Part shown: piece by piece, positions 1 to 64,000 of the stretch
How positions within the stretch are numbered: position 1 is the stretch's first letter
Layout: each line of letters begins with the position of its first letter
Assembly: GCA_000004695.1 (NCBI GenBank)
Contig: CM000150.2
Span: forward strand, 4,512,001 to 4,576,000
Length of the DNA stretch: 64,000 bases
Source: Dictyostelium discoideum
Taxonomy: Eukaryota
Direction: 5' to 3'
The notes under the pieces: generated by a model
The model's input: only the letters and a program-made list of their open reading frames with translations
Database searches by the model: none
Told to the model about the DNA's origin: nothing
Program-made: the position numbers and the translations under genes

Positions 1-336
1 GTTGTTGTTGTTGTGCATGTTGCTGAGCTTGTTGTTGAGCTTGGTGTTGTTGTTGAGCCTGTTGATATTGTTGTGATTGCATCATTTGGTTCTGAATTTG
101 TTGTTCAATCGATAATGGCATATTGTAAGAAGGTTTGGGTTTCTCCTCTGTTGCATTACCCCCACCATTACTATTATTACTAACACTACTGCCACCAGTA
201 GTGTTATTTGTGGTTATAGGTGTTCCAACTATATTATTATTGTTATTATTATTATTATTATTATCTCCGCTATTATTATTATTATTATTATTTATAAAAG
301 ATTGATCATGTTGATGTTGCATATCACCAGTAATGT
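1..336 (-). CDS. N-terminal exon of a Q/N-rich protein; partial, continues past the left edge of the window
   Basis: The minus-strand ATG is at 336..334 (revcomp of ...atgttcat). The open frame reads MNITGDMQHQHDQSFINNNNNNSGDNNNN...QQYQQAQQQHQAQQQ and stays open to position 1. No stop is seen, so the gene is truncated by the window. Confidence 0.4.
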
Positions 337-924
337 TCATATTTTATCGTATTAATATATTTTATATGTTTAACTCTATTCTTTGTTTCTTTTGTTTTTT
401 TTTTTTTTGGAGTTATTATTAATTATCTCTAACATAAAACTCCACTTTTATTAATCTATAGATAATAAGAAAAAAAAAGGAATAGACAGCAATAAGGGAA
501 AAAGAGAGAGACAGGGGAGAGATGGATAAAAATATTTAGAAAAAAAAAATAAAAAAAAAGAAAAAAAGAGAATTAAATGAACATGTTAGGAATTTTTATT
601 TTTTATTTTTATTTTTTTTATTTATTTTTTATTTTATTTGAAAAAATAAAAATAAAAATTTTTAAAGGAAAAAAAAAAATAAAACAAAAAATTTAAAAAA
701 GAAAACCTAATAAAAGAAACCTACAATCTATTATTACAATAAACAATAAAAAATATGACGATATTGTGCAATAATTATTTAAATTGAAAAACAAAAAAAT
801 TAATGAAAAAAAAAAATATTAATTTTTGAAAATTAAAAAAAAAATAATAATGATAATAATCTAATAATAGTAATATTAGATATTATATTGGTGTTGTTTG
901 ATTACTTGATCGTGTTGGTTTCTT

Positions 925-976
<52 letters not shown>

Positions 977-1058
977 GTTGGGAGTTGATTAAAAGTGGTG
1001 TTGTTATATTGTTTTAATTGTGTTATTATATAAAATTTTGAAAAAAAAAAAATTTTTG

Positions 1059-1093
<35 letters not shown>

Positions 1094-1964
1094 TAAAAAA
1101 AAAAAAAAATAAAATAAAAATAAGGTTTTAACTGTAAAAAAATTGATATTAAAATGGATGATCAATAAATAAATAATTTAAAGTACTTACACTTTATTTA
1201 TTTTTTAATTTTTTTTTTTTTTTTTTTTTTTATTAATTAAAAAAAAAAAAAATTTTGGATAAACTATATTTTACAGAAAAAAAAAAAATAATAATATGTA
1301 TAAAATTTATAAGGTGAAAAAATATTTATGTGTAAAAAAAAAAAAAAAAAAAAATTTTAGTTATTATTATTTTTTTTTTTTTTTTTTATTATTATAAAAA
1401 AAAAAATAATAATGGAAAAAAAAAAAAATGAAATTATAAATAATATAAAATAGTAAATTGAAGTTGATATCGAAATTTAATTAAATCAAAAAGATGTTAA
1501 AATTAGATGAACCAACGAATTTAAAATTGTACGAGAGAAATATTGCGAGAGAAAAAAAAAAAATTTTAAAAAATTAAAAAAAAAAAGAAAAAATTAAAAA
1601 AAAAAATAAAAAAAAAAAAAAATTAAAAAAAAAATTAAAAAAAATTAAAATTAAAAAAAAAAAAAAAAAAAAAAATAATTTTTGACGTGTGTGTTGTATA
1701 TTTAATACATAAAAATGAAGAAAAATAAAATAAAAAATTATCCTCAAAATAAAAATCAAAACAATGATCTTTGTCCAATAATAGACACTCTAAAAAAAAA
1801 AACATAAAAAAAAAAAAACATATCGATATCTTTCAAGGGCCATTTACTTTTTTTTTTTTTTTTTTTTATTTTTATTTTTTATTTTTTTTTTTTTTTTATT
1901 TTAATTTTATTTTAATTTTATTTTAATTTTATTTTATTTTTTTTTATTTTTATTTTTTAAATAA

Positions 1965-1995
<31 letters not shown>

Positions 1996-2325
1996 TTGGT
2001 GACGAGTTCTGTTCAAAGGAGGTAAAAAGTTTGATAATGACGGTTACACAGAATCAAACTATTGCTTCTTTAAATAAAATTACCTTATAATCGAAATTTC
2101 CGATTATAGAATTTTTGCATGTTTTCATCAAACCTTTAATTATTAACCTAACATTCAAAGTCTACTCTTACTTTTTATGGATAAAGTCAATTTTTAATAA
2201 CTTGTGAAAACATAAACCCTTTTTAATTTTAAAGAAAAAAAAAAAAAATCAAAAAAAAAAAAAAAAAAAAATTATTATTTCTATTTTATTTTATTTGTAA
2301 TATTTTTATTTTATTTTATTTTATT

Positions 2326-2423
2326 TTATTTTATTTTATTTGCCAATAAAATTAAAAAATGAGTACCAACAGAGATATCAGTAACTTTATGATCAGTTGG
2401 TAGAGTGAATCTTTTTATATTAC

Positions 2424-2484
<61 letters not shown>

Positions 2485-4297
2485 GGAATCAGTAGTTGGT
2501 AATATTGTTGCAAACATTGATTTACTAAGTTTCTTCTCTAATGTGAAATCATCTCTAAGTGACCATACACAAATTTCATTTGGTGATTCATTAAATGCCA
2601 CAGCAGCATGTGTATTTGATAAAGAGAATTTATTTATTTTTTCATTATTAAACTCTGGGAATTCAACTAATTCTGCTGTAATACTATTATCATTATCATT
2701 ATCATTTTCATTTTCATTTTCATTTTCATTTATTGATGACCATTTATATAATTTACCATTATCAGTTAAAGCCATTGACAAATTATCAGCAGCACCGATT
2801 TGAATTACTTTTTCATTAATTGGAATACCATTAATTTTATAAATTATATTATTTAATTTTTTATTATTATTATTATTATTATCATAATCATTCATTTGTG
2901 AAAATGGTGATAATTGTAAATCGTTACCATCTAAATATCGTAATTTACCTCTGCCCCATTGATAAATGTCACCATTTTCAGTCAACCCAATTGAATGAAA
3001 ATAACCAGCTTCAATATCAACCATTTTAAATTTATCAAGTAAATTTGAAGGTACTGGTAATTTTATATCTGGTGTTTTTGTTGTTGCTGTATTATTATTA
3101 TTATTATTATTTGAAAATGATATACCTAATTGTCCATCATCTGATTTACCACATGATAACATTTTACCATTATTAAATAAAAATAATGTATGATATAATC
3201 CATTTGATATCTTTTTAATATTATTACTATTATATTTATTTTGATTATTATTTTGATTATCATTTGAATTATTATCATCATCTTTAAATAAAATTTTATT
3301 TGGAGTTTGAATATTTAATAAAGTTCCAATACCTAATTGACCATGTTGATTATTACCCCAACTATAAATTGAATTTTGTTTTGTAATTTGATCTTTGGTG
3401 ATTGCAAAACTTGACCAACCACCAATTGAACCACCAATAACATCTGATTTTGAAAAGTTTGTAACTCTTACTGAATATGGTGAACTCTCTACAAAATTTG
3501 GAAATATACTTGTATTTGATCCATATTTATGTCCAATTTGTAAATTAAAATTTGCACCCCATGTTAACATATCATTATCATCTTTTTTATAAATAAAAAT
3601 AAATAAAAAAATAAAAAAAAAAAAAAATAAAAAAAAAAAAGTTTTTAGTTAATTTATTTCAACCCATGTGTTTTTGAGTTTTAAAAGTGTTAGGAAAGTT
3701 GGTAGATGGTTTTTATATTGAAAAAAATGAGAAAAATAGGGGGAGGGGAAGGGAGGTATGTGATTTATTTTTATTTTTATTTTTATTTTTATTTTTTTTT
3801 TTTATAAATAATGATAATAAATATTTACTTGTAAATGCACATGAGTGTAAAAATGTTGATTTTAAAGATTTTACAGAATATTCTATAAATTGTTCATTAA
3901 ATACTAATGTTGATTCAGATTTCCAATCACCTAAACCTAATTGACCTTGACTATTAACACCAATAGAGTAGATTGCAGTTTTAATATCATCATTATTTTT
4001 TAAATTACTCCAATTGAATCCATTTTGTAATTTTTCAATTTTTCCACCTTTAATTGCACTACCTAATGTAACTTTCTTTTTTTTTGGGATACCACTATTT
4101 TCATCATTATCTTTTTTACCAAATAATTTTGAAAAAAAAGTTCTTTTTATTGTTAAATTCGAATTATTATTATAATTATTGTAATTAAATAAATTATAGT
4201 TATTTTTATTATAATTATTTAATATAAAATTTCTACTACAAATTTTAAGAGTAGTAGAAGTAGATGTTTGATGGATATTCTTTAAAATTGATTGCAT
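2326..4297 (-). CDS. RCC1-repeat (regulator of chromosome condensation-like) protein, two exons (4297..~3834 and ~3576..2326)
   Basis: The minus ORFs at 2326..3570 and 3713..4501 carry RCC1 blade signatures: GVNSQGQLGLGD, SWGNNQHGQLGIG and YQWGRGK. The ATG of MQSILKN lies at 4297..4295. The two ORFs are in different frames, so an AT-rich intron is required; my best boundaries are donor GTAAAT near 3833 and acceptor ..aaaaaAG at 3577. The protein has poly-N and poly-D/N low-complexity inserts. Confidence 0.6.
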
Positions 4298-4309
4298 CTC
4301 AATTTTTGG

Positions 4310-4359
<50 letters not shown>

Positions 4360-4590
4360 AAAAGTGGAGAAAACGACAAATGAAAGTAAAAAAAAAAAAA
4401 AAAAAAAAAATTAAATTAAAAAATATCAAAATATCTTTTTTTTTTTTTTTTTTTTTATTTTTATTTTTATTTTTATTTTTTTTTTCTTTTTCTTTTTCCA
4501 ACCAAAAAAAAAAAAAAAAAAAAAAAAAATAAACTCACTCAAAGATTATTATTATTGTTATAATAAAAAATAAAAAATAAATAAAAAAAA

Positions 4591-5109
4591 ATGAATTTTA
4601 AATATATTTGCATCACTATTTGTTTTATCTTTACAATTTTCAATTTATCAAATTCTACATTCACACCAGTTGAGTGTGATTTTTGTACATTGGCCGTCGA
4701 TTCACTTCACAATATTGCTTTAGCTGACAATTTAACATATGCTGATATTGACGGAGCTTTGGGTAGAATTTGTAATTCAATTCCATCTAATTATTCTGGT
4801 TTGGTATGTTTTTTTTTTTTTTTTTTTAATTTTTTATTTATACCATACACACCATTTCTCGGTGATTAACAATAAATTTTTTTTTTTTTTTTAAAAAAGT
4901 GTAATTATGTTTTAGAAGCAATGGGACCAACTGTCATTAAACAAGTATTAAATGGAACTAGATCTGAAATTGTTTGCACAGAACTTACCATTTGTTCAAA
5001 TGTAAATTTAAAAAATAAAAATAGTATTTGTCAAAATGTTGAAACAGCTCTCTTAACTGTTGCAAAAGCAATTGAAGATATTTCCGAATTATTTAATGAA
5101 TCAACCATT
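4591..5109 (+). CDS. Secreted saposin-like (SAPLIP/amoebapore-like) protein; exons 4591..4803 and 4900..5109, with a possible third exon at 5197..5265
   Basis: There is an N-terminal signal peptide (MNFKYICITICFIFTIFNLSNS). Six Cys residues have saposin-B spacing: C-x2-C ... C-x10-C ... C-x5-C (ECDFC..GRIC..CNYV..VCTELTIC). Exon 1 ends at a GTATGT donor after SGL. An acceptor aaaaaAG|TGT at 4899/4900 restores the fourth Cys. A second GTATGT donor follows NESTI at 5110. Confidence 0.45.
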
Positions 5110-5611
5110 GTATGTATTATTTTTATTATTTTTTAATTGGTCTTTTTTTTAATTGGTAAATTATTAACAAAAAAAAAAAAAATCTTTTAATAATAGATCC
5201 AAACTGTTTTGAAAGTTTTAATTGAGGTTAATGATAAAATAACCCAAATTTGTTCAAATTAAAATTGAAAAAAAAAAATACAAAACCAAAAAGTCAATAA
5301 AAACTTTTTAAAAATAAAAGATAAAAAAAAAAATCTTTTCTTAAAAAGTGTGATGATAATTTCATGCACACCAACAATTTTAAAATTAAAAAAAAGATTC
5401 AAAATAATTAAAACTATTACTAAATTTGTAAATTATTTAAAAAACGTTTTTTTTTGTTTTTTTTTTTTGTTTTTTTTTTTTTTTGTTTTTTTTTTTAATT
5501 TTCTCTTTTTTTTATGCTTTTTTTTTTTTATATTTTTAAAAATTAATTAATGTCAAAATTTTTTTTTTTTTTTTCCCACCTAAAAACTAAAACAAATAAA
5601 TTTATAATAGA

Positions 5612-6193
5612 TTGCTAATAGATATGTCAAATAAAAATAATAGAAATAATAATAATAGTAATAATAATAGTAACAATAATGGTAATAATTTCTTTGAAGA
5701 TGAAGATTTTTTCGATGAAAACTATAGTGATTCAGAGGAAGAACTTGATAATAGACAAAACAAAATCCAAGAAAATCAAAGATCACCAACACAAAGTACT
5801 TTAAATGATTCTATTATTAATAATGATGATTTAGAATTTGCAAATCAATTATTATCTGTTCAAAGACAATTAAATATTAATAATAATAATAACAATAATA
5901 ATAATAATAATAATAATAATGAAAATAATAACAACAATAGCAACAGTAATAATGGCAATAGTAATAATACAACCACTACCACAACCACTACTACAACATC
6001 AGCACCATCAACATTTATAAATTCTCCATCACTTTTAAATAATGTTAATACCATTTTATCTAATAATAACAATAATACCAATAGTAACAGAACATATAAC
6101 AATCAACAATCGAATGATATTTTACCTATAAATAGTAGAAACACTACCACTACAACCACAACTTCAACATCTTCTTCATTCAACAATCAAAGA

Positions 6194-6231
<38 letters not shown>

Positions 6232-6546
6232 TAATAGTTATAATAGTAGTATTTACCAAAGTGGAGAAGAGTTTGAGGATGATAGTGATACTGATACATT
6301 TGAGTTATTAAATTCAAGTAATAATAATTTACGTGTAATTAATAATAATAGTAGTAATAATAATAGTAATAATAATAATAGTAATAATAATAATAGTAGT
6401 AATGATGATGAAAATAATAATCAAGAGGCAACAATTGATAATGATATAGATTTACCAATTGTTAATCACTCTGGTTCAGATTATGAAAACTTTTTAGAGC
6501 TCAAAAAAACTGCAAACATAATTAAAGTATTGGCAATTTTATTAAT
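5612..6546 (+). CDS. Poly-N/T-rich low-complexity protein, first exon; probably continues into short exons encoding transmembrane segments up to about 7197
   Basis: This is a 311-codon ORF starting MLIDMSNKNNRNNNN with an acidic stretch EDEDFFDENYSDSEEELD. It ends at a canonical GTATGT donor (6547) after ...KVLAILLM. The downstream open segments (FYSFMSYFGQKWWLIFR at 6655..6704; SFGFVFNPIGFYASHNLLKKCFLV at 6799..6873; VDLLFRVAYLFTDFVQLRGFGIFISLLFISLQGYMTYFCYMFYKK at 6997..7197) look like spliced membrane-protein exons. I could not make their phases fully consistent. Confidence 0.4.
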
Positions 6547-7306
6547 GGTATGTATTTTTTTTTTTTTTTTGGTTGAAATACAAATAAAAATACAAATAAA
6601 ATTTATTCATTTTATTAATTCTTTATTTATTTATTTATTATTTAAATGATAAGTTTTATTCATTTATGTCATACTTTGGACAAAAATGGTGGTTAATTTT
6701 TAGGTAAGAATTTTAAAAGAAATGAAAAAAAAAAAAGAATAATTTTTAGTTACTAACTTTTTTTATTTTTTTTTATTTATTTTATTTTTTAAAATTAATC
6801 CAAGTTTTGGTTTTGTTTTCAATCCAATTGGCTTTTATGCAAGCCATAATCTTTTAAAGAAATGTTTTTTAGTGGTATGTTTAAATTATTATTATTATTA
6901 TTATTATTTTATTTTATTATTATTATTTTAAATTATATATAAAATTAATTACTAAACCAACACTTTTATATTTATAAAATTAGTTTAATGTATATCTTGC
7001 AGTTGATTTATTATTTAGAGTTGCATATTTATTTACAGATTTTGTTCAACTAAGAGGATTTGGTATATTTATTTCACTTTTATTCATTTCTTTACAAGGT
7101 TATATGACATACTTTTGTTATATGTTTTATAAGAAATTACCAATTAGTAGAGAAACCTTTAGAGAATTCTTTTTACATGATCAAGGTTTTTTCTTTTAAT
7201 TTAATCAAATTGTAAATAAAATAATAAAAATAAATAAATATATAAAAAAAGGTAAATAAAAATATAAAAATATAATCAAAATTTATTTTTTTTTTTTTTA
7301 TTTATT

Positions 7307-8944
7307 TTATTGAATTATAATTTTTAAAATTATTAAAGTGATTATTAAAAATAATGGAAATTTAATTTTTGATAAATTTGAAAAGTTTGGATTTTCTTGA
7401 TTAATATCAGAGATTGATTTACATTTTTCTCTGCCATTTGATTCTTCTTTTTCATTTGGATTTAAACATCTAAAACAATCATATTCACTACATTTACCTT
7501 TATTAAAACTACAAACAAATGAACAACGTATTTTAGAGGAACATGAATCAGTTTTATCATTTGATGAATTTTGTGAGCAAATACATTGATTATTTAAAAT
7601 GATACCATTATTTGATAAACAATCTTCTTCATTTGAATTTGAATTTGAATTTGTTGTTGTGGTTGTTGTTGTTGTAATTATTGAAGATGGTTTATCATTT
7701 ATTGCAGAAAGTACATTTATAATACCAAATCCTTTAAAATTATCAGGTGATTGAGATTGCGAAGCAGTTTTTAATAAAACTTCTTTAATTTGTTTTGGTG
7801 TCCAATTTGGATGAGCTTCAATTATTAATGCAACAGAACCAGCGATTAATGGTGTCGCATGACTTGTACCACTTGTATAACGATATGAATCAATTTCAGA
7901 ATCATCAGCACCAAAACATAAAACACCTTTTGCTGATACCTCTGGTTTTAATCTACCATCAGAAGTTGGACCATACGAACTGAATGTTGCAATTTCACCA
8001 AACGCATCTACTGCACCAACAGTTATCGCAAATTTACTATCGCCAGGCGGACCAACTCCAACCTCCCCGTCATTGCCACTTGCAACCACCACAACAACAC
8101 CTTTATCAGTTGCGATATCAATTGCTTTCGAAAGTGGGGATGTACCATCACGTTGCCAGTATTCATAATTCTGAGTATACGATAACGATATAGAAATCAC
8201 GTCAGCACCCATTGATTCACCCCATTCAATTGACTCAATTAGGTAATCTTCTTCAATTGGAATTTCCTCTGAAACGATTTCAGTCTTTGCTAAAATGAAA
8301 TCTGCATCTGGTGCAACACCAATGATTTTACCAGGTTTATTACCCCCAATTTGCGATAGCACAAACGTACCATGCGAAATTTGTTTCAATCCACCACTCT
8401 CTGTATTATCTGTATGTTCAATGAAATCTCTTTCCCCACGAATTCTTAAACCACCTAATGATTCATGACTCTTTAAAAATCCTGTATCGATTACCATAAT
8501 TGTTGTACCATTACCTTTATAACCTAATTTATGGGCTTCCAATACACCAATTTGATTCAATTGTGAATATGATTTACCATAATCAATACCATTAAATATA
8601 TTTAATGGCTCATTTTCATCACTATCACTATTTAATTGAATTTGGTTTTTATTAATATCATTATTATTATTATTTGTATTTGGTAAATTTAATTGATTCA
8701 CTATTGAAATCTTTTTAACAAATTCATTTGAACTAATTAATTGTAAAATTTCTTTTAATTTATCTGGACATGATTGTTGTGCTGATAAAATTTCTTCATT
8801 TATTTTCAAACTAAATGATACTGAATTTAACCATTTTGATCTTTTTCTTTCTTTCATTATTGTTGAATTATTTTCTGAATTACCAATTCTTAAAATTTCT
8901 TCAATATATTTTTCATTAATTGGATAATCATTTTCATCAATAAA

Positions 8945-8995
<51 letters not shown>

Positions 8996-9349
8996 ATTAT
9001 TATAATTATTTTTATTATTTTTATTATTTCCTCTAAAAGATCTTCTATTTTTTGATTTTTCACTTAAATAACCAAAATGATTTAATTGAATTTTATTATT
9101 TGTTAAAAACTTTTCATTAAATTGTACCCAAATATTTATATTGTTATTTTTATAATTTGAATTATAATTTTTAAAATTAATTTTATTATTATTATTATCT
9201 AAATTTCCATTTTTTAATTGATATTTTAAAATAAATTTTGAAACTATTTCATCTATTGATTGATTTTCATTTAAACTTGTAGAAATTGAAATTATTATTG
9301 ATAATAGTATTAAAACAACTAAAGGAATAAAATTATATTTCCATTCCAT
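7307..9349 (-). CDS. Secreted subtilisin-like serine protease (peptidase S8) with a Cys-rich C-terminal region and a hydrophobic tail
   Basis: This is a 680-aa single ORF with a real ATG at 9349..9347 (MEWKYNFIPLVVLILLSIIISIS signal peptide). The catalytic triad motifs are present: VIDTGF (Asp), HGTFV (His) and SGTSHATPLIAGSVALI (Ser). Downstream there is a Thr-rich linker, a Cys-rich module (CICSQNSS..CSSKIRCSFVCSFNKGKCSEYDCFRC) and a C-terminal hydrophobic stretch that looks like a GPI/TM anchor. Confidence 0.85.
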
Positions 9350-9754
9350 ATTTATTAAAAGTTATTTTATTATTTATTTATTTAAATTTTATTCTATTTT
9401 AAATTAATTTTATTTTATTTTAATTTAATTTTATTAAAAAAAAAAAAAAAAAAAAAAAAGTTTTTAAGGTAAAAATAATTTAATTATACCTTAATAATGA
9501 TTCACTTTAAATCATTTTTCTTTTTAATTTTTTGGGGTTATTATATCATTTATTAATGTTTTATTTATTATTATTTAATATATATACATAGGAATAAAAA
9601 TATAAAAAAATAAAAAAATAAAAAAAAGTAAAAACAAAAAAAAAAAAAAAAAAAAAAGTGTGAATTTCTCGATTTGACTTTTTTTTTTTAATTTTAAAAT
9701 AAAAAAAACATACCACCCAAATCAAATTTTTTACGTATCTTTTTGTTTTAAAAA

Positions 9755-9764
9755 ATGGATCAAA

Positions 9765-9818
<54 letters not shown>

Positions 9819-10105
9819 TTAACATTTTAAACAATAGTAGTAATACTAATAATAATAATGAAATAACCAATAAAAAACTAACTCTATTGAATCAAAGAAA
9901 AACAACGGATTTCAGTAAAGAATGTTTATCATGTCATTTATTAAGTGGTGGAATATTCACAGTAATGGGCGTTTATCAACTTTATTCAATACAATCATAC
10001 CCTCAAAGTAAAAAATGGTTAACTTTTATTGGAACTTCTCTTTTATCATTTGGTGTTTATTGGGGTGCAGTTCATCCAATTATAAATAAAGACCAATATG
10101 AATAA
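9755..10105 (+). CDS. Small (116 aa) protein with an N-terminal poly-N tract and two predicted transmembrane helices; function unknown
   Basis: The ORF reads MDQNSNN(N)n ... KECLSCHLLSGGIFTVMGVYQLYSIQSYPQSKKWLTFIGTSLLSFGVYWGAVHPIINKDQYE. It has a CxxC motif followed by two hydrophobic helices. I recognise no family with confidence. Confidence 0.4.
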
Positions 10106-10305
10106 AACAATTAAATAAATAATAAAAAGAAAAATAATAATACATGTACATATATAATTTATAAAAAAAAAAAAAAAAAAAAAAAATTATTATTAAATTT
10201 TATTTTATTATTAAATAGCATTATATTTGTGTGTAATTGATTTTTTATTTTTTTTTTTTTTTATATTATATTATATCTTTTTTTTCTTTTTTTCTTTTTA
10301 TTTTT

Positions 10306-10638
10306 TTAAAGTTTTTGGAAATTTGAATTTTGAGTTGAAGATGGATTCATTCTGAAAGATCTACCTCTTAAGAGGAAAGCTAAAAATATACCAGCAGAAT
10401 ATGTAGCAATGAAAACGAAATCTTTAATCATCCACCATGACCAACCATCTGTAATTGCAGTGATAATGATTGAGAGAAAACTTAAAATTATTAAAATGGC
10501 TAAACCACACATAAAGTAAAATAATAATTTATGTGAATTAAATCTTGCACCAGCAATACCACAACCTGCTATTAATATACTACCAACACAAAGTATAAAT
10601 CCAATAATAAATGTTGAAAATGCTGATATAATACCCAT
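10306..10638 (-). CDS. Small (110 aa) four-helix integral membrane protein; function unknown
   Basis: The minus ORF reads MGIISAFSTFIIGFILCVGSILIAGCGIAGARFNSHKLLFYFMCGLAILIILSFLSIIITAITDGWSWWMIKDFVFIATYSAGIFLAFLLRGRSF.... It has four hydrophobic segments and compact AT-rich flanks. Confidence 0.4.
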   Translation of the reverse strand: MGIISAFSTFIIGFILCVGSILIAGCGIAGARFNSHKLLFYFMCGLAILIILSFLSIIITAITDGWSWWMIKDFVFIATYSAGIFLAFLLRGRSFRMNPSSTQNSNFQKL

Positions 10639-10678
10639 AATCTATACATTTTAAAATATTTAATTATTTATTATTAAA

Positions 10679-10723
<45 letters not shown>

Positions 10724-11222
10724 GATAATGATTTTTATATTAATATTTATTTTTTTTTTTTTTTTTTACTTTTCTTTTCTTTTCAATTGATCTGATTGTT
10801 TTTTTTTATTTTTTTTTTATTTGTTATAACCTACAATTAAGAAAATACATAAGAAATATAATAATCTTATTTTAATTTCTGTGCCTTCGAACCATAGTGC
10901 CATTTTTTTATTTTATTTTAAATATATGAAACGATTAAAATAAAAATAATAATAATAATTTTGTTTTATAAATAAATGATGCTGTGTTAATATAATTATA
11001 AATAATAAAAAAAAAATATAAAAAAACAAACAATTAAATATTAATTTATTGCAAAGTGTATGTGTGTGTGTGTTTTTATTTTTTTAATTTTATTTTATTT
11101 TTTTTTTTTTTTTTTTTCCTCAAATACGTTGCTTTTAAAAAATTAATTTATAAAAAAAAAAAAATTAAAAAAAAAAATTGAAAATATTAAAAAAAAAAAA
11201 TTGGAAATAATAAAAAAAAATA

Positions 11223-11259
<37 letters not shown>

Positions 11260-11480
11260 CCAGCCGATTTGTTAGGGTTACATTTTCATTTTTTTATTTT
11301 TAATTTTATTTTTATTTTCTTATAATTTCATTAATGTAAAATAAAAAAAAAAAAATAAAAAAAAAAAAAAGGTTTTTATTAAATATTAATATTTATATAT
11401 AAATGAATTAATCAATTAATTAAATATTTTTAATACCTTTCACAAATGAATTAATGAATTTAAAATTTACTATTCCTAAT

Positions 11481-12638
11481 TTATAAAGTTGGAACAGTGA
11501 CATTCTTATTTTCTTTATTTTTTCCTTTTTCTTTTTCTTTTTCTCTTTCTTCCCTTTCTCTTTCTTTTTTTTTTAAAACTATATTTGCAGTATATAAATA
11601 AAATAAAAGTTCAATATTTTTACAAGATAATAAAGGTTGATCATTTTCATTTTCATTCTCATTTTCATTTTGATTTGAATTATTAATATTTGAATTTGTT
11701 TGTTGTTGAATTGATAAAACTAATTTAAAAATTTTATTAAATTCCTCTATATTAAATGGAATATTATTATTATTTTCATTACTATTATTATTATTATTAT
11801 TATTATTATTTTCAGAATATTCTTCAATAATTGTTGGATGATATTGTTCAATCATTTTTAAAATTATATTATAAGTACCATTTGGACAAATTGTAGTTTC
11901 AGAATTTGAAGTGAATAAATAAAAAATGATTCTAAATTGGTCTCTATTTATAGACGTTTCTGAATTTAATGAGGGTACTTTTAAAACATTTCTTAAAATT
12001 AATGATAATTTCTCTGTTGGGAAATTTCTATTTGATGAAGGTTGAATTAAATCTGGTTGTCTTTGAATTAAATACTCCCAATAACTATGTAAAAATTGAT
12101 TTAAAAATTGTAAACTAATAAAACTATTTTCATTTTTATTATTATTATTTTCATTCTTCTTTTCATTCTTTGTGAAAATTGAATCAATTTGCTGAAATTC
12201 ATCATAATCAAAGAAACAACCATGAAAATGAATTTCAATATTATTATTAGCTGTATTGCTAATATTATTATTATTATTATTGTTTGTTGAATGTTGTTGT
12301 TGTTGTTGTTGTTGTTTCTTTTTAACTAAAACTAGTTGACAATTTAATGGATATTTATTTTGTGTTTTAATTAAATCATTTATTGTTTGTTTATAATTGA
12401 ATAATTTACCAGAATAAAGAAATTTGAAATTGGTTTCTTCTTCTTCTTTATTTTTTGAATTTTCAATTTCATTACTAAATAACTCTTTTGGTTTATTTAA
12501 AATTAAATAATCCTCTACTTTTTTAAATGTCATTTCTTTTTCCAATAAACAAACAAATTGATGTTTTCTATCAATAATAAATCTTACTGATACCTTATTA
12601 CCATTATTACTATTTGTTCCATTATCTAAATTTTCCAT
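11481..12638 (-). CDS. Hypothetical 385-aa protein with poly-N and poly-Q inserts and a K/E-rich C-terminus
   Basis: This is a single long minus ORF starting MENLDNGTNSNNGNKVSVRFIIDRKHQFVCLLEKEMTFKKVEDYLILNKPKELF. Its codon usage matches the neighbouring genes. I see no recognisable domain. Confidence 0.45.
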   Translation of the reverse strand: MENLDNGTNSNNGNKVSVRFIIDRKHQFVCLLEKEMTFKKVEDYLILNKPKELFSNEIENSKNKEEEETNFKFLYSGKLFNYKQTINDLIKTQNKYPLNCQLVLVKKKQQQQQQQHSTNNNNNNNISNTANNNIEIHFHGCFFDYDEFQQIDSIFTKNEKKNENNNNKNENSFISLQFLNQFLHSYWEYLIQRQPDLIQPSSNRNFPTEKLSLILRNVLKVPSLNSETSINRDQFRIIFYLFTSNSETTICPNGTYNIILKMIEQYHPTIIEEYSENNNNNNNNNSNENNNNIPFNIEEFNKIFKLVLSIQQQTNSNINNSNQNENENENENDQPLLSCKNIELLFYLYTANIVLKKKEREREEREKEKEKGKNKENKNVTVPTL

Positions 12639-12697
12639 TTTTTAATTACAATAAAATTATTAAATAAATTAAATAAAAACACAATAGATAAATTAAT

Positions 12698-12699
12698 AT

Positions 12700-12762
<63 letters not shown>

Positions 12763-12775
12763 TTTTATTTTATTT
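12698..12775. repeat. (ATTT)n / (TTTA)n tetranucleotide microsatellite, about 19 units
   Basis: A direct read of tatttatttatttattta... spans 12698-12775. Confidence 0.9.
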
Positions 12776-12956
12776 TTTTATTTATTTAAATATTTATATA
12801 TGAATGAATGTGGTTAATTAACAATAAAAATAAAATAAAATAAAATAAAAAAAATTAATAAAAAAAAATAAGGGGGTTTGTATTATATAAAATTTAAAAA
12901 AAAAGTGAAAATTAATTAATAATTTAAAAAGAAATAATAAAAAAATAAAAAAAGAA

Positions 12957-13063
12957 TGTAATTCACCACACACATACAAACCATATGAAGTAATAAACTT
13001 AATTAAAAAAAAAAAAAAGCATGTAATTCACACACACAAACCATATGAAGTAATAAACTTAAG
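12957..13063. repeat. Imperfect tandem duplication with a period of about 64 bp
   Basis: atgtaattcaccacacacatacaaaccatatgaagtaataaacttaa at 12957..13003 is repeated as atgtaattcacacacacaaaccatatgaagtaataaacttaa at 13021..13063. Confidence 0.8.
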
Positions 13064-13868
13064 TTAGTTTTAGTTTGTTAAAAACAAAAAAAAAAAAAAT
13101 TTTGATAATTATCCAGTTTAGTTTTTTTTTTTGATTTTAAATATTTTTAGTTTTCTTATTTTATTAAATAACTTTTTTTTTTTTGCCTTATTAAATCATG
13201 ATTATTGTTTGTTTATACTTGGAAATGCACAATGTTGTTAAATTCTTTCGTTTCAATGAATACTACTTTTGCTCAGATATTATTATTATTATTATTAATT
13301 TGATATATTTAAACATTTGAGTAAATTACTTTTTCATTGGCACCGTCCTTGAAAACTCGATTATCGTTATTATCTATTTTTGGAGAATAATTAAAAAAAA
13401 AAAAAAAAAAAAAATTAAAGTGTCTTTTCAATTTAAATAATTCCTATTTTATCAATTGTTTATTTTTTATTTTTTACTATTTTAGAATCAATAAATTATA
13501 GATATTCTTAAAAATGATAGATTTGCCAATAAAAAAAAAAAAAAAAATTAAATGGTTTATTATTTATCTAACATTATAAATTAATTCTTTTAATTTATTG
13601 AAATATTGTTTAATGTGTGAAATTATTTATCAAACAAATTGTGAAGTTTTTTTTTTTTTTTTTTTATAAATCTAACTAATTTTATATTATTATTTTCACT
13701 TAATAATTTGTTAATTTTACTATTTTTTGCTAGTTTGTCTTATCTAGATTTCTTTGTATTTATATGTACATAAAGTAAATAATATTACAAAAATAATAAT
13801 AATATATATACATATATTAAAAAAAAAAACTGTTAAAAAAAAAAAATAGAGGGTCAAAAAAAATATGA

Positions 13869-13917
<49 letters not shown>

Positions 13918-13964
13918 TATTTGTACAAATTAATTTAAAAGATGGTTTGCACACAAAAGTTAAA

Positions 13965-13996
<32 letters not shown>

Positions 13997-15246
13997 ATAT
14001 ATTAAAAAACAAAAAAAAAAAAAAAAAACTGTTTAATTTAATTCAATAATAAAAATGTGAGGGGAAACCCACCATACAACTACACACCACATAAAAAAAA
14101 AAAAAATTAAAAAATTAAATTCAAAATTCCAAATAATATATATAGAAATATTGATATAATTTATATTAATAATATAAAAATTTTACACATAAATGGAGAG
14201 AGATATAAAAAAAAAAAAATAAAAAAAAAAAAAAATTTAAATTTTTTTAAGAGGGGAAAAAAAAAAGTGTTGGTGAGATACTAAATATTTAGTGTTGGTT
14301 TTTATTTTTTTGCAGTTAAAAAAATTTTATTTATTTTGAATTAAATTTTTTTTTTTTTTTTTTTTTTTTGGCTCATAAAAAAAAAAAAAATTTTTACATG
14401 GAGCTGCACACAAAATTTTTTACTCATTAATTTTAAACGCAGCATAGAGTTTGTATGTATAGGTTTTCTATTATAGTATAGTATTATATAATATTATATG
14501 TTGTGTAGTATTTGGAACCGTTTTTTTTTTTTTTTTTTTTTTTTTTTGTTTTTTTTTTTGTTTTTTTTTTTTTTTTTCAAAATTTCAAAAATTAGTTGTT
14601 ACTCCTTCTATAATATATTATTATTTATATAAACTATAAAATAATAATTTTTTTTAAAAAATCATGTAGAAAATTATAATTTCACCTTTTTTTTTTTTTT
14701 TTTTTTTTATTTAACAAGTTTTAGAAAAAAAAAAAAAAAAAAATAAAAAAATAATAATAATAAAAATAATAATAATAAATAAAAGAAAAAAAAAAAAAAA
14801 AAAATTTATAGAGGAGAAAAAAAAAAAAATAATAACAAAAAAACAATTTAATAAAATGTAAAATTCGTTTGTTTAAAAAAAAAAAAATTTTATTTTATTT
14901 ATTTATTCATTTTTATAATTATCTCTTTCTTTTTTTTTTTTTTCAATTTTTTTTTCAATTTTTTTATTTTTTTTTAGCCGTTAGACTTTTTGCCCACTTT
15001 TTCAAAAATATCACATTTTTTTTTTAAAAATTTTTTTCAAAAAAAATACAAAAAAAAAAAAAATTAGAAACTAACAAATTTTTATTTTTTTATTTTATTT
15101 TATTTTTTTTTTTTAAAAAACTATTTTTATTTTTTTAAAATTATCTCTATCTTTCTAAATATATATAATAGTTTTTTTTTTAAAACTTTTTATATAAATT
15201 ATATATATATACTCTTTTTAAAAGAAAACAAATAATCAACTAAAAA

Positions 15247-15672
15247 ATGAGCTCATCTGATGAATCAGGATCATCATCCTCAGAATCTGAAAAGAAAGTA
15301 AAGAAGACCCCAGTCAAGAAGCCAAAGAAGGAACCAAAAGTTTCCAAAAAGGGTAAGAAAGAAGGTAAAAAAACAAAGAAGAAGCCAAAGGATGAAAATG
15401 CTCCACGTCGTTATTTATCACCATTCATCTTTTTCTCAAAGGACCACAGATCAGTAATCAAAAACTCTCATCCAAACTGTTCATTTGGTGAAATCGGTAG
15501 CTTATTAGGTCAAGAATGGGCTAAAATCTCTGCAGAGGACAAAAAGAAATACGAGAAATTAGCCGCTGAAGATAAGAAGAGATGGGAACTCGAAAAGAAA
15601 AACTATGATGAAAAATTAAAAACCCAAAGTCAAGCAGAATCTTCATCCGATAGTTCTGATGAAAGTGATTAA
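15247..15672 (+). CDS. HMG-box non-histone chromatin protein (NHP6/HMGB-like), 141 aa
   Basis: The box reads [74 protein letters not shown], a canonical HMG-box. It is flanked by lysine-rich N-terminal and Ser/Asp/Glu acidic tails and is a single exon. Confidence 0.85.
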
Positions 15673-16757
15673 ACTTTTAATTTAATTCACTCAATTATTT
15701 GTCACCACTATTACCATCATCATCATCATAATCATCATAATCAATTCATTCATCAATCAATCAATTCATCCATCATGTCTACAACCAACTGTGTCACTCT
15801 CTCTTTCTCTCTCTACCTTTGTTGTTTATTTATAAAACCCAAACCAATCAACATTTCAACCACTACCAACCAAACAAATAAATAATAATAAAAAAAAAAA
15901 AAAAAAACCAAACTTTTTTTAAATTAAAAAAGAAAAAATAAATAAAAAAAAAAAAAAATAATAATAATAATAATAATTTATAACTGTTTATTCATTTTTT
16001 TATTTTATTTTTTTTTTATTTATTTATTTATTTAAATAAAGATATCAAACCTTCTTTGGAAAATTCAAGATTTTTTGATTTAATCAAAAATACCAAAACA
16101 AATATGTGTTGATAAATTTCAACATTTTCCCCAATTAAAATATATTAATCGATTTTCATTAAAATCTATATACTTTTTTATAAACATTTTCTTTTAATTC
16201 ATTTTTAAAATAATTTAATTTATTATTAAATAAGAATTTTAAATTATTTTTTAATTTGTATTTGACCTATTTAAATTATTTTAAAAATACTAAAAGAAGA
16301 ATTTACTTTGGTAATAGAAATTTTTTTTTTTTTCAATTTAATTTATTTTATTTGTAGATATCTTTAGAGGTAATTTAAAAAACTGACAATTAATAATTAT
16401 TTTATTTTATTTTATTTTATTTCAATTCCTTACAAATTACGTTTTAAAAAAATCTTTCAGTATTGGGTTTAAATGGTTTTATCTCTGGAAATAAATAAAA
16501 TAGTTCGAACTTGGAAAATAATTAATTCTTTTTTTCCAAAATTAAAAAAAAAAAAATTAAAAAAAAACAATTTTTTAATTTAAAAAAAAAAAAAAAAAAA
16601 AAATTTTTAATTATAAAAAAAAAAAATTTAATTATTATTATTTTTTTTTTTTTCAATTAAAACACAATAATTTATTTTATTCATTCATTTTATTTATTTT
16701 TATTTTTTTATATTTTTTTTCATAACACTTTTTCATTCATTTATTTTTTTTACAAAA

Positions 16758-17451
16758 ATGCCAAGATTTAATATCCAACAATTAAACAATTATTCACATT
16801 TATTTAAAAGACAAGTTAGAGTATCAGATTTAAACTATAATTCACATTTAGACCATTCAAATATTTTAAAAATTGTTCATGGTATGTATAAATTATTTTT
16901 TATTTAATTTTTTAAAAAATTTTAACAAAAAAAAAAAAAAAAAAATAGATGCAAGAGCTGAATATTTTAGAGAATTAGGATTTTCAGAGAAAAATTTATT
17001 ACCAAAATCAAATAAATTAGTACACGGTATAGTTGGAGATTTACAAGCACAGTATTTAAATGAAGGTGAGTTATTTGAAGAATTATTAATTGAAACTGAT
17101 TTCATTGAAAGATCAAGATGTGGATTTAGAATAACACATAGAATTAAATCATTGAAACCATTTGGCTCTTTGGATCAATTTAATAATAAAAATAATAATA
17201 ATAGTAATAGTAATAATAATAAACCTAATGGTATTAATTATAATAATAGTAATATTGGTATAAATAAACCAATAGGAGAGAATAGTAATGAACAAAATGC
17301 AGCTGGTACAACATTTAAAAATATAGCTTTGATTGAGGTCGGTAATGTGGCAATATCTACAATTGATCATCAACCTTTTGAATTACCAGATTCTTTCTTT
17401 AAAACTGTTGGTTTAAATAAAAATTTTCAAATTACAAAAATAAAACTTTAA
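16758..17451 (+). CDS. Hotdog-fold acyl-CoA thioesterase (4HBT/YbgC-like) with a C-terminal poly-N extension; exons 16758..16882 and 16949..17451
   Basis: Exon 1 reads MPRFNIQQLNNYSHLFKRQVRVSDLNYNSHLDHSNILKIVH and ends with one extra nucleotide before a GTATGT donor at 16883. The acceptor is ...aaaaatAG at 16948, and exon 2 continues DARAEYFRELGF.... The motif VRVSDLNYNSHLDHSNILKIVHDARAEYF matches the 4HBT/YbgC N-terminal signature (hydrophobic-x-D-x-N-x-H-hydrophobic-x-N-x-x-Y). Confidence 0.5.
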
Positions 17452-17636
17452 TAAATTCTTTATAAAAAATTGAAATAATAATAATAATGATAATAATAAA
17501 AAAAAAAAAATTTTGGATTTAAATAAATATATTATTAAAATAAAACACTTTTAAATTTTCTATTTTTATTTTTTTATTTATTTATATAATATTCTTTAAA
17601 ATTTCAATTTATTAAACTATGTATACCTGTCAAACT

Positions 17637-17675
<39 letters not shown>

Positions 17676-17919
17676 CAAAAAAATCCAATCTAAACCAGAC
17701 CAAATCATTAAAATATTTATTTGAAATTGGTGAAAAGATTTTTTTTTTTTTTTTTTTTTTTTCAATTTTTTTTTTTTTTTTTATGATTTTCTATTTTTTT
17801 TTTTTTTTTTTCTTTTTTCTTTTAATCAAATTAGTTTACACTATACAAATCATCCCAATTAAAATTTATATTTGATTTAGTTTTTTTTTATTTTATTTAT
17901 TTTTTTATTTTTATTTTAA

Positions 17920-19250
17920 ATGACAATTTTAAATAGATTTTGTAGGACAATTTTATTAACTAATTTAGAATTAACAAATTGTGGTATTAGAAAAAATAAT
18001 AGTTATAAATGTAGATCTTTTACACATACAATTAATATAGATACAAATCATATCGTTCCTATACATACACAATCAAATATAACATTGGAATTATTTCAAC
18101 CAAAAATTTCAGTTGTAAGTCAAAATATTCCATATTATTTCCAATAAAAAAAAAAAAAAAAATAAAAAAAAATGAAAACTAATTTTTTAAAAAATAATAA
18201 TAATTAATAAATAAATAAATAAATAAAAAAAAAAAGGTTGGAGTTGGTGGAGGTGGTGGAAATGCAGTTAATCATATGATATCACAAAGTTTAGAAGGTG
18301 TTGAATTTTTTGTATGTAATACAGATAGCCAAGATTTAATTAAATCAAATAGTATAAATAAGATTCAATTAGGACCTCAATTAACCAAAGGTCATGGTGC
18401 GGGTGCAAATCCAGAAAAAGGTAGATTAGCAGCAGAAGAATCAAAAAATAAAATTATTCAAACTTTTAAAGATACAGATTTATTATTTTTAGCAGCAGGT
18501 ATGGGTGGTGGTACTGGTACTGGTTCTTCACCAATAATTGCAAAAACAATTAAAGAGTTTAAAAAAGAAACAATTATAGTTGGTGTTGTAACTGTGTATG
18601 TATAAAATCATTATCATCATCATCATCATCATCGTCATCATCACTATATTATTAATTATTTTATTATTACTAATTTTAACTTTAATTTTAATTTTAATTT
18701 TAGACCATTTAATTTTGAAGGTAAAAGAAAAGAAATTATAGCAAAGAAAGGATTAGAAGAGTTGAGTAAATATGTTGATACTTTAGTTGTTATATCAAAT
18801 CAAAATCTATTGGATGCAAGTAAATCTGATATTCAATTGGAACAAGCATTTTTAATGGTTGATGAAATATTGCATACTGGAATTAGATCAATTGCAAATA
18901 TTATTAATGTACCTGGTATGATTAATTTGGATTATAGTGATGTTGTAAATATTTTAAAAAATAGAAAAGGTTTATCAAGAATTGGATTTGGTGAAGCATC
19001 TGGTGAGGATAGAGCATATAAAGCAGTACATAAAGCAATTAAGAATCCATTAATTGAAATTGATGATCAGAAATTCACTGGTTTATTAGTTAATATAAGT
19101 GGTGGTAATGATATAACTTTAAATGAAATTAGTAAAACTATAAATTATTTACAACAAAATGCTGATCCTGATGTTCAAGTTTTCGTTGGTCATACTGTTG
19201 ATAATTCTTTATTAGGTAAAATAAGAATTTCTTGTTTATTTGTACATTAA
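17920..19250 (+). CDS. fszB: Mitochondrial-type FtsZ (organelle division GTPase); three exons 17920..18114, 18237..18595 and 18704..19250, about 366 aa
   Basis: Exon 1 (MTILNRFCRTILLTNLELTNCGIRKN...) looks like a mitochondrial presequence, with a GTAAGT donor at 18115. Exon 2 begins VGVGGGGGNAVNHM... and carries the tubulin/FtsZ GTP-binding loop AAGMGGGTGTGSSPIIA; it ends at a GTATGT donor at 18596 after two nucleotides (gt) of a split codon. Exon 3, from the acceptor TAG at 18701-3, begins with the a that completes gta (V), giving GVVTV|PFNFEGKRK (E. coli has VAVVTKPFNFEGKKR). The predicted length fits the shorter of the two Dictyostelium FtsZ paralogues (FszB). The symbol is tentative. Confidence 0.8.
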
Positions 19251-19256
19251 AATTAA

Positions 19257-19305
<49 letters not shown>

Positions 19306-19796
19306 AAAAAAACCAAAAAAAAAAAGTAAAAATAATATGTTTATTTTTTTTTTTTGGTAATTAATTATTTGTTTTTGTAAAGATAAGTAAAAAAAAAAAA
19401 TAAAATAAATAAAAATAAAAAAAATAAAAAAAAAACTTGGAAATCATTTTTTAAAATGTATTTGTTTTTTTTTTTTTTTAATTATTAAAATAAAATCTTT
19501 AATCTAAAAATAATTTTCTAAAAATAATCTTTTTTTTTTTTTTTTAAAAAAAAAAAATATCTTTTTTATTTTTTGACATTTATCCACGTAAATAATATTT
19601 GTCCAACAGACATTTTCAATTAATTGTTTTTTTATTTTTTTTATTTTTTTAATTTTTATTTTTTTTCAAATTCGACTTTTTTTTTTTTTTTTTTTTTTTT
19701 TAATATTTTTTTTTTGTTAACACCACACATTAAAACTTTATATATAACAATATACATATATATATATATATATATAAAAGAAAAAAATAAAAAAAA

Positions 19797-21209
<1,413 letters not shown>

Positions 21210-21213
21210 ATTT

Positions 21214-21250
<37 letters not shown>

Positions 21251-22159
21251 AGTTACTCTTTAAATAAATAAATTTTTTTTTTTTTTTAGTATAATTGTAT
21301 ATTTAAAAGGAATTTATTTATTTTTTTTTTTTTAGATTAAATCAAAAAACAATAACCATTTTTACTTTTCTTCAAAATATTCCATCTTAAATATTTATTA
21401 TAAGGCTTAATCTTTCTTTTTCAGGTATTATTGATCGTAAAAATGAAATTTAAAAAATATTAATCAATATAAATTCAAATTTATATTTTTTAAACCTTAT
21501 TTTCACAAACAATAATACAATAAAAAAGAAGGGATTAAGCCTTTTAATAAATTTTAAGATGATTAGTAATATTAAAAATTACAGAAATATTCCATTGAGT
21601 TTTTAATATTAATTCAAACTTTTATCCTTTTATTTCCCAAATTAAATAGTTTAATTTTTGTTAATTTAATAATTTAATATTATAGATTTTTATTTTTATT
21701 TTTTTTAAAATTTAATTATATGTTGAATATTTTTGCACAATAATTTAAATAATAATTTTAAAATAATACTCACCTAAATTTTTACTGATGTTTAATTTGA
21801 ATTTTTTTATTATAGAAATAAAATATAGGTAATGATTCTTTATTTAATAATTTTCTTTTATATTTAGTTATTATGTATAAGAATTTCTATAACCTACATT
21901 AAAAAATAAAAAAAGTCTAATTACAGTTTTTCTTAAAATAATAGTGTTTAATTAATTATTTTACAACAATTATATGTACCTTTTTGTATCAATATAAGAG
22001 TTTAACTTTGATAGGTTGTTTATATATTATTTATTTTTAAAAAAGAAATAATTAATAATTCATTTTTTTTTTTTTTTTTTAACTGAAAATAATTTTTGAA
22101 AAACTTTTAATTATACCTTTTTTATAAATAAAATTTTATTGCAGTATTTTTTTGGAAAA

Positions 22160-22190
<31 letters not shown>

Positions 22191-22438
22191 ATTTTTCCAT
22201 ATTATAAAATTATTTTTATCTAATTAGGTTCATTATTTTTATAATAAATAAATTTACCCCAAATTTTAGAAATGGGGTTTAAAATAATTTAATTTTTTTT
22301 TTTTTTTTTTTTTTACCATTCAACTAATTTTCCAAAAAAAAAAATAAAAAAAATAAAACTGGAAAAAAAAAAGGTGTAAAGTTATACTAGTTTATAATTG
22401 TTATTTTTAGTAACCATTTTAAGCCAAACTAAACAAAA

Positions 22439-22675
22439 ATGATTTTTAGTAAGTATTTTGTTTTATTATATATATATATTTTTTTTTCCAAATTAAATAC
22501 TAACTCATTTCCAGAATATTTATCACAAATTTCCAAAAATACAAATAAAACCACAACTAAAAAATTTGAAAACAATAGTAATGTTATGGAAATAAAATTC
22601 TCAGTGAATGTTGTCCAAAAAAGCAGAGGTTCAGTACACACATTCTTTTATACTAGACCAAATTACTCTATTTAA
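22439..22675 (+). CDS. Small 78-aa ORF of unknown function
   Basis: A real ATG at 22439 is followed by MIFSKYFV...EIKFSVNVVQKSRGSVHTFFYTRPNYSI. A GTAAGT sits at 22449, which might instead define a short intron. It stands alone in a 1.6-kb AT-rich spacer and there is no homology I can name. Confidence 0.2.
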   Translation: MIFSKYFVLLYIYIFFSKLNTNSFPEYLSQISKNTNKTTTKKFENNSNVMEIKFSVNVVQKSRGSVHTFFYTRPNYSI

Positions 22676-22904
22676 ATAATCAAAAAAAAACCTTGTAATT
22701 TTAATAATAAATAAATAAATAAAATTGTATAAATACTATGAAAACTATATATGTATAAACTTTTTTTTTTTTTTTTTTATAATTTATTTATTTTATTAAA
22801 AAAACTTTAAAAAAAAAGATAATAGTGCTTTTATGATTTCTTTTTTTAGAAAACGTAAGCACATTAATTCTTTCTAATTCAATTGATCATAAACGAGGGA
22901 GTTA

Positions 22905-25648
<2,744 letters not shown>

Positions 25649-25869
25649 AGCTGTTGGTTCCTTTTTAATGACACTTCCGTAATTGATAGTGTGAGGCTGT
25701 ATTCTATTGTTTATATATGATGGTGGTGGTTGTTGGTTTGCAATTTTGAAACTATTGCTTAATTACACTACCTTCTTGTGAGTGTATTATATTGTATAAT
25801 GTATTGTTATATGTTTATTGTTGTTGGTGGACTTTTATTGCCTTTTGTTGTTGGTGGACTTTTGTTGTG

Positions 25870-25902
<33 letters not shown>

Positions 25903-26139
25903 GAAAAGAAAAGAATTAACAAATAAAAAACTTTAAATAATTTTTAAAACCCTTTCATATAATTATTTTTATTTGTATTTGTATTATTTTTATTATTATT
26001 ATATAATAAATGATATTTTTCTTGTTATTGTTTTATCTGTTTGTTTTGTATATGTGTTAAGTTTTTTTTTTAATGTGGTGTTTTTTTGTTGGTTTTTTTT
26101 TTTTTTTTTTCAATCAAAATTTTTTTTTTTTTTTTTATT

Positions 26140-26176
<37 letters not shown>

Positions 26177-26474
26177 ATTATTAATTGTAATTAAATTATT
26201 TGGCTAAAAATTTTAAAAGATTATGTGTTAATTAATTGAAATTGTTTATCTATTTTTTTAATTGGAAAAAAAATAAAAAAAAATAAAAAAAAATTGGTTA
26301 TAAAATTTTTTTTTTTTTTTTTTTGGGTTTTTATCTTATTAATGTTGATATAATTAATTGGTTTATTGATTATTAAAAATATTAATAAAAAATACAAATA
26401 GGAAAATAAAAATAAATAAATAAATAAATAAATAAAAATTACTTTTTTATTTTTTTTTTTTTTTTTTATTTCTT

Positions 26475-26525
<51 letters not shown>

Positions 26526-26726
26526 TGTTTTCAACATTATTTATTGTTGTTATTAATTCCCATTAAAAAATGTTTTGTTAAATTTTTGATTGTGCAGTAG
26601 TTAGTAGTAGTGGTGGTGGTGGTAATAGTAGTAGTAGTAATATAATGGTAGTGGGTGGTTAGTGATATAATTACATTTATTTGCAGTTAACAAGAAAGAA
26701 AAGACCAAAGAAACAAACACTTTTTT

Positions 26727-26773
<47 letters not shown>

Positions 26774-27912
26774 TTAAAAAAAAATAATAATAATAATAAT
26801 AATAAAAATAAAAAATTAAAAAATTAATTAGTTAGTTAGTGGGTGTTAAAATAGAGCGAGAGAGGTGAATGCGTGATAATATTAATAATGTTATTATTAT
26901 TATTATTATTTTTATTATTATTATTATTTGATAACATTAATATCAAAAGATATTGGATGATGGTAATAATTTGGCATAAAAAAAAAAAAATAAAAAAATA
27001 AAAATAAAAAAAAATTAAAAATAAAAAATAAAAAATGTTTGTGGGTTGTATTTATAAATTAAACAGATAATACATATCGATATACTGTTGCATATATATA
27101 TTTTTTTTTTATTATTATTTTTTTTATTTTTAAATTTTTTTTTTTTTTTTATTAATAATTTTATTTTTATTTTTATTTATTTATTTAATTTTTATTACTT
27201 CATTTTGCACACAAAATAAATAAATAAATAAATATTAAAAAAAAAATAAAAAAAGTTTTTTTTTTTATTTATTTATTTTCCTTAAATATTTATTTACCAA
27301 TAATAACATAAGATTTATTGAAAAAGAAAGATAAAAATTTTAAAGAATGTGATAAGTCACTAAAATAGGTTAAATTTATAGATATTAATAAAAAATTAAA
27401 TTTATATAAATTAAAAATAAAATATTAAAATATTTTTTTTATATAAAAAAAAAACAATAATAATAATAATAATAATAACCTAAAACTTGACAAAAATTAA
27501 AAAAATAAATAAACTTGGATAAAAAAAAAAATTATATGACTTATTGTTTTAAAAAATGTTTTTTTTTTTTTTTAATAATTAATTTCTTTTTTTATTTTTT
27601 TTATTTGGTTTTTTTTTTTTTTTTTTTTCCCAATAATAATATTTGTGATGGTATAGGGTTTGTATACATATTTAATATTTTTTTTTTTACTATTTTTTTT
27701 AATGTTGTTATTTTTATTATTTATTATTTTCCATATTTATACCTTTTAAAATTTTTTTTTTTTGTTTTTTTTTTTTTTTTTTTGTATTTTTAATTTCTGA
27801 ATACTTTATAAAAAAAAGAAAAAAAATATCTTTTTATCTTTATAGAAATAAAAATAGTGGAACAATCTATTATTATATGAAGTAAAGAAAATAAATTAAA
27901 ATTTAAAAATAT

Positions 27913-27948
<36 letters not shown>

Positions 27949-28193
27949 ATTAAAAACAACAAAAATAAAAATAAAATATAAAAAGTAAAAAATTAATTTC
28001 CTTTTTTTTTTTTTATTTTTTTTTTTTTATTTTTTTCTTTTTTTTTTTTTACTTCCAAATAAATTAATAGATAGTGAGTGGTGGTGTGTCAATTATACTA
28101 CTTTCGCGAGAATGAAAAATAAAAAAAAAGCGCCTTGAGTGAAAATATTTTTCACCCCCTAGCAGAAAAAAAAAATGAAATGAAAATTTTTTT

Positions 28194-28225
<32 letters not shown>

Positions 28226-28495
28226 GTTTGGTATTTTGTTATTAAATTATTAATTTAAGTACCCATCACCATGCACATTTGTGTGATTTTGCCCACTGTC
28301 CAATCTCTTGTAAAAAAAAATTGTTTCCAAGATTCTCGAAAAAAAAATGAAAAAAAAAAAAAAATAAAATAAAATAAAAATATCTTTTTTTTTTTTTTTT
28401 CATTTTTTTTTTTTTTTTTTTTTTTTCATAATTTCACAATATCCAAAACAAAAACACAAAAACACACACACACTCCCACAACAATTTCAAAATAG

Positions 28496-28526
<31 letters not shown>

Positions 28527-28669
28527 CTTTGCAAATTTTACAATTCTATTAATAATTTTTAATTTTGAACCCACAAATTTTTGATATTTTTTTTAATAAT
28601 AAAAAAATTAAATTGATTAAAAAAAAAAAATAAAAAAAAATAAAAAAAAATACCCAATACCAAAACACA

Positions 28670-30577
<1,908 letters not shown>

Positions 30578-30639
30578 ATGATATTTTTTTATTTATTTTA
30601 AATCGTTTTAATTATTTTTTAATTTTTATTTTTTTTTTT

Positions 30640-31788
30640 TCAAAGTAAAAATGGAATTAAAATTTTTCTTGATTTTGGATATTTATCACCAAATTCTTTT
30701 CTATATCTTCTATGTTTACCAACAGCCCAAATCCACATTTGAGCAGCACCCATTAATGCGAAAATCCATGAAGTTAAAGTTTGTGTGAGAATTGAGAACC
30801 CAATCCAAGATAAGATTTCAACGGTATAATTTGGACATGATACAAATTCAAATAATAAACCACGTGGAATCTTACGTTCTGTTGAACCTGCTGGACGAAG
30901 ATTTCTTAATTGAATATGACAAATGTAATTGAAAACTTCACCAATAATCCATAATCCTAAACCAAGGTAAACACGTTCAATTGGTGCTTCAGTGTAGAGT
31001 GGATGATTTACAAAGTATGATACCATTGCTGTACATCCCCAATAATATGAACAATTTTTAAAAAGATTAAAAATTGGCATTGTACCATGACTAAATCTAT
31101 GAACGAAAATTGTTTCATAAATTCTTTTAATATAATGAAGTGAATAACAAACCAATGCAACTCTATATAGATAAAAAAAATATTAAAAAAAATAAAAATA
31201 AAAAATAAAAAAAAAATGTATTAGTATTTGAGTGTGTGGGGTGAAAGAGAAGAGAACTTACTTTTGAGCAAATGATTTTGGTGAATCAGTACCATAAATT
31301 AAATTTGATAAAAAGTAAAAGATTGGATAAACAAATAATGGACCTGCATATTCACAAATGAAAACTAATGACCATGAAATTTGTGGACCTAAATCTTTAA
31401 AGTAAAGGGTTGAATCTGCTCCGACATGTTTAGAGACTAAATCACTATCTTTACCTAATGCCTCAAATGCATTTGGTAATTTTGAGGTCTTACTTGGTAC
31501 TGCTAATCTAATTCTTTCTGTTCCAAGTCTAGCTATATATATAAAAAAAAAAATTAAAAAATAAAAAATAAAAATATAAAAAAATAAAAAAATAAAAATA
31601 AATAAAAAATGGTGATTATATATTAATATAAAAGTAGAAATAAATTTTTAATAATAATAATAATAATAAGAAAACTTACTCTTTGAGGAAATTTGCTTTT
31701 TTAATTCACCAACTGTTGTTGACGAAGAAGTTGAAAATGAACCAACTTCTTTTTTTGATCTTTGTGAAACAACTTTAATATCAACCAT
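30640..31788 (-). CDS. Very-long-chain trans-2-enoyl-CoA reductase (TECR/Tsc13, steroid-5-alpha-reductase family); exons 31788..31680, 31532..31262 and 31162..30640, 300 aa
   Basis: Exon 1 is a ubiquitin-like N-terminus (MVDIKVVSQRSKKEVGSF..). Exon 2 reads LYFKDLGPQISWSLVFICEYAGPLFVYPIFYF, matching human TECR [27 protein letters not shown]. Exon 3 reads LHYIKRIYETIFVHRFSHGTMP..FKNCSYYWG..HRRYRKEFGDKYPKSRKILIPFLL. The donors are GTAAGT at 31679 and 31261, the acceptors are ...tatatAG, and the phases are consistent (109+271+523 nt). Confidence 0.85.
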
Positions 31789-31992
31789 TTTTTATTTTAT
31801 TAGTTGTTTTTAAAAAAAAAAAAAAAAAAATAAAAAAAAATTTAAAAAGGCTCCATGAAAAAATTTAAAAAAATTAAAAAAAAAATCTTAAAAAAAAAAA
31901 AAAAAAAAATAAAAAAAATAAAAATGATCAACTAAAAAATTTATTCTATAAATTACTAAAATAGTACAAACGAAACCCTATAAAATTAAAAT

Positions 31993-32037
<45 letters not shown>

Positions 32038-32599
32038 TTTTAAATAGTTGATCCTAATTTACTAATCTTTGAAAAAATAAAAATTATATTCTAATTTTTT
32101 TTTTTTTATTTTTAAACAAAATAATAAATTTAAATTTGTTTGATCCCTTTTTTTTTTTGAATTGGATTTAAATATATTGTAAGTAAATTTGTTTGATCCC
32201 AATTTATTAATCTTTTAAAAAAAAAAAAAAAAAAAAAAAGATGAAAAATAAAAAAAAAATAATTGTAAATAAGTGAACCGTTTTGGGAAAATTAAAATTA
32301 AAAAAATAAAAAGTTAAAAAAAAAAAAAAAAAAATTTTAATTTAAATGGTAATCCCTTATTGCCCTACAAAAAAGGGAAAAAAAAAAAATTCAGGAATTG
32401 TTTTTTTTATTGTTCTTAAGCAAATCATAACCTTGTCAATATATATAATTAATGAGTCAAACCCGCTGCTTCATGAATAAATAAATTTTTTTTTTTTTTA
32501 TGAATTTGTGGTGAAAATTTTTGAAGTTTTTTCTTATTTTTTATTTATTTTTTTTAATTTTTTTTTTTTTTTTTTTTTTCAATTTAAATTAAAAAAGAT

Positions 32600-32638
<39 letters not shown>

Positions 32639-32907
32639 AATTTCATTTACAATTTGTTTATAATTACAAATAACTATTTTTATATTTTTATATTTATTAT
32701 TTTTTTTAATATATTTTTTTATTTTCATTTTTTTGGATAAACTTACATAAAAAGATAAAAAGAAAAAAATGTCTGTAAGTATATAAATTTTTTTATTTAT
32801 TTTATTTTTTTATTTTTTTTTTTTTATTTTTTACAAATATTAAATAAAAATAAATATTTAAATGTATACTAACAAAAATAAAAAAATAAATAAAATTAAA
32901 GAAACCA

Positions 32908-35900
32908 ATGGATGTAGAACAAGAACCAAAAATTGATGATGCTTTATATAGCAGACAACTTTATGCATTATCTCATGAAACAATGAAAAAAATTACATCA
33001 ACTTCAGTTTTAGTTGTAGGTTTACAAGGTCTTGGTATTGAAATTGTTAAAGATTTAAGTTTAGCAGGTGTTAAATCTGTTACATTGTATGATAAAGAAT
33101 TAGTTGAAATTAAAGATTTGTCTTCTCAAGTAAGTTTTATATTTATTATTTTTACTTTCACGCACAAAATTTTTTTTTTTTTACTATGGTGATGTTCATT
33201 TAAAAAAAAAAAAAAAAAAAAAAAAAATTTTTTTTTTTAAAAATTTGGAAAAAAAATAGAAAAATAATAATAGTAATTAATTAATTTCCCTCTTTATTTC
33301 TTTTTATTTTTATTTTAAATTTTTAGTTTTATTTTTCACCAGAACAAGTTGGTAAAGTTGGTAGAGCAGATGCATGTTTCCAAAAAGTTGTAGATTTAAA
33401 TAATTATGTTAGAATTGATGTACATAATGGAGAATTAAGTGATGAATTCTTAAAGAAATTCAATGTTGTAGTATTAGCCAATCAACCATTAGCATTACAA
33501 CTCAAAGTGAATGAATTTTGTCATGCAAATAAAATTCATTTCATTAGTGTTGAAACCAGAGGTGTTTTTGGTCAATTATTCAATGATTTTGGTGAACAAT
33601 TTACAATCACCGATACAAATGGTGAGAATCCAAATGCTTATATGATCAGTTCAATCAGTCAAGATAAAGAAGGTATTGTAACCGTTGTTGAAGAACAAAA
33701 ATTACAACTTTTAGATGGTGATCTTGTTACATTCAAAGAAGTCAATGGTATGTCAGCTCTTAATGATCTTCCACCACAAAAAATTAAAACCATCTCTCCA
33801 TTAACTTTTTCAATTGGTGATACTACAAATCTTCCACCATATACTTCTGGTGGTTATGTTACTGAAGTTAAACAACCAAAAGTTGTTGATTTTGTAAGTT
33901 TTTTTATTTATTTTATGATATATAGATAGATAAATATAAATATATATATATATATATATATTAATTTTTTATTTATTTTTATTTTTTTTAAAAAAGAAAC
34001 CATTAAAAAATATTTTAGAAAGTGGTGAAAATATTTTTATTACAGATGATTTTAAATTTACACAACCAACCAATTTATTAGCAGGTTTCCAAGCAATTCA
34101 TAAATTTGCAGAGAAAAATAAACATATGCCAAGACCACATAATAAGGAAGATGCAAACGCTGTAATTGAGATTGCCAAAGGATTATTAAAGAAACCAGAT
34201 GATGAACTTGATGAAAAGATGATCACTCAATTATCATTTGGAGCACAAGGTGATATTGTACCAATGCAAGCAATTCTTGGTGGTATTACAGCTCAAGAGG
34301 TTTTGAAAGCATGTTCAGGTAAATTCACACCAATTCACCAATTGGCATTCTTTGATAGTGTCGAATGTTTACCAGAGGATTTAGAAACTCTCCCAGAAGA
34401 GGAGTTTCAACCAATTGGTTCACGTTACGATGGTCAAATCATTACCTTTGGTAAGACACTTCAAAATAAAATTGAAAATTTGAATTACTTTTTAGTTGGT
34501 GCCGGTGCTATCGGTTGTGAAATGTTAAAGAATTTCGCAATGATGGGTTTAGGTGCTGGTCCAAAGGGTTTGGTACATGTCACCGATATGGATACAATTG
34601 AAAAATCAAATCTCAATCGTCAATTCCTTTTCCGTTCATCCGATATTCAACAATTGAAATCTCAAACCGCTGCAAACGCTGTCAGAGTTATGAATCCAGA
34701 TCTCAATGTAAAGGCATACAGTCTTCGTGTTGGACCAGATACTGAAAGTCATTACAATGAAGAGTTTTTCAATTCATTGGATGGTGTTTGTAATGCATTG
34801 GATAATGTTGAAGCACGTTTATATATGGATTCTCAATGTGTTTACTATGGTAAACCATTATTAGAATCTGGTACATTGGGTACCAAAGGTAACACTCAAG
34901 TCGTTGTACCACATCTCACCGAATCCTATAGTTCAAGTCGTGATCCACCAGAGAAAGGCATTCCAGTTTGTACCCTTCACAATTTCCCAAATGCCATTGA
35001 ACATACCATTCAATGGGCTCGTGATACTTTTGAAGGTCTCTTTAAGAACAATGCAGACAATGTAAACTCTTACTTAACCAATCCAGCTTACGTTCAATCA
35101 TTGAAAACTCAAAATCCATTTGTTCGTTTAGAAACTCTTGCCTCAATTAAAGCTTCACTTATGGATCGTCCATTGGATTTCAATCAATGTATCGCTTGGG
35201 CTCGTCTAAAATTCGAAGAATACTTTAACAACAATATCGAACAATTACTTTACAATTTCCCAAAGGATATGGTCACCACAACTGGTACACCATTTTGGAG
35301 TGGTCCAAAACGTGCTCCAACCCCATTGAAATTCGATGTTGAAAATCCATTACATTTGGAATTCATTGTTGCCGCTGCAAATTTACGTGCCTTCAATTAT
35401 GGTATCAAAGCTGAAACAAACATTGAAGTCATCCAAAAACAAGCTGCCAATGTTATTGTTCCAGATTTCACTCCAAAGAAGGTTAAGATTCAAACCTCTG
35501 AAAATGAACCAGCTCCATCTTCAAACACTCAACAAGCTGGTGGTGATGCTGAAGATGATCAATGTGATACCATTTTATCACAACTTCCACAACCAAGTGA
35601 AATGGCTGGTTACAAAATTAACTCTATTCAATTTGAAAAGGATGATGATACCAATCATCATATCGATTTCATTACCGCTACCTCAAATTTAAGAGCTACC
35701 AACTATGCAATCAGTCCAGCTGATAAACATAAGACCAAAGGTATCGCCGGTAAAATCATTCCAGCTTTAGTTACCACTACTGCCGTAGTTGCTGGTTTCG
35801 TTTGTATCGAATTGATTAAAGTTATTCAAAATAAAGCTTTGGAGAAATATAAGAGCACCTTTATGAATTTAGGTATCCCATTCTTTGGTTTCGTTGAACC

Positions 35901-36249
35901 AATTGCCGCCCCAAAGAACAAAATTCGTGAAGGCTGGACTTGGACACTTTGGGATCGTTTCGATGTTGATGGTGATATCACTCTCAAGGAGTTTTTAGAT
36001 CTCTTTGAAAAGAAACATGGTTTGGATATTTCAATGCTCTCTTGTAAAGTTACACTTTTATATGCTCTCTTCACTGATAAGAAAACTAAAGAGGAAAGAT
36101 TAAAGATGAAAATCTCACAACTCTATGAAACCCTCTCAAAGAAACCATTACCAAAAGATAAGAAATATTTATTACTTGAAATTTGTTGCAATGATACTGA
36201 AACTGGTGATGATGTTGATGTACCAAGTGTCCGTTATAAGTATAATTAA
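32908..36249 (+). CDS. uba1: Ubiquitin-activating enzyme E1 (UBA1); exons 32908..33129, 33327..33893 and 33997..36249, about 1013 aa
   Basis: The sequence aligns end-to-end with human UBA1: DDALYSRQLYALSHETMKK, FLVGAGAIGCEMLKNFAMMGLG, TDMDTIEKSNLNRQFLFR, KPLLESGTLGTKGN, the catalytic-Cys region PVCTLHNFPNAIEHTIQWAR, PFWSGPKRAPTPL, and the C-terminus LEICCNDTETGDDVDVPSVRYKYN. Both donors are GTAAGT (33130, 33894) and the acceptors are tttttAG (33326) and aaaaAG (33996). Confidence 0.9.
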
Positions 36250-36486
36250 AAAAAAAAAAAAAAAAAAAAAGATTTATTCTTTATCTATACACATACAAAT
36301 ATTTTATTTTATAATAAAAAAAAAAAAAATTTTAAAAAAAAAACATATATATATTTATAGTTTTATTATTAACTTTTTCATAATTTTAAATCAAACACAT
36401 TTCAATTGGATTAATAAATAAATTTAATTATATTTATAAATTTGTAATTTCTTTGTTTTTTTAATTTTTTTTGTTGGTTGTGTAGA

Positions 36487-36570
<84 letters not shown>

Positions 36571-37115
36571 TCCAAACCTATTTTTAAATTATTCAATCAC
36601 ATCATAGTATACTTTTAAATACGAATTATTGAAAAAGAGCATGGAATTTCATAATTTTCCAATTTTAATTTTGGATATTGATTAGTTATTTTATTAAATA
36701 ATCCAATATAATATTTTAATAAATTTAAATTTTTTAAGTGAAACGAAATTAAATATTTTTTATTACATAATAATTGAGGAAATTCTTAACAAAGGAAATC
36801 CAACATTTCAATTGACCTTGATATTAATAATGGGAAATGATATGAGCGGTTAATTGTAGTGGGAATATTTTTAAAATAATCATTATTATCATTTCCATTT
36901 TCACCTTTTAATTTATTAATAAAATGTTTAAATAATTTAACACTATCGAAACCAACTAAACAAAAAAATAAAAACCAAATATTTAATTTCTTATTTTTAT
37001 TAATTTCTTTATTTTTAATCCCATCAATTGCTAAATCAATAAAATTAATTTGTTTTTTTAAATCATTTTTACAATTTGAAAATAATTAATGATTTTTAAT
37101 TTCTGTTTTATTTTT

Positions 37116-37147
37116 AGAATCTTCATACATAATGGTATGAAGATTCT
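37116..37147. repeat. Perfect 13-bp inverted repeat (agaatcttcatac ... gtatgaagattct) with a 6-nt loop
   Basis: Direct reading at 37116..37128 and 37135..37147. It lies about 500 bp beyond the 3' end of the TRE3-like element. Confidence 0.8.
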
Positions 37148-37638
37148 AAAAATGGTTTATAAGATATATTATATCTGATTTATTTGTTGATAGCATTGTT
37201 AATTTTAAAAAAAGATCTTTATTTAATGAAATAAAGTATCCCAAATTTCATAGGTTTTCACAGTTGGTTCTATTAATTTAATTAATTGTTCAATTACTTG
37301 TATTGAATCACTTTCAATTGCTTTATTTAAAAATCTTTGGTTAAATATTCATGCTTGTAAAAAAGAAAAGTAATAATGGAAAAAAATAAGAATAAAGACC
37401 AATGTTCAATTTGTAAATATTAATAAACTTTTTTTTATTTTTATTTTTTTTTTAAATATATAATTTTATTTTATTTTTTTATTTTATTTTTTAAAAAAAA
37501 AAAAATATTTAAAGAAAAATAAATAAAAAAATATAAAAATTAATTTAAACTTTACTAAAATATGGAAAATTCGATTAGAATCGAATTATAAAATAATATA
37601 TTTAAAAAATACAATTATAAACCGAAAAAAGATAGGTT

Positions 37639-37655
37639 TTAGTGAGGGCACTTTT
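37639..37655. repeat. Target-site duplication (3' side, left copy) of the TRE3-like insertion
   Basis: ttagtgagggcactttt, identical to 39609..39625. Confidence 0.7.
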
Positions 37656-39608
37656 TTTTTTTTTTTTTTTTTTAATATTGGATTAACAAGATTGATATAT
37701 GTCCATCTGTGTTAATACGAGTTTTATTTAATATTTATTTAAAGGCTTATCATTTAAGCTGAAGGGTTATTTTAATCATATGAATTGATCAAAAGATATA
37801 ATATTTGGGAGAGATGATTCTGTAATACAATAGTAATTAGCTGTTGTTTTTCTTAGCTTGATCGTTGAAGTGAGAAGGATCTTAGGATCTTTGAAGTTAT
37901 TATGGTCTTTTGCTGATAAGTTTTTCAGATCTTTTGCTTTTTTGATGTATTCTAGAGTGGCCAATTTGTGCCATTTCTTTAGAAGGGAGCTGTATGATAG
38001 TGATTCATCTGTTAAAGGATCTTCACTGTATATTTGATTGCAAATCCAAATCCAAATGTTGTGGAGGATAAGGGCCATTAGGTTTCTATATGCGAATGAT
38101 CTGGTTAGATCATAGTCTATTGCTTTATAGTTCCATTCAAAGTATTCTTTGTGGAATCTGTGGTTGGCGTAATCTGCATTCACTTCTTGATCTTTTTTGG
38201 CTGTCGGTGATAATTTTGGAGTTATTCTATTAATGAAATTGTTATTTTGCCTAATTCTTGTATGGTGCCAGTTTTTACCTTTGCCTGTGGTAATATAGAT
38301 GAAATTTTTGAGTTTATTTATTTTTATGAATTGTTTTGTTTTCTTGCATGAGAAGAACAGGTGACCGTATGGGTCTTTGCTCATATCTTCTTTGCAGAGT
38401 GGGCATTGTTTGTTGTGAAGGTAGTTTATTGGAAGGCATCTGGCATGGAATCTAAACATTGTGTCTCTTGTTTTAGGGTCTTTTATCTTCAGTATGTTGT
38501 TGAAGAGTTGATTATAGCTGTAGCCTCTTAAGTTTAGAGATGATTGGAATTCCGTTTTAGGGATGGTTGGATTTTGGTCTTGAATTGTGGTATACCATTC
38601 TGCCAGTGAAAGTGGTTGTCCATTTTCGTTTTTTATGGATGTGAGATTATTGTTGAAGATTGCTTTTTTTATTCTTATTTTGTTCCATTCGTCTAAGTTT
38701 TCTTTTAGGTATCTGGATGTGAATTTGTTTTTTTGGATCTGATATTCCCAGCTTTTGTGATGAGATGAGTTTGTTTGTTTGGTTTCTAGTGCTAGGATGA
38801 ACTGGTTTATGATCCAAAGTTTCTGCGCCAGTTGTCTCAATTCTATATTCCAAATGTTCCAGCCCCCTACTTTTAGTGGGTATCTTGCTCTTTTGGTTCT
38901 CATTAAATTAATAACTTGAAATCCACTAGCATTTTTGTTGTTTGGTGCCGATAAAAACCATTCGACTAATTTATTGATTTGGTTTAATTCCTCTTCATTA
39001 AAATTCTCTACATATGAATAGTAGGTTAATTTAGAGAGTGCGAATGCTTTGAGGATGTTGGTTTTGGTTTTGATTGTTGAGTCAGTGGTTTTCCATAGTA
39101 CTAAGGATGATCTTATTGTGTTTAATATTTCTGGCATTTTTCTTGTTATCCCTTTGCCTGTGAAGAAGTATCCCAAGTATCTTTCTGGATTTGTAGATAT
39201 TGGAATTCTTTGGTTGGTATTGTCTGGGTTGCCTATAAGAATTGATGAAGATTTGTCGATGTTTAGTTTTGAGGAAGTGGCTTTGCAAAATGAATTGAAG
39301 TGTTGTAGTACTAATTCAAGTTGTTGAGAGTCTGGGACCATTGAAGCCGAGTCGTCTGCAAAGCTTTGGAATTTCTCTCTGTGGTTGCTGTTGTTTAGAG
39401 GAAGGCCAGTAATTAGGTCATCTTGTAAAATTTTTCTAGCTAAAGCCTCTATTACAAGGACGAACAGGGTGGGTGATAGTGGATCTCCTTGTTTAACTCC
39501 TCTTTTGATCTCAAAGGGTATAGTAGTTCTACCATTAATTTCAATTCTTGCATCAGATTTGGTGAGTAGATTCATTATCAGGTTGATTATATTGGTTGGA
39601 ATGTTGTC
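37656..39608 (-). mobile_element. 5'-truncated TRE3-like (tRNA-gene-targeted, non-LTR/LINE) retrotransposon, about 1.95 kb, inserted about 106 bp downstream of tRNA-Ile in the same orientation
   Basis: The element is bounded by a 17-bp direct repeat, ttagtgagggcactttt, at 37639..37655 and 39609..39625. Its 3' end is a poly(A) tail of about 20 nt on the minus strand (poly-T on plus, 37656-37675). It contains a reverse-transcriptase ORF on the minus strand (37776..39575). The 5' end abuts the downstream flank of the tRNA past the exB box, which is the placement expected of the Dictyostelium TRE3 family. Confidence 0.7.
37776..39575 (-). CDS. Reverse transcriptase (ORF2 fragment) of the TRE3-like non-LTR retrotransposon
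   Basis: The RT motifs are GVKQGDPLSPTLFVLVIEAL and the FADD motif-C variant (QSFADDSASMV). Further on is a Cys/His cluster CPLCKEDMSKDPYGHLFFSC. The ORF is open to the 5' truncation point, so there is no native start. Confidence 0.7.
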   Translation of the reverse strand: MNLLTKSDARIEINGRTTIPFEIKRGVKQGDPLSPTLFVLVIEALARKILQDDLITGLPLNNSNHREKFQSFADDSASMVPDSQQLELVLQHFNSFCKATSSKLNIDKSSSILIGNPDNTNQRIPISTNPERYLGYFFTGKGITRKMPEILNTIRSSLVLWKTTDSTIKTKTNILKAFALSKLTYYSYVENFNEEELNQINKLVEWFLSAPNNKNASGFQVINLMRTKRARYPLKVGGWNIWNIELRQLAQKLWIINQFILALETKQTNSSHHKSWEYQIQKNKFTSRYLKENLDEWNKIRIKKAIFNNNLTSIKNENGQPLSLAEWYTTIQDQNPTIPKTEFQSSLNLRGYSYNQLFNNILKIKDPKTRDTMFRFHARCLPINYLHNKQCPLCKEDMSKDPYGHLFFSCKKTKQFIKINKLKNFIYITTGKGKNWHHTRIRQNNNFINRITPKLSPTAKKDQEVNADYANHRFHKEYFEWNYKAIDYDLTRSFAYRNLMALILHNIWIWICNQIYSEDPLTDESLSYSSLLKKWHKLATLEYIKKAKDLKNLSAKDHNNFKDPKILLTSTIKLRKTTANYYCITESSLPNIISFDQFI

Positions 39609-39625
39609 TTAGTGAGGGCACTTTT
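39609..39625. repeat. Target-site duplication (5' side, right copy) of the TRE3-like insertion
   Basis: ttagtgagggcactttt, identical to 37639..37655. Confidence 0.7.
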
Positions 39626-39667
39626 AAAGTTGGTTATAATTCTAATTCATTCTGATTCCTCTTCTGG

Positions 39668-39680
39668 GAATTGAACCCTT
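39668..39680 (-). promoter_or_regulatory. External B-box (exB), a duplicated Pol III B-box about 35 bp downstream of tRNA-Ile copy 1
   Basis: The minus strand reads GGGTTCAATTCCC, matching the B-box consensus GGTTCGANTCC. The same element with conserved flanks occurs after copy 2 at 50369..50381. This is a known Dictyostelium tRNA-gene feature. Confidence 0.6.
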
Positions 39681-39714
39681 AATCTAGTTTTCAAATGCCT
39701 TAAAAAGGATCTGT

Positions 39715-39787
39715 GCTCGATGCAGGGATCGAACCTGCGACCGTGGCGTTATTAGCACCACGCTCTGCCGACTGAGCTAATCGAGCA
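39715..39787 (-). tRNA. tRNA-Ile (anticodon AAU), 73 nt
   Basis: The minus-strand sequence folds as a cloverleaf. The acceptor is GCTCGAT/ATCGAGC, the D-arm GCTC-AGTCGGCA-GAGC, the anticodon stem-loop TGGTG-CTAATAA-CGCCA (anticodon AAT), the variable loop CGGTC, and the T-arm GCAGG-TTCGATC-CCTGC, with an A discriminator. The internal A-box TAGCTCAGTCGG and B-box GGTTCGATCC are present. Confidence 0.9.
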
Positions 39788-39837
39788 TCCGTGAAAAAAA
39801 AAATTAAAATTGGCCAAAAAATGGGTAATTTTTTTAG

Positions 39838-40534
39838 GGGAAGATGAGACTTCAGAACATATATTCTTCAACTGCAAAGCCCACATCAAAAACACACAAG
39901 AAATCTTCAACTACACCTTAACCAAGTGTGGACACACCACTCACACCTGGAATTTTAAGATTTTAAAACATCCACAAATTGCACTAATAGCCAATTTAAT
40001 AGCTATTATATTCGAAAAAATCTGGCACAAAAGAAACAAACTCATCCACGATGAAATAGAAATAATAATTCATAGACCAAAAGTCATACGTGAACTAATT
40101 AAAACACAAAGAGCTGCATGGGAGAGGACACAAGCGGTTATAAACAAAACATTAAGAATCAAATCAAAGCAACGGCAAGAAGAACAAAATAAATTAGACT
40201 CATTAATCTCGCTAAAGCTATTACAATTTAGCAGACAACGGAACTCACATCTTCACGCAATAGCACTTCCCAAACATCAATCATGAAGCTGATGATAAAA
40301 TAAAAAAAGATTTAGAAAAAAATTTGGACAAAAAAGATGTTTTAATCAAAAGTAATAATACAATTCGAAATTCGAAACAAAAAAAAAAAAAAAAAATAAA
40401 GTAAACTGACCCCTCTTTTAGAGACCCTGTAAAAAAAAAAAAAAAAAAAACTAAAAATAAAATGAGATCTGGCATCTCAAGGAGAAGCAACTAATAATTG
40501 CGTTATCCAATTCAAAAAAAAAAAAGGTAATTTT
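39838..40534 (+). mobile_element. 5'-truncated TRE5-like non-LTR retrotransposon fragment, about 0.7 kb, 50 bp upstream of tRNA-Ile copy 1, head-to-head with the tRNA
   Basis: It is flanked by a 13-bp direct repeat, ggtaattttttta, at 39825..39837 and 40535..40547. It ends in an A12 tail (40523..40534). It carries the C-terminal end of an ORF2-like reading frame (..FLGEDETSEHIFFNCKAHIKN.., a Cys/His knuckle typical of LINE ORF2 termini, ending at 40286), followed by a 3' UTR. The position about 50 bp upstream of a tRNA gene is diagnostic of the TRE5 (DRE) family. Confidence 0.6.
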
Positions 40535-40794
40535 TTTATGTTGGATTCATGAAATGACCAATTATTTTCGATATTGTTAGTCATTTGGTTTGCAGACTTA
40601 TTAAAAGAACTAACAAAATAAGTTGGTGAAAATGTGTCCTGATGATTAGAGTTCACTACTCGAGAGTTGTAACCAAAAGAAAATAAAATAAAACCCCATC
40701 TATAATTAAATGTGTTTTAGCTTTTATCTTTTGATTGATTGATTTTAAAATAACAACCTCACTTTTACAAGTTTGTTGGGTTTTATTTTAAAAT

Positions 40795-40832
<38 letters not shown>

Positions 40833-41025
40833 CTATTCTTTATGAATGGTCAATAACTTTGCTCTTTCCCATTCAGTATCTCTTGTATTGGATAGTTTAT
40901 AGATTTCTAAATCCTAAGTGATAAACTTTTCCCCTATACTTTATTTTACTTTTCATATTGTGTATGATATAAATGATTTATAATTCCTATTTTTAAAAAA
41001 AAAAAAAATTAAAAAAATTATATAT

Positions 41026-41064
<39 letters not shown>

Positions 41065-41078
41065 TTTTCTATAAATAG

Positions 41079-41462
41079 CTAGATACTTACATTACCATCA
41101 ATATCGTTAGAAGCATAACAGCTACTACTCCAATGAGAACCACGACCACATCTAAAACAACAATTACTTTCGTTGTAACTTGATTTATGGACTTGTTCAT
41201 GAATATTTTTTTTGAGTACAACTAAATTACTATATCTATTATCAGATGTATCTTTATTAATATGGTGGACCACTTCATTAGCGTATAACTCTCTGCCAAC
41301 TTTTCTTTGACCAACTGTACGATGAGTAAATTTCCAACTTTTACTATTTTCATCATAGTATTTACGATAACCACTTGGATTAATATAAATTTTTAAATCT
41401 CTTGGTCGTTGTTGTTGTTTTTGTCTTTGCTCTTTTTTATTGTTGTAATTGTTTTTTAACAT
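41079..41462 (-). CDS. Intronless 127-aa protein: an HNH_3-type (phage homing-endonuclease-like) nuclease domain fused to a C-terminal CCHC zinc knuckle
   Basis: The real ATG is at 41462..41460 and the stop at 41079. The HNH core is PSGYRKYYDENSKSWKFTHRTVGQRKVGRELYANEVVHHINKDTSDNRYSNLVVLKKNIHEQVHK. This matches the HNH_3 pattern HRxV ... V-H-H-I-(N/D)-x-D-x-x-D-N-R-x-x-N-L ... H-x-x-x-H. It is followed by CFRCGRGSHWSSSC, a C-x2-C-x4-H-x4-C retroviral-type zinc knuckle. The N-terminus is basic (KKEQRQKQQQRPR). Confidence 0.6.
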   Translation of the reverse strand: MLKNNYNNKKEQRQKQQQRPRDLKIYINPSGYRKYYDENSKSWKFTHRTVGQRKVGRELYANEVVHHINKDTSDNRYSNLVVLKKNIHEQVHKSSYNESNCCFRCGRGSHWSSSCYASNDIDGNVSI

Positions 41463-42018
41463 ATTGTTGTAAAATTATTTTTTTTTTTTTTAAGATTTTA
41501 TTTTTTAATGAACGAATTTTTTGGTGTTTGTTGAATATTTATATAAATGAATAAAATTTTTTTTTTTTTTGATTTTATTTATTTTTTTTTTTTTTGATTT
41601 TATTTATTTTTTTTTTTTTAAAAAAGAATTTATTTTTATTTTATTTGAATTATACCTTTTTTAAGAATTTTAACAGAATTTTTGTTTTTTTATTTAAAAT
41701 GGCCAAAAATATTATTTCTATTTAATTTTTTTTTTTCTTGGAATATATTTTTAAAAAAAGAATTGATCTGTCTAAATCTAAAAGGATTGAGTTCCAAAAA
41801 ATAAAAACTTGATTTATATATAAAAAAAGAATCACATAATCAAAAATAAAATATATTGATTTAAAAGAATAACCAAAATAAAATTTAAAATTTTTAAGAA
41901 AAACTTTGTCTTTTTTTTTTTTTTTTTTTTAATATTATTTATTTATTTTTTAATATATACAAAATTCTTTTTTTTGTTTTTTTTTTTTTTTTATTATTAT
42001 TATTACTTAATCTTTTTT

Positions 42019-44699
<2,681 letters not shown>

Positions 44700-45436
44700 T
44701 TTTTTATTTTTTTATTTTTTTTTTTTTTTTATTTATACAAGAATATATATACAAAATATTAAAATTTATTGGAAGGTAGTTTACACAACTCAATAAATAA
44801 TAATTTAATAAATAAATAATAATTTAATAAATAAATAAATAAAAATGGTAAGATAAAAAAAAAAAAAAAAATGGAAAAAATTTTCTTTTTATTGATAAAA
44901 AAAAAATTTAGAAAAAAAAAAATAAAAAAAAAAAAAAACAAAAAAATAAAAAAAATTAAAAAAATAAAAAATGTTTTTTTCAAATTAACTGAATGCAGGT
45001 TGCAAAAAAATTTTATAAACCCAATGGCTAAGCCATTTTTAATTTTTTTTTTCTTTTTTTTTTTTTTTCTTTTTTTTTTTTTTCCAAACCGTCCTCTAAA
45101 CGGCAAAAAATTGTCAAATTTACCCCTTTAAAAATTCTAAAAAATAAAAATTATAATTTTTTTTTTTTACAACGCAGCAAAAAATTGTTTGTGCATTTTC
45201 AAAGATTTCAAATATTTAACACCAAAATTGTAATGATCTCATCTAAAAAAAAAAAAAAAAAAGATTATAATAAAAATAATAATGAAAAATTAATATTTTG
45301 ACAATAATAATGAAAATAATAATAGATAATCATAATAGTAATAAAAATGAATTACTTTTTTGAGATGAAAAAAACAATTTTTTTTGATATATTTTTACAC
45401 TCATAGGGGAAAAAAAATTCTAAATTTAGAATAAAA

Positions 45437-45488
<52 letters not shown>

Positions 45489-45825
45489 TATTTTTATTTT
45501 TTTTTTTTATTTTTTTATATTTGTTACACAAATGACAAATTTAAAAATAAAAAAAAAATGATAATAAAAAAAATAATAATAAAAAATGTATAAATTCTAA
45601 ATGTGGATAAAATATATTAAAAAAAAAAATTAAAAAAAAAAAAAAATAAAATACCCACTTAATGGTGGGAAAGTGTGTTAAATATTTATTTATTTTCATA
45701 ACAGTTTTATGATATGCATATGAATGTTTATTATCCATTTATTATTTTTTTTTATCTTTTTTTTAATTTTACTTTTTTTAATTTTTTTTTTTAATTTTTT
45801 TTAAAAGAATGGCAGTTCCAATAAA

Positions 45826-45861
45826 TTCGCCATCAACAAAAATAATTTTTTTGATGGCGAA
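45826..45861. repeat. 36-bp palindrome: 11-bp perfect inverted arms (ttcgccatcaa / ttgatggcgaa) around a 14-nt A/T spacer
   Basis: Reading ttcgccatcaa-caaaaataattttt-ttgatggcgaa directly. It is the only GC-containing symmetric element in a 1-kb poly-A/T spacer between abpC and the next gene. Confidence 0.8.
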
Positions 45862-45865
45862 TGAG

Positions 45866-45919
<54 letters not shown>

Positions 45920-46023
45920 TTTTTTATAAGAAATTAAAAACTTTTTTTAAGATTTTAGAATTAAATTTAATTTTTTTTGATAATATAAATAAACTTAATA
46001 CTTTGTTTTTTTTTTTAATTTTT

Positions 46024-46067
<44 letters not shown>

Positions 46068-46117
46068 TTGGGTAACCACTTGAAATAGTTCAATTATTTT
46101 TTTTGTTTTTTTTTTTT

Positions 46118-46163
<46 letters not shown>

Positions 46164-46219
46164 CCAAATTCACTTGAATAATATTAATAATATAATTGTA
46201 CAGATTTTAACAAATAGTA

Positions 46220-46250
<31 letters not shown>

Positions 46251-46266
46251 CACAAAAAAAAAAGAA

Positions 46267-49757
<3,491 letters not shown>

Positions 49758-50368
49758 ATTGATAATAGTTATTTTAATTATTTTAATACAATTTTCAATA
49801 CATTATATAAAAAAAAATAAATAAATCCTTAATTGGTTTTGTTTTGTTTTGTAATAATCCTTATTTTTTTTATTTATTTTTATACATATATTTTTATTTT
49901 TTTTTTTTAAAAGAATCTAGTTTTCCTCTAATCCTTCTAATCATGGATATGGCGCAGGTAAATGAGCTCTTGCAATTCCCAATTCACCAATAAATTACCC
50001 AAAAAAAAAAAAAATTTCATTTTTTTTAACATTGATTAATTAGTATCCATTAAAGGAAATAGTTTTAAATTTTTATTTTTTTTAAATGAAAAGAAATTAT
50101 TCCTTTTTCAATTTGAGTTTTCAAATGAGGAGTTTTAAAATATAGTTATTATTTTTATTCAGTTTTTTAATATGTTAGTATTTAAAATTAATTAACTAAA
50201 TAAGTCAAATAATAAGATGAATTGGTCAAAGGATTCTTATAAGATTTGGCTTTTATAAAATACTCAGAGCCAACCACACAATTCAAAAAAAATCAATGGA
50301 GACTTTTCCAATAACAAAACATATACCCACTTAAAATGGTAGTTTGGTTAATTTCGATTTAGCTATAT

Positions 50369-50381
50369 GGGAATTGAACCC
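50369..50381 (-). promoter_or_regulatory. External B-box (exB) about 34 bp downstream of tRNA-Ile copy 2
   Basis: The minus strand reads GGGTTCAATTCCC, in the same context as copy 1 (tcctttttaa...aagggttcaattccca). Confidence 0.6.
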
Positions 50382-50414
50382 TTAATATCGTTTCCTTTAA
50401 TTAAAAAGGATGTG

Positions 50415-50487
50415 TGCTCGATGCAGGGATCGAACCTGCGACCGTGGCGTTATTAGCACCACGCTCTGCCGACTGAGCTAATCGAGC
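50415..50487 (-). tRNA. tRNA-Ile (anticodon AAU), second copy, 73 nt, identical to 39715..39787
   Basis: The 73 nt are identical to copy 1 (tgctcgatgcagggatcgaacctgcgaccgtggcgttattagcaccacgctctgccgactgagctaatcgagc on the plus strand). No retroelement is seen at -50 or +100 of this copy. Confidence 0.9.
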
Positions 50488-50740
50488 ATCCGTTGAAAAA
50501 AAAATTATTTTATCCAAAAAAGTGCGAACTATTTTTTACAACAAAAGGAAAAAATAAGCAGGAAAAACTCAACCGTAACTATTCTGGTGAATTTATTAAA
50601 ATTTAATAAATTGAAGAAATTCCAGCAACAAGAATATTGCAAATTTATATTTTCAAAAAATCGATACGATAAATTTTAAATTTTATTTTTTTTTTTTTTT
50701 TTAAGTGTAAATTTAGTTAATTGAGGTTTTTTTTTTTTTT

Positions 50741-52251
50741 TTAAACACCATAACATTTATCGAATTCAGAAGAAGTGATACCAAAGATTTGACAAATCCA
50801 TTTAGTTTGACAAGCTTGATCACAAGATTCTTTAATTGGTGAACTACTAAGATTTTCGAAATAACTATTAAACATTGTTGAATTAGTTTTCATTTGATTG
50901 GCAACTTTTGTCCAAGAGGTAGGTGAAAGATCATCCATATTATAGAGTTCTTTAGCACTATAAGTCAATTGGAAATTTAAGGCACCAGTTTCATTTGCTT
51001 CAGTAATGTTTGCATGATATTGATAGTAGTTTACAATTTGATTAGTTGAATAATCAAATTGATAAATACGATAACCAGGTTCATGATTTTGATAGGTTGT
51101 TAATGATGGAACGATATAATTCATACCGGTTGGAATTGTATGAGTTGCAACATCGGAGAATACTGAAAATTGATCGTAATGAGTATGGCCATACAATTGA
51201 CCAATGATAACATCAGAGAATTGACCTACCACTTGTTCATACATTGCACACCAACCATCGGTTGAAGCACTTTTAACAGTGCATGGAATATGACCAATGA
51301 TTAAAACCTTTTCACCATTGGATTGAGCTTGTTCCAATGTATTGATCATCCAATCCGATTGATTATTTGGGCCTTTTAAATAGGTTGGGAGGAGATTATA
51401 GAAATTGATCATATCATTCTCCAAAGTATTCAATGACATAACACGAAGACCTGGCTTAATCAACGATGTATAATAACCACGCTCTTTAACCAACTCCAAA
51501 GCATCGGCATCTAACCATGGTGCCCAATAGGTGTAAATCGAGTCCAATAACCATTGTGAATTTGGTAAAACGTATTGATCGGCTGGGTAAGCTTCATGAT
51601 TACCCAACGATGGTAAAACTGGTGTATTTGGGAAAGTCTTTTGAATGACCTGTGCCAATGTTGCGGTGGCCAACTCTTGTTGAGCTTGTGATTGTTCCCA
51701 TACATTGTGTGGTGGATTATCACCTGTCCAAACTATGAAATCCAATTGATCAGTCAATGTTGCCAAATGTTGGAAAATCAATTCAACAGTACTAAATGGG
51801 ATATCGCAAAGGTAATGACCTATTGGACCTGCTGAACCTACACCATCTCTACAACATAATGGTCTACCACAATTTGGATTTGAACCAACTTTATAATCTG
51901 GATCGAAATGTACATCAGAAATTTGTAAAATATAACCAATACTATCATTACCTTTAAATTTTTTTACCAATGGTTCTTGATTTGATAAATCTTTATATTG
52001 TGGTTTCTTATTAACTTTCATTGTTGGTTTATTAAATGATTCTTGTCTATATTCATTATCAAATGAATTTGAAATTGATGATGATTCTGATGATCCTGTT
52101 GCTGAACAAATCTTAAAATATCCACATAATTGTGATGGTGTAAAATCTGATTGAATAAGTACATCAACTATAATTGGTACATAATTATTTAAAATACCTG
52201 TACACTATATTTAAATATTAAATAATTATTATTATTATTAGTATTTTTTAA

Positions 52252-52304
<53 letters not shown>

Positions 52305-52611
52305 TAGATTTAAATATACATACAACTTCTGGTTGTTCTTCTTTTGAGGCAATACAAAGGTCAGATAAACCTTTAATTATTTCTGTTAATGAAGCATTCT
52401 TTTTAATGAAATCTTCTAATAATGATGCACCAATTTGACAAACATCACAGCTTAATTGAATGTTTTCACCATGTTGTAAAGTTGTTGCTGCTGCTTTATC
52501 TAATTTATCTAATGATTTTTGTCCTTTTTCTGTAATTAAAATGTCATGGGAATATACAGATGCTAATAATAATCCAATCAATACTAATAAAATTATTGGT
52601 ATGGATTTCAT
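50741..52611 (-). CDS. Acid sphingomyelinase-like phosphodiesterase (SMPD1 family: N-terminal saposin domain plus calcineurin-like metallophosphoesterase); exons 52611..52324 and 52204..50741, about 583 aa
   Basis: Exon 1 has a signal peptide (MKSIPIILLVLIGLLLASVYS) and a saposin-B half (LSCDVCQIGASLLEDFIKKN..LCIASKEEQPEV), then a GTATGT donor. The intron is almost entirely an (A)42 run. From the acceptor atatAG, exon 2 continues CTGILNNYVPIIVDVLIQSDFTPSQLCGYFKIC (the second saposin half). The phosphoesterase motifs follow: GYILQISDVHFDPDY, WTGDNPPHNVW, LGNHE, IIGHIP and GHTHYDQF. The exon phases are consistent (288+1464 nt). Confidence 0.85.
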
Positions 52612-53255
52612 TGTGTTTATTTTTGTTTTTGTGTGTGGGTGTTTGAGGTTATTTATTACAAAGAAAAACAATAGAAAGACCAAACACCAATATCTTTGTT
52701 TTCCCCTTTGTAAAAAAAATAAATAAATAAATAAATAATAAATATATGAAATATATAAGAAAAAAGCAAATTATAAATTAAAGTATGAGTAAATGATTTT
52801 TTTAAAAAAAAAAAGTGTGTTTTTTTTTTTTTCAACTTAAAAGAAAATTATAATCTGAAAATGTAAAACAAAACAAAAAAAAAAAAAAAAAATAAAAATA
52901 AAAAAAATAAAAAAAATAAAAAAAATAAAAAAAAACATTTTATAACTGATTTTTTGGTGTGAAATTTAATTATCCCAGAAAAGGATTTCTACTTTTCATA
53001 AAGATACTTAATTTTATTCGCATAAGTTTCCGATACATTTTAAAAAAATAAAAAAAAATCTATTATTAAACTAAAATAATTTTATAAACACAAAATAAAA
53101 TAAAATAAAAAAAAAAAAAAAAAAAATAAAATAAAATAAAATAAAAAAAAAACCTTTGATTAGATATTTATTAATAGCAATTAGTTCGTCATTTTTTTTT
53201 TCCACAAAGGTTTAGATTTATTAAGTTTTTTTTTTTTTTTTTATTTTTATTTTTT

Positions 53256-53475
53256 TTAATAACCATACCTATTTGATTCATCACCATCATTATTTTCTCT
53301 AGAAATTAAATTGACATACTCTGATTCTTGTTTTTCTTTTAATTTTTTTATTTTTTCTTCTGGGGTGTAAACCTTCTTTGGTTTTTGGTTTTGTTTAACT
53401 TTATATTCTTCTGGTATATCATTTTCCAAAAGATTACCCAATTTATTGTTATCATTATTATTATTATTGTTATTA

Positions 53476-53513
<38 letters not shown>

Positions 53514-55067
53514 TGGATTATTGTTATTTGGATTATTATTTTTATTATTATTATTTTCTTGAATTTTATTTTCAGTATCATCATTAAACATTAATTTATT
53601 TTCAGTCGATTTAATAGTTGAATTAGTTAAAGTGGTTGTTGGTGCTGGTGTTGTGGTAGTGATGACAGTTGTTTTATTTTCAATTGATTTATCAATACCA
53701 TCATTTAATTGAATTGATTTTAATGAAGATTGTAAAGATTGAGAATATTTCTTATAATCTGGTTTTAAGAATAAAATTGATTCTAATTTTTTAATTTGAT
53801 CTTCAATTGTTATTAAAGAATTCATTATCTTTTGTTGTGTATTTTTCTTTAATTCTTGTTCATTTTCATTCATAAATTTATCGAGTTCATCTTCTTCATC
53901 ATTATCATTATTATTATTTTTATTTAATAATGTTGATTGTTTAAATTGTTTTTGAAGTGAAAGTTTCTCAATTTCAAATTGTTTTCTTTTTTCAATTAGT
54001 TCTGTTATTGATTGATCATTTAATTTTAATTGTTGTTGTTTTTGTAATTTATCTTTTGATTGATTCGTTCTATCATAAAATTGATTATCTTCATCATCAT
54101 CATCATCATCATCTTCTTGACTTTTCTTTTTTCTTTTATTATTACTATTATCTAAATCATCTTCATCATAATCATCATCATCATCATTTTTATTTTGATT
54201 CCTTTTTTTATTATTTTTATTATTATTATTATTTTCTAGGTCTTTATTATCATCATCTTGTTCTTTATAGTGATTTCTAATTTCTTCATCATGGTCATCT
54301 TTTAACCAAACATCTCTATTTATAAGAGGTTTATTATCAGAATTTGAAGAAGAGTTGTTTGAAGTGAAAAGTGATAAAAATGCTGCTTTTTCTTTGGCTC
54401 TCTCTTTTTCTTTAATTTTTTCTTTTTCTTTTTCATCATTATTAATATTATCATCGTCATTATAATTTAAATTTAAATTTGGTCCATCCAATACAAATAA
54501 TCTTGTTGATTCACCAAATTTTATTACATCACCAACTTTAATAGGTATATGAATATTTGGTTTACATTTTTGTTTATTTATCATTGAACCATGTGTGCTA
54601 TTTAAATCATACAAATATAATTTCCCTCCGTCTCTATGTTGTATAATTGCATGTTGTCTACTAATTGTCTAAAAAAAAAAAAAAAAAGTTAATTGTATTG
54701 TATTGTATTAAATGAATGAATGAATAAATGAATGATAACTTACTGCATGCTCTAATTGTATGTCACATATTGGTAATCTACCAATTAAATAAAATGGTTT
54801 CTTGTTTAAATTAATATGTTCTATAATTGTACCACTCTTTATAACTTCAAATTTATATTCAATGTCAGGGTTTGATTTGCTCCATTCTGGTTCTTTATAA
54901 ATTAGTTCAACTTTTGGTTGTGGTTGTTGTGGTTGTTGTGGTTGTTTATTGGGTGATTTTTTGATTAGTGTTGAAGGAGGTGGTGGCATTAAGAAATTAG
55001 ACGGAGGTGGTGGCATCATTTTATCATCATCTCCATTTTTGATATTACCCTCATTATTTTCACTCAT
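53256..55067 (-). CDS. FHA-domain protein, kanadaptin (SLC4A1AP)-like; exons 55067..54744 and 54668..53256, about 578 aa
   Basis: Exon 1 reads MSENNEG...PFYLIGRLPICDIQLEHA and ends at a GTAAGT donor at 54743. From the acceptor (t)10AG, exon 2 reads TISRQHAIIQHRDGGKLYLYDLNSTHGSMINKQKCKPNIHIPIKVGDVIKFGESTRLFVLDGP. Human kanadaptin has YMLGRLPSCDIVMEHPSVSRYHAVLQHR..FYLYDLGSTHGTFLNK..VVRFGGSTRLFILQGP. The rest is an acidic, K/E-rich coiled-coil tail with poly-N. Confidence 0.8.
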
Positions 55068-55116
55068 TCTATTTTTTTTTTTTTTTTTTAATTAATTTTG
55101 AAATAGTGAAAAAGTG

Positions 55117-55149
<33 letters not shown>

Positions 55150-56366
55150 CTTATTTAATTTTTTTTATTTTCTTTTTATTTTATTTTAACTTGTATTTTT
55201 TTAAAATATCAAAAAAAGTAAAAATAATAAAAGAATTTTTTCTTTTTTTTCTTTTTTTTTTTTTTTTTTTTTTGTATTCCCCTTTAAAATTGAGTATAGT
55301 ATATTTTTTAAATAAACCCCTTTCTAATAATATTTTAGTATTAATTTAGCACCCTTAAAAAAATCCATTTTTCTGAATTTGTAAAAATGGTAAATAATAT
55401 TTATTTTATTTTATTTCTTATTTAAATCAGAGGATTTCTTTTTTAAGATAATAATCAAGATTTGAAATTTTAATAAATACTAAAAAAGAAGTTTAAATTT
55501 TGATGAATAAAAAAAAAAAAATATAAATAATTTTTTTTTTTTTTTTTTTTTTTTTCATACCTTTTGTGGTTAATAAAATTATAATAATATAATTATGACA
55601 TTAGTTGGTAAGAAATAAACAAATAAACAAATAAAAAAGATAAAAAGATAAATAATTATAATTTAACTAACTTATTTTTAATTTATATATTTATAAAGCA
55701 TCTTTAACAAAACTTGGAAATCCAACTGCATCATTAAGTAGCCATAGTTCACCAAAAGTTGAGACACATGCTGGTGTTTCAGGAGAACAAATGGGCAACA
55801 AATCAGAATGGATGGGTAGATCATGGCAGTGGGGACCAAGTAGACAATGGTATTGGCAACCATGGTATTATAGATCATACAGAAGTGGAAATTGGTATTA
55901 TTAAATACTCACCTTTTTTATAATTTTTTAAATAAAATATTTTTATTTTAACATTTACCAAAACAAATTTAATTTTTATTTTTTTTATTTTTTTTTTATT
56001 TAAACTTTTTTTAAATTGACTAAACTCTATTTTTGATATCAACTAAATGAAAAGAAATAAAATAAAATTTTTTTTTCTTTTATATTATTTTATTTTTTTT
56101 AATTTTATTTTTTTCATTTTTAAATATTATTTGATTTTTTTGTTATTAATATGAATTTAGTATAAATATAAACTCAAAAATAAACAAAATAATAAAAATA
56201 AAAAAAAAAAAAAAAAAAAGTAATAGAAAAAAAAGAAAATTTGTGAATATTAAATAAGGTTTTGGTAAAAAAAAAAAAAAAAAAAAAAAAAATTGAAAAA
56301 GTTGAAAAAAAAAAGTTGAATGGTTTGTAATTATTTTTAATTTTATCTTAATTTTTTTTTTTTTAT

Positions 56367-58745
56367 ATGGATAATAATAATAATAATAATTTTGAAATAC
56401 TATTTTGGAAAGTGTTTAAAAATATTTTCCTTTTAAAATGTATTTTTAAAGAAATTAAATCAAAACAAATATTTAGAAATTATTCATATAATGAAATTAA
56501 TAGAGTAGAATGGATGATTAGAAATGGTTATTTCGAATTATTAATAGAAAAAATTAAAAAATGTGAATATTTAGTATTTAATTGTGAATTCAAACATCCA
56601 ACAATGGTTATAGGATCTATGATGGTTACGACAATGAATAAAGAACTTACAGAAAAACAATTTAATTTCAAATATTCAATTTTTAATTACTTTAAAGATG
56701 ATTTCCAACTTTTTTCAATACTTTTTAAAAACTATAATTTATATTTCCAACTTCCATCATGTTGTAAACACATTGAAAGAATATCAGTACAAGTCGATAA
56801 TATGGCAGCATTAAAAGTTTTGGTTGAAAATTATTCATTTAAACCTAACATTTCATCATTTTTCAAATCATATGAAATCGGCTCAATATCAGTATCTCAA
56901 TATCTATATGAATCATTATTTTTAAAATTAAACTTAAAATTAACAAAAGATCAAATTGAAATATTATGGAATTTAACATTTTCAAATACAATAACAACTA
57001 AACCGTCATCAAAATTTATTTCACCATTAATAAATGATAATGAAACGATTAATCAAATAATCATTAAAAAACTATTATTTATTGTAAATGTATTAAAACT
57101 TAAACCCACAGTTTCAAATTTAAAACCATTGGAATCTTTTTTTAATTTTAAAATTTTTAAAGAATCTTTATCAAAATTATTAATGTGTTGTAAAATAGTA
57201 TCAATATTATCAAATTTTCAATCATTTCATCAAATATTTAATTTACAATTTTCAAAAGAAAAGACCTATATTGAAAATATAAAAATAAAAACTTTAATAA
57301 AAAATTCTGAAAATTCTTTATTAATGTCATCAATAGTTTCACCATCACCACCATCACCACCACCAAACAAATCATCACTAGAAATAATATCTTTAATTTT
57401 ATTTGATGAAATTAATAAAATGAAATTTACAAAAAAAGAATTATCATCAAGTGTTTATACTTTAATTGATAATTTAAATAATTTATTATCATCACCATCC
57501 ACTTTTATAATAACATCAATTGAAAATATTAAGAAACTATTTGAAATGTTTATTAAATTTACAACATTTGGTAAAAACAATTTATTAGAAAATTTTTCAT
57601 TTTTTAAAATTAAATTCTTTGGTGATAATGAATCATTTGATTTAAAATTGTTTAAATCATTTTCAAATCAATCGATAATTGAATTATTTAGAAATGATAG
57701 AATTGAAATAATTGAAAAACTTTGTAAAGAAAATAAATTAATAATTAATCGAGATATATCACCTTATTATATTATGAAATCAATTGAAATGTTTAATTTA
57801 ATTTATAAATATGATAAAGAAAAGCATACTAATAATCCAATATTCCAATTACTTTTATTTAATTATAAAATTGCAAATCATTTCAAACAAAATTATAATA
57901 ACCATTATCAAACATTAATAAAATCAACAACAATCAATAAAATACCACAACAAACAAATTTTAAAAATTGGTTCAATTTTCAAAATTTTAATTTTATTTT
58001 TGAAAATTGGTTTGATTTTACAAATGAATTTAAAATTCAAATTGCCAATTTTGTTTATTTAAAAATTTCAATCAGTAAAATTCCATTAACTGATTATATT
58101 AAATTTATTGAATTCTTCAATAATAAATCACTAGGTAATAGTGATTTATTTTCAAATATTCCTTTTTACACAGGTTCAAATCAAATTACAAATATTTTTA
58201 ATAATAATAATGAAGATATTGAATTGGATTTTACAACATTTGAACAAGTATCATATTTAATTAATAAAGAATATTCCCACCAAACTCTAGTTGATTATTC
58301 AATCACACCACTACTTCAATCAAATGCTCAAATATATTGTACATATTATCTTAGAGGTGAATTAGATAAAATTATTCCCCCAAAAATGTCCCAATTTAAA
58401 AAAGACATCTCGCTAGTAATAAAAGAGATTGTAAAAAAAAGTGATATTAAATCATTTCAATATATATTATCAACAAAAATCGATAAAGCACAAATTGGTG
58501 ATTTTATTGACCGCGTTTTATCCTATTCACTCTTTTATGGTAATTTTATATTATTTCACAAATCTCTCAATCAAAAAGTAAAATTTCCAATTTCAGATGC
58601 ATTCGAACATGGCCAAATTGAAACACTACTTTATTTTAAGAATGAATTAAATTATAAACTACCAAATAATGAAAAATTATTTGAAAATTTAATTAATGAT
58701 AATAATTGTTTCTTTTATAATTATTTTAAAAATCTTTGTAAATAA
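56367..58745 (+). CDS. Hypothetical 792-aa protein (N/K/I/F-rich), no recognisable domain
   Basis: This is a single uninterrupted ORF from an ATG at 56367 (MDNNNNNNFEILFWKVFKNIFLLKC...). Codon bias and the poly-N start are typical of genuine Dictyostelium genes. There are no motifs I can name. Confidence 0.45.
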   Translation: MDNNNNNNFEILFWKVFKNIFLLKCIFKEIKSKQIFRNYSYNEINRVEWMIRNGYFELLIEKIKKCEYLVFNCEFKHPTMVIGSMMVTTMNKELTEKQFNFKYSIFNYFKDDFQLFSILFKNYNLYFQLPSCCKHIERISVQVDNMAALKVLVENYSFKPNISSFFKSYEIGSISVSQYLYESLFLKLNLKLTKDQIEILWNLTFSNTITTKPSSKFISPLINDNETINQIIIKKLLFIVNVLKLKPTVSNLKPLESFFNFKIFKESLSKLLMCCKIVSILSNFQSFHQIFNLQFSKEKTYIENIKIKTLIKNSENSLLMSSIVSPSPPSPPPNKSSLEIISLILFDEINKMKFTKKELSSSVYTLIDNLNNLLSSPSTFIITSIENIKKLFEMFIKFTTFGKNNLLENFSFFKIKFFGDNESFDLKLFKSFSNQSIIELFRNDRIEIIEKLCKENKLIINRDISPYYIMKSIEMFNLIYKYDKEKHTNNPIFQLLLFNYKIANHFKQNYNNHYQTLIKSTTINKIPQQTNFKNWFNFQNFNFIFENWFDFTNEFKIQIANFVYLKISISKIPLTDYIKFIEFFNNKSLGNSDLFSNIPFYTGSNQITNIFNNNNEDIELDFTTFEQVSYLINKEYSHQTLVDYSITPLLQSNAQIYCTYYLRGELDKIIPPKMSQFKKDISLVIKEIVKKSDIKSFQYILSTKIDKAQIGDFIDRVLSYSLFYGNFILFHKSLNQKVKFPISDAFEHGQIETLLYFKNELNYKLPNNEKLFENLINDNNCFFYNYFKNLCK

Positions 58746-58907
58746 ATACAAATAAATAAAAAAATAAAAAAAAAAAATAAAAAAAAGATTATCTTTTTAA
58801 ATTTTAAATAATTATTACACTGTATACATTTTTTTTATTTTTTATTTTGTTTTATTTTGTTTTAATATATATATAAATTTGTTTTGTTTTGTTTTGTTTT
58901 AATTAAT

Positions 58908-61900
58908 TTAGAATAAACCAGAAACTTTTTTCTTTTCAGTTTTTTTCCAAGCTGGTAAAGCATCCCATTCAGCTCTACTACCAAGATGTTTTTCAAAATC
59001 TTCATCACTAAGATACATTTCTAAAACTGAACGATCAATTTCAGGAGGTGTATTCTTTTCAATTAATTTTTCAAATGGTAAAACTTGATAATATTTCTTT
59101 AGTAGATTAACAGCATTCTTTGGTGATGCACCATCATCAAGTTCATCAGCACCATCAGCAGTATTATTTGAAGAACCATTGCTGTTGTTGTTGTTGTTGT
59201 TGCTGTTGTTAAGTCTTAAAGAATCCCAACAATGGAAATAACAAGTGAAAGAAAGTGGTTCATCACCTTGAGTAATGAATAAAACATCATTTTCAGTTCT
59301 AGAATCAGCTAAATATTTTACATAATCAATTGCAATTTCCATACCTCTCTTTTTTTCTTTTTCTTGTGCTCTTAAACCTGACCAAACGAAAACATTCTTT
59401 CTATTATCCAATAGATAGACTTTACTTGGAGTTAAATCATATTGACTGAAACGATAGATTTCATCAGCTCTAATAATGGTACCAGTATTTACGATTGCAA
59501 ATAATTTAATTTGATTTTCCCAATCAGTTGGTACATTTTGATAAACATAATCAAAGTTTGCATATTTACCATTTCCACCAATTAATTTCCAAAATTCGTC
59601 AGGTTCTGAACCTTCTTTAATGACTTTAATGATTGGATTAGTTTTTGATTTTGAAATACTATTTGAAAGTGAAGCTAATTTTGATGATTCCTCTTTCAAT
59701 TGTTTATTTGAACCTTTAGATTCCCAAATAAAAGTTTGATTTGTTGAACAATTGGTAATGATGAAACAATCTCTACTATTTAAACAAGTTGAAGAAAGTT
59801 TACTGGTTTGTGAAGCAGTGATTGCATTTGATTTTTTACCAAAAACATGATACATTCTAGTGGTATTATTATTGAATTGGTAAGTGGTTCTATCACCTTT
59901 ATGAACAACCATTTTACCATTGAAAATCATATTGAAATGATTGGTTTCTCTACCTTGTCTTTCAGGATCTTGAGAACATTCACCACGAGCACTAGTTTCA
60001 ATATAAAGATCTTTTGAGAGTAATGAAGATGAACCAACGTCTTGACGAGATGCATCAGCACCTTGCCAATAGTAAATTGCATATTTGAGTGCATTCCATT
60101 TGGTGTAGGTATATCTAATCAAATAACAACAACCACTAAAGAAATGACCATACTCTTCCTTTGGTAAAGGATAGGATTTACAATTTTCAATATACCAAAT
60201 CTCATACTCACCACTACCATCACTTTTGAGTACTTCTTCAGCTCTTTCAATTTCAACCATTTCTCTAACTTGGAATTGATTCATCTTTGCAGGTGATTTC
60301 TTTTCATAGGGAATTGAAACATCAAATACTCTCTTCTTACCAAAACCCATTCTTTGTAGGGAAACTTCATGTGAAAGATCTGGCCAATCAAAGAATTTCT
60401 CTCTAAATAATACAGTTTCACCACCTTCTGATAATACAACTGATTCAACCCATGATTGTCTATGTTGATTATTCTTTAAACGTTCTTGACATTTCTTATG
60501 GAATTGTTCCTTTAATGATTGATCGGAATTTCTACCTGACCATTCATAGAACTCACTAACAGTATCCAATACATAGAAACCATCAGACTCTAATAATTCC
60601 ATTGATAATGATTTAGTATCAATATGAATTAATTGATCTTTATCAGTTAAATACTTCAATAGTGTGAATGATGATGCCCAATTTAATTCCGCTTCTAAAT
60701 CATCACCACCATCTGGATTAATAGTAGATTTATGTGATGAACCTCCACCAATACGTTTATAAAATAATTCATTTTCATCACCTTCATCCAATTTAATTAT
60801 TGTAGCATGACCACCTCTTTCGTGAGATTTAATGATTTCTGCAATTGCAACTGCTTTGGCTTTCTTATTGGCAGTTGATTTTGAGCCATACCAAGTGAAA
60901 ATGGTAGAATGTGAATTACTATCAACTGATTCACCACCAACATTTGAATTTTCAATACCACAATCTAAAACGAATGCATCCATTTTATTCAATGAATTTA
61001 TTGAGATTTCAACCTCTTTGGTTAAAATTCTCTTTTTACCTTTACAATGAACTAATCTTGCTCTTAGGCCTGAATAAGTATCAATACTCTTTTTATGATT
61101 TAAAAATTTATTTGGATCTTGTTTCAATGTTGATGTGACTGATACAGATTGTGATCTACCTCTAACGAAATTTGGTGCTGCAGGTTCATCCTTTAAAACA
61201 TTTGATAAAAGTTTATTATTTTCAATTTCCATTTTCTTTTTTTGTGCTTCCATTGCCAATGATGCCATTGACCCCATTATTCCACCGACTGCACCAGGTG
61301 GTAATACAATTTTCTTTTTAGTAGTTGGAGATGATTCATTATTTTTATTACTTTCTAATGCTTTTGATAATAATGATGGTTGTTGATCACTACCCACATC
61401 ATCATCACCACCACCATTTGAAGTTGAAGTTGAACCTGGTGCTTTATGACTTTTACTTGGTGCTTGTCTACCTTTCATTTTAACTCTATCTTTAGTTAAT
61501 GATGTTAAAGTTGATGTTGATCCATCACTACTACTATTATCTTCAGTAACTTGTACTGGTTTCTTTTTATTTTCTAATTGACTTTGAAGTTGTTTTTCAA
61601 TTGATAATTTAAATTGATCAGTTATTGTGGATGATTTTGTTTCTTTTTCAATAGATTTTGAAATTTTCTCTCTTTCTAAACGATCTCTTTCTTCTTTTTC
61701 TGCAAATTCTCTTTCTTGTTTTAATTTTAATTCTTTTTCTTTTTGTTCTTTTTCTAATTTTAATTTAAATTCTTTTTCTTTTTTATCTTTTTCTTCTTTT
61801 TCTTTTGTAACTTTATCAGCCAATTCTTTATCTTTTTTCTCTTTTTCTAATTTATCAGCCAATTCTTTCTCTTTTCTTTCTTTTTCTTCTTTTTCTTTTG

Positions 61901-63494
61901 CAAGTTTATCAGCCAATTCTTTATCTTGTTTCTCTTTTTCTAATTTATCAGCCAATTCTTTCTCTTTTCTTTGTTTTTCTTCTTTTTCTTTTTGTTCCTT
62001 TTCAAGCTTATCAGCCAATTCTTTATCTTGTTTCTCTTTTTCTAATTTATCTGCTAATTCTTTCTCTTTTTTCTCTTTCTCTAATTTATCAGTTAATTCT
62101 TTTTCAAGTTTTTCTTTTTCAAGCTTTTCTGCCAATTCTTTTTCTTCCAATTCTTTTTTCTCTTTCTCTAAACGTTCTTTTTCAAGTTTTTCTGTTTCTG
62201 CTGCTGCTGCTGCTGCTGCTAATTCTTTATCTTTTCTTTCTTTTTCTTCTTTTTCTTGTTTCTCTTTTTCTTCTTTTTCTTCTTTTTCTTCTTTTTCTTT
62301 TTGTTCTTTTGCAAGTTTATCAGCCAATTCTTTTTCTTGTTTTTCTTTTTCTAATTTTTCAAGTGATTCTTTTTCTTGTTTTTCTTTTTCCAATTTATCA
62401 GCCAATTCTTTTTCTTGTTTTTCTTTTTCTAATTTATCAGCCAATTCTTTCTCTTGACGTTCTTTTTCTAATTTATCAGCCAATTCTTTCTCTTCTTTTT
62501 CCTTTTGTTCTTTTGCAAGTTTATCAGCCAATTCTTTCTCTTGACGTTCTTTTTCTTCTTTTTCCTTTTGTTCTTTTTCAAGTTTATCAGCCAATTCTTT
62601 CTCTTTCTCTAATTTCTCAGCCAACTCTTTTTCTTGAGATTCTTTTTCAAGTTTATCAGCCAATTCTTTTTCTTCTTTATCTTTTTTTTCTTTATCTAAA
62701 CGTTCCTTTTCAAGTTTATCAGCCAATTCTTTTTCTTCTTTTTCTTTTTTCTCCTTTTCAAGTTTATCAGCCAACTCTTTCTCTTGACGTTCTTTCTCTA
62801 ATTTATCAGCCAATTCTTTTTCTTCTTTTTCTTTTTTATCAGTTAATTCTTTTTCTATTCTCTCTTTTTCTTCTTTTTCTAATTTTTCATTTTCTTCTTG
62901 TTTTAATTTTTCAATTTTTTCAGAATCTTTTTTATCTAATAAATCTTGAAGTTTTCTTTGTTCTTCTTCTTGTTGTAATCTTCTTTCTTCTTTTCTTTTT
63001 TCACGTTCTTCTCTAATTTTTTGTTGTTCCAATTCTAATTTTTTAGCTTCCTCTTCCAATTCTTTTCTTCTTTTCTCTCTTTCTTCTTTGGCTGAAATTG
63101 CTTGTGCTGATAATAATGAAGTTGATGAATCACCACCACTATTCTCAGAGATTGAATAAGATGATGTTGATGGTGATAATGCTATACTACTACTACCACT
63201 TGTGGGAGTTTTTGGCGATGTTATTCTATTTGCTTTATCAGACTCTAATTTCTCCATCTCTTCCTTTAGAATCTTTTCATCTTCCTCACGTTTCTTTCTT
63301 CTCTCTTCACGTTCTTTTTGTTTTTTTAATCTTTCTTCTTCATCTTTTTTCTCTTGTTCCGCTGCTAATCTTTGTTGTTCTTCACGTGCTTTCTTTCTTT
63401 CTTCATTTCTTTTCTCTCTTTCTTGTGCTTCCTTTTCTAATTCTAAACTTTGTTGTTTTAAATCCTCTAATCTTTTTTTTCTTTCTTCATCCAT
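58908..63494 (-). CDS. Villin/gelsolin-family actin-binding protein, 1528 aa: an N-terminal E/K-rich coiled coil of about 700 aa, gelsolin-like repeats and a C-terminal villin headpiece
   Basis: The C-terminus ..LSDEDFEKHLGSRAEWDALPAWKKTEKKKVSGLF is a villin headpiece (LPxWK...KGLF). The gelsolin-repeat signatures are FYVLDTVSEFYEWSG, AIYYWQGADASRQDVGSS and NVFVWSGLRAQEKEKK. The N-terminal half consists of repeated KELADKLEKE(K/R)QE units. It is a single exon. Confidence 0.8.
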   Translation of the reverse strand: MDEERKKRLEDLKQQSLELEKEAQEREKRNEERKKAREEQQRLAAEQEKKDEEERLKKQKEREERRKKREEDEKILKEEMEKLESDKANRITSPKTPTSGSSSIALSPSTSSYSISENSGGDSSTSLLSAQAISAKEEREKRRKELEEEAKKLELEQQKIREEREKRKEERRLQQEEEQRKLQDLLDKKDSEKIEKLKQEENEKLEKEEKERIEKELTDKKEKEEKELADKLEKERQEKELADKLEKEKKEKEEKELADKLEKERLDKEKKDKEEKELADKLEKESQEKELAEKLEKEKELADKLEKEQKEKEEKERQEKELADKLAKEQKEKEEKELADKLEKERQEKELADKLEKEKQEKELADKLEKEKQEKESLEKLEKEKQEKELADKLAKEQKEKEEKEEKEEKEKQEKEEKERKDKELAAAAAAAETEKLEKERLEKEKKELEEKELAEKLEKEKLEKELTDKLEKEKKEKELADKLEKEKQDKELADKLEKEQKEKEEKQRKEKELADKLEKEKQDKELADKLAKEKEEKERKEKELADKLEKEKKDKELADKVTKEKEEKDKKEKEFKLKLEKEQKEKELKLKQEREFAEKEERDRLEREKISKSIEKETKSSTITDQFKLSIEKQLQSQLENKKKPVQVTEDNSSSDGSTSTLTSLTKDRVKMKGRQAPSKSHKAPGSTSTSNGGGDDDVGSDQQPSLLSKALESNKNNESSPTTKKKIVLPPGAVGGIMGSMASLAMEAQKKKMEIENNKLLSNVLKDEPAAPNFVRGRSQSVSVTSTLKQDPNKFLNHKKSIDTYSGLRARLVHCKGKKRILTKEVEISINSLNKMDAFVLDCGIENSNVGGESVDSNSHSTIFTWYGSKSTANKKAKAVAIAEIIKSHERGGHATIIKLDEGDENELFYKRIGGGSSHKSTINPDGGDDLEAELNWASSFTLLKYLTDKDQLIHIDTKSLSMELLESDGFYVLDTVSEFYEWSGRNSDQSLKEQFHKKCQERLKNNQHRQSWVESVVLSEGGETVLFREKFFDWPDLSHEVSLQRMGFGKKRVFDVSIPYEKKSPAKMNQFQVREMVEIERAEEVLKSDGSGEYEIWYIENCKSYPLPKEEYGHFFSGCCYLIRYTYTKWNALKYAIYYWQGADASRQDVGSSSLLSKDLYIETSARGECSQDPERQGRETNHFNMIFNGKMVVHKGDRTTYQFNNNTTRMYHVFGKKSNAITASQTSKLSSTCLNSRDCFIITNCSTNQTFIWESKGSNKQLKEESSKLASLSNSISKSKTNPIIKVIKEGSEPDEFWKLIGGNGKYANFDYVYQNVPTDWENQIKLFAIVNTGTIIRADEIYRFSQYDLTPSKVYLLDNRKNVFVWSGLRAQEKEKKRGMEIAIDYVKYLADSRTENDVLFITQGDEPLSFTCYFHCWDSLRLNNSNNNNNNSNGSSNNTADGADELDDGASPKNAVNLLKKYYQVLPFEKLIEKNTPPEIDRSVLEMYLSDEDFEKHLGSRAEWDALPAWKKTEKKKVSGLF
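61650..62900 (-). repeat. Imperfect tandem DNA repeats (units of about 39-51 bp, ttatcagccaattctttctc...) encoding the KELADKLEKEx coiled coil of the villin-like gene
   Basis: The units ttatcagccaattctttatcttgtttctctttttctaa and variants recur more than 20 times on the plus strand. In the protein, ELADKLEKE recurs with a period of 13-17 residues. Confidence 0.7.
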
Positions 63495-64000
63495 TCTTTT
63501 TTTTTTTTTTTTTTTTTACTTTTTTTATTATTATTACAATATTAAATATATATATTTATATAAATACAACAATTTTTACTTTATTATATATATATAATAA
63601 AAATAAATTTAATGGATTTCAAAATTTTATTTTATATTAAAAAATAAAAATAAAAATAAAAATAAAATAAAAATAAAATTAAAAGAGTATCCATATAAAA
63701 TTTAAATAATTTGATTAGTATGTTCTTTCAAAAATTAAATAATAATTTATGTAATTCATCTAAAACAATTAATTTTTTTGTTTTTATTTTTTTTTATTCA
63801 ATTTTATTTTTGGTTCTGTTTCATTTTTGTTTTTATTTTTTTTTTTTTTTTATTTTTGTAAAAATTAAACAAATCTTACCTTTTAAAATTTAATGATTTT
63901 TTTTTTTTTTCTTTAAATATTAAGATATTAAAAAAAAATCTAACCAAACAATAATTAAATTCAATTAATATATTTATATAGTAATTAGTAAAATAATATA

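Follow-up and report, generated by a model that had tools for sequence, protein, structure and literature searches.

TRE3-A, formerly named Tdd-3, is an L1-clade non-LTR retroelement of Dictyostelium discoideum that is targeted to tRNA genes. The TRE3-A consensus has a length of 5,229 bp and contains two ORFs (PMC5006619, Table 1). A −1 frameshift and the domain order APE-RT-ZF have been described for this element (PMC5911963), and in the published architecture of TRE ORF2 a zinc-finger domain is located at the end (PMC5006619). A TRE3 element is defined as lying 40-150 bp downstream from a tRNA gene, with which it shares the orientation, and behind an internal or external B box (PMC5911963); integration about 40-150 bp downstream from the tRNA gene is also given in PMC5006619. 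The subfamilies TRE3-B, -C and -D share the integration window, the orientation and the ORF2 domain order with TRE3-A, but their consensus lengths of 5,279 bp (B), 4,734 bp (C) and 1,559 bp (D, partial) differ from the ~5,229 bp found for the family described here. TRE5-A, -B and -C are related APE-RT-ZF non-LTR elements, which are likewise targeted to tRNA genes. TRE5 elements are located about 50 bp (44-54 bp) upstream of tRNA genes and in the opposite orientation (PMC5911963), whereas the block analyzed here lies downstream and in the same orientation.

The window, i.e., the whole stretch of D. discoideum DNA that was analyzed, has a length of 64 kb. Within it, the block at 37656-39608 on the minus strand is almost certainly a dead-on-arrival, 5′-truncated TRE3 element, most likely TRE3-A, whose insertion downstream of tRNA-Ile(AAT) took place by target-primed reverse transcription. 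It is an ordinary, already catalogued TRE3 copy that shows the textbook behavior of its family. The insertion and its target site comprise the following features:

37639..37655, no strand: target-site duplication (TSD), tRNA-distal copy, abutting the poly(A) end (exact 17-mer)
37656..37673, minus strand: poly(A) tail of 18 nt, a T-run on the plus strand (read from the sequence)
37674..37775, minus strand: 3′ UTR of 102 nt between stop codon and poly(A) (read from the sequence)
37776..39606, minus strand: 5′-truncated ORF2 remnant ending in a stop codon at 37776-37778 and containing the C-terminal RT part, the region beyond it and the zinc knuckle (open frame, 610 codons)
38346..38405, minus strand: C-terminal zinc knuckle CPLCKEDMSKDPYGHLFFSC, CX2CX10HX4C (seen in the translations)
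39168..39599, minus strand: retained part of the reverse transcriptase domain including KQGDPLSP and the FADD catalytic motif (Pfam RVT_1)
39607..39608, minus strand: two extra junction nucleotides, GA on the minus strand, which match neither the family consensus nor the target
39609..39625, no strand: TSD, tRNA-proximal copy, abutting the truncated 5′ end (second exact 17-mer)
39666..39678, minus strand: external B box GGGTTCAATTCCC behind the tRNA gene (motif GGTTCAATTCCC found at 39666-39677)
39713..39786, minus strand: tRNA-Ile(AAT), the targeted Pol III gene (ARAGORN and direct reading)
39725-39735, minus strand: internal B box of tRNA-Ile(AAT)

The 1,953 bp of the block are bracketed by an exact direct repeat of the 17-mer TTAGTGAGGGCACTTTT, which occurs exactly twice in the 64-kb window and for which none of 100 dinucleotide-preserving shuffles resulted in a match. 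Since the two copies are flanked by different bases on either side (left, t vs. c; right, a t-run vs. aaag), 17 bp is the maximal repeat length. Identical 17-mers around a block of 1.95 kb had been noted in the preliminary description, and both the repeat and the block could be verified. A BLAST search revealed no other copy of the block in the rest of the window. A third near-copy of the 17-mer at 11966 was rejected: it has two mismatches (20 of 22 positions identical when extended), is located inside an unrelated ORF without extended homology and does not exceed chance level, since 4 of 1,911 random segments score as high.

The minus-strand reading frame (DNIPTNIINLIMNLL...KQGDPLSPTLF...FADD...) comprises 610 codons and is open from the first base of the block to the stop codon at 37776-37778. 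Residues 4-147 of the 610-aa translation match the Pfam profile RVT_1 at positions 97-203 of 205 (E=1.9e-11). As this match starts at profile position 97, the RT domain is cut mid-way, in agreement with the earlier observation that the block begins abruptly inside an RT frame. The poly(A) tail, previously estimated at about 20 nt, has a length of 18 nt, or up to 22 nt if four T's of the TSD are included. It is preceded by the conserved 3′ end of the family, ...TCCAATATT(A)n, which is identical in all full-length copies, and the 3′ UTR aligns end to end with the copies at locus L010 (99.5% identity). At the 5′ junction, the window copy reads GACAACATTCC compared to ..ATCAACATTCC in the L010 and L006 copies.

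In total, the window copy starts at about position 3,292 of a ~5,229-bp element and runs to its end, comprising the last ~1,935 bp plus the poly(A) tail; this bears out the proposed 5′ truncation. While the last ~37% of the element is kept, the front ~60% is missing, including the 5′ UTR with the promoter, ORF1, the endonuclease domain and the N-terminal half of the RT. Due to these losses, the copy cannot move on its own.

At the amino acid level, the window ORF shares 99% identity with a cluster of Dictyostelium ORF2 sequences that has 79 members, of which the full-length ones comprise 1,059 aa, and also 99% with residues 451-1059 of P0001. At the nucleotide level, two D. discoideum copies show 9 mismatches over 1,951 bp to the block (99.5% identity); for four D. 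citrinum copies the identity is 94.7%. The full-length relatives are ~5.23 kb long. In seven full-length or near-full-length copies, 5,219-5,223 bp were measured from CCGTACCGC to TCCAATATT, to which a 5′ run of 4-8 A's and the 3′ poly(A) are added, resulting in ~5,229 bp. Their ORF1 encodes 417 aa, and ORF2 comprises 1,261 codons in the −1 frame and overlaps the end of ORF1 by ~79 nt. RVT_1 was found at residues 551-798 of this ORF2 (E=1e-33) and Exo_endo_phos at residues 36-280, the latter over the whole profile and as a weak match of 18.9 bits compared to the Pfam cutoff of 24.5. The identity of the window ORF to other TRE-like D. discoideum proteins is only about 40%. One of them, P0007 (41% identity), was considered as a TRE3-B reference and discarded as uninformative, since its locus, L011, lacks a tRNA within 13 kb as well as any nucleotide similarity to the family of the window copy.

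The window copy itself has the structure of a non-LTR element, with the 18-nt 3′ poly(A), a TSD of 17 bp and no terminal repeats. The sister copies carry poly(A) tails of 16-30 nt, and TSDs of 9-17 bp, each of them different, are readable at L007, L008, L010 and L012 and ambiguous at L006. Together with the ORF2 cluster identity and the ORF1/ORF2 layout of the relatives, the poly(A) tails and TSDs bear out the initial classification as a TRE-type non-LTR retrotransposon. [quoted passage not shown]

Both tRNA-Ile and the element are encoded on the minus strand, with the truncated 5′ end of the latter facing the tRNA. Between the 3′ end of the tRNA (39713) and the 5′ junction of the element (39608) there are 104 bp, to which the previously reported distance of 106 bp was corrected, and the external B box is located between tRNA and insertion. 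The insertion begins 57 bp past this external B box and 116 bp past the internal one. The orientation and the position past the external B box, both part of the preliminary description, were confirmed. The same motif is found behind the second tRNA-Ile of the window (50369-50380) and is conserved in the assemblies L002 and L003. In distance (104 bp), strand and position beyond the external B box, the window copy agrees, as had been proposed, with the published definition of TRE3, and it also agrees with the arrangement at six other loci of the family. At L006, L007, L008 and L012, same-strand tRNA genes are located 75-140 bp upstream of the 5′ end of the element (tRNA-Ser, -Leu, -Arg and -Asp), and at L009 and L013 tandem arrays directly follow the tRNA (tRNA-Lys and tRNA-Arg). 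For all six further loci with a captured tRNA, the element lies downstream and in the same orientation, either at 75-140 bp or in tandem behind an earlier copy; the L010 region reached no tRNA and was left out of this count. On the other side of the same tRNA-Ile, 50 bp upstream, a TRE5-type fragment with its own TSD is located at 39837-40525.

According to length (5,229 bp), −1 frameshift and abundance, the copy probably belongs to TRE3-A; the preliminary description had left the subfamily undecided. An insertion of subfamily TRE3-B, -C or -D is unlikely. TRE3-B exceeds TRE3-A in length by only 50 bp (PMC5006619, Table 1), a difference that could be obscured by the counting of the 5′ A-run and the poly(A). 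Against these subfamilies stand the ~5,229 bp measured in the seven relatives, their −1-frame ORF2, in line with the published TRE3-A (PMC5911963), and the size of the ORF2 cluster, which with 79 members is by far the largest among the TRE-like matches (1-3 members in the others), TRE3-A being the most abundant TRE3 (PMC5006619). That the fragment stems from another tRNA-associated class, namely the LTR elements Skipper-2 and DGLT-A or a TRE5 element, is extremely improbable, even though Skipper-2 also inserts downstream of tRNA genes (PMC5006619) and all of these elements encode an RT. Skipper-2 and DGLT-A are characterized by LTRs and by protease, RNase H and integrase domains, with an additional chromodomain in Skipper-2. 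No LTRs, RNase H, integrase or chromodomain were found; RVT_1 is the only domain detected in the window copy, the full-length relatives carry a putative APE and RVT_1 in a probable APE-RT-ZF layout, and a poly(A) tail is present. As first suggested, the RT stems from a non-LTR element and not from an LTR or DIRS element. With regard to TRE5, the downstream position and the same orientation of the block argue against this class, the layout of which fits the separate upstream fragment instead.

The 17-bp repeats could also represent the edges of a segmental duplication or the product of a recombination between two older elements, and the tandem TRE3 arrays behind other tRNA genes (L009, L010 and L013) make a recombination conceivable in principle. 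This reading has a negligible probability and is largely refuted: there are exactly two 17-mers with unrelated outer flanks and no second copy of the block in the window, and the repeats do not belong to a larger duplication, which according to the preliminary description would have refuted the insertion. Furthermore, one repeat abuts the poly(A) tail and the other one the truncated 5′ end, which is the signature of target-primed reverse transcription, the copies at L007, L008, L010 and L012 have distinct TSDs of their own, and the near-match at 11966 is at chance level.

For the insertion of the TRE3 copy by target-primed reverse transcription, the following course can be proposed. The ORF2 endonuclease, recruited near Pol III factors bound to the B box, would have nicked the plus strand at 5′-GCACTTTT^AAAG-3′, and the exposed T-run would have annealed to the poly(A) of the element and served as the primer for the cDNA. 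Either reverse transcription or 5′ joining may then have stopped early within the RT-coding region, with two extra nucleotides being added at the junction, and a second nick on the other strand, 17 bp away, would have led to the duplication. We infer the nick-site and TFIIIC steps from L1-type target-primed reverse transcription and from published work on TRE elements. Like this locus, 5′-truncated insertions of mammalian L1 carry a poly(A), a TSD (7-20 bp) and additional nucleotides at the 5′ junction, with a putative nick at TTTT^AA; L1 differs by the lack of tRNA-gene targeting and by an unrelated ORF1.

From its first ATG, the window ORF is 100% identical to DDB_G0270770 of strain AX4, which is annotated with 599 aa as [quoted passage not shown]. 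Rather than being a host gene, DDB_G0270770 represents the remnant of a truncated TRE3 ORF2, read from an internal ATG, and the relevance of the present result lies mostly in the correct annotation of this gene model. A literature search revealed no mention of DDB_G0270770 and no TRE3-A primers. It is very improbable that the uninterrupted remnant of 599-610 codons (RT thumb, C-terminal region and zinc knuckle) is not inert; in this case it might be transcribed, for instance by read-through from the adjacent Pol III gene or from a neighboring promoter, and either act as a source of antisense or small RNAs or modulate TRE3 activity as a dominant-negative fragment of ORF2.

The locus was compared with five further assemblies (L001-L005), among which no base-exact empty site was found. 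The insertion is shared solely by L001, which has the same genotype and differs by homopolymer-length indels only. In L002 (strain GCA_054859385.1), uba1, tRNA-Ile, the external B box and abpC are kept at the orthologous locus and no TRE sequence is present. There, the flank on the side of the tRNA is homologous again from window position 39622, which falls within the TSD; the flanks contain indels, are 83-92% identical and lack a conserved 17-mer. For about 630 bp of the opposite flank of the window copy, neither L002 nor L003 has a counterpart. L004 is too diverged for an empty-site comparison, and L005 (D. citrinum) is rearranged and contains no tRNA. A relatively recent insertion, as proposed in the preliminary description, is reasonable given the 9 mismatches in 1,951 bp, the uninterrupted ORF, the perfect TSD and the absence from the divergent strain L002.

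In L003 (strain GCA_054859355.1), a different 5′-truncated TRE3-type fragment was inserted independently, 96 bp behind the same tRNA. The same orthologous tRNA-Ile has been hit independently by two different TRE3 lineages in sister strains and offers a natural replicate for measuring the precision of TRE3 targeting. One empty and one independently occupied locus point to the repeated use of the same tRNA "safe harbour", as would be anticipated from what has been published on their biology.

The sequence between the two 17-mers (37656–39608, minus strand) is a known and annotated 5′-truncated TRE3 insertion of the AX4-lineage chromosome. Read from the first ATG, its ORF has 599 aa and matches DDB_G0270770 of D. 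discoideum AX4 at 100% identity, which means that DDB_G0270770 is a transposon remnant. The G + C content of the block is about 35%, compared with roughly 10–20% in the intergenic DNA around it. The following features were assigned:

33507–36249, plus strand: uba1, flanking gene
37656–37673, minus strand: poly(A) of 18 nt, a T-run on the plus strand
Between stop codon and poly(A), minus strand: 3′ UTR of the block, 102 nt
Block's first base to stop codon at 37776–37778, minus strand: open frame of 610 codons
38346–38405: CX2CX10HX4C knuckle, CPLCKEDMSKDPYGHLFFSC
39666–39677: B-box-like motif GGTTCAATTCCC, between tRNA-Ile and the block
39713–39786, minus strand: tRNA-Ile(AAT), detected with ARAGORN
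42019–44418, minus strand: filamin/ABP-120 gene, flanking

The 64-kb window contains exactly two copies of the 17-mer TTAGTGAGGGCACTTTT (37639–37655 and 39609–39625), and no match was found in 100 dinucleotide-preserving shuffles, even when up to two mismatches were allowed. Since the neighbouring bases outside the two copies are unlike, the repeat length is exactly 17 bp, and the intact target-site duplication (TSD) of the preliminary description could be verified. Segmental duplication or recombination as the source of the repeats was rejected on account of the copy number of only two, the unrelated outer flanks, the uniqueness of the block in the window and an arrangement with the polarity of target-primed reverse transcription (TPRT). 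A further near-match to the 17-mer at 11966 (20/22) lies inside an unrelated ORF and is at chance level.

In the block translation, Pfam RVT_1 matches residues 4–147 with profile positions 97–203 of 205 (E = 1.9e-11). As the match enters the profile at position 97, the RT domain starts mid-domain at the 5′ junction. The description as a 5′-truncated element was right: the copy corresponds approximately to position 3,292 through the end of the full-length element, preceded at the 5′ junction by the two non-consensus nucleotides GA, and is non-autonomous because the 5′ UTR, ORF1, APE and half of the RT are missing. Only small numerical corrections were necessary: the enclosed sequence comprises 1,953 bp, in agreement with the described 1.95 kb, and the tail 18 instead of about 20 nt. 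The position downstream of tRNA-Ile on the same strand was likewise correct, and the distance to the 5′ junction was changed from 106 to 104 bp.

With 99% identity, the 610-aa translation matches a cluster of 79 Dictyostelium proteins grouped at 90% identity, in which full-length members count 1,059 aa from the first ATG. Seven loci with cluster proteins were analyzed, four from D. citrinum (L006–L009) and three from D. discoideum (L010, L012, L013). From its third base to the poly(A), the block shows 99.5% nucleotide identity to two D. discoideum copies (9 mismatches in 1,951 bp) and 94.7% to the D. citrinum copies. Full-length elements begin with an A-run followed by CCGTACCGC and end with TCCAATATT followed by poly(A), the span between both motifs being 5,219–5,223 bp. 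They contain an ORF1 of 417 aa and, in the −1 frame and overlapping its end, an ORF2 of 1,261 codons with a strong RVT_1 match at residues 551–798 and a full-length yet sub-threshold Exo_endo_phos match at residues 36–280. Each readable copy (L007, L008, L010, L012) has its own TSD of about 9–17 bp; the TSD is ambiguous at L006, and tandem arrays are present at L009 and L013. In four loci, a tRNA gene on the same strand is located just upstream of the element.

Distance between the tRNA gene and the 5′ end of the element
L006: tRNA-Ser, about 117 bp
L007: tRNA-Leu, about 140 bp
L008: tRNA-Arg, about 101 bp
L012: tRNA-Asp, about 75 bp

At L009, tRNA-Lys is followed by a short, older TRE3-type 3′ fragment (about 2950–3035) and then by a full-length copy. 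L013 (3676–8407) carries three tandem 5′-truncated copies, the first 88 bp behind tRNA-Arg, and L010 (1–8305) a head-to-tail TRE3 tandem, the tRNA of which lies outside the fetched locus. TRE3 integrates 40–150 bp downstream of tRNA genes and oriented as they are, behind the internal/external B box (PMC5911963; PMC5006619), and tandem copies arise by sequential hits (PMC5911963; PMC5006619 and its Table S2 note). The tRNA-linked placement of the relatives is thus published TRE3 behaviour, and the tandems behind single tRNA genes are consistent with repeated targeting of one tRNA gene. At L013, a TRE5-like element with a 444-aa ORF1 was also seen upstream of tRNA-Arg in opposite orientation.

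The TRE3-like identity proposed earlier is therefore supported by the cluster match, the architecture of the relatives and the tRNA-linked position. An LTR, DIRS or Skipper-2 origin was rejected, as the block has no LTRs, integrase or RNase H, ends in poly(A) and has relatives with RT and a candidate APE; position and orientation of the block exclude TRE5. The consensus of TRE3-A measures 5,229 bp, that of TRE3-B 5,279 bp, that of TRE3-C 4,734 bp and that of TRE3-D, which is partial, 1,559 bp (PMC5006619, Table 1); TRE3-A is the most abundant TRE3 (PMC5006619) and its ORF2 requires a −1 frameshift (PMC5911963). Given a length of about 5,223 bp plus a 5′ A-run, an ORF2 in the −1 frame and a cluster that dominates in size, the block probably belongs to TRE3-A; provided that it is a TRE3, this assignment is inferred from these properties with fairly high confidence.

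For comparison of the insertion site, orthologous loci in other assemblies were found via uba1 cluster members. L001 (GCA_054883475.1) differs from the window over 6.2 kb only in homopolymer-length indels; it hence shares the window's genotype and is no independent strain. L002 (GCA_054859385.1) retains uba1, tRNA-Ile, the external B (ex-B) box, the HNH/CCHC gene and the filamin gene. No TRE-like coding sequence was found in this locus and its homology to the tRNA-side flank (86.6% over 179 bp) begins at window position 39622, within the final four TSD bases, so the element is absent. The strain is divergent (83–92% intergenic identity) and the 17-mer is not conserved; L002 provides an orthologous locus that is unoccupied, but no empty site exact to the base. 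On the other flank, about 630 bp (37007–37638) have no counterpart in L002 or L003. L003 (GCA_054859355.1), another strain labelled D. discoideum, contains at 14905–15789 a different 5′-truncated TRE3-type fragment with about 67% amino-acid identity to the block's family, which begins 96 bp behind the orthologous tRNA-Ile in the same orientation and ends with AATATT(A)30. It lacks a clean TSD, about 42 bp of the target are apparently deleted in comparison with L002, and it is an independent hit on the tRNA-Ile also targeted in the window. L004 and L005 are too diverged or rearranged for empty-site comparison.

The poly(A) end adjoins the TSD copy ending in GCACTTTT, followed by AAAG in the reconstructed target. 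By analogy with L1-type TPRT, the ORF2 endonuclease would nick the plus strand at TTTT^AAAG and the T-run would prime on the poly(A). The synthesis of cDNA or the 5′ joining would then halt within the RT-coding region with addition of the two extra nucleotides, and a nick of the other strand 17 bp away would create the TSD. According to the literature, Pol III factors bound to the B box/ex-B are presumably involved in recruitment. That the copy is nearly identical to its sisters, with an unbroken ORF and a perfect TSD, fits a fairly recent insertion, as had been suggested.

Between uba1 and the TRE3, the intergenic DNA (36250–37640) is evolutionarily unstable and includes a trinucleotide repeat tract (about 36487–36568). 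In the homologous region of L004 (D. cf. discoideum, 13769–16214), a 746-aa gene is called that is not called in the AX4-lineage assembly. In L005 (D. citrinum, GCA_054859325.1), the uba1 gene order is rearranged, with a PATROL1-like gene immediately after uba1 and an inverted filamin gene; the 23-kb locus contains no tRNA-Ile. Within the window, a second tRNA-Ile(AAT) (50414–50487, minus strand) with the same GGTTCAATTCCC ex-B 33 bp downstream (50369–50380) has no TRE on either side and is an unoccupied paralogous target.

Across the tRNA-Ile at 39713–39786, a second 5′-truncated non-LTR fragment (39837–40525, 689 bp, plus strand) was identified; it begins 50 bp upstream of the tRNA and runs in opposite orientation, the way TRE5 elements are arranged. 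It comprises an ORF2 tail of 149 aa with a HIFFNC zinc knuckle, 3′ modules rich in A and a poly(A) of 12 nt, and the exact 13-bp TSD GGTAATTTTTTTA lies on both sides (39824–39836 and 40526–40538). As its database relatives, one of which is AX4 DDB_G0270274, are all fragments of at most 232 aa and only a partial TRE5-C consensus of about 0.9 kb is known, the fragment may be TRE5-C. Between it and the filamin gene, a 127-aa ORF (41079–41462, minus strand) with Pfam HNH_3 endonuclease (E = 3e-13) and zf-CCHC_5 (E = 3e-7) matches is conserved as a gene call in L001–L003 and may be a host gene or the relic of another mobile element.

Follow-up and report, generated by a model that had tools for sequence, protein, structure and literature searches.

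DDB_G0270276, a small gene of Dictyostelium discoideum, encodes an HNH_3 nuclease domain joined to a CCHC zinc knuckle, and this two-domain layout, as traced by profile searches and alignments, is a conserved and undescribed mini-protein family. The gene itself is already in the databases; the HNH_3-plus-knuckle family is what is new. With a probability of about 0.6, we read the protein as a retained, domesticated I-HmuI-like nuclease of a kind exchanged with giant viruses, in which the knuckle would serve as the nucleic-acid-binding module. It would be a viral-type nuclease kept under selection in a social amoeba, and the genetic tractability of Dictyostelium makes the host role of a domesticated viral HNH nuclease directly testable.

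The window, a 64,000-nucleotide stretch of D. discoideum DNA, contains at 41079..41462 of the minus strand a 127-codon, ATG-initiated ORF whose sequence is exactly that quoted in the preliminary description. The description of the gene as intronless was probably wrong in detail: a GTAAGT donor immediately follows codon 124, and a conserved 104-nt 3′ intron separates the first exon from a 9-nt terminal exon (Table 1). The spliced 126-aa product is 100% identical to D. discoideum AX4 DDB_G0270276 (XP_646668.1, UniProt Q55C13), and the locus is probably this two-exon nuclear gene. A counterpart intron of 73–112 nt is present in all five of the D. discoideum-complex genomes examined (of the GC-AG type in D. 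citrinum), each time followed by an x-Leu-stop ending (EL, EL, EL, KL and GL). The micro-exon gives back the C-terminal G-N-x-L consensus of the family, an ending shared by intron-free relatives, and on these comparisons it appears to be real. The gene model is now fixed, with the conserved terminal exon included. The database label reads "HNH nuclease domain-containing protein", a hypothetical and uncharacterised entry, and our literature search found no paper naming DDB_G0270276 and likewise no biochemical, genetic or expression data.

Table 1. Features of DDB_G0270276 and its surroundings, in window coordinates.
Feature	Position	Strand	Basis
Exon 1 of DDB_G0270276, codons 1–124 (Met to Asn124)	41091..41462	-	ORF listing and product identity
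104-nt phase-0 spliceosomal intron, GTAAGT...AG, holding an (ATTT)n microsatellite	40987..41090	-	
Terminal micro-exon, 9 nt, GAA TTA TAA (Glu-Leu-stop)	40978..40986	-	
N-terminal tail, aa 1–24, basic, low-complexity, predicted disordered	41391..41462	-	pLDDT, dN/dS
I-HmuI-like HNH_3 (ββα-metal) nuclease domain, aa 25–95	41178..41390	-	
CCHC zinc knuckle and conserved tail, aa 99–124	41091..41168	-	zf-CCHC_5, PDB nucleocapsid matches
Filamin/gelation factor (abpC) main exon, conserved upstream neighbour	42019..44418	-	ORF listing
tRNA-Ile(AAT), neighbour outside the gene	39713..39786	-	ARAGORN; also in strain L001
AX4-lineage-specific non-LTR retroelement insertion, with RVT_1 ORF 37776..39575	37006..39622	-	
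Further AX4-lineage-specific insertion, across the tRNA from the first, with ORF 39810..40286	39804..40583	+	

Two domains, HNH_3 and one CCHC knuckle, are all that Pfam finds in DDB_G0270276. The HNH_3 model (PF13392) matches aa 44–89 with an E value of 2.9e-13 and 49.7 bits against a curated cutoff of 24.8, and zf-CCHC_5 matches aa 99–124 with an E value of 2.6e-7 and 30.7 bits against a curated cutoff of 27. Judged by these scores, both matches are far beyond chance. The HNH_3-type motif and the retroviral-type knuckle, with its C-x2-C-x4-H-x4-C spacing, were thus recognised correctly in the preliminary description, and the significant HNH_3 match excludes a chance low-complexity match. PHROGs HNH endonuclease families match the protein down to 2e-13, and the PDB matches of the knuckle are the MPMV, MMTV and HIV nucleocapsid knuckles. 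The AlphaFold2 model (mean pLDDT 83.3, pTM 0.69, with 90–96 in the core and below 50 for aa 1–17) combines a three-stranded sheet with a helix and a ββα unit; the predicted fold is the I-HmuI-like ββα-metal fold with a preceding β-sheet.

Profile alignment places V-H66-H67 on V-D74-H75 of I-HmuI, and the invariant H88 corresponds to N96, the I-HmuI residue just past the printed profile alignment. In the I-HmuI structure (1u3e), D74, H75 and N96 serve as the metal ligands and general base. By this alignment, the predicted catalytic His and metal-ligand positions are present in DDB_G0270276; we propose H67 as the general base, H66 and H88 as metal ligands with H92 possibly the third, and a structural role for N75 and N79. 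The protein is an HNH_3 member by sequence, predicted fold and active-site residues, and falls in the I-HmuI-like group 2 of the His-Me finger nucleases. In the knuckle, the putative zinc ligands C102, C105, H110 and C115 show little or no variation across the family, and aromatics occupy the positions after the first Cys (F103) and after the His (W111), both conserved in the family. In retroviral nucleocapsid knuckles (HIV-1 NC), aromatics at these positions stack on bases.

To trace the extent of the family, 1.84 billion representatives were searched exhaustively with HMMER, giving 5,643 matches at E ≤ 1e-3. Most contain the HNH domain alone or the knuckle alone; among the best 150 of the 5,643, ~35 are proteins of 100–220 aa that carry both domains in the same order. 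HNH_3 is found in 27/27 sampled family members, zf-CCHC_5 in 25/27 and zf-CCHC in 13/27. The family alignments show no variation at H66, H67, N75, N79, H88, C102, G106, H110 and C115; C105 is invariant in alignment A2 and nearly so in A5, and G31, Y32 and H47 vary little if at all. The knuckle might act chiefly as a structural zinc site; in four members (P0009, P0013, P0014 and P0031) a low-complexity linker leads to a further knuckle, which argues for a modular binding unit that goes beyond such a role. If the model is right, this is among the smallest complete nuclease designs known, an I-HmuI-type core of ~70 aa with a 14-residue knuckle, and a nuclease of this size would be tractable for enzymology and a possible engineering scaffold.

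Named eukaryotic members comprise an Arcella intermedia transcript, a Synstelium polycarpum protein and a Willaertia magna gene that introns interrupt and that has cellular genes around it; a further member sits on a eukaryotic contig beside COX17 and similar genes. The JGI metagenome scan revealed two full-length relatives only, one of them previously known, the IMG/VR scan for two-domain relatives gave HNH-only or knuckle-only matches, and the BFVD fold matches were HNH-only relatives, none combining HNH and knuckle. No Pfam architecture description and no NCBIfam or PADLOC model covers HNH_3 plus a knuckle, and no paper describing such a family was found. The pairing is unusual, in line with the preliminary description, and the family is also present in other amoebae and in bacteria.

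In a neighbour-joining tree, every eukaryotic or virus-like sequence falls into a single clade (100% bootstrap), the remainder being mostly bacterial, and there is no support inside the eukaryote/virus clade. The bacterial group is more diverse, with 54–69% GC, and holds three Myxococcales MAGs, recovered from a GTDB scan with the bacterial alignment subset A3, and MBL8633388.1. Genes neighbouring the bacterial members encode a type IIG restriction-modification (RM) enzyme, a DrmD-like PLD-SNF2 helicase, an AAA_5 ATPase, transposases and an integrase; PADLOC matches the type IIG RM gene and the DrmD-like helicase and weakly matches one bacterial member to ZorE, through the HNH motif only. The D. 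discoideum protein matches no PADLOC model at E ≤ 1e-3. An older tie of the family to bacterial mobile or defence islands is likely. A more far-reaching possibility is that HNH-knuckle proteins form a compact effector nuclease family moving among bacterial defence islands, mimivirus-like viruses and amoebae, with the Dictyostelium copy acting as a cell-autonomous weapon against nucleic acid of viral or other foreign origin, whether single-stranded or replicating. We regard this as unlikely; if true, it would amount to a small cross-domain immune module, undescribed so far.

The closest non-dictyostelid relatives, P0010 and P0011, show 55–57% identity. Their contigs (L019 and L075) are 35–41% GC and 85–87% coding, with tandem ORFan paralogues. 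Within 60 nt upstream of 19/30 genes on the two contigs, both HNH genes included, lies the octamer AAAATTGA; in total it occurs 13 times against 2.1 expected and 9 times against 1.4 expected, counts that are reached in 0/200 shuffles. In Mimiviridae this octamer serves as the conserved early promoter, and it counts among the features diagnostic of that family (PMC3542560, PMC6163669), for which high upstream prevalence is the criterion of assignment (PMC6163669). The two contigs show the promoter prevalence and gene density of Mimiviridae, a result that concerns the relatives and not the window gene; the octamer is absent upstream of DDB_G0270276 itself. No gene neighbouring P0010 or P0011 has a significant Pfam match, two IMG/VR scans with the neighbour proteins returned nothing named, and a large protein search gave two metagenomic proteins. 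The 7–15 kb of flank read around the two genes contains ORFans only, with no MCP, PolB, A32 or VLTF3.

Promoter motif, gene density and ORFan content together provide strong but indirect evidence that the carriers of P0010 and P0011 are mimivirus-like giant viruses. Of the origins put forward in the preliminary description, a connection with giant viruses gains support from these promoter-bearing relatives, and exchange between mimivirus-like viruses and amoebae, in either direction, followed by host retention, is the most likely history. The family would then document the passage of genes between myxobacteria, giant viruses and no fewer than three amoeba lineages in two eukaryotic supergroups.

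The compared dictyostelid loci are those of the other D. discoideum lineage (L001), D. cf. discoideum, D. citrinum and D. firmibasis, in each of which a gene with CH and Filamin domains lies directly upstream. The HNH gene is thus found directly downstream of filamin in five D. discoideum-complex genomes, the window included, which answers the proposed comparison of orthologous loci. An orthologue is present in D. dimigraforme at the protein level. The D. purpureum orthologue, DICPUDRAFT_39985, occupies an unrelated locus and carries a different, internal spliceosomal intron of 78 nt; there is no local synteny between the D. purpureum and D. discoideum loci, the gene itself being the sole match. 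Composition is host-like, with a GC3 of 0.17 that is typical of the host in the codon-composition check. Pairwise dN/dS between species ranges from 0.12 to 0.42, with bootstrap confidence intervals below 1, and lies at 0.2–0.36 for the folded core. The N-terminal tail has a dN/dS of 0.6–1.0 against other species, evolving almost neutrally in these comparisons, and of 0.15 against the other D. discoideum lineage. Between species, DDB_G0270276 is maintained long-term by purifying selection. Together with the fixed synteny, the introns and the host-like composition, this selection favours the domesticated nuclease that the preliminary description had listed among its candidate explanations.

Within D. 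discoideum, constraint may be relaxing, and it is here that a decaying relic has to be weighed: an acquired viral or mobile nuclease gene that is functionless in AX4 and has had too little time to be lost. For the core, comparison of the two D. discoideum lineages gives a dN/dS of ~1.08, based on few changes, and the whole-gene 95% confidence interval is 0.16–2.32. Residue 72, Lys in >90% of the family, is Thr in AX4 and ACTFIT and Ile in ACTFIW, annotated C-termini vary between species, and the literature search yielded no expression evidence. Against decay, the ORF is intact in 8/8 dictyostelid sequences examined, the AX4 allele keeps all predicted catalytic and zinc-binding residues, the interspecies dN/dS values lie below 1, the micro-exon with its conserved terminal Leu has been kept in five genomes despite changes in intron length, and the Arcella homologue is transcribed. 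We judge the relic improbable. Balancing selection or unusual polymorphism at this locus was also considered and rejected, as the second "D. discoideum" assembly is 5–8% diverged across the whole 20 kb.

The ORF ends 1,293 bp from the nearer of two identical tRNA-Ile(AAT) genes, the other of which lies at 50414..50487, and both this gap and the 10,701-bp interval between the tRNA genes agree with the location given earlier. The ORF of the second retroelement insertion resembles the C-terminus of a retroelement ORF2, by motif only and with no Pfam match. In L001, the tRNA and the HNH gene are present and both insertions are absent; the adjacency to a retrotransposon-occupied tRNA is therefore coincidental, and the unrelated locus of the D. 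purpureum gene speaks equally against a link. A tblastn search of the 64-kb window gives DDB_G0270276 itself as the sole match. A multi-copy gag/ORF1 fragment, which the preliminary description named as a possible refutation, was considered and rejected: the gene is single-copy in the window, syntenic across species, free of any attached retroelement and present in L001 where the adjoining insertions are missing. DDB_G0270276 is now separated from the adjoining tRNA-targeted retrotransposons.

Copy number and location also bear on whether the gene is a still-selfish, free-standing homing endonuclease gene, which would cut a specific genomic site and copy itself there with no benefit to the host. 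Several observations are in keeping with such an element. HNH_3 is the family of the homing endonuclease I-HmuI (PMC5714182), the closest relatives reside in giant-virus-like contigs with ORFan paralogue arrays, where such genes are typically mobile, the D. purpureum and D. discoideum genes occupy unrelated loci, and the spread across amoebae is patchy. However, the window contains one copy and each genome one annotated protein cluster, and the handful of D. discoideum-complex genomes consulted all have the gene in the same position, none showing an empty site; these data lend no support to an active, multi-copy selfish element. The gene lies in intergenic DNA, outside any intron, intein or conserved target gene, has acquired spliceosomal introns and is fully host-like in composition. 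Purifying selection has persisted long after fixation, although decay is the expected fate of a homing endonuclease gene once fixed, and the protein is without the long DNA-recognition modules (NUMOD, HTH, AP2) that provide site specificity. In sum, DDB_G0270276 displays neither the location and polymorphism nor the extended recognition modules of a homing endonuclease gene, and we place this explanation behind the relic, as a doubtful one.

For the domesticated nuclease, we infer the following mechanism. The protein would act as a monomer, nicking or cutting its substrate in a metal-dependent way and contributing little sequence specificity itself, and the knuckle would stand in place of the NUMOD, HTH or AP2 DNA-binding modules of classical HNH_3 homing endonucleases. 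Through F103 and W111, which would stack on bases, the knuckle would tether the enzyme to bases left exposed in DNA or RNA that is single-stranded or structured. Exchange with giant viruses, in which HNH genes of this kind are mobile, would have brought the gene into amoeba genomes, and the host would since have kept the nuclease for its own purposes. It could plausibly cut foreign or viral nucleic acid, or process replication or repair intermediates.

Among known systems, one of the closest is I-HmuI, the intron-encoded HNH homing/nicking endonuclease of Bacillus phage SPO1 (PDB 1u3e), which shares the HNH_3 domain. I-HmuI measures 174 aa and derives its site specificity from C-terminal helical/HTH modules, where DDB_G0270276 has a single CCHC knuckle; its metal ligands are Asp/Asn against the predicted His/His; and it is intron-encoded, whereas DDB_G0270276 is a chromosomal, spliced eukaryotic gene. 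Phages and giant viruses encode free-standing HNH endonucleases (PHROGs HNH families and the Chlorella-virus HNH_3 group of the His-Me finger classification) that share the catalytic domain and are matched in fold through BFVD; the close relatives P0010 and P0011 lie behind a mimivirus-type early promoter. DDB_G0270276 differs as a vertically inherited host gene, and no IMG/VR or BFVD protein showed the combination of HNH and knuckle. HNH-AP2 endonucleases provide a precedent for an HNH_3 mobile nuclease retained in a eukaryotic nuclear genome (PMC5714182). AP2/ERF factors retained the DNA-binding module and dispensed with the HNH domain, while DDB_G0270276 keeps the HNH active site and has a knuckle, not AP2, as its partner.

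That HNH-AP2 endonucleases gave rise to AP2 factors offers a fold-reuse analogy for the least probable of the alternatives. Under it, the HNH fold would have been reused without catalysis, in a regulator or a protein that binds nucleic acid, with the knuckle as mainly a structural zinc site stabilising a very small domain. Against this, the general-base His and metal-ligand positions are invariant in eukaryotic, viral and bacterial members, making a loss of catalysis unexpected, the additional knuckles that four members carry beyond long linkers argue for an independent binding module, and the base-stacking aromatic positions are conserved.

The knuckle itself most resembles those of retroviral nucleocapsids (the second knuckle of MPMV/MMTV and HIV-1 NCp7), with which it shares the Cys/His spacing and both aromatics, and the D-x2-G-N that trails the betaretroviral knuckle is also present in DDB_G0270276. 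Unlike in the nucleocapsids, one knuckle (occasionally two in the family) is fused to a nuclease, with no gag context. Knuckles of the retroviral type occur in bacterial family members as well.

The HNH gene (DDB_G0270276), encoding an HNH_3 nuclease with a CCHC zinc knuckle, ends in a 9-nt terminal micro-exon ('x-Leu-stop') that follows an intron of 73-112 nt and is kept in all five D. discoideum-complex genomes. The D. citrinum gene appears to use a GC-AG intron before the micro-exon. Inconsistent treatment of this terminal intron by gene predictors explains the variable C-termini annotated among assemblies. The intron harbors an (ATTT)n microsatellite; the window and L001, a locus from another D. 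discoideum lineage, carry it with different repeat numbers and different interruptions.

Coordinates of the features compared
Feature	Location	Details
Intron and terminal micro-exon region, HNH gene	window 40978..41090	compared with L001-L004 (other D. discoideum-complex genomes)
(ATTT)n microsatellite	window 41025..41068	within HNH-gene intron
Codon 72, HNH gene	window 41247..41249	family near-invariant Lys72
Non-LTR retroelement piece 1	window 37006..39622	one side of tRNA-Ile 39713..39786; RVT_1 ORF 37776..39575
Non-LTR retroelement piece 2	window 39804..40583	other side of tRNA-Ile 39713..39786; ORF 39810..40286
Region of the D. purpureum copy of HNH gene	L018 4055..9046	flanks: PfkB fragment (169 aa) and full PfkB gene (351 aa)
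Mimivirus-like contig stretches	L019 1..7212; L075 1..15475	

Within the coding region, residue 72 varies inside D. discoideum: Thr in AX4 (the window strain) and strain ACTFIT, Ile in ACTFIW, and Lys in ACTFIR. A single species thus carries two different replacements of Lys at one conserved codon, and the core of the gene has a dN/dS of about 1 among the D. discoideum lineages compared.

The HNH gene, filamin, and a PATROL1-like gene are bracketed by two identical tRNA-Ile genes, whose flanks are similar over about 130-170 bp (window 39673..39804 versus 50366..50609). Both tRNA-Ile genes are also present in L001, spaced about 11 kb apart; the bracketing is therefore older than the split of these lineages. 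L001 has no counterpart of either retroelement piece, identifying both as recent, lineage-specific, tRNA-targeted insertions. The ORF of the second piece contains an HxFFxC motif, resembling the C terminus of a retroelement ORF2.

The L001 assembly (GCA_054859385.1), labelled D. discoideum, shares only about 91-95% identity with window 30000..52000, a figure covering 20 kb of genes and spacers alike. This divergence, far above that expected inside D. discoideum, suggests that the assembly represents a cryptic lineage.

The mimivirus-like contigs carrying the closest non-dictyostelid relatives of the HNH gene encode tandem arrays of ~200-aa ORFan paralogues with a common terminal motif (F-D-V-x-I-x-C), along with a RING-like ORF, and display the mimivirus early-promoter octamer AAAATTGA upstream of most genes. 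Homologues of their 604-aa Thr/Ser-rich ORF comprise only two unnamed metagenomic proteins.

The bacterial family members (L005-L010) look like residents of defence islands, with neighbours including a type IIG MmeI-like enzyme, a DrmD-like PLD-SNF2 helicase with a HATPase_c_3 partner, an AAA_5 ATPase, a CHAT protease, DDE transposases, and an integrase. A 118-aa bacterial variant is found on 49 contigs from many samples.
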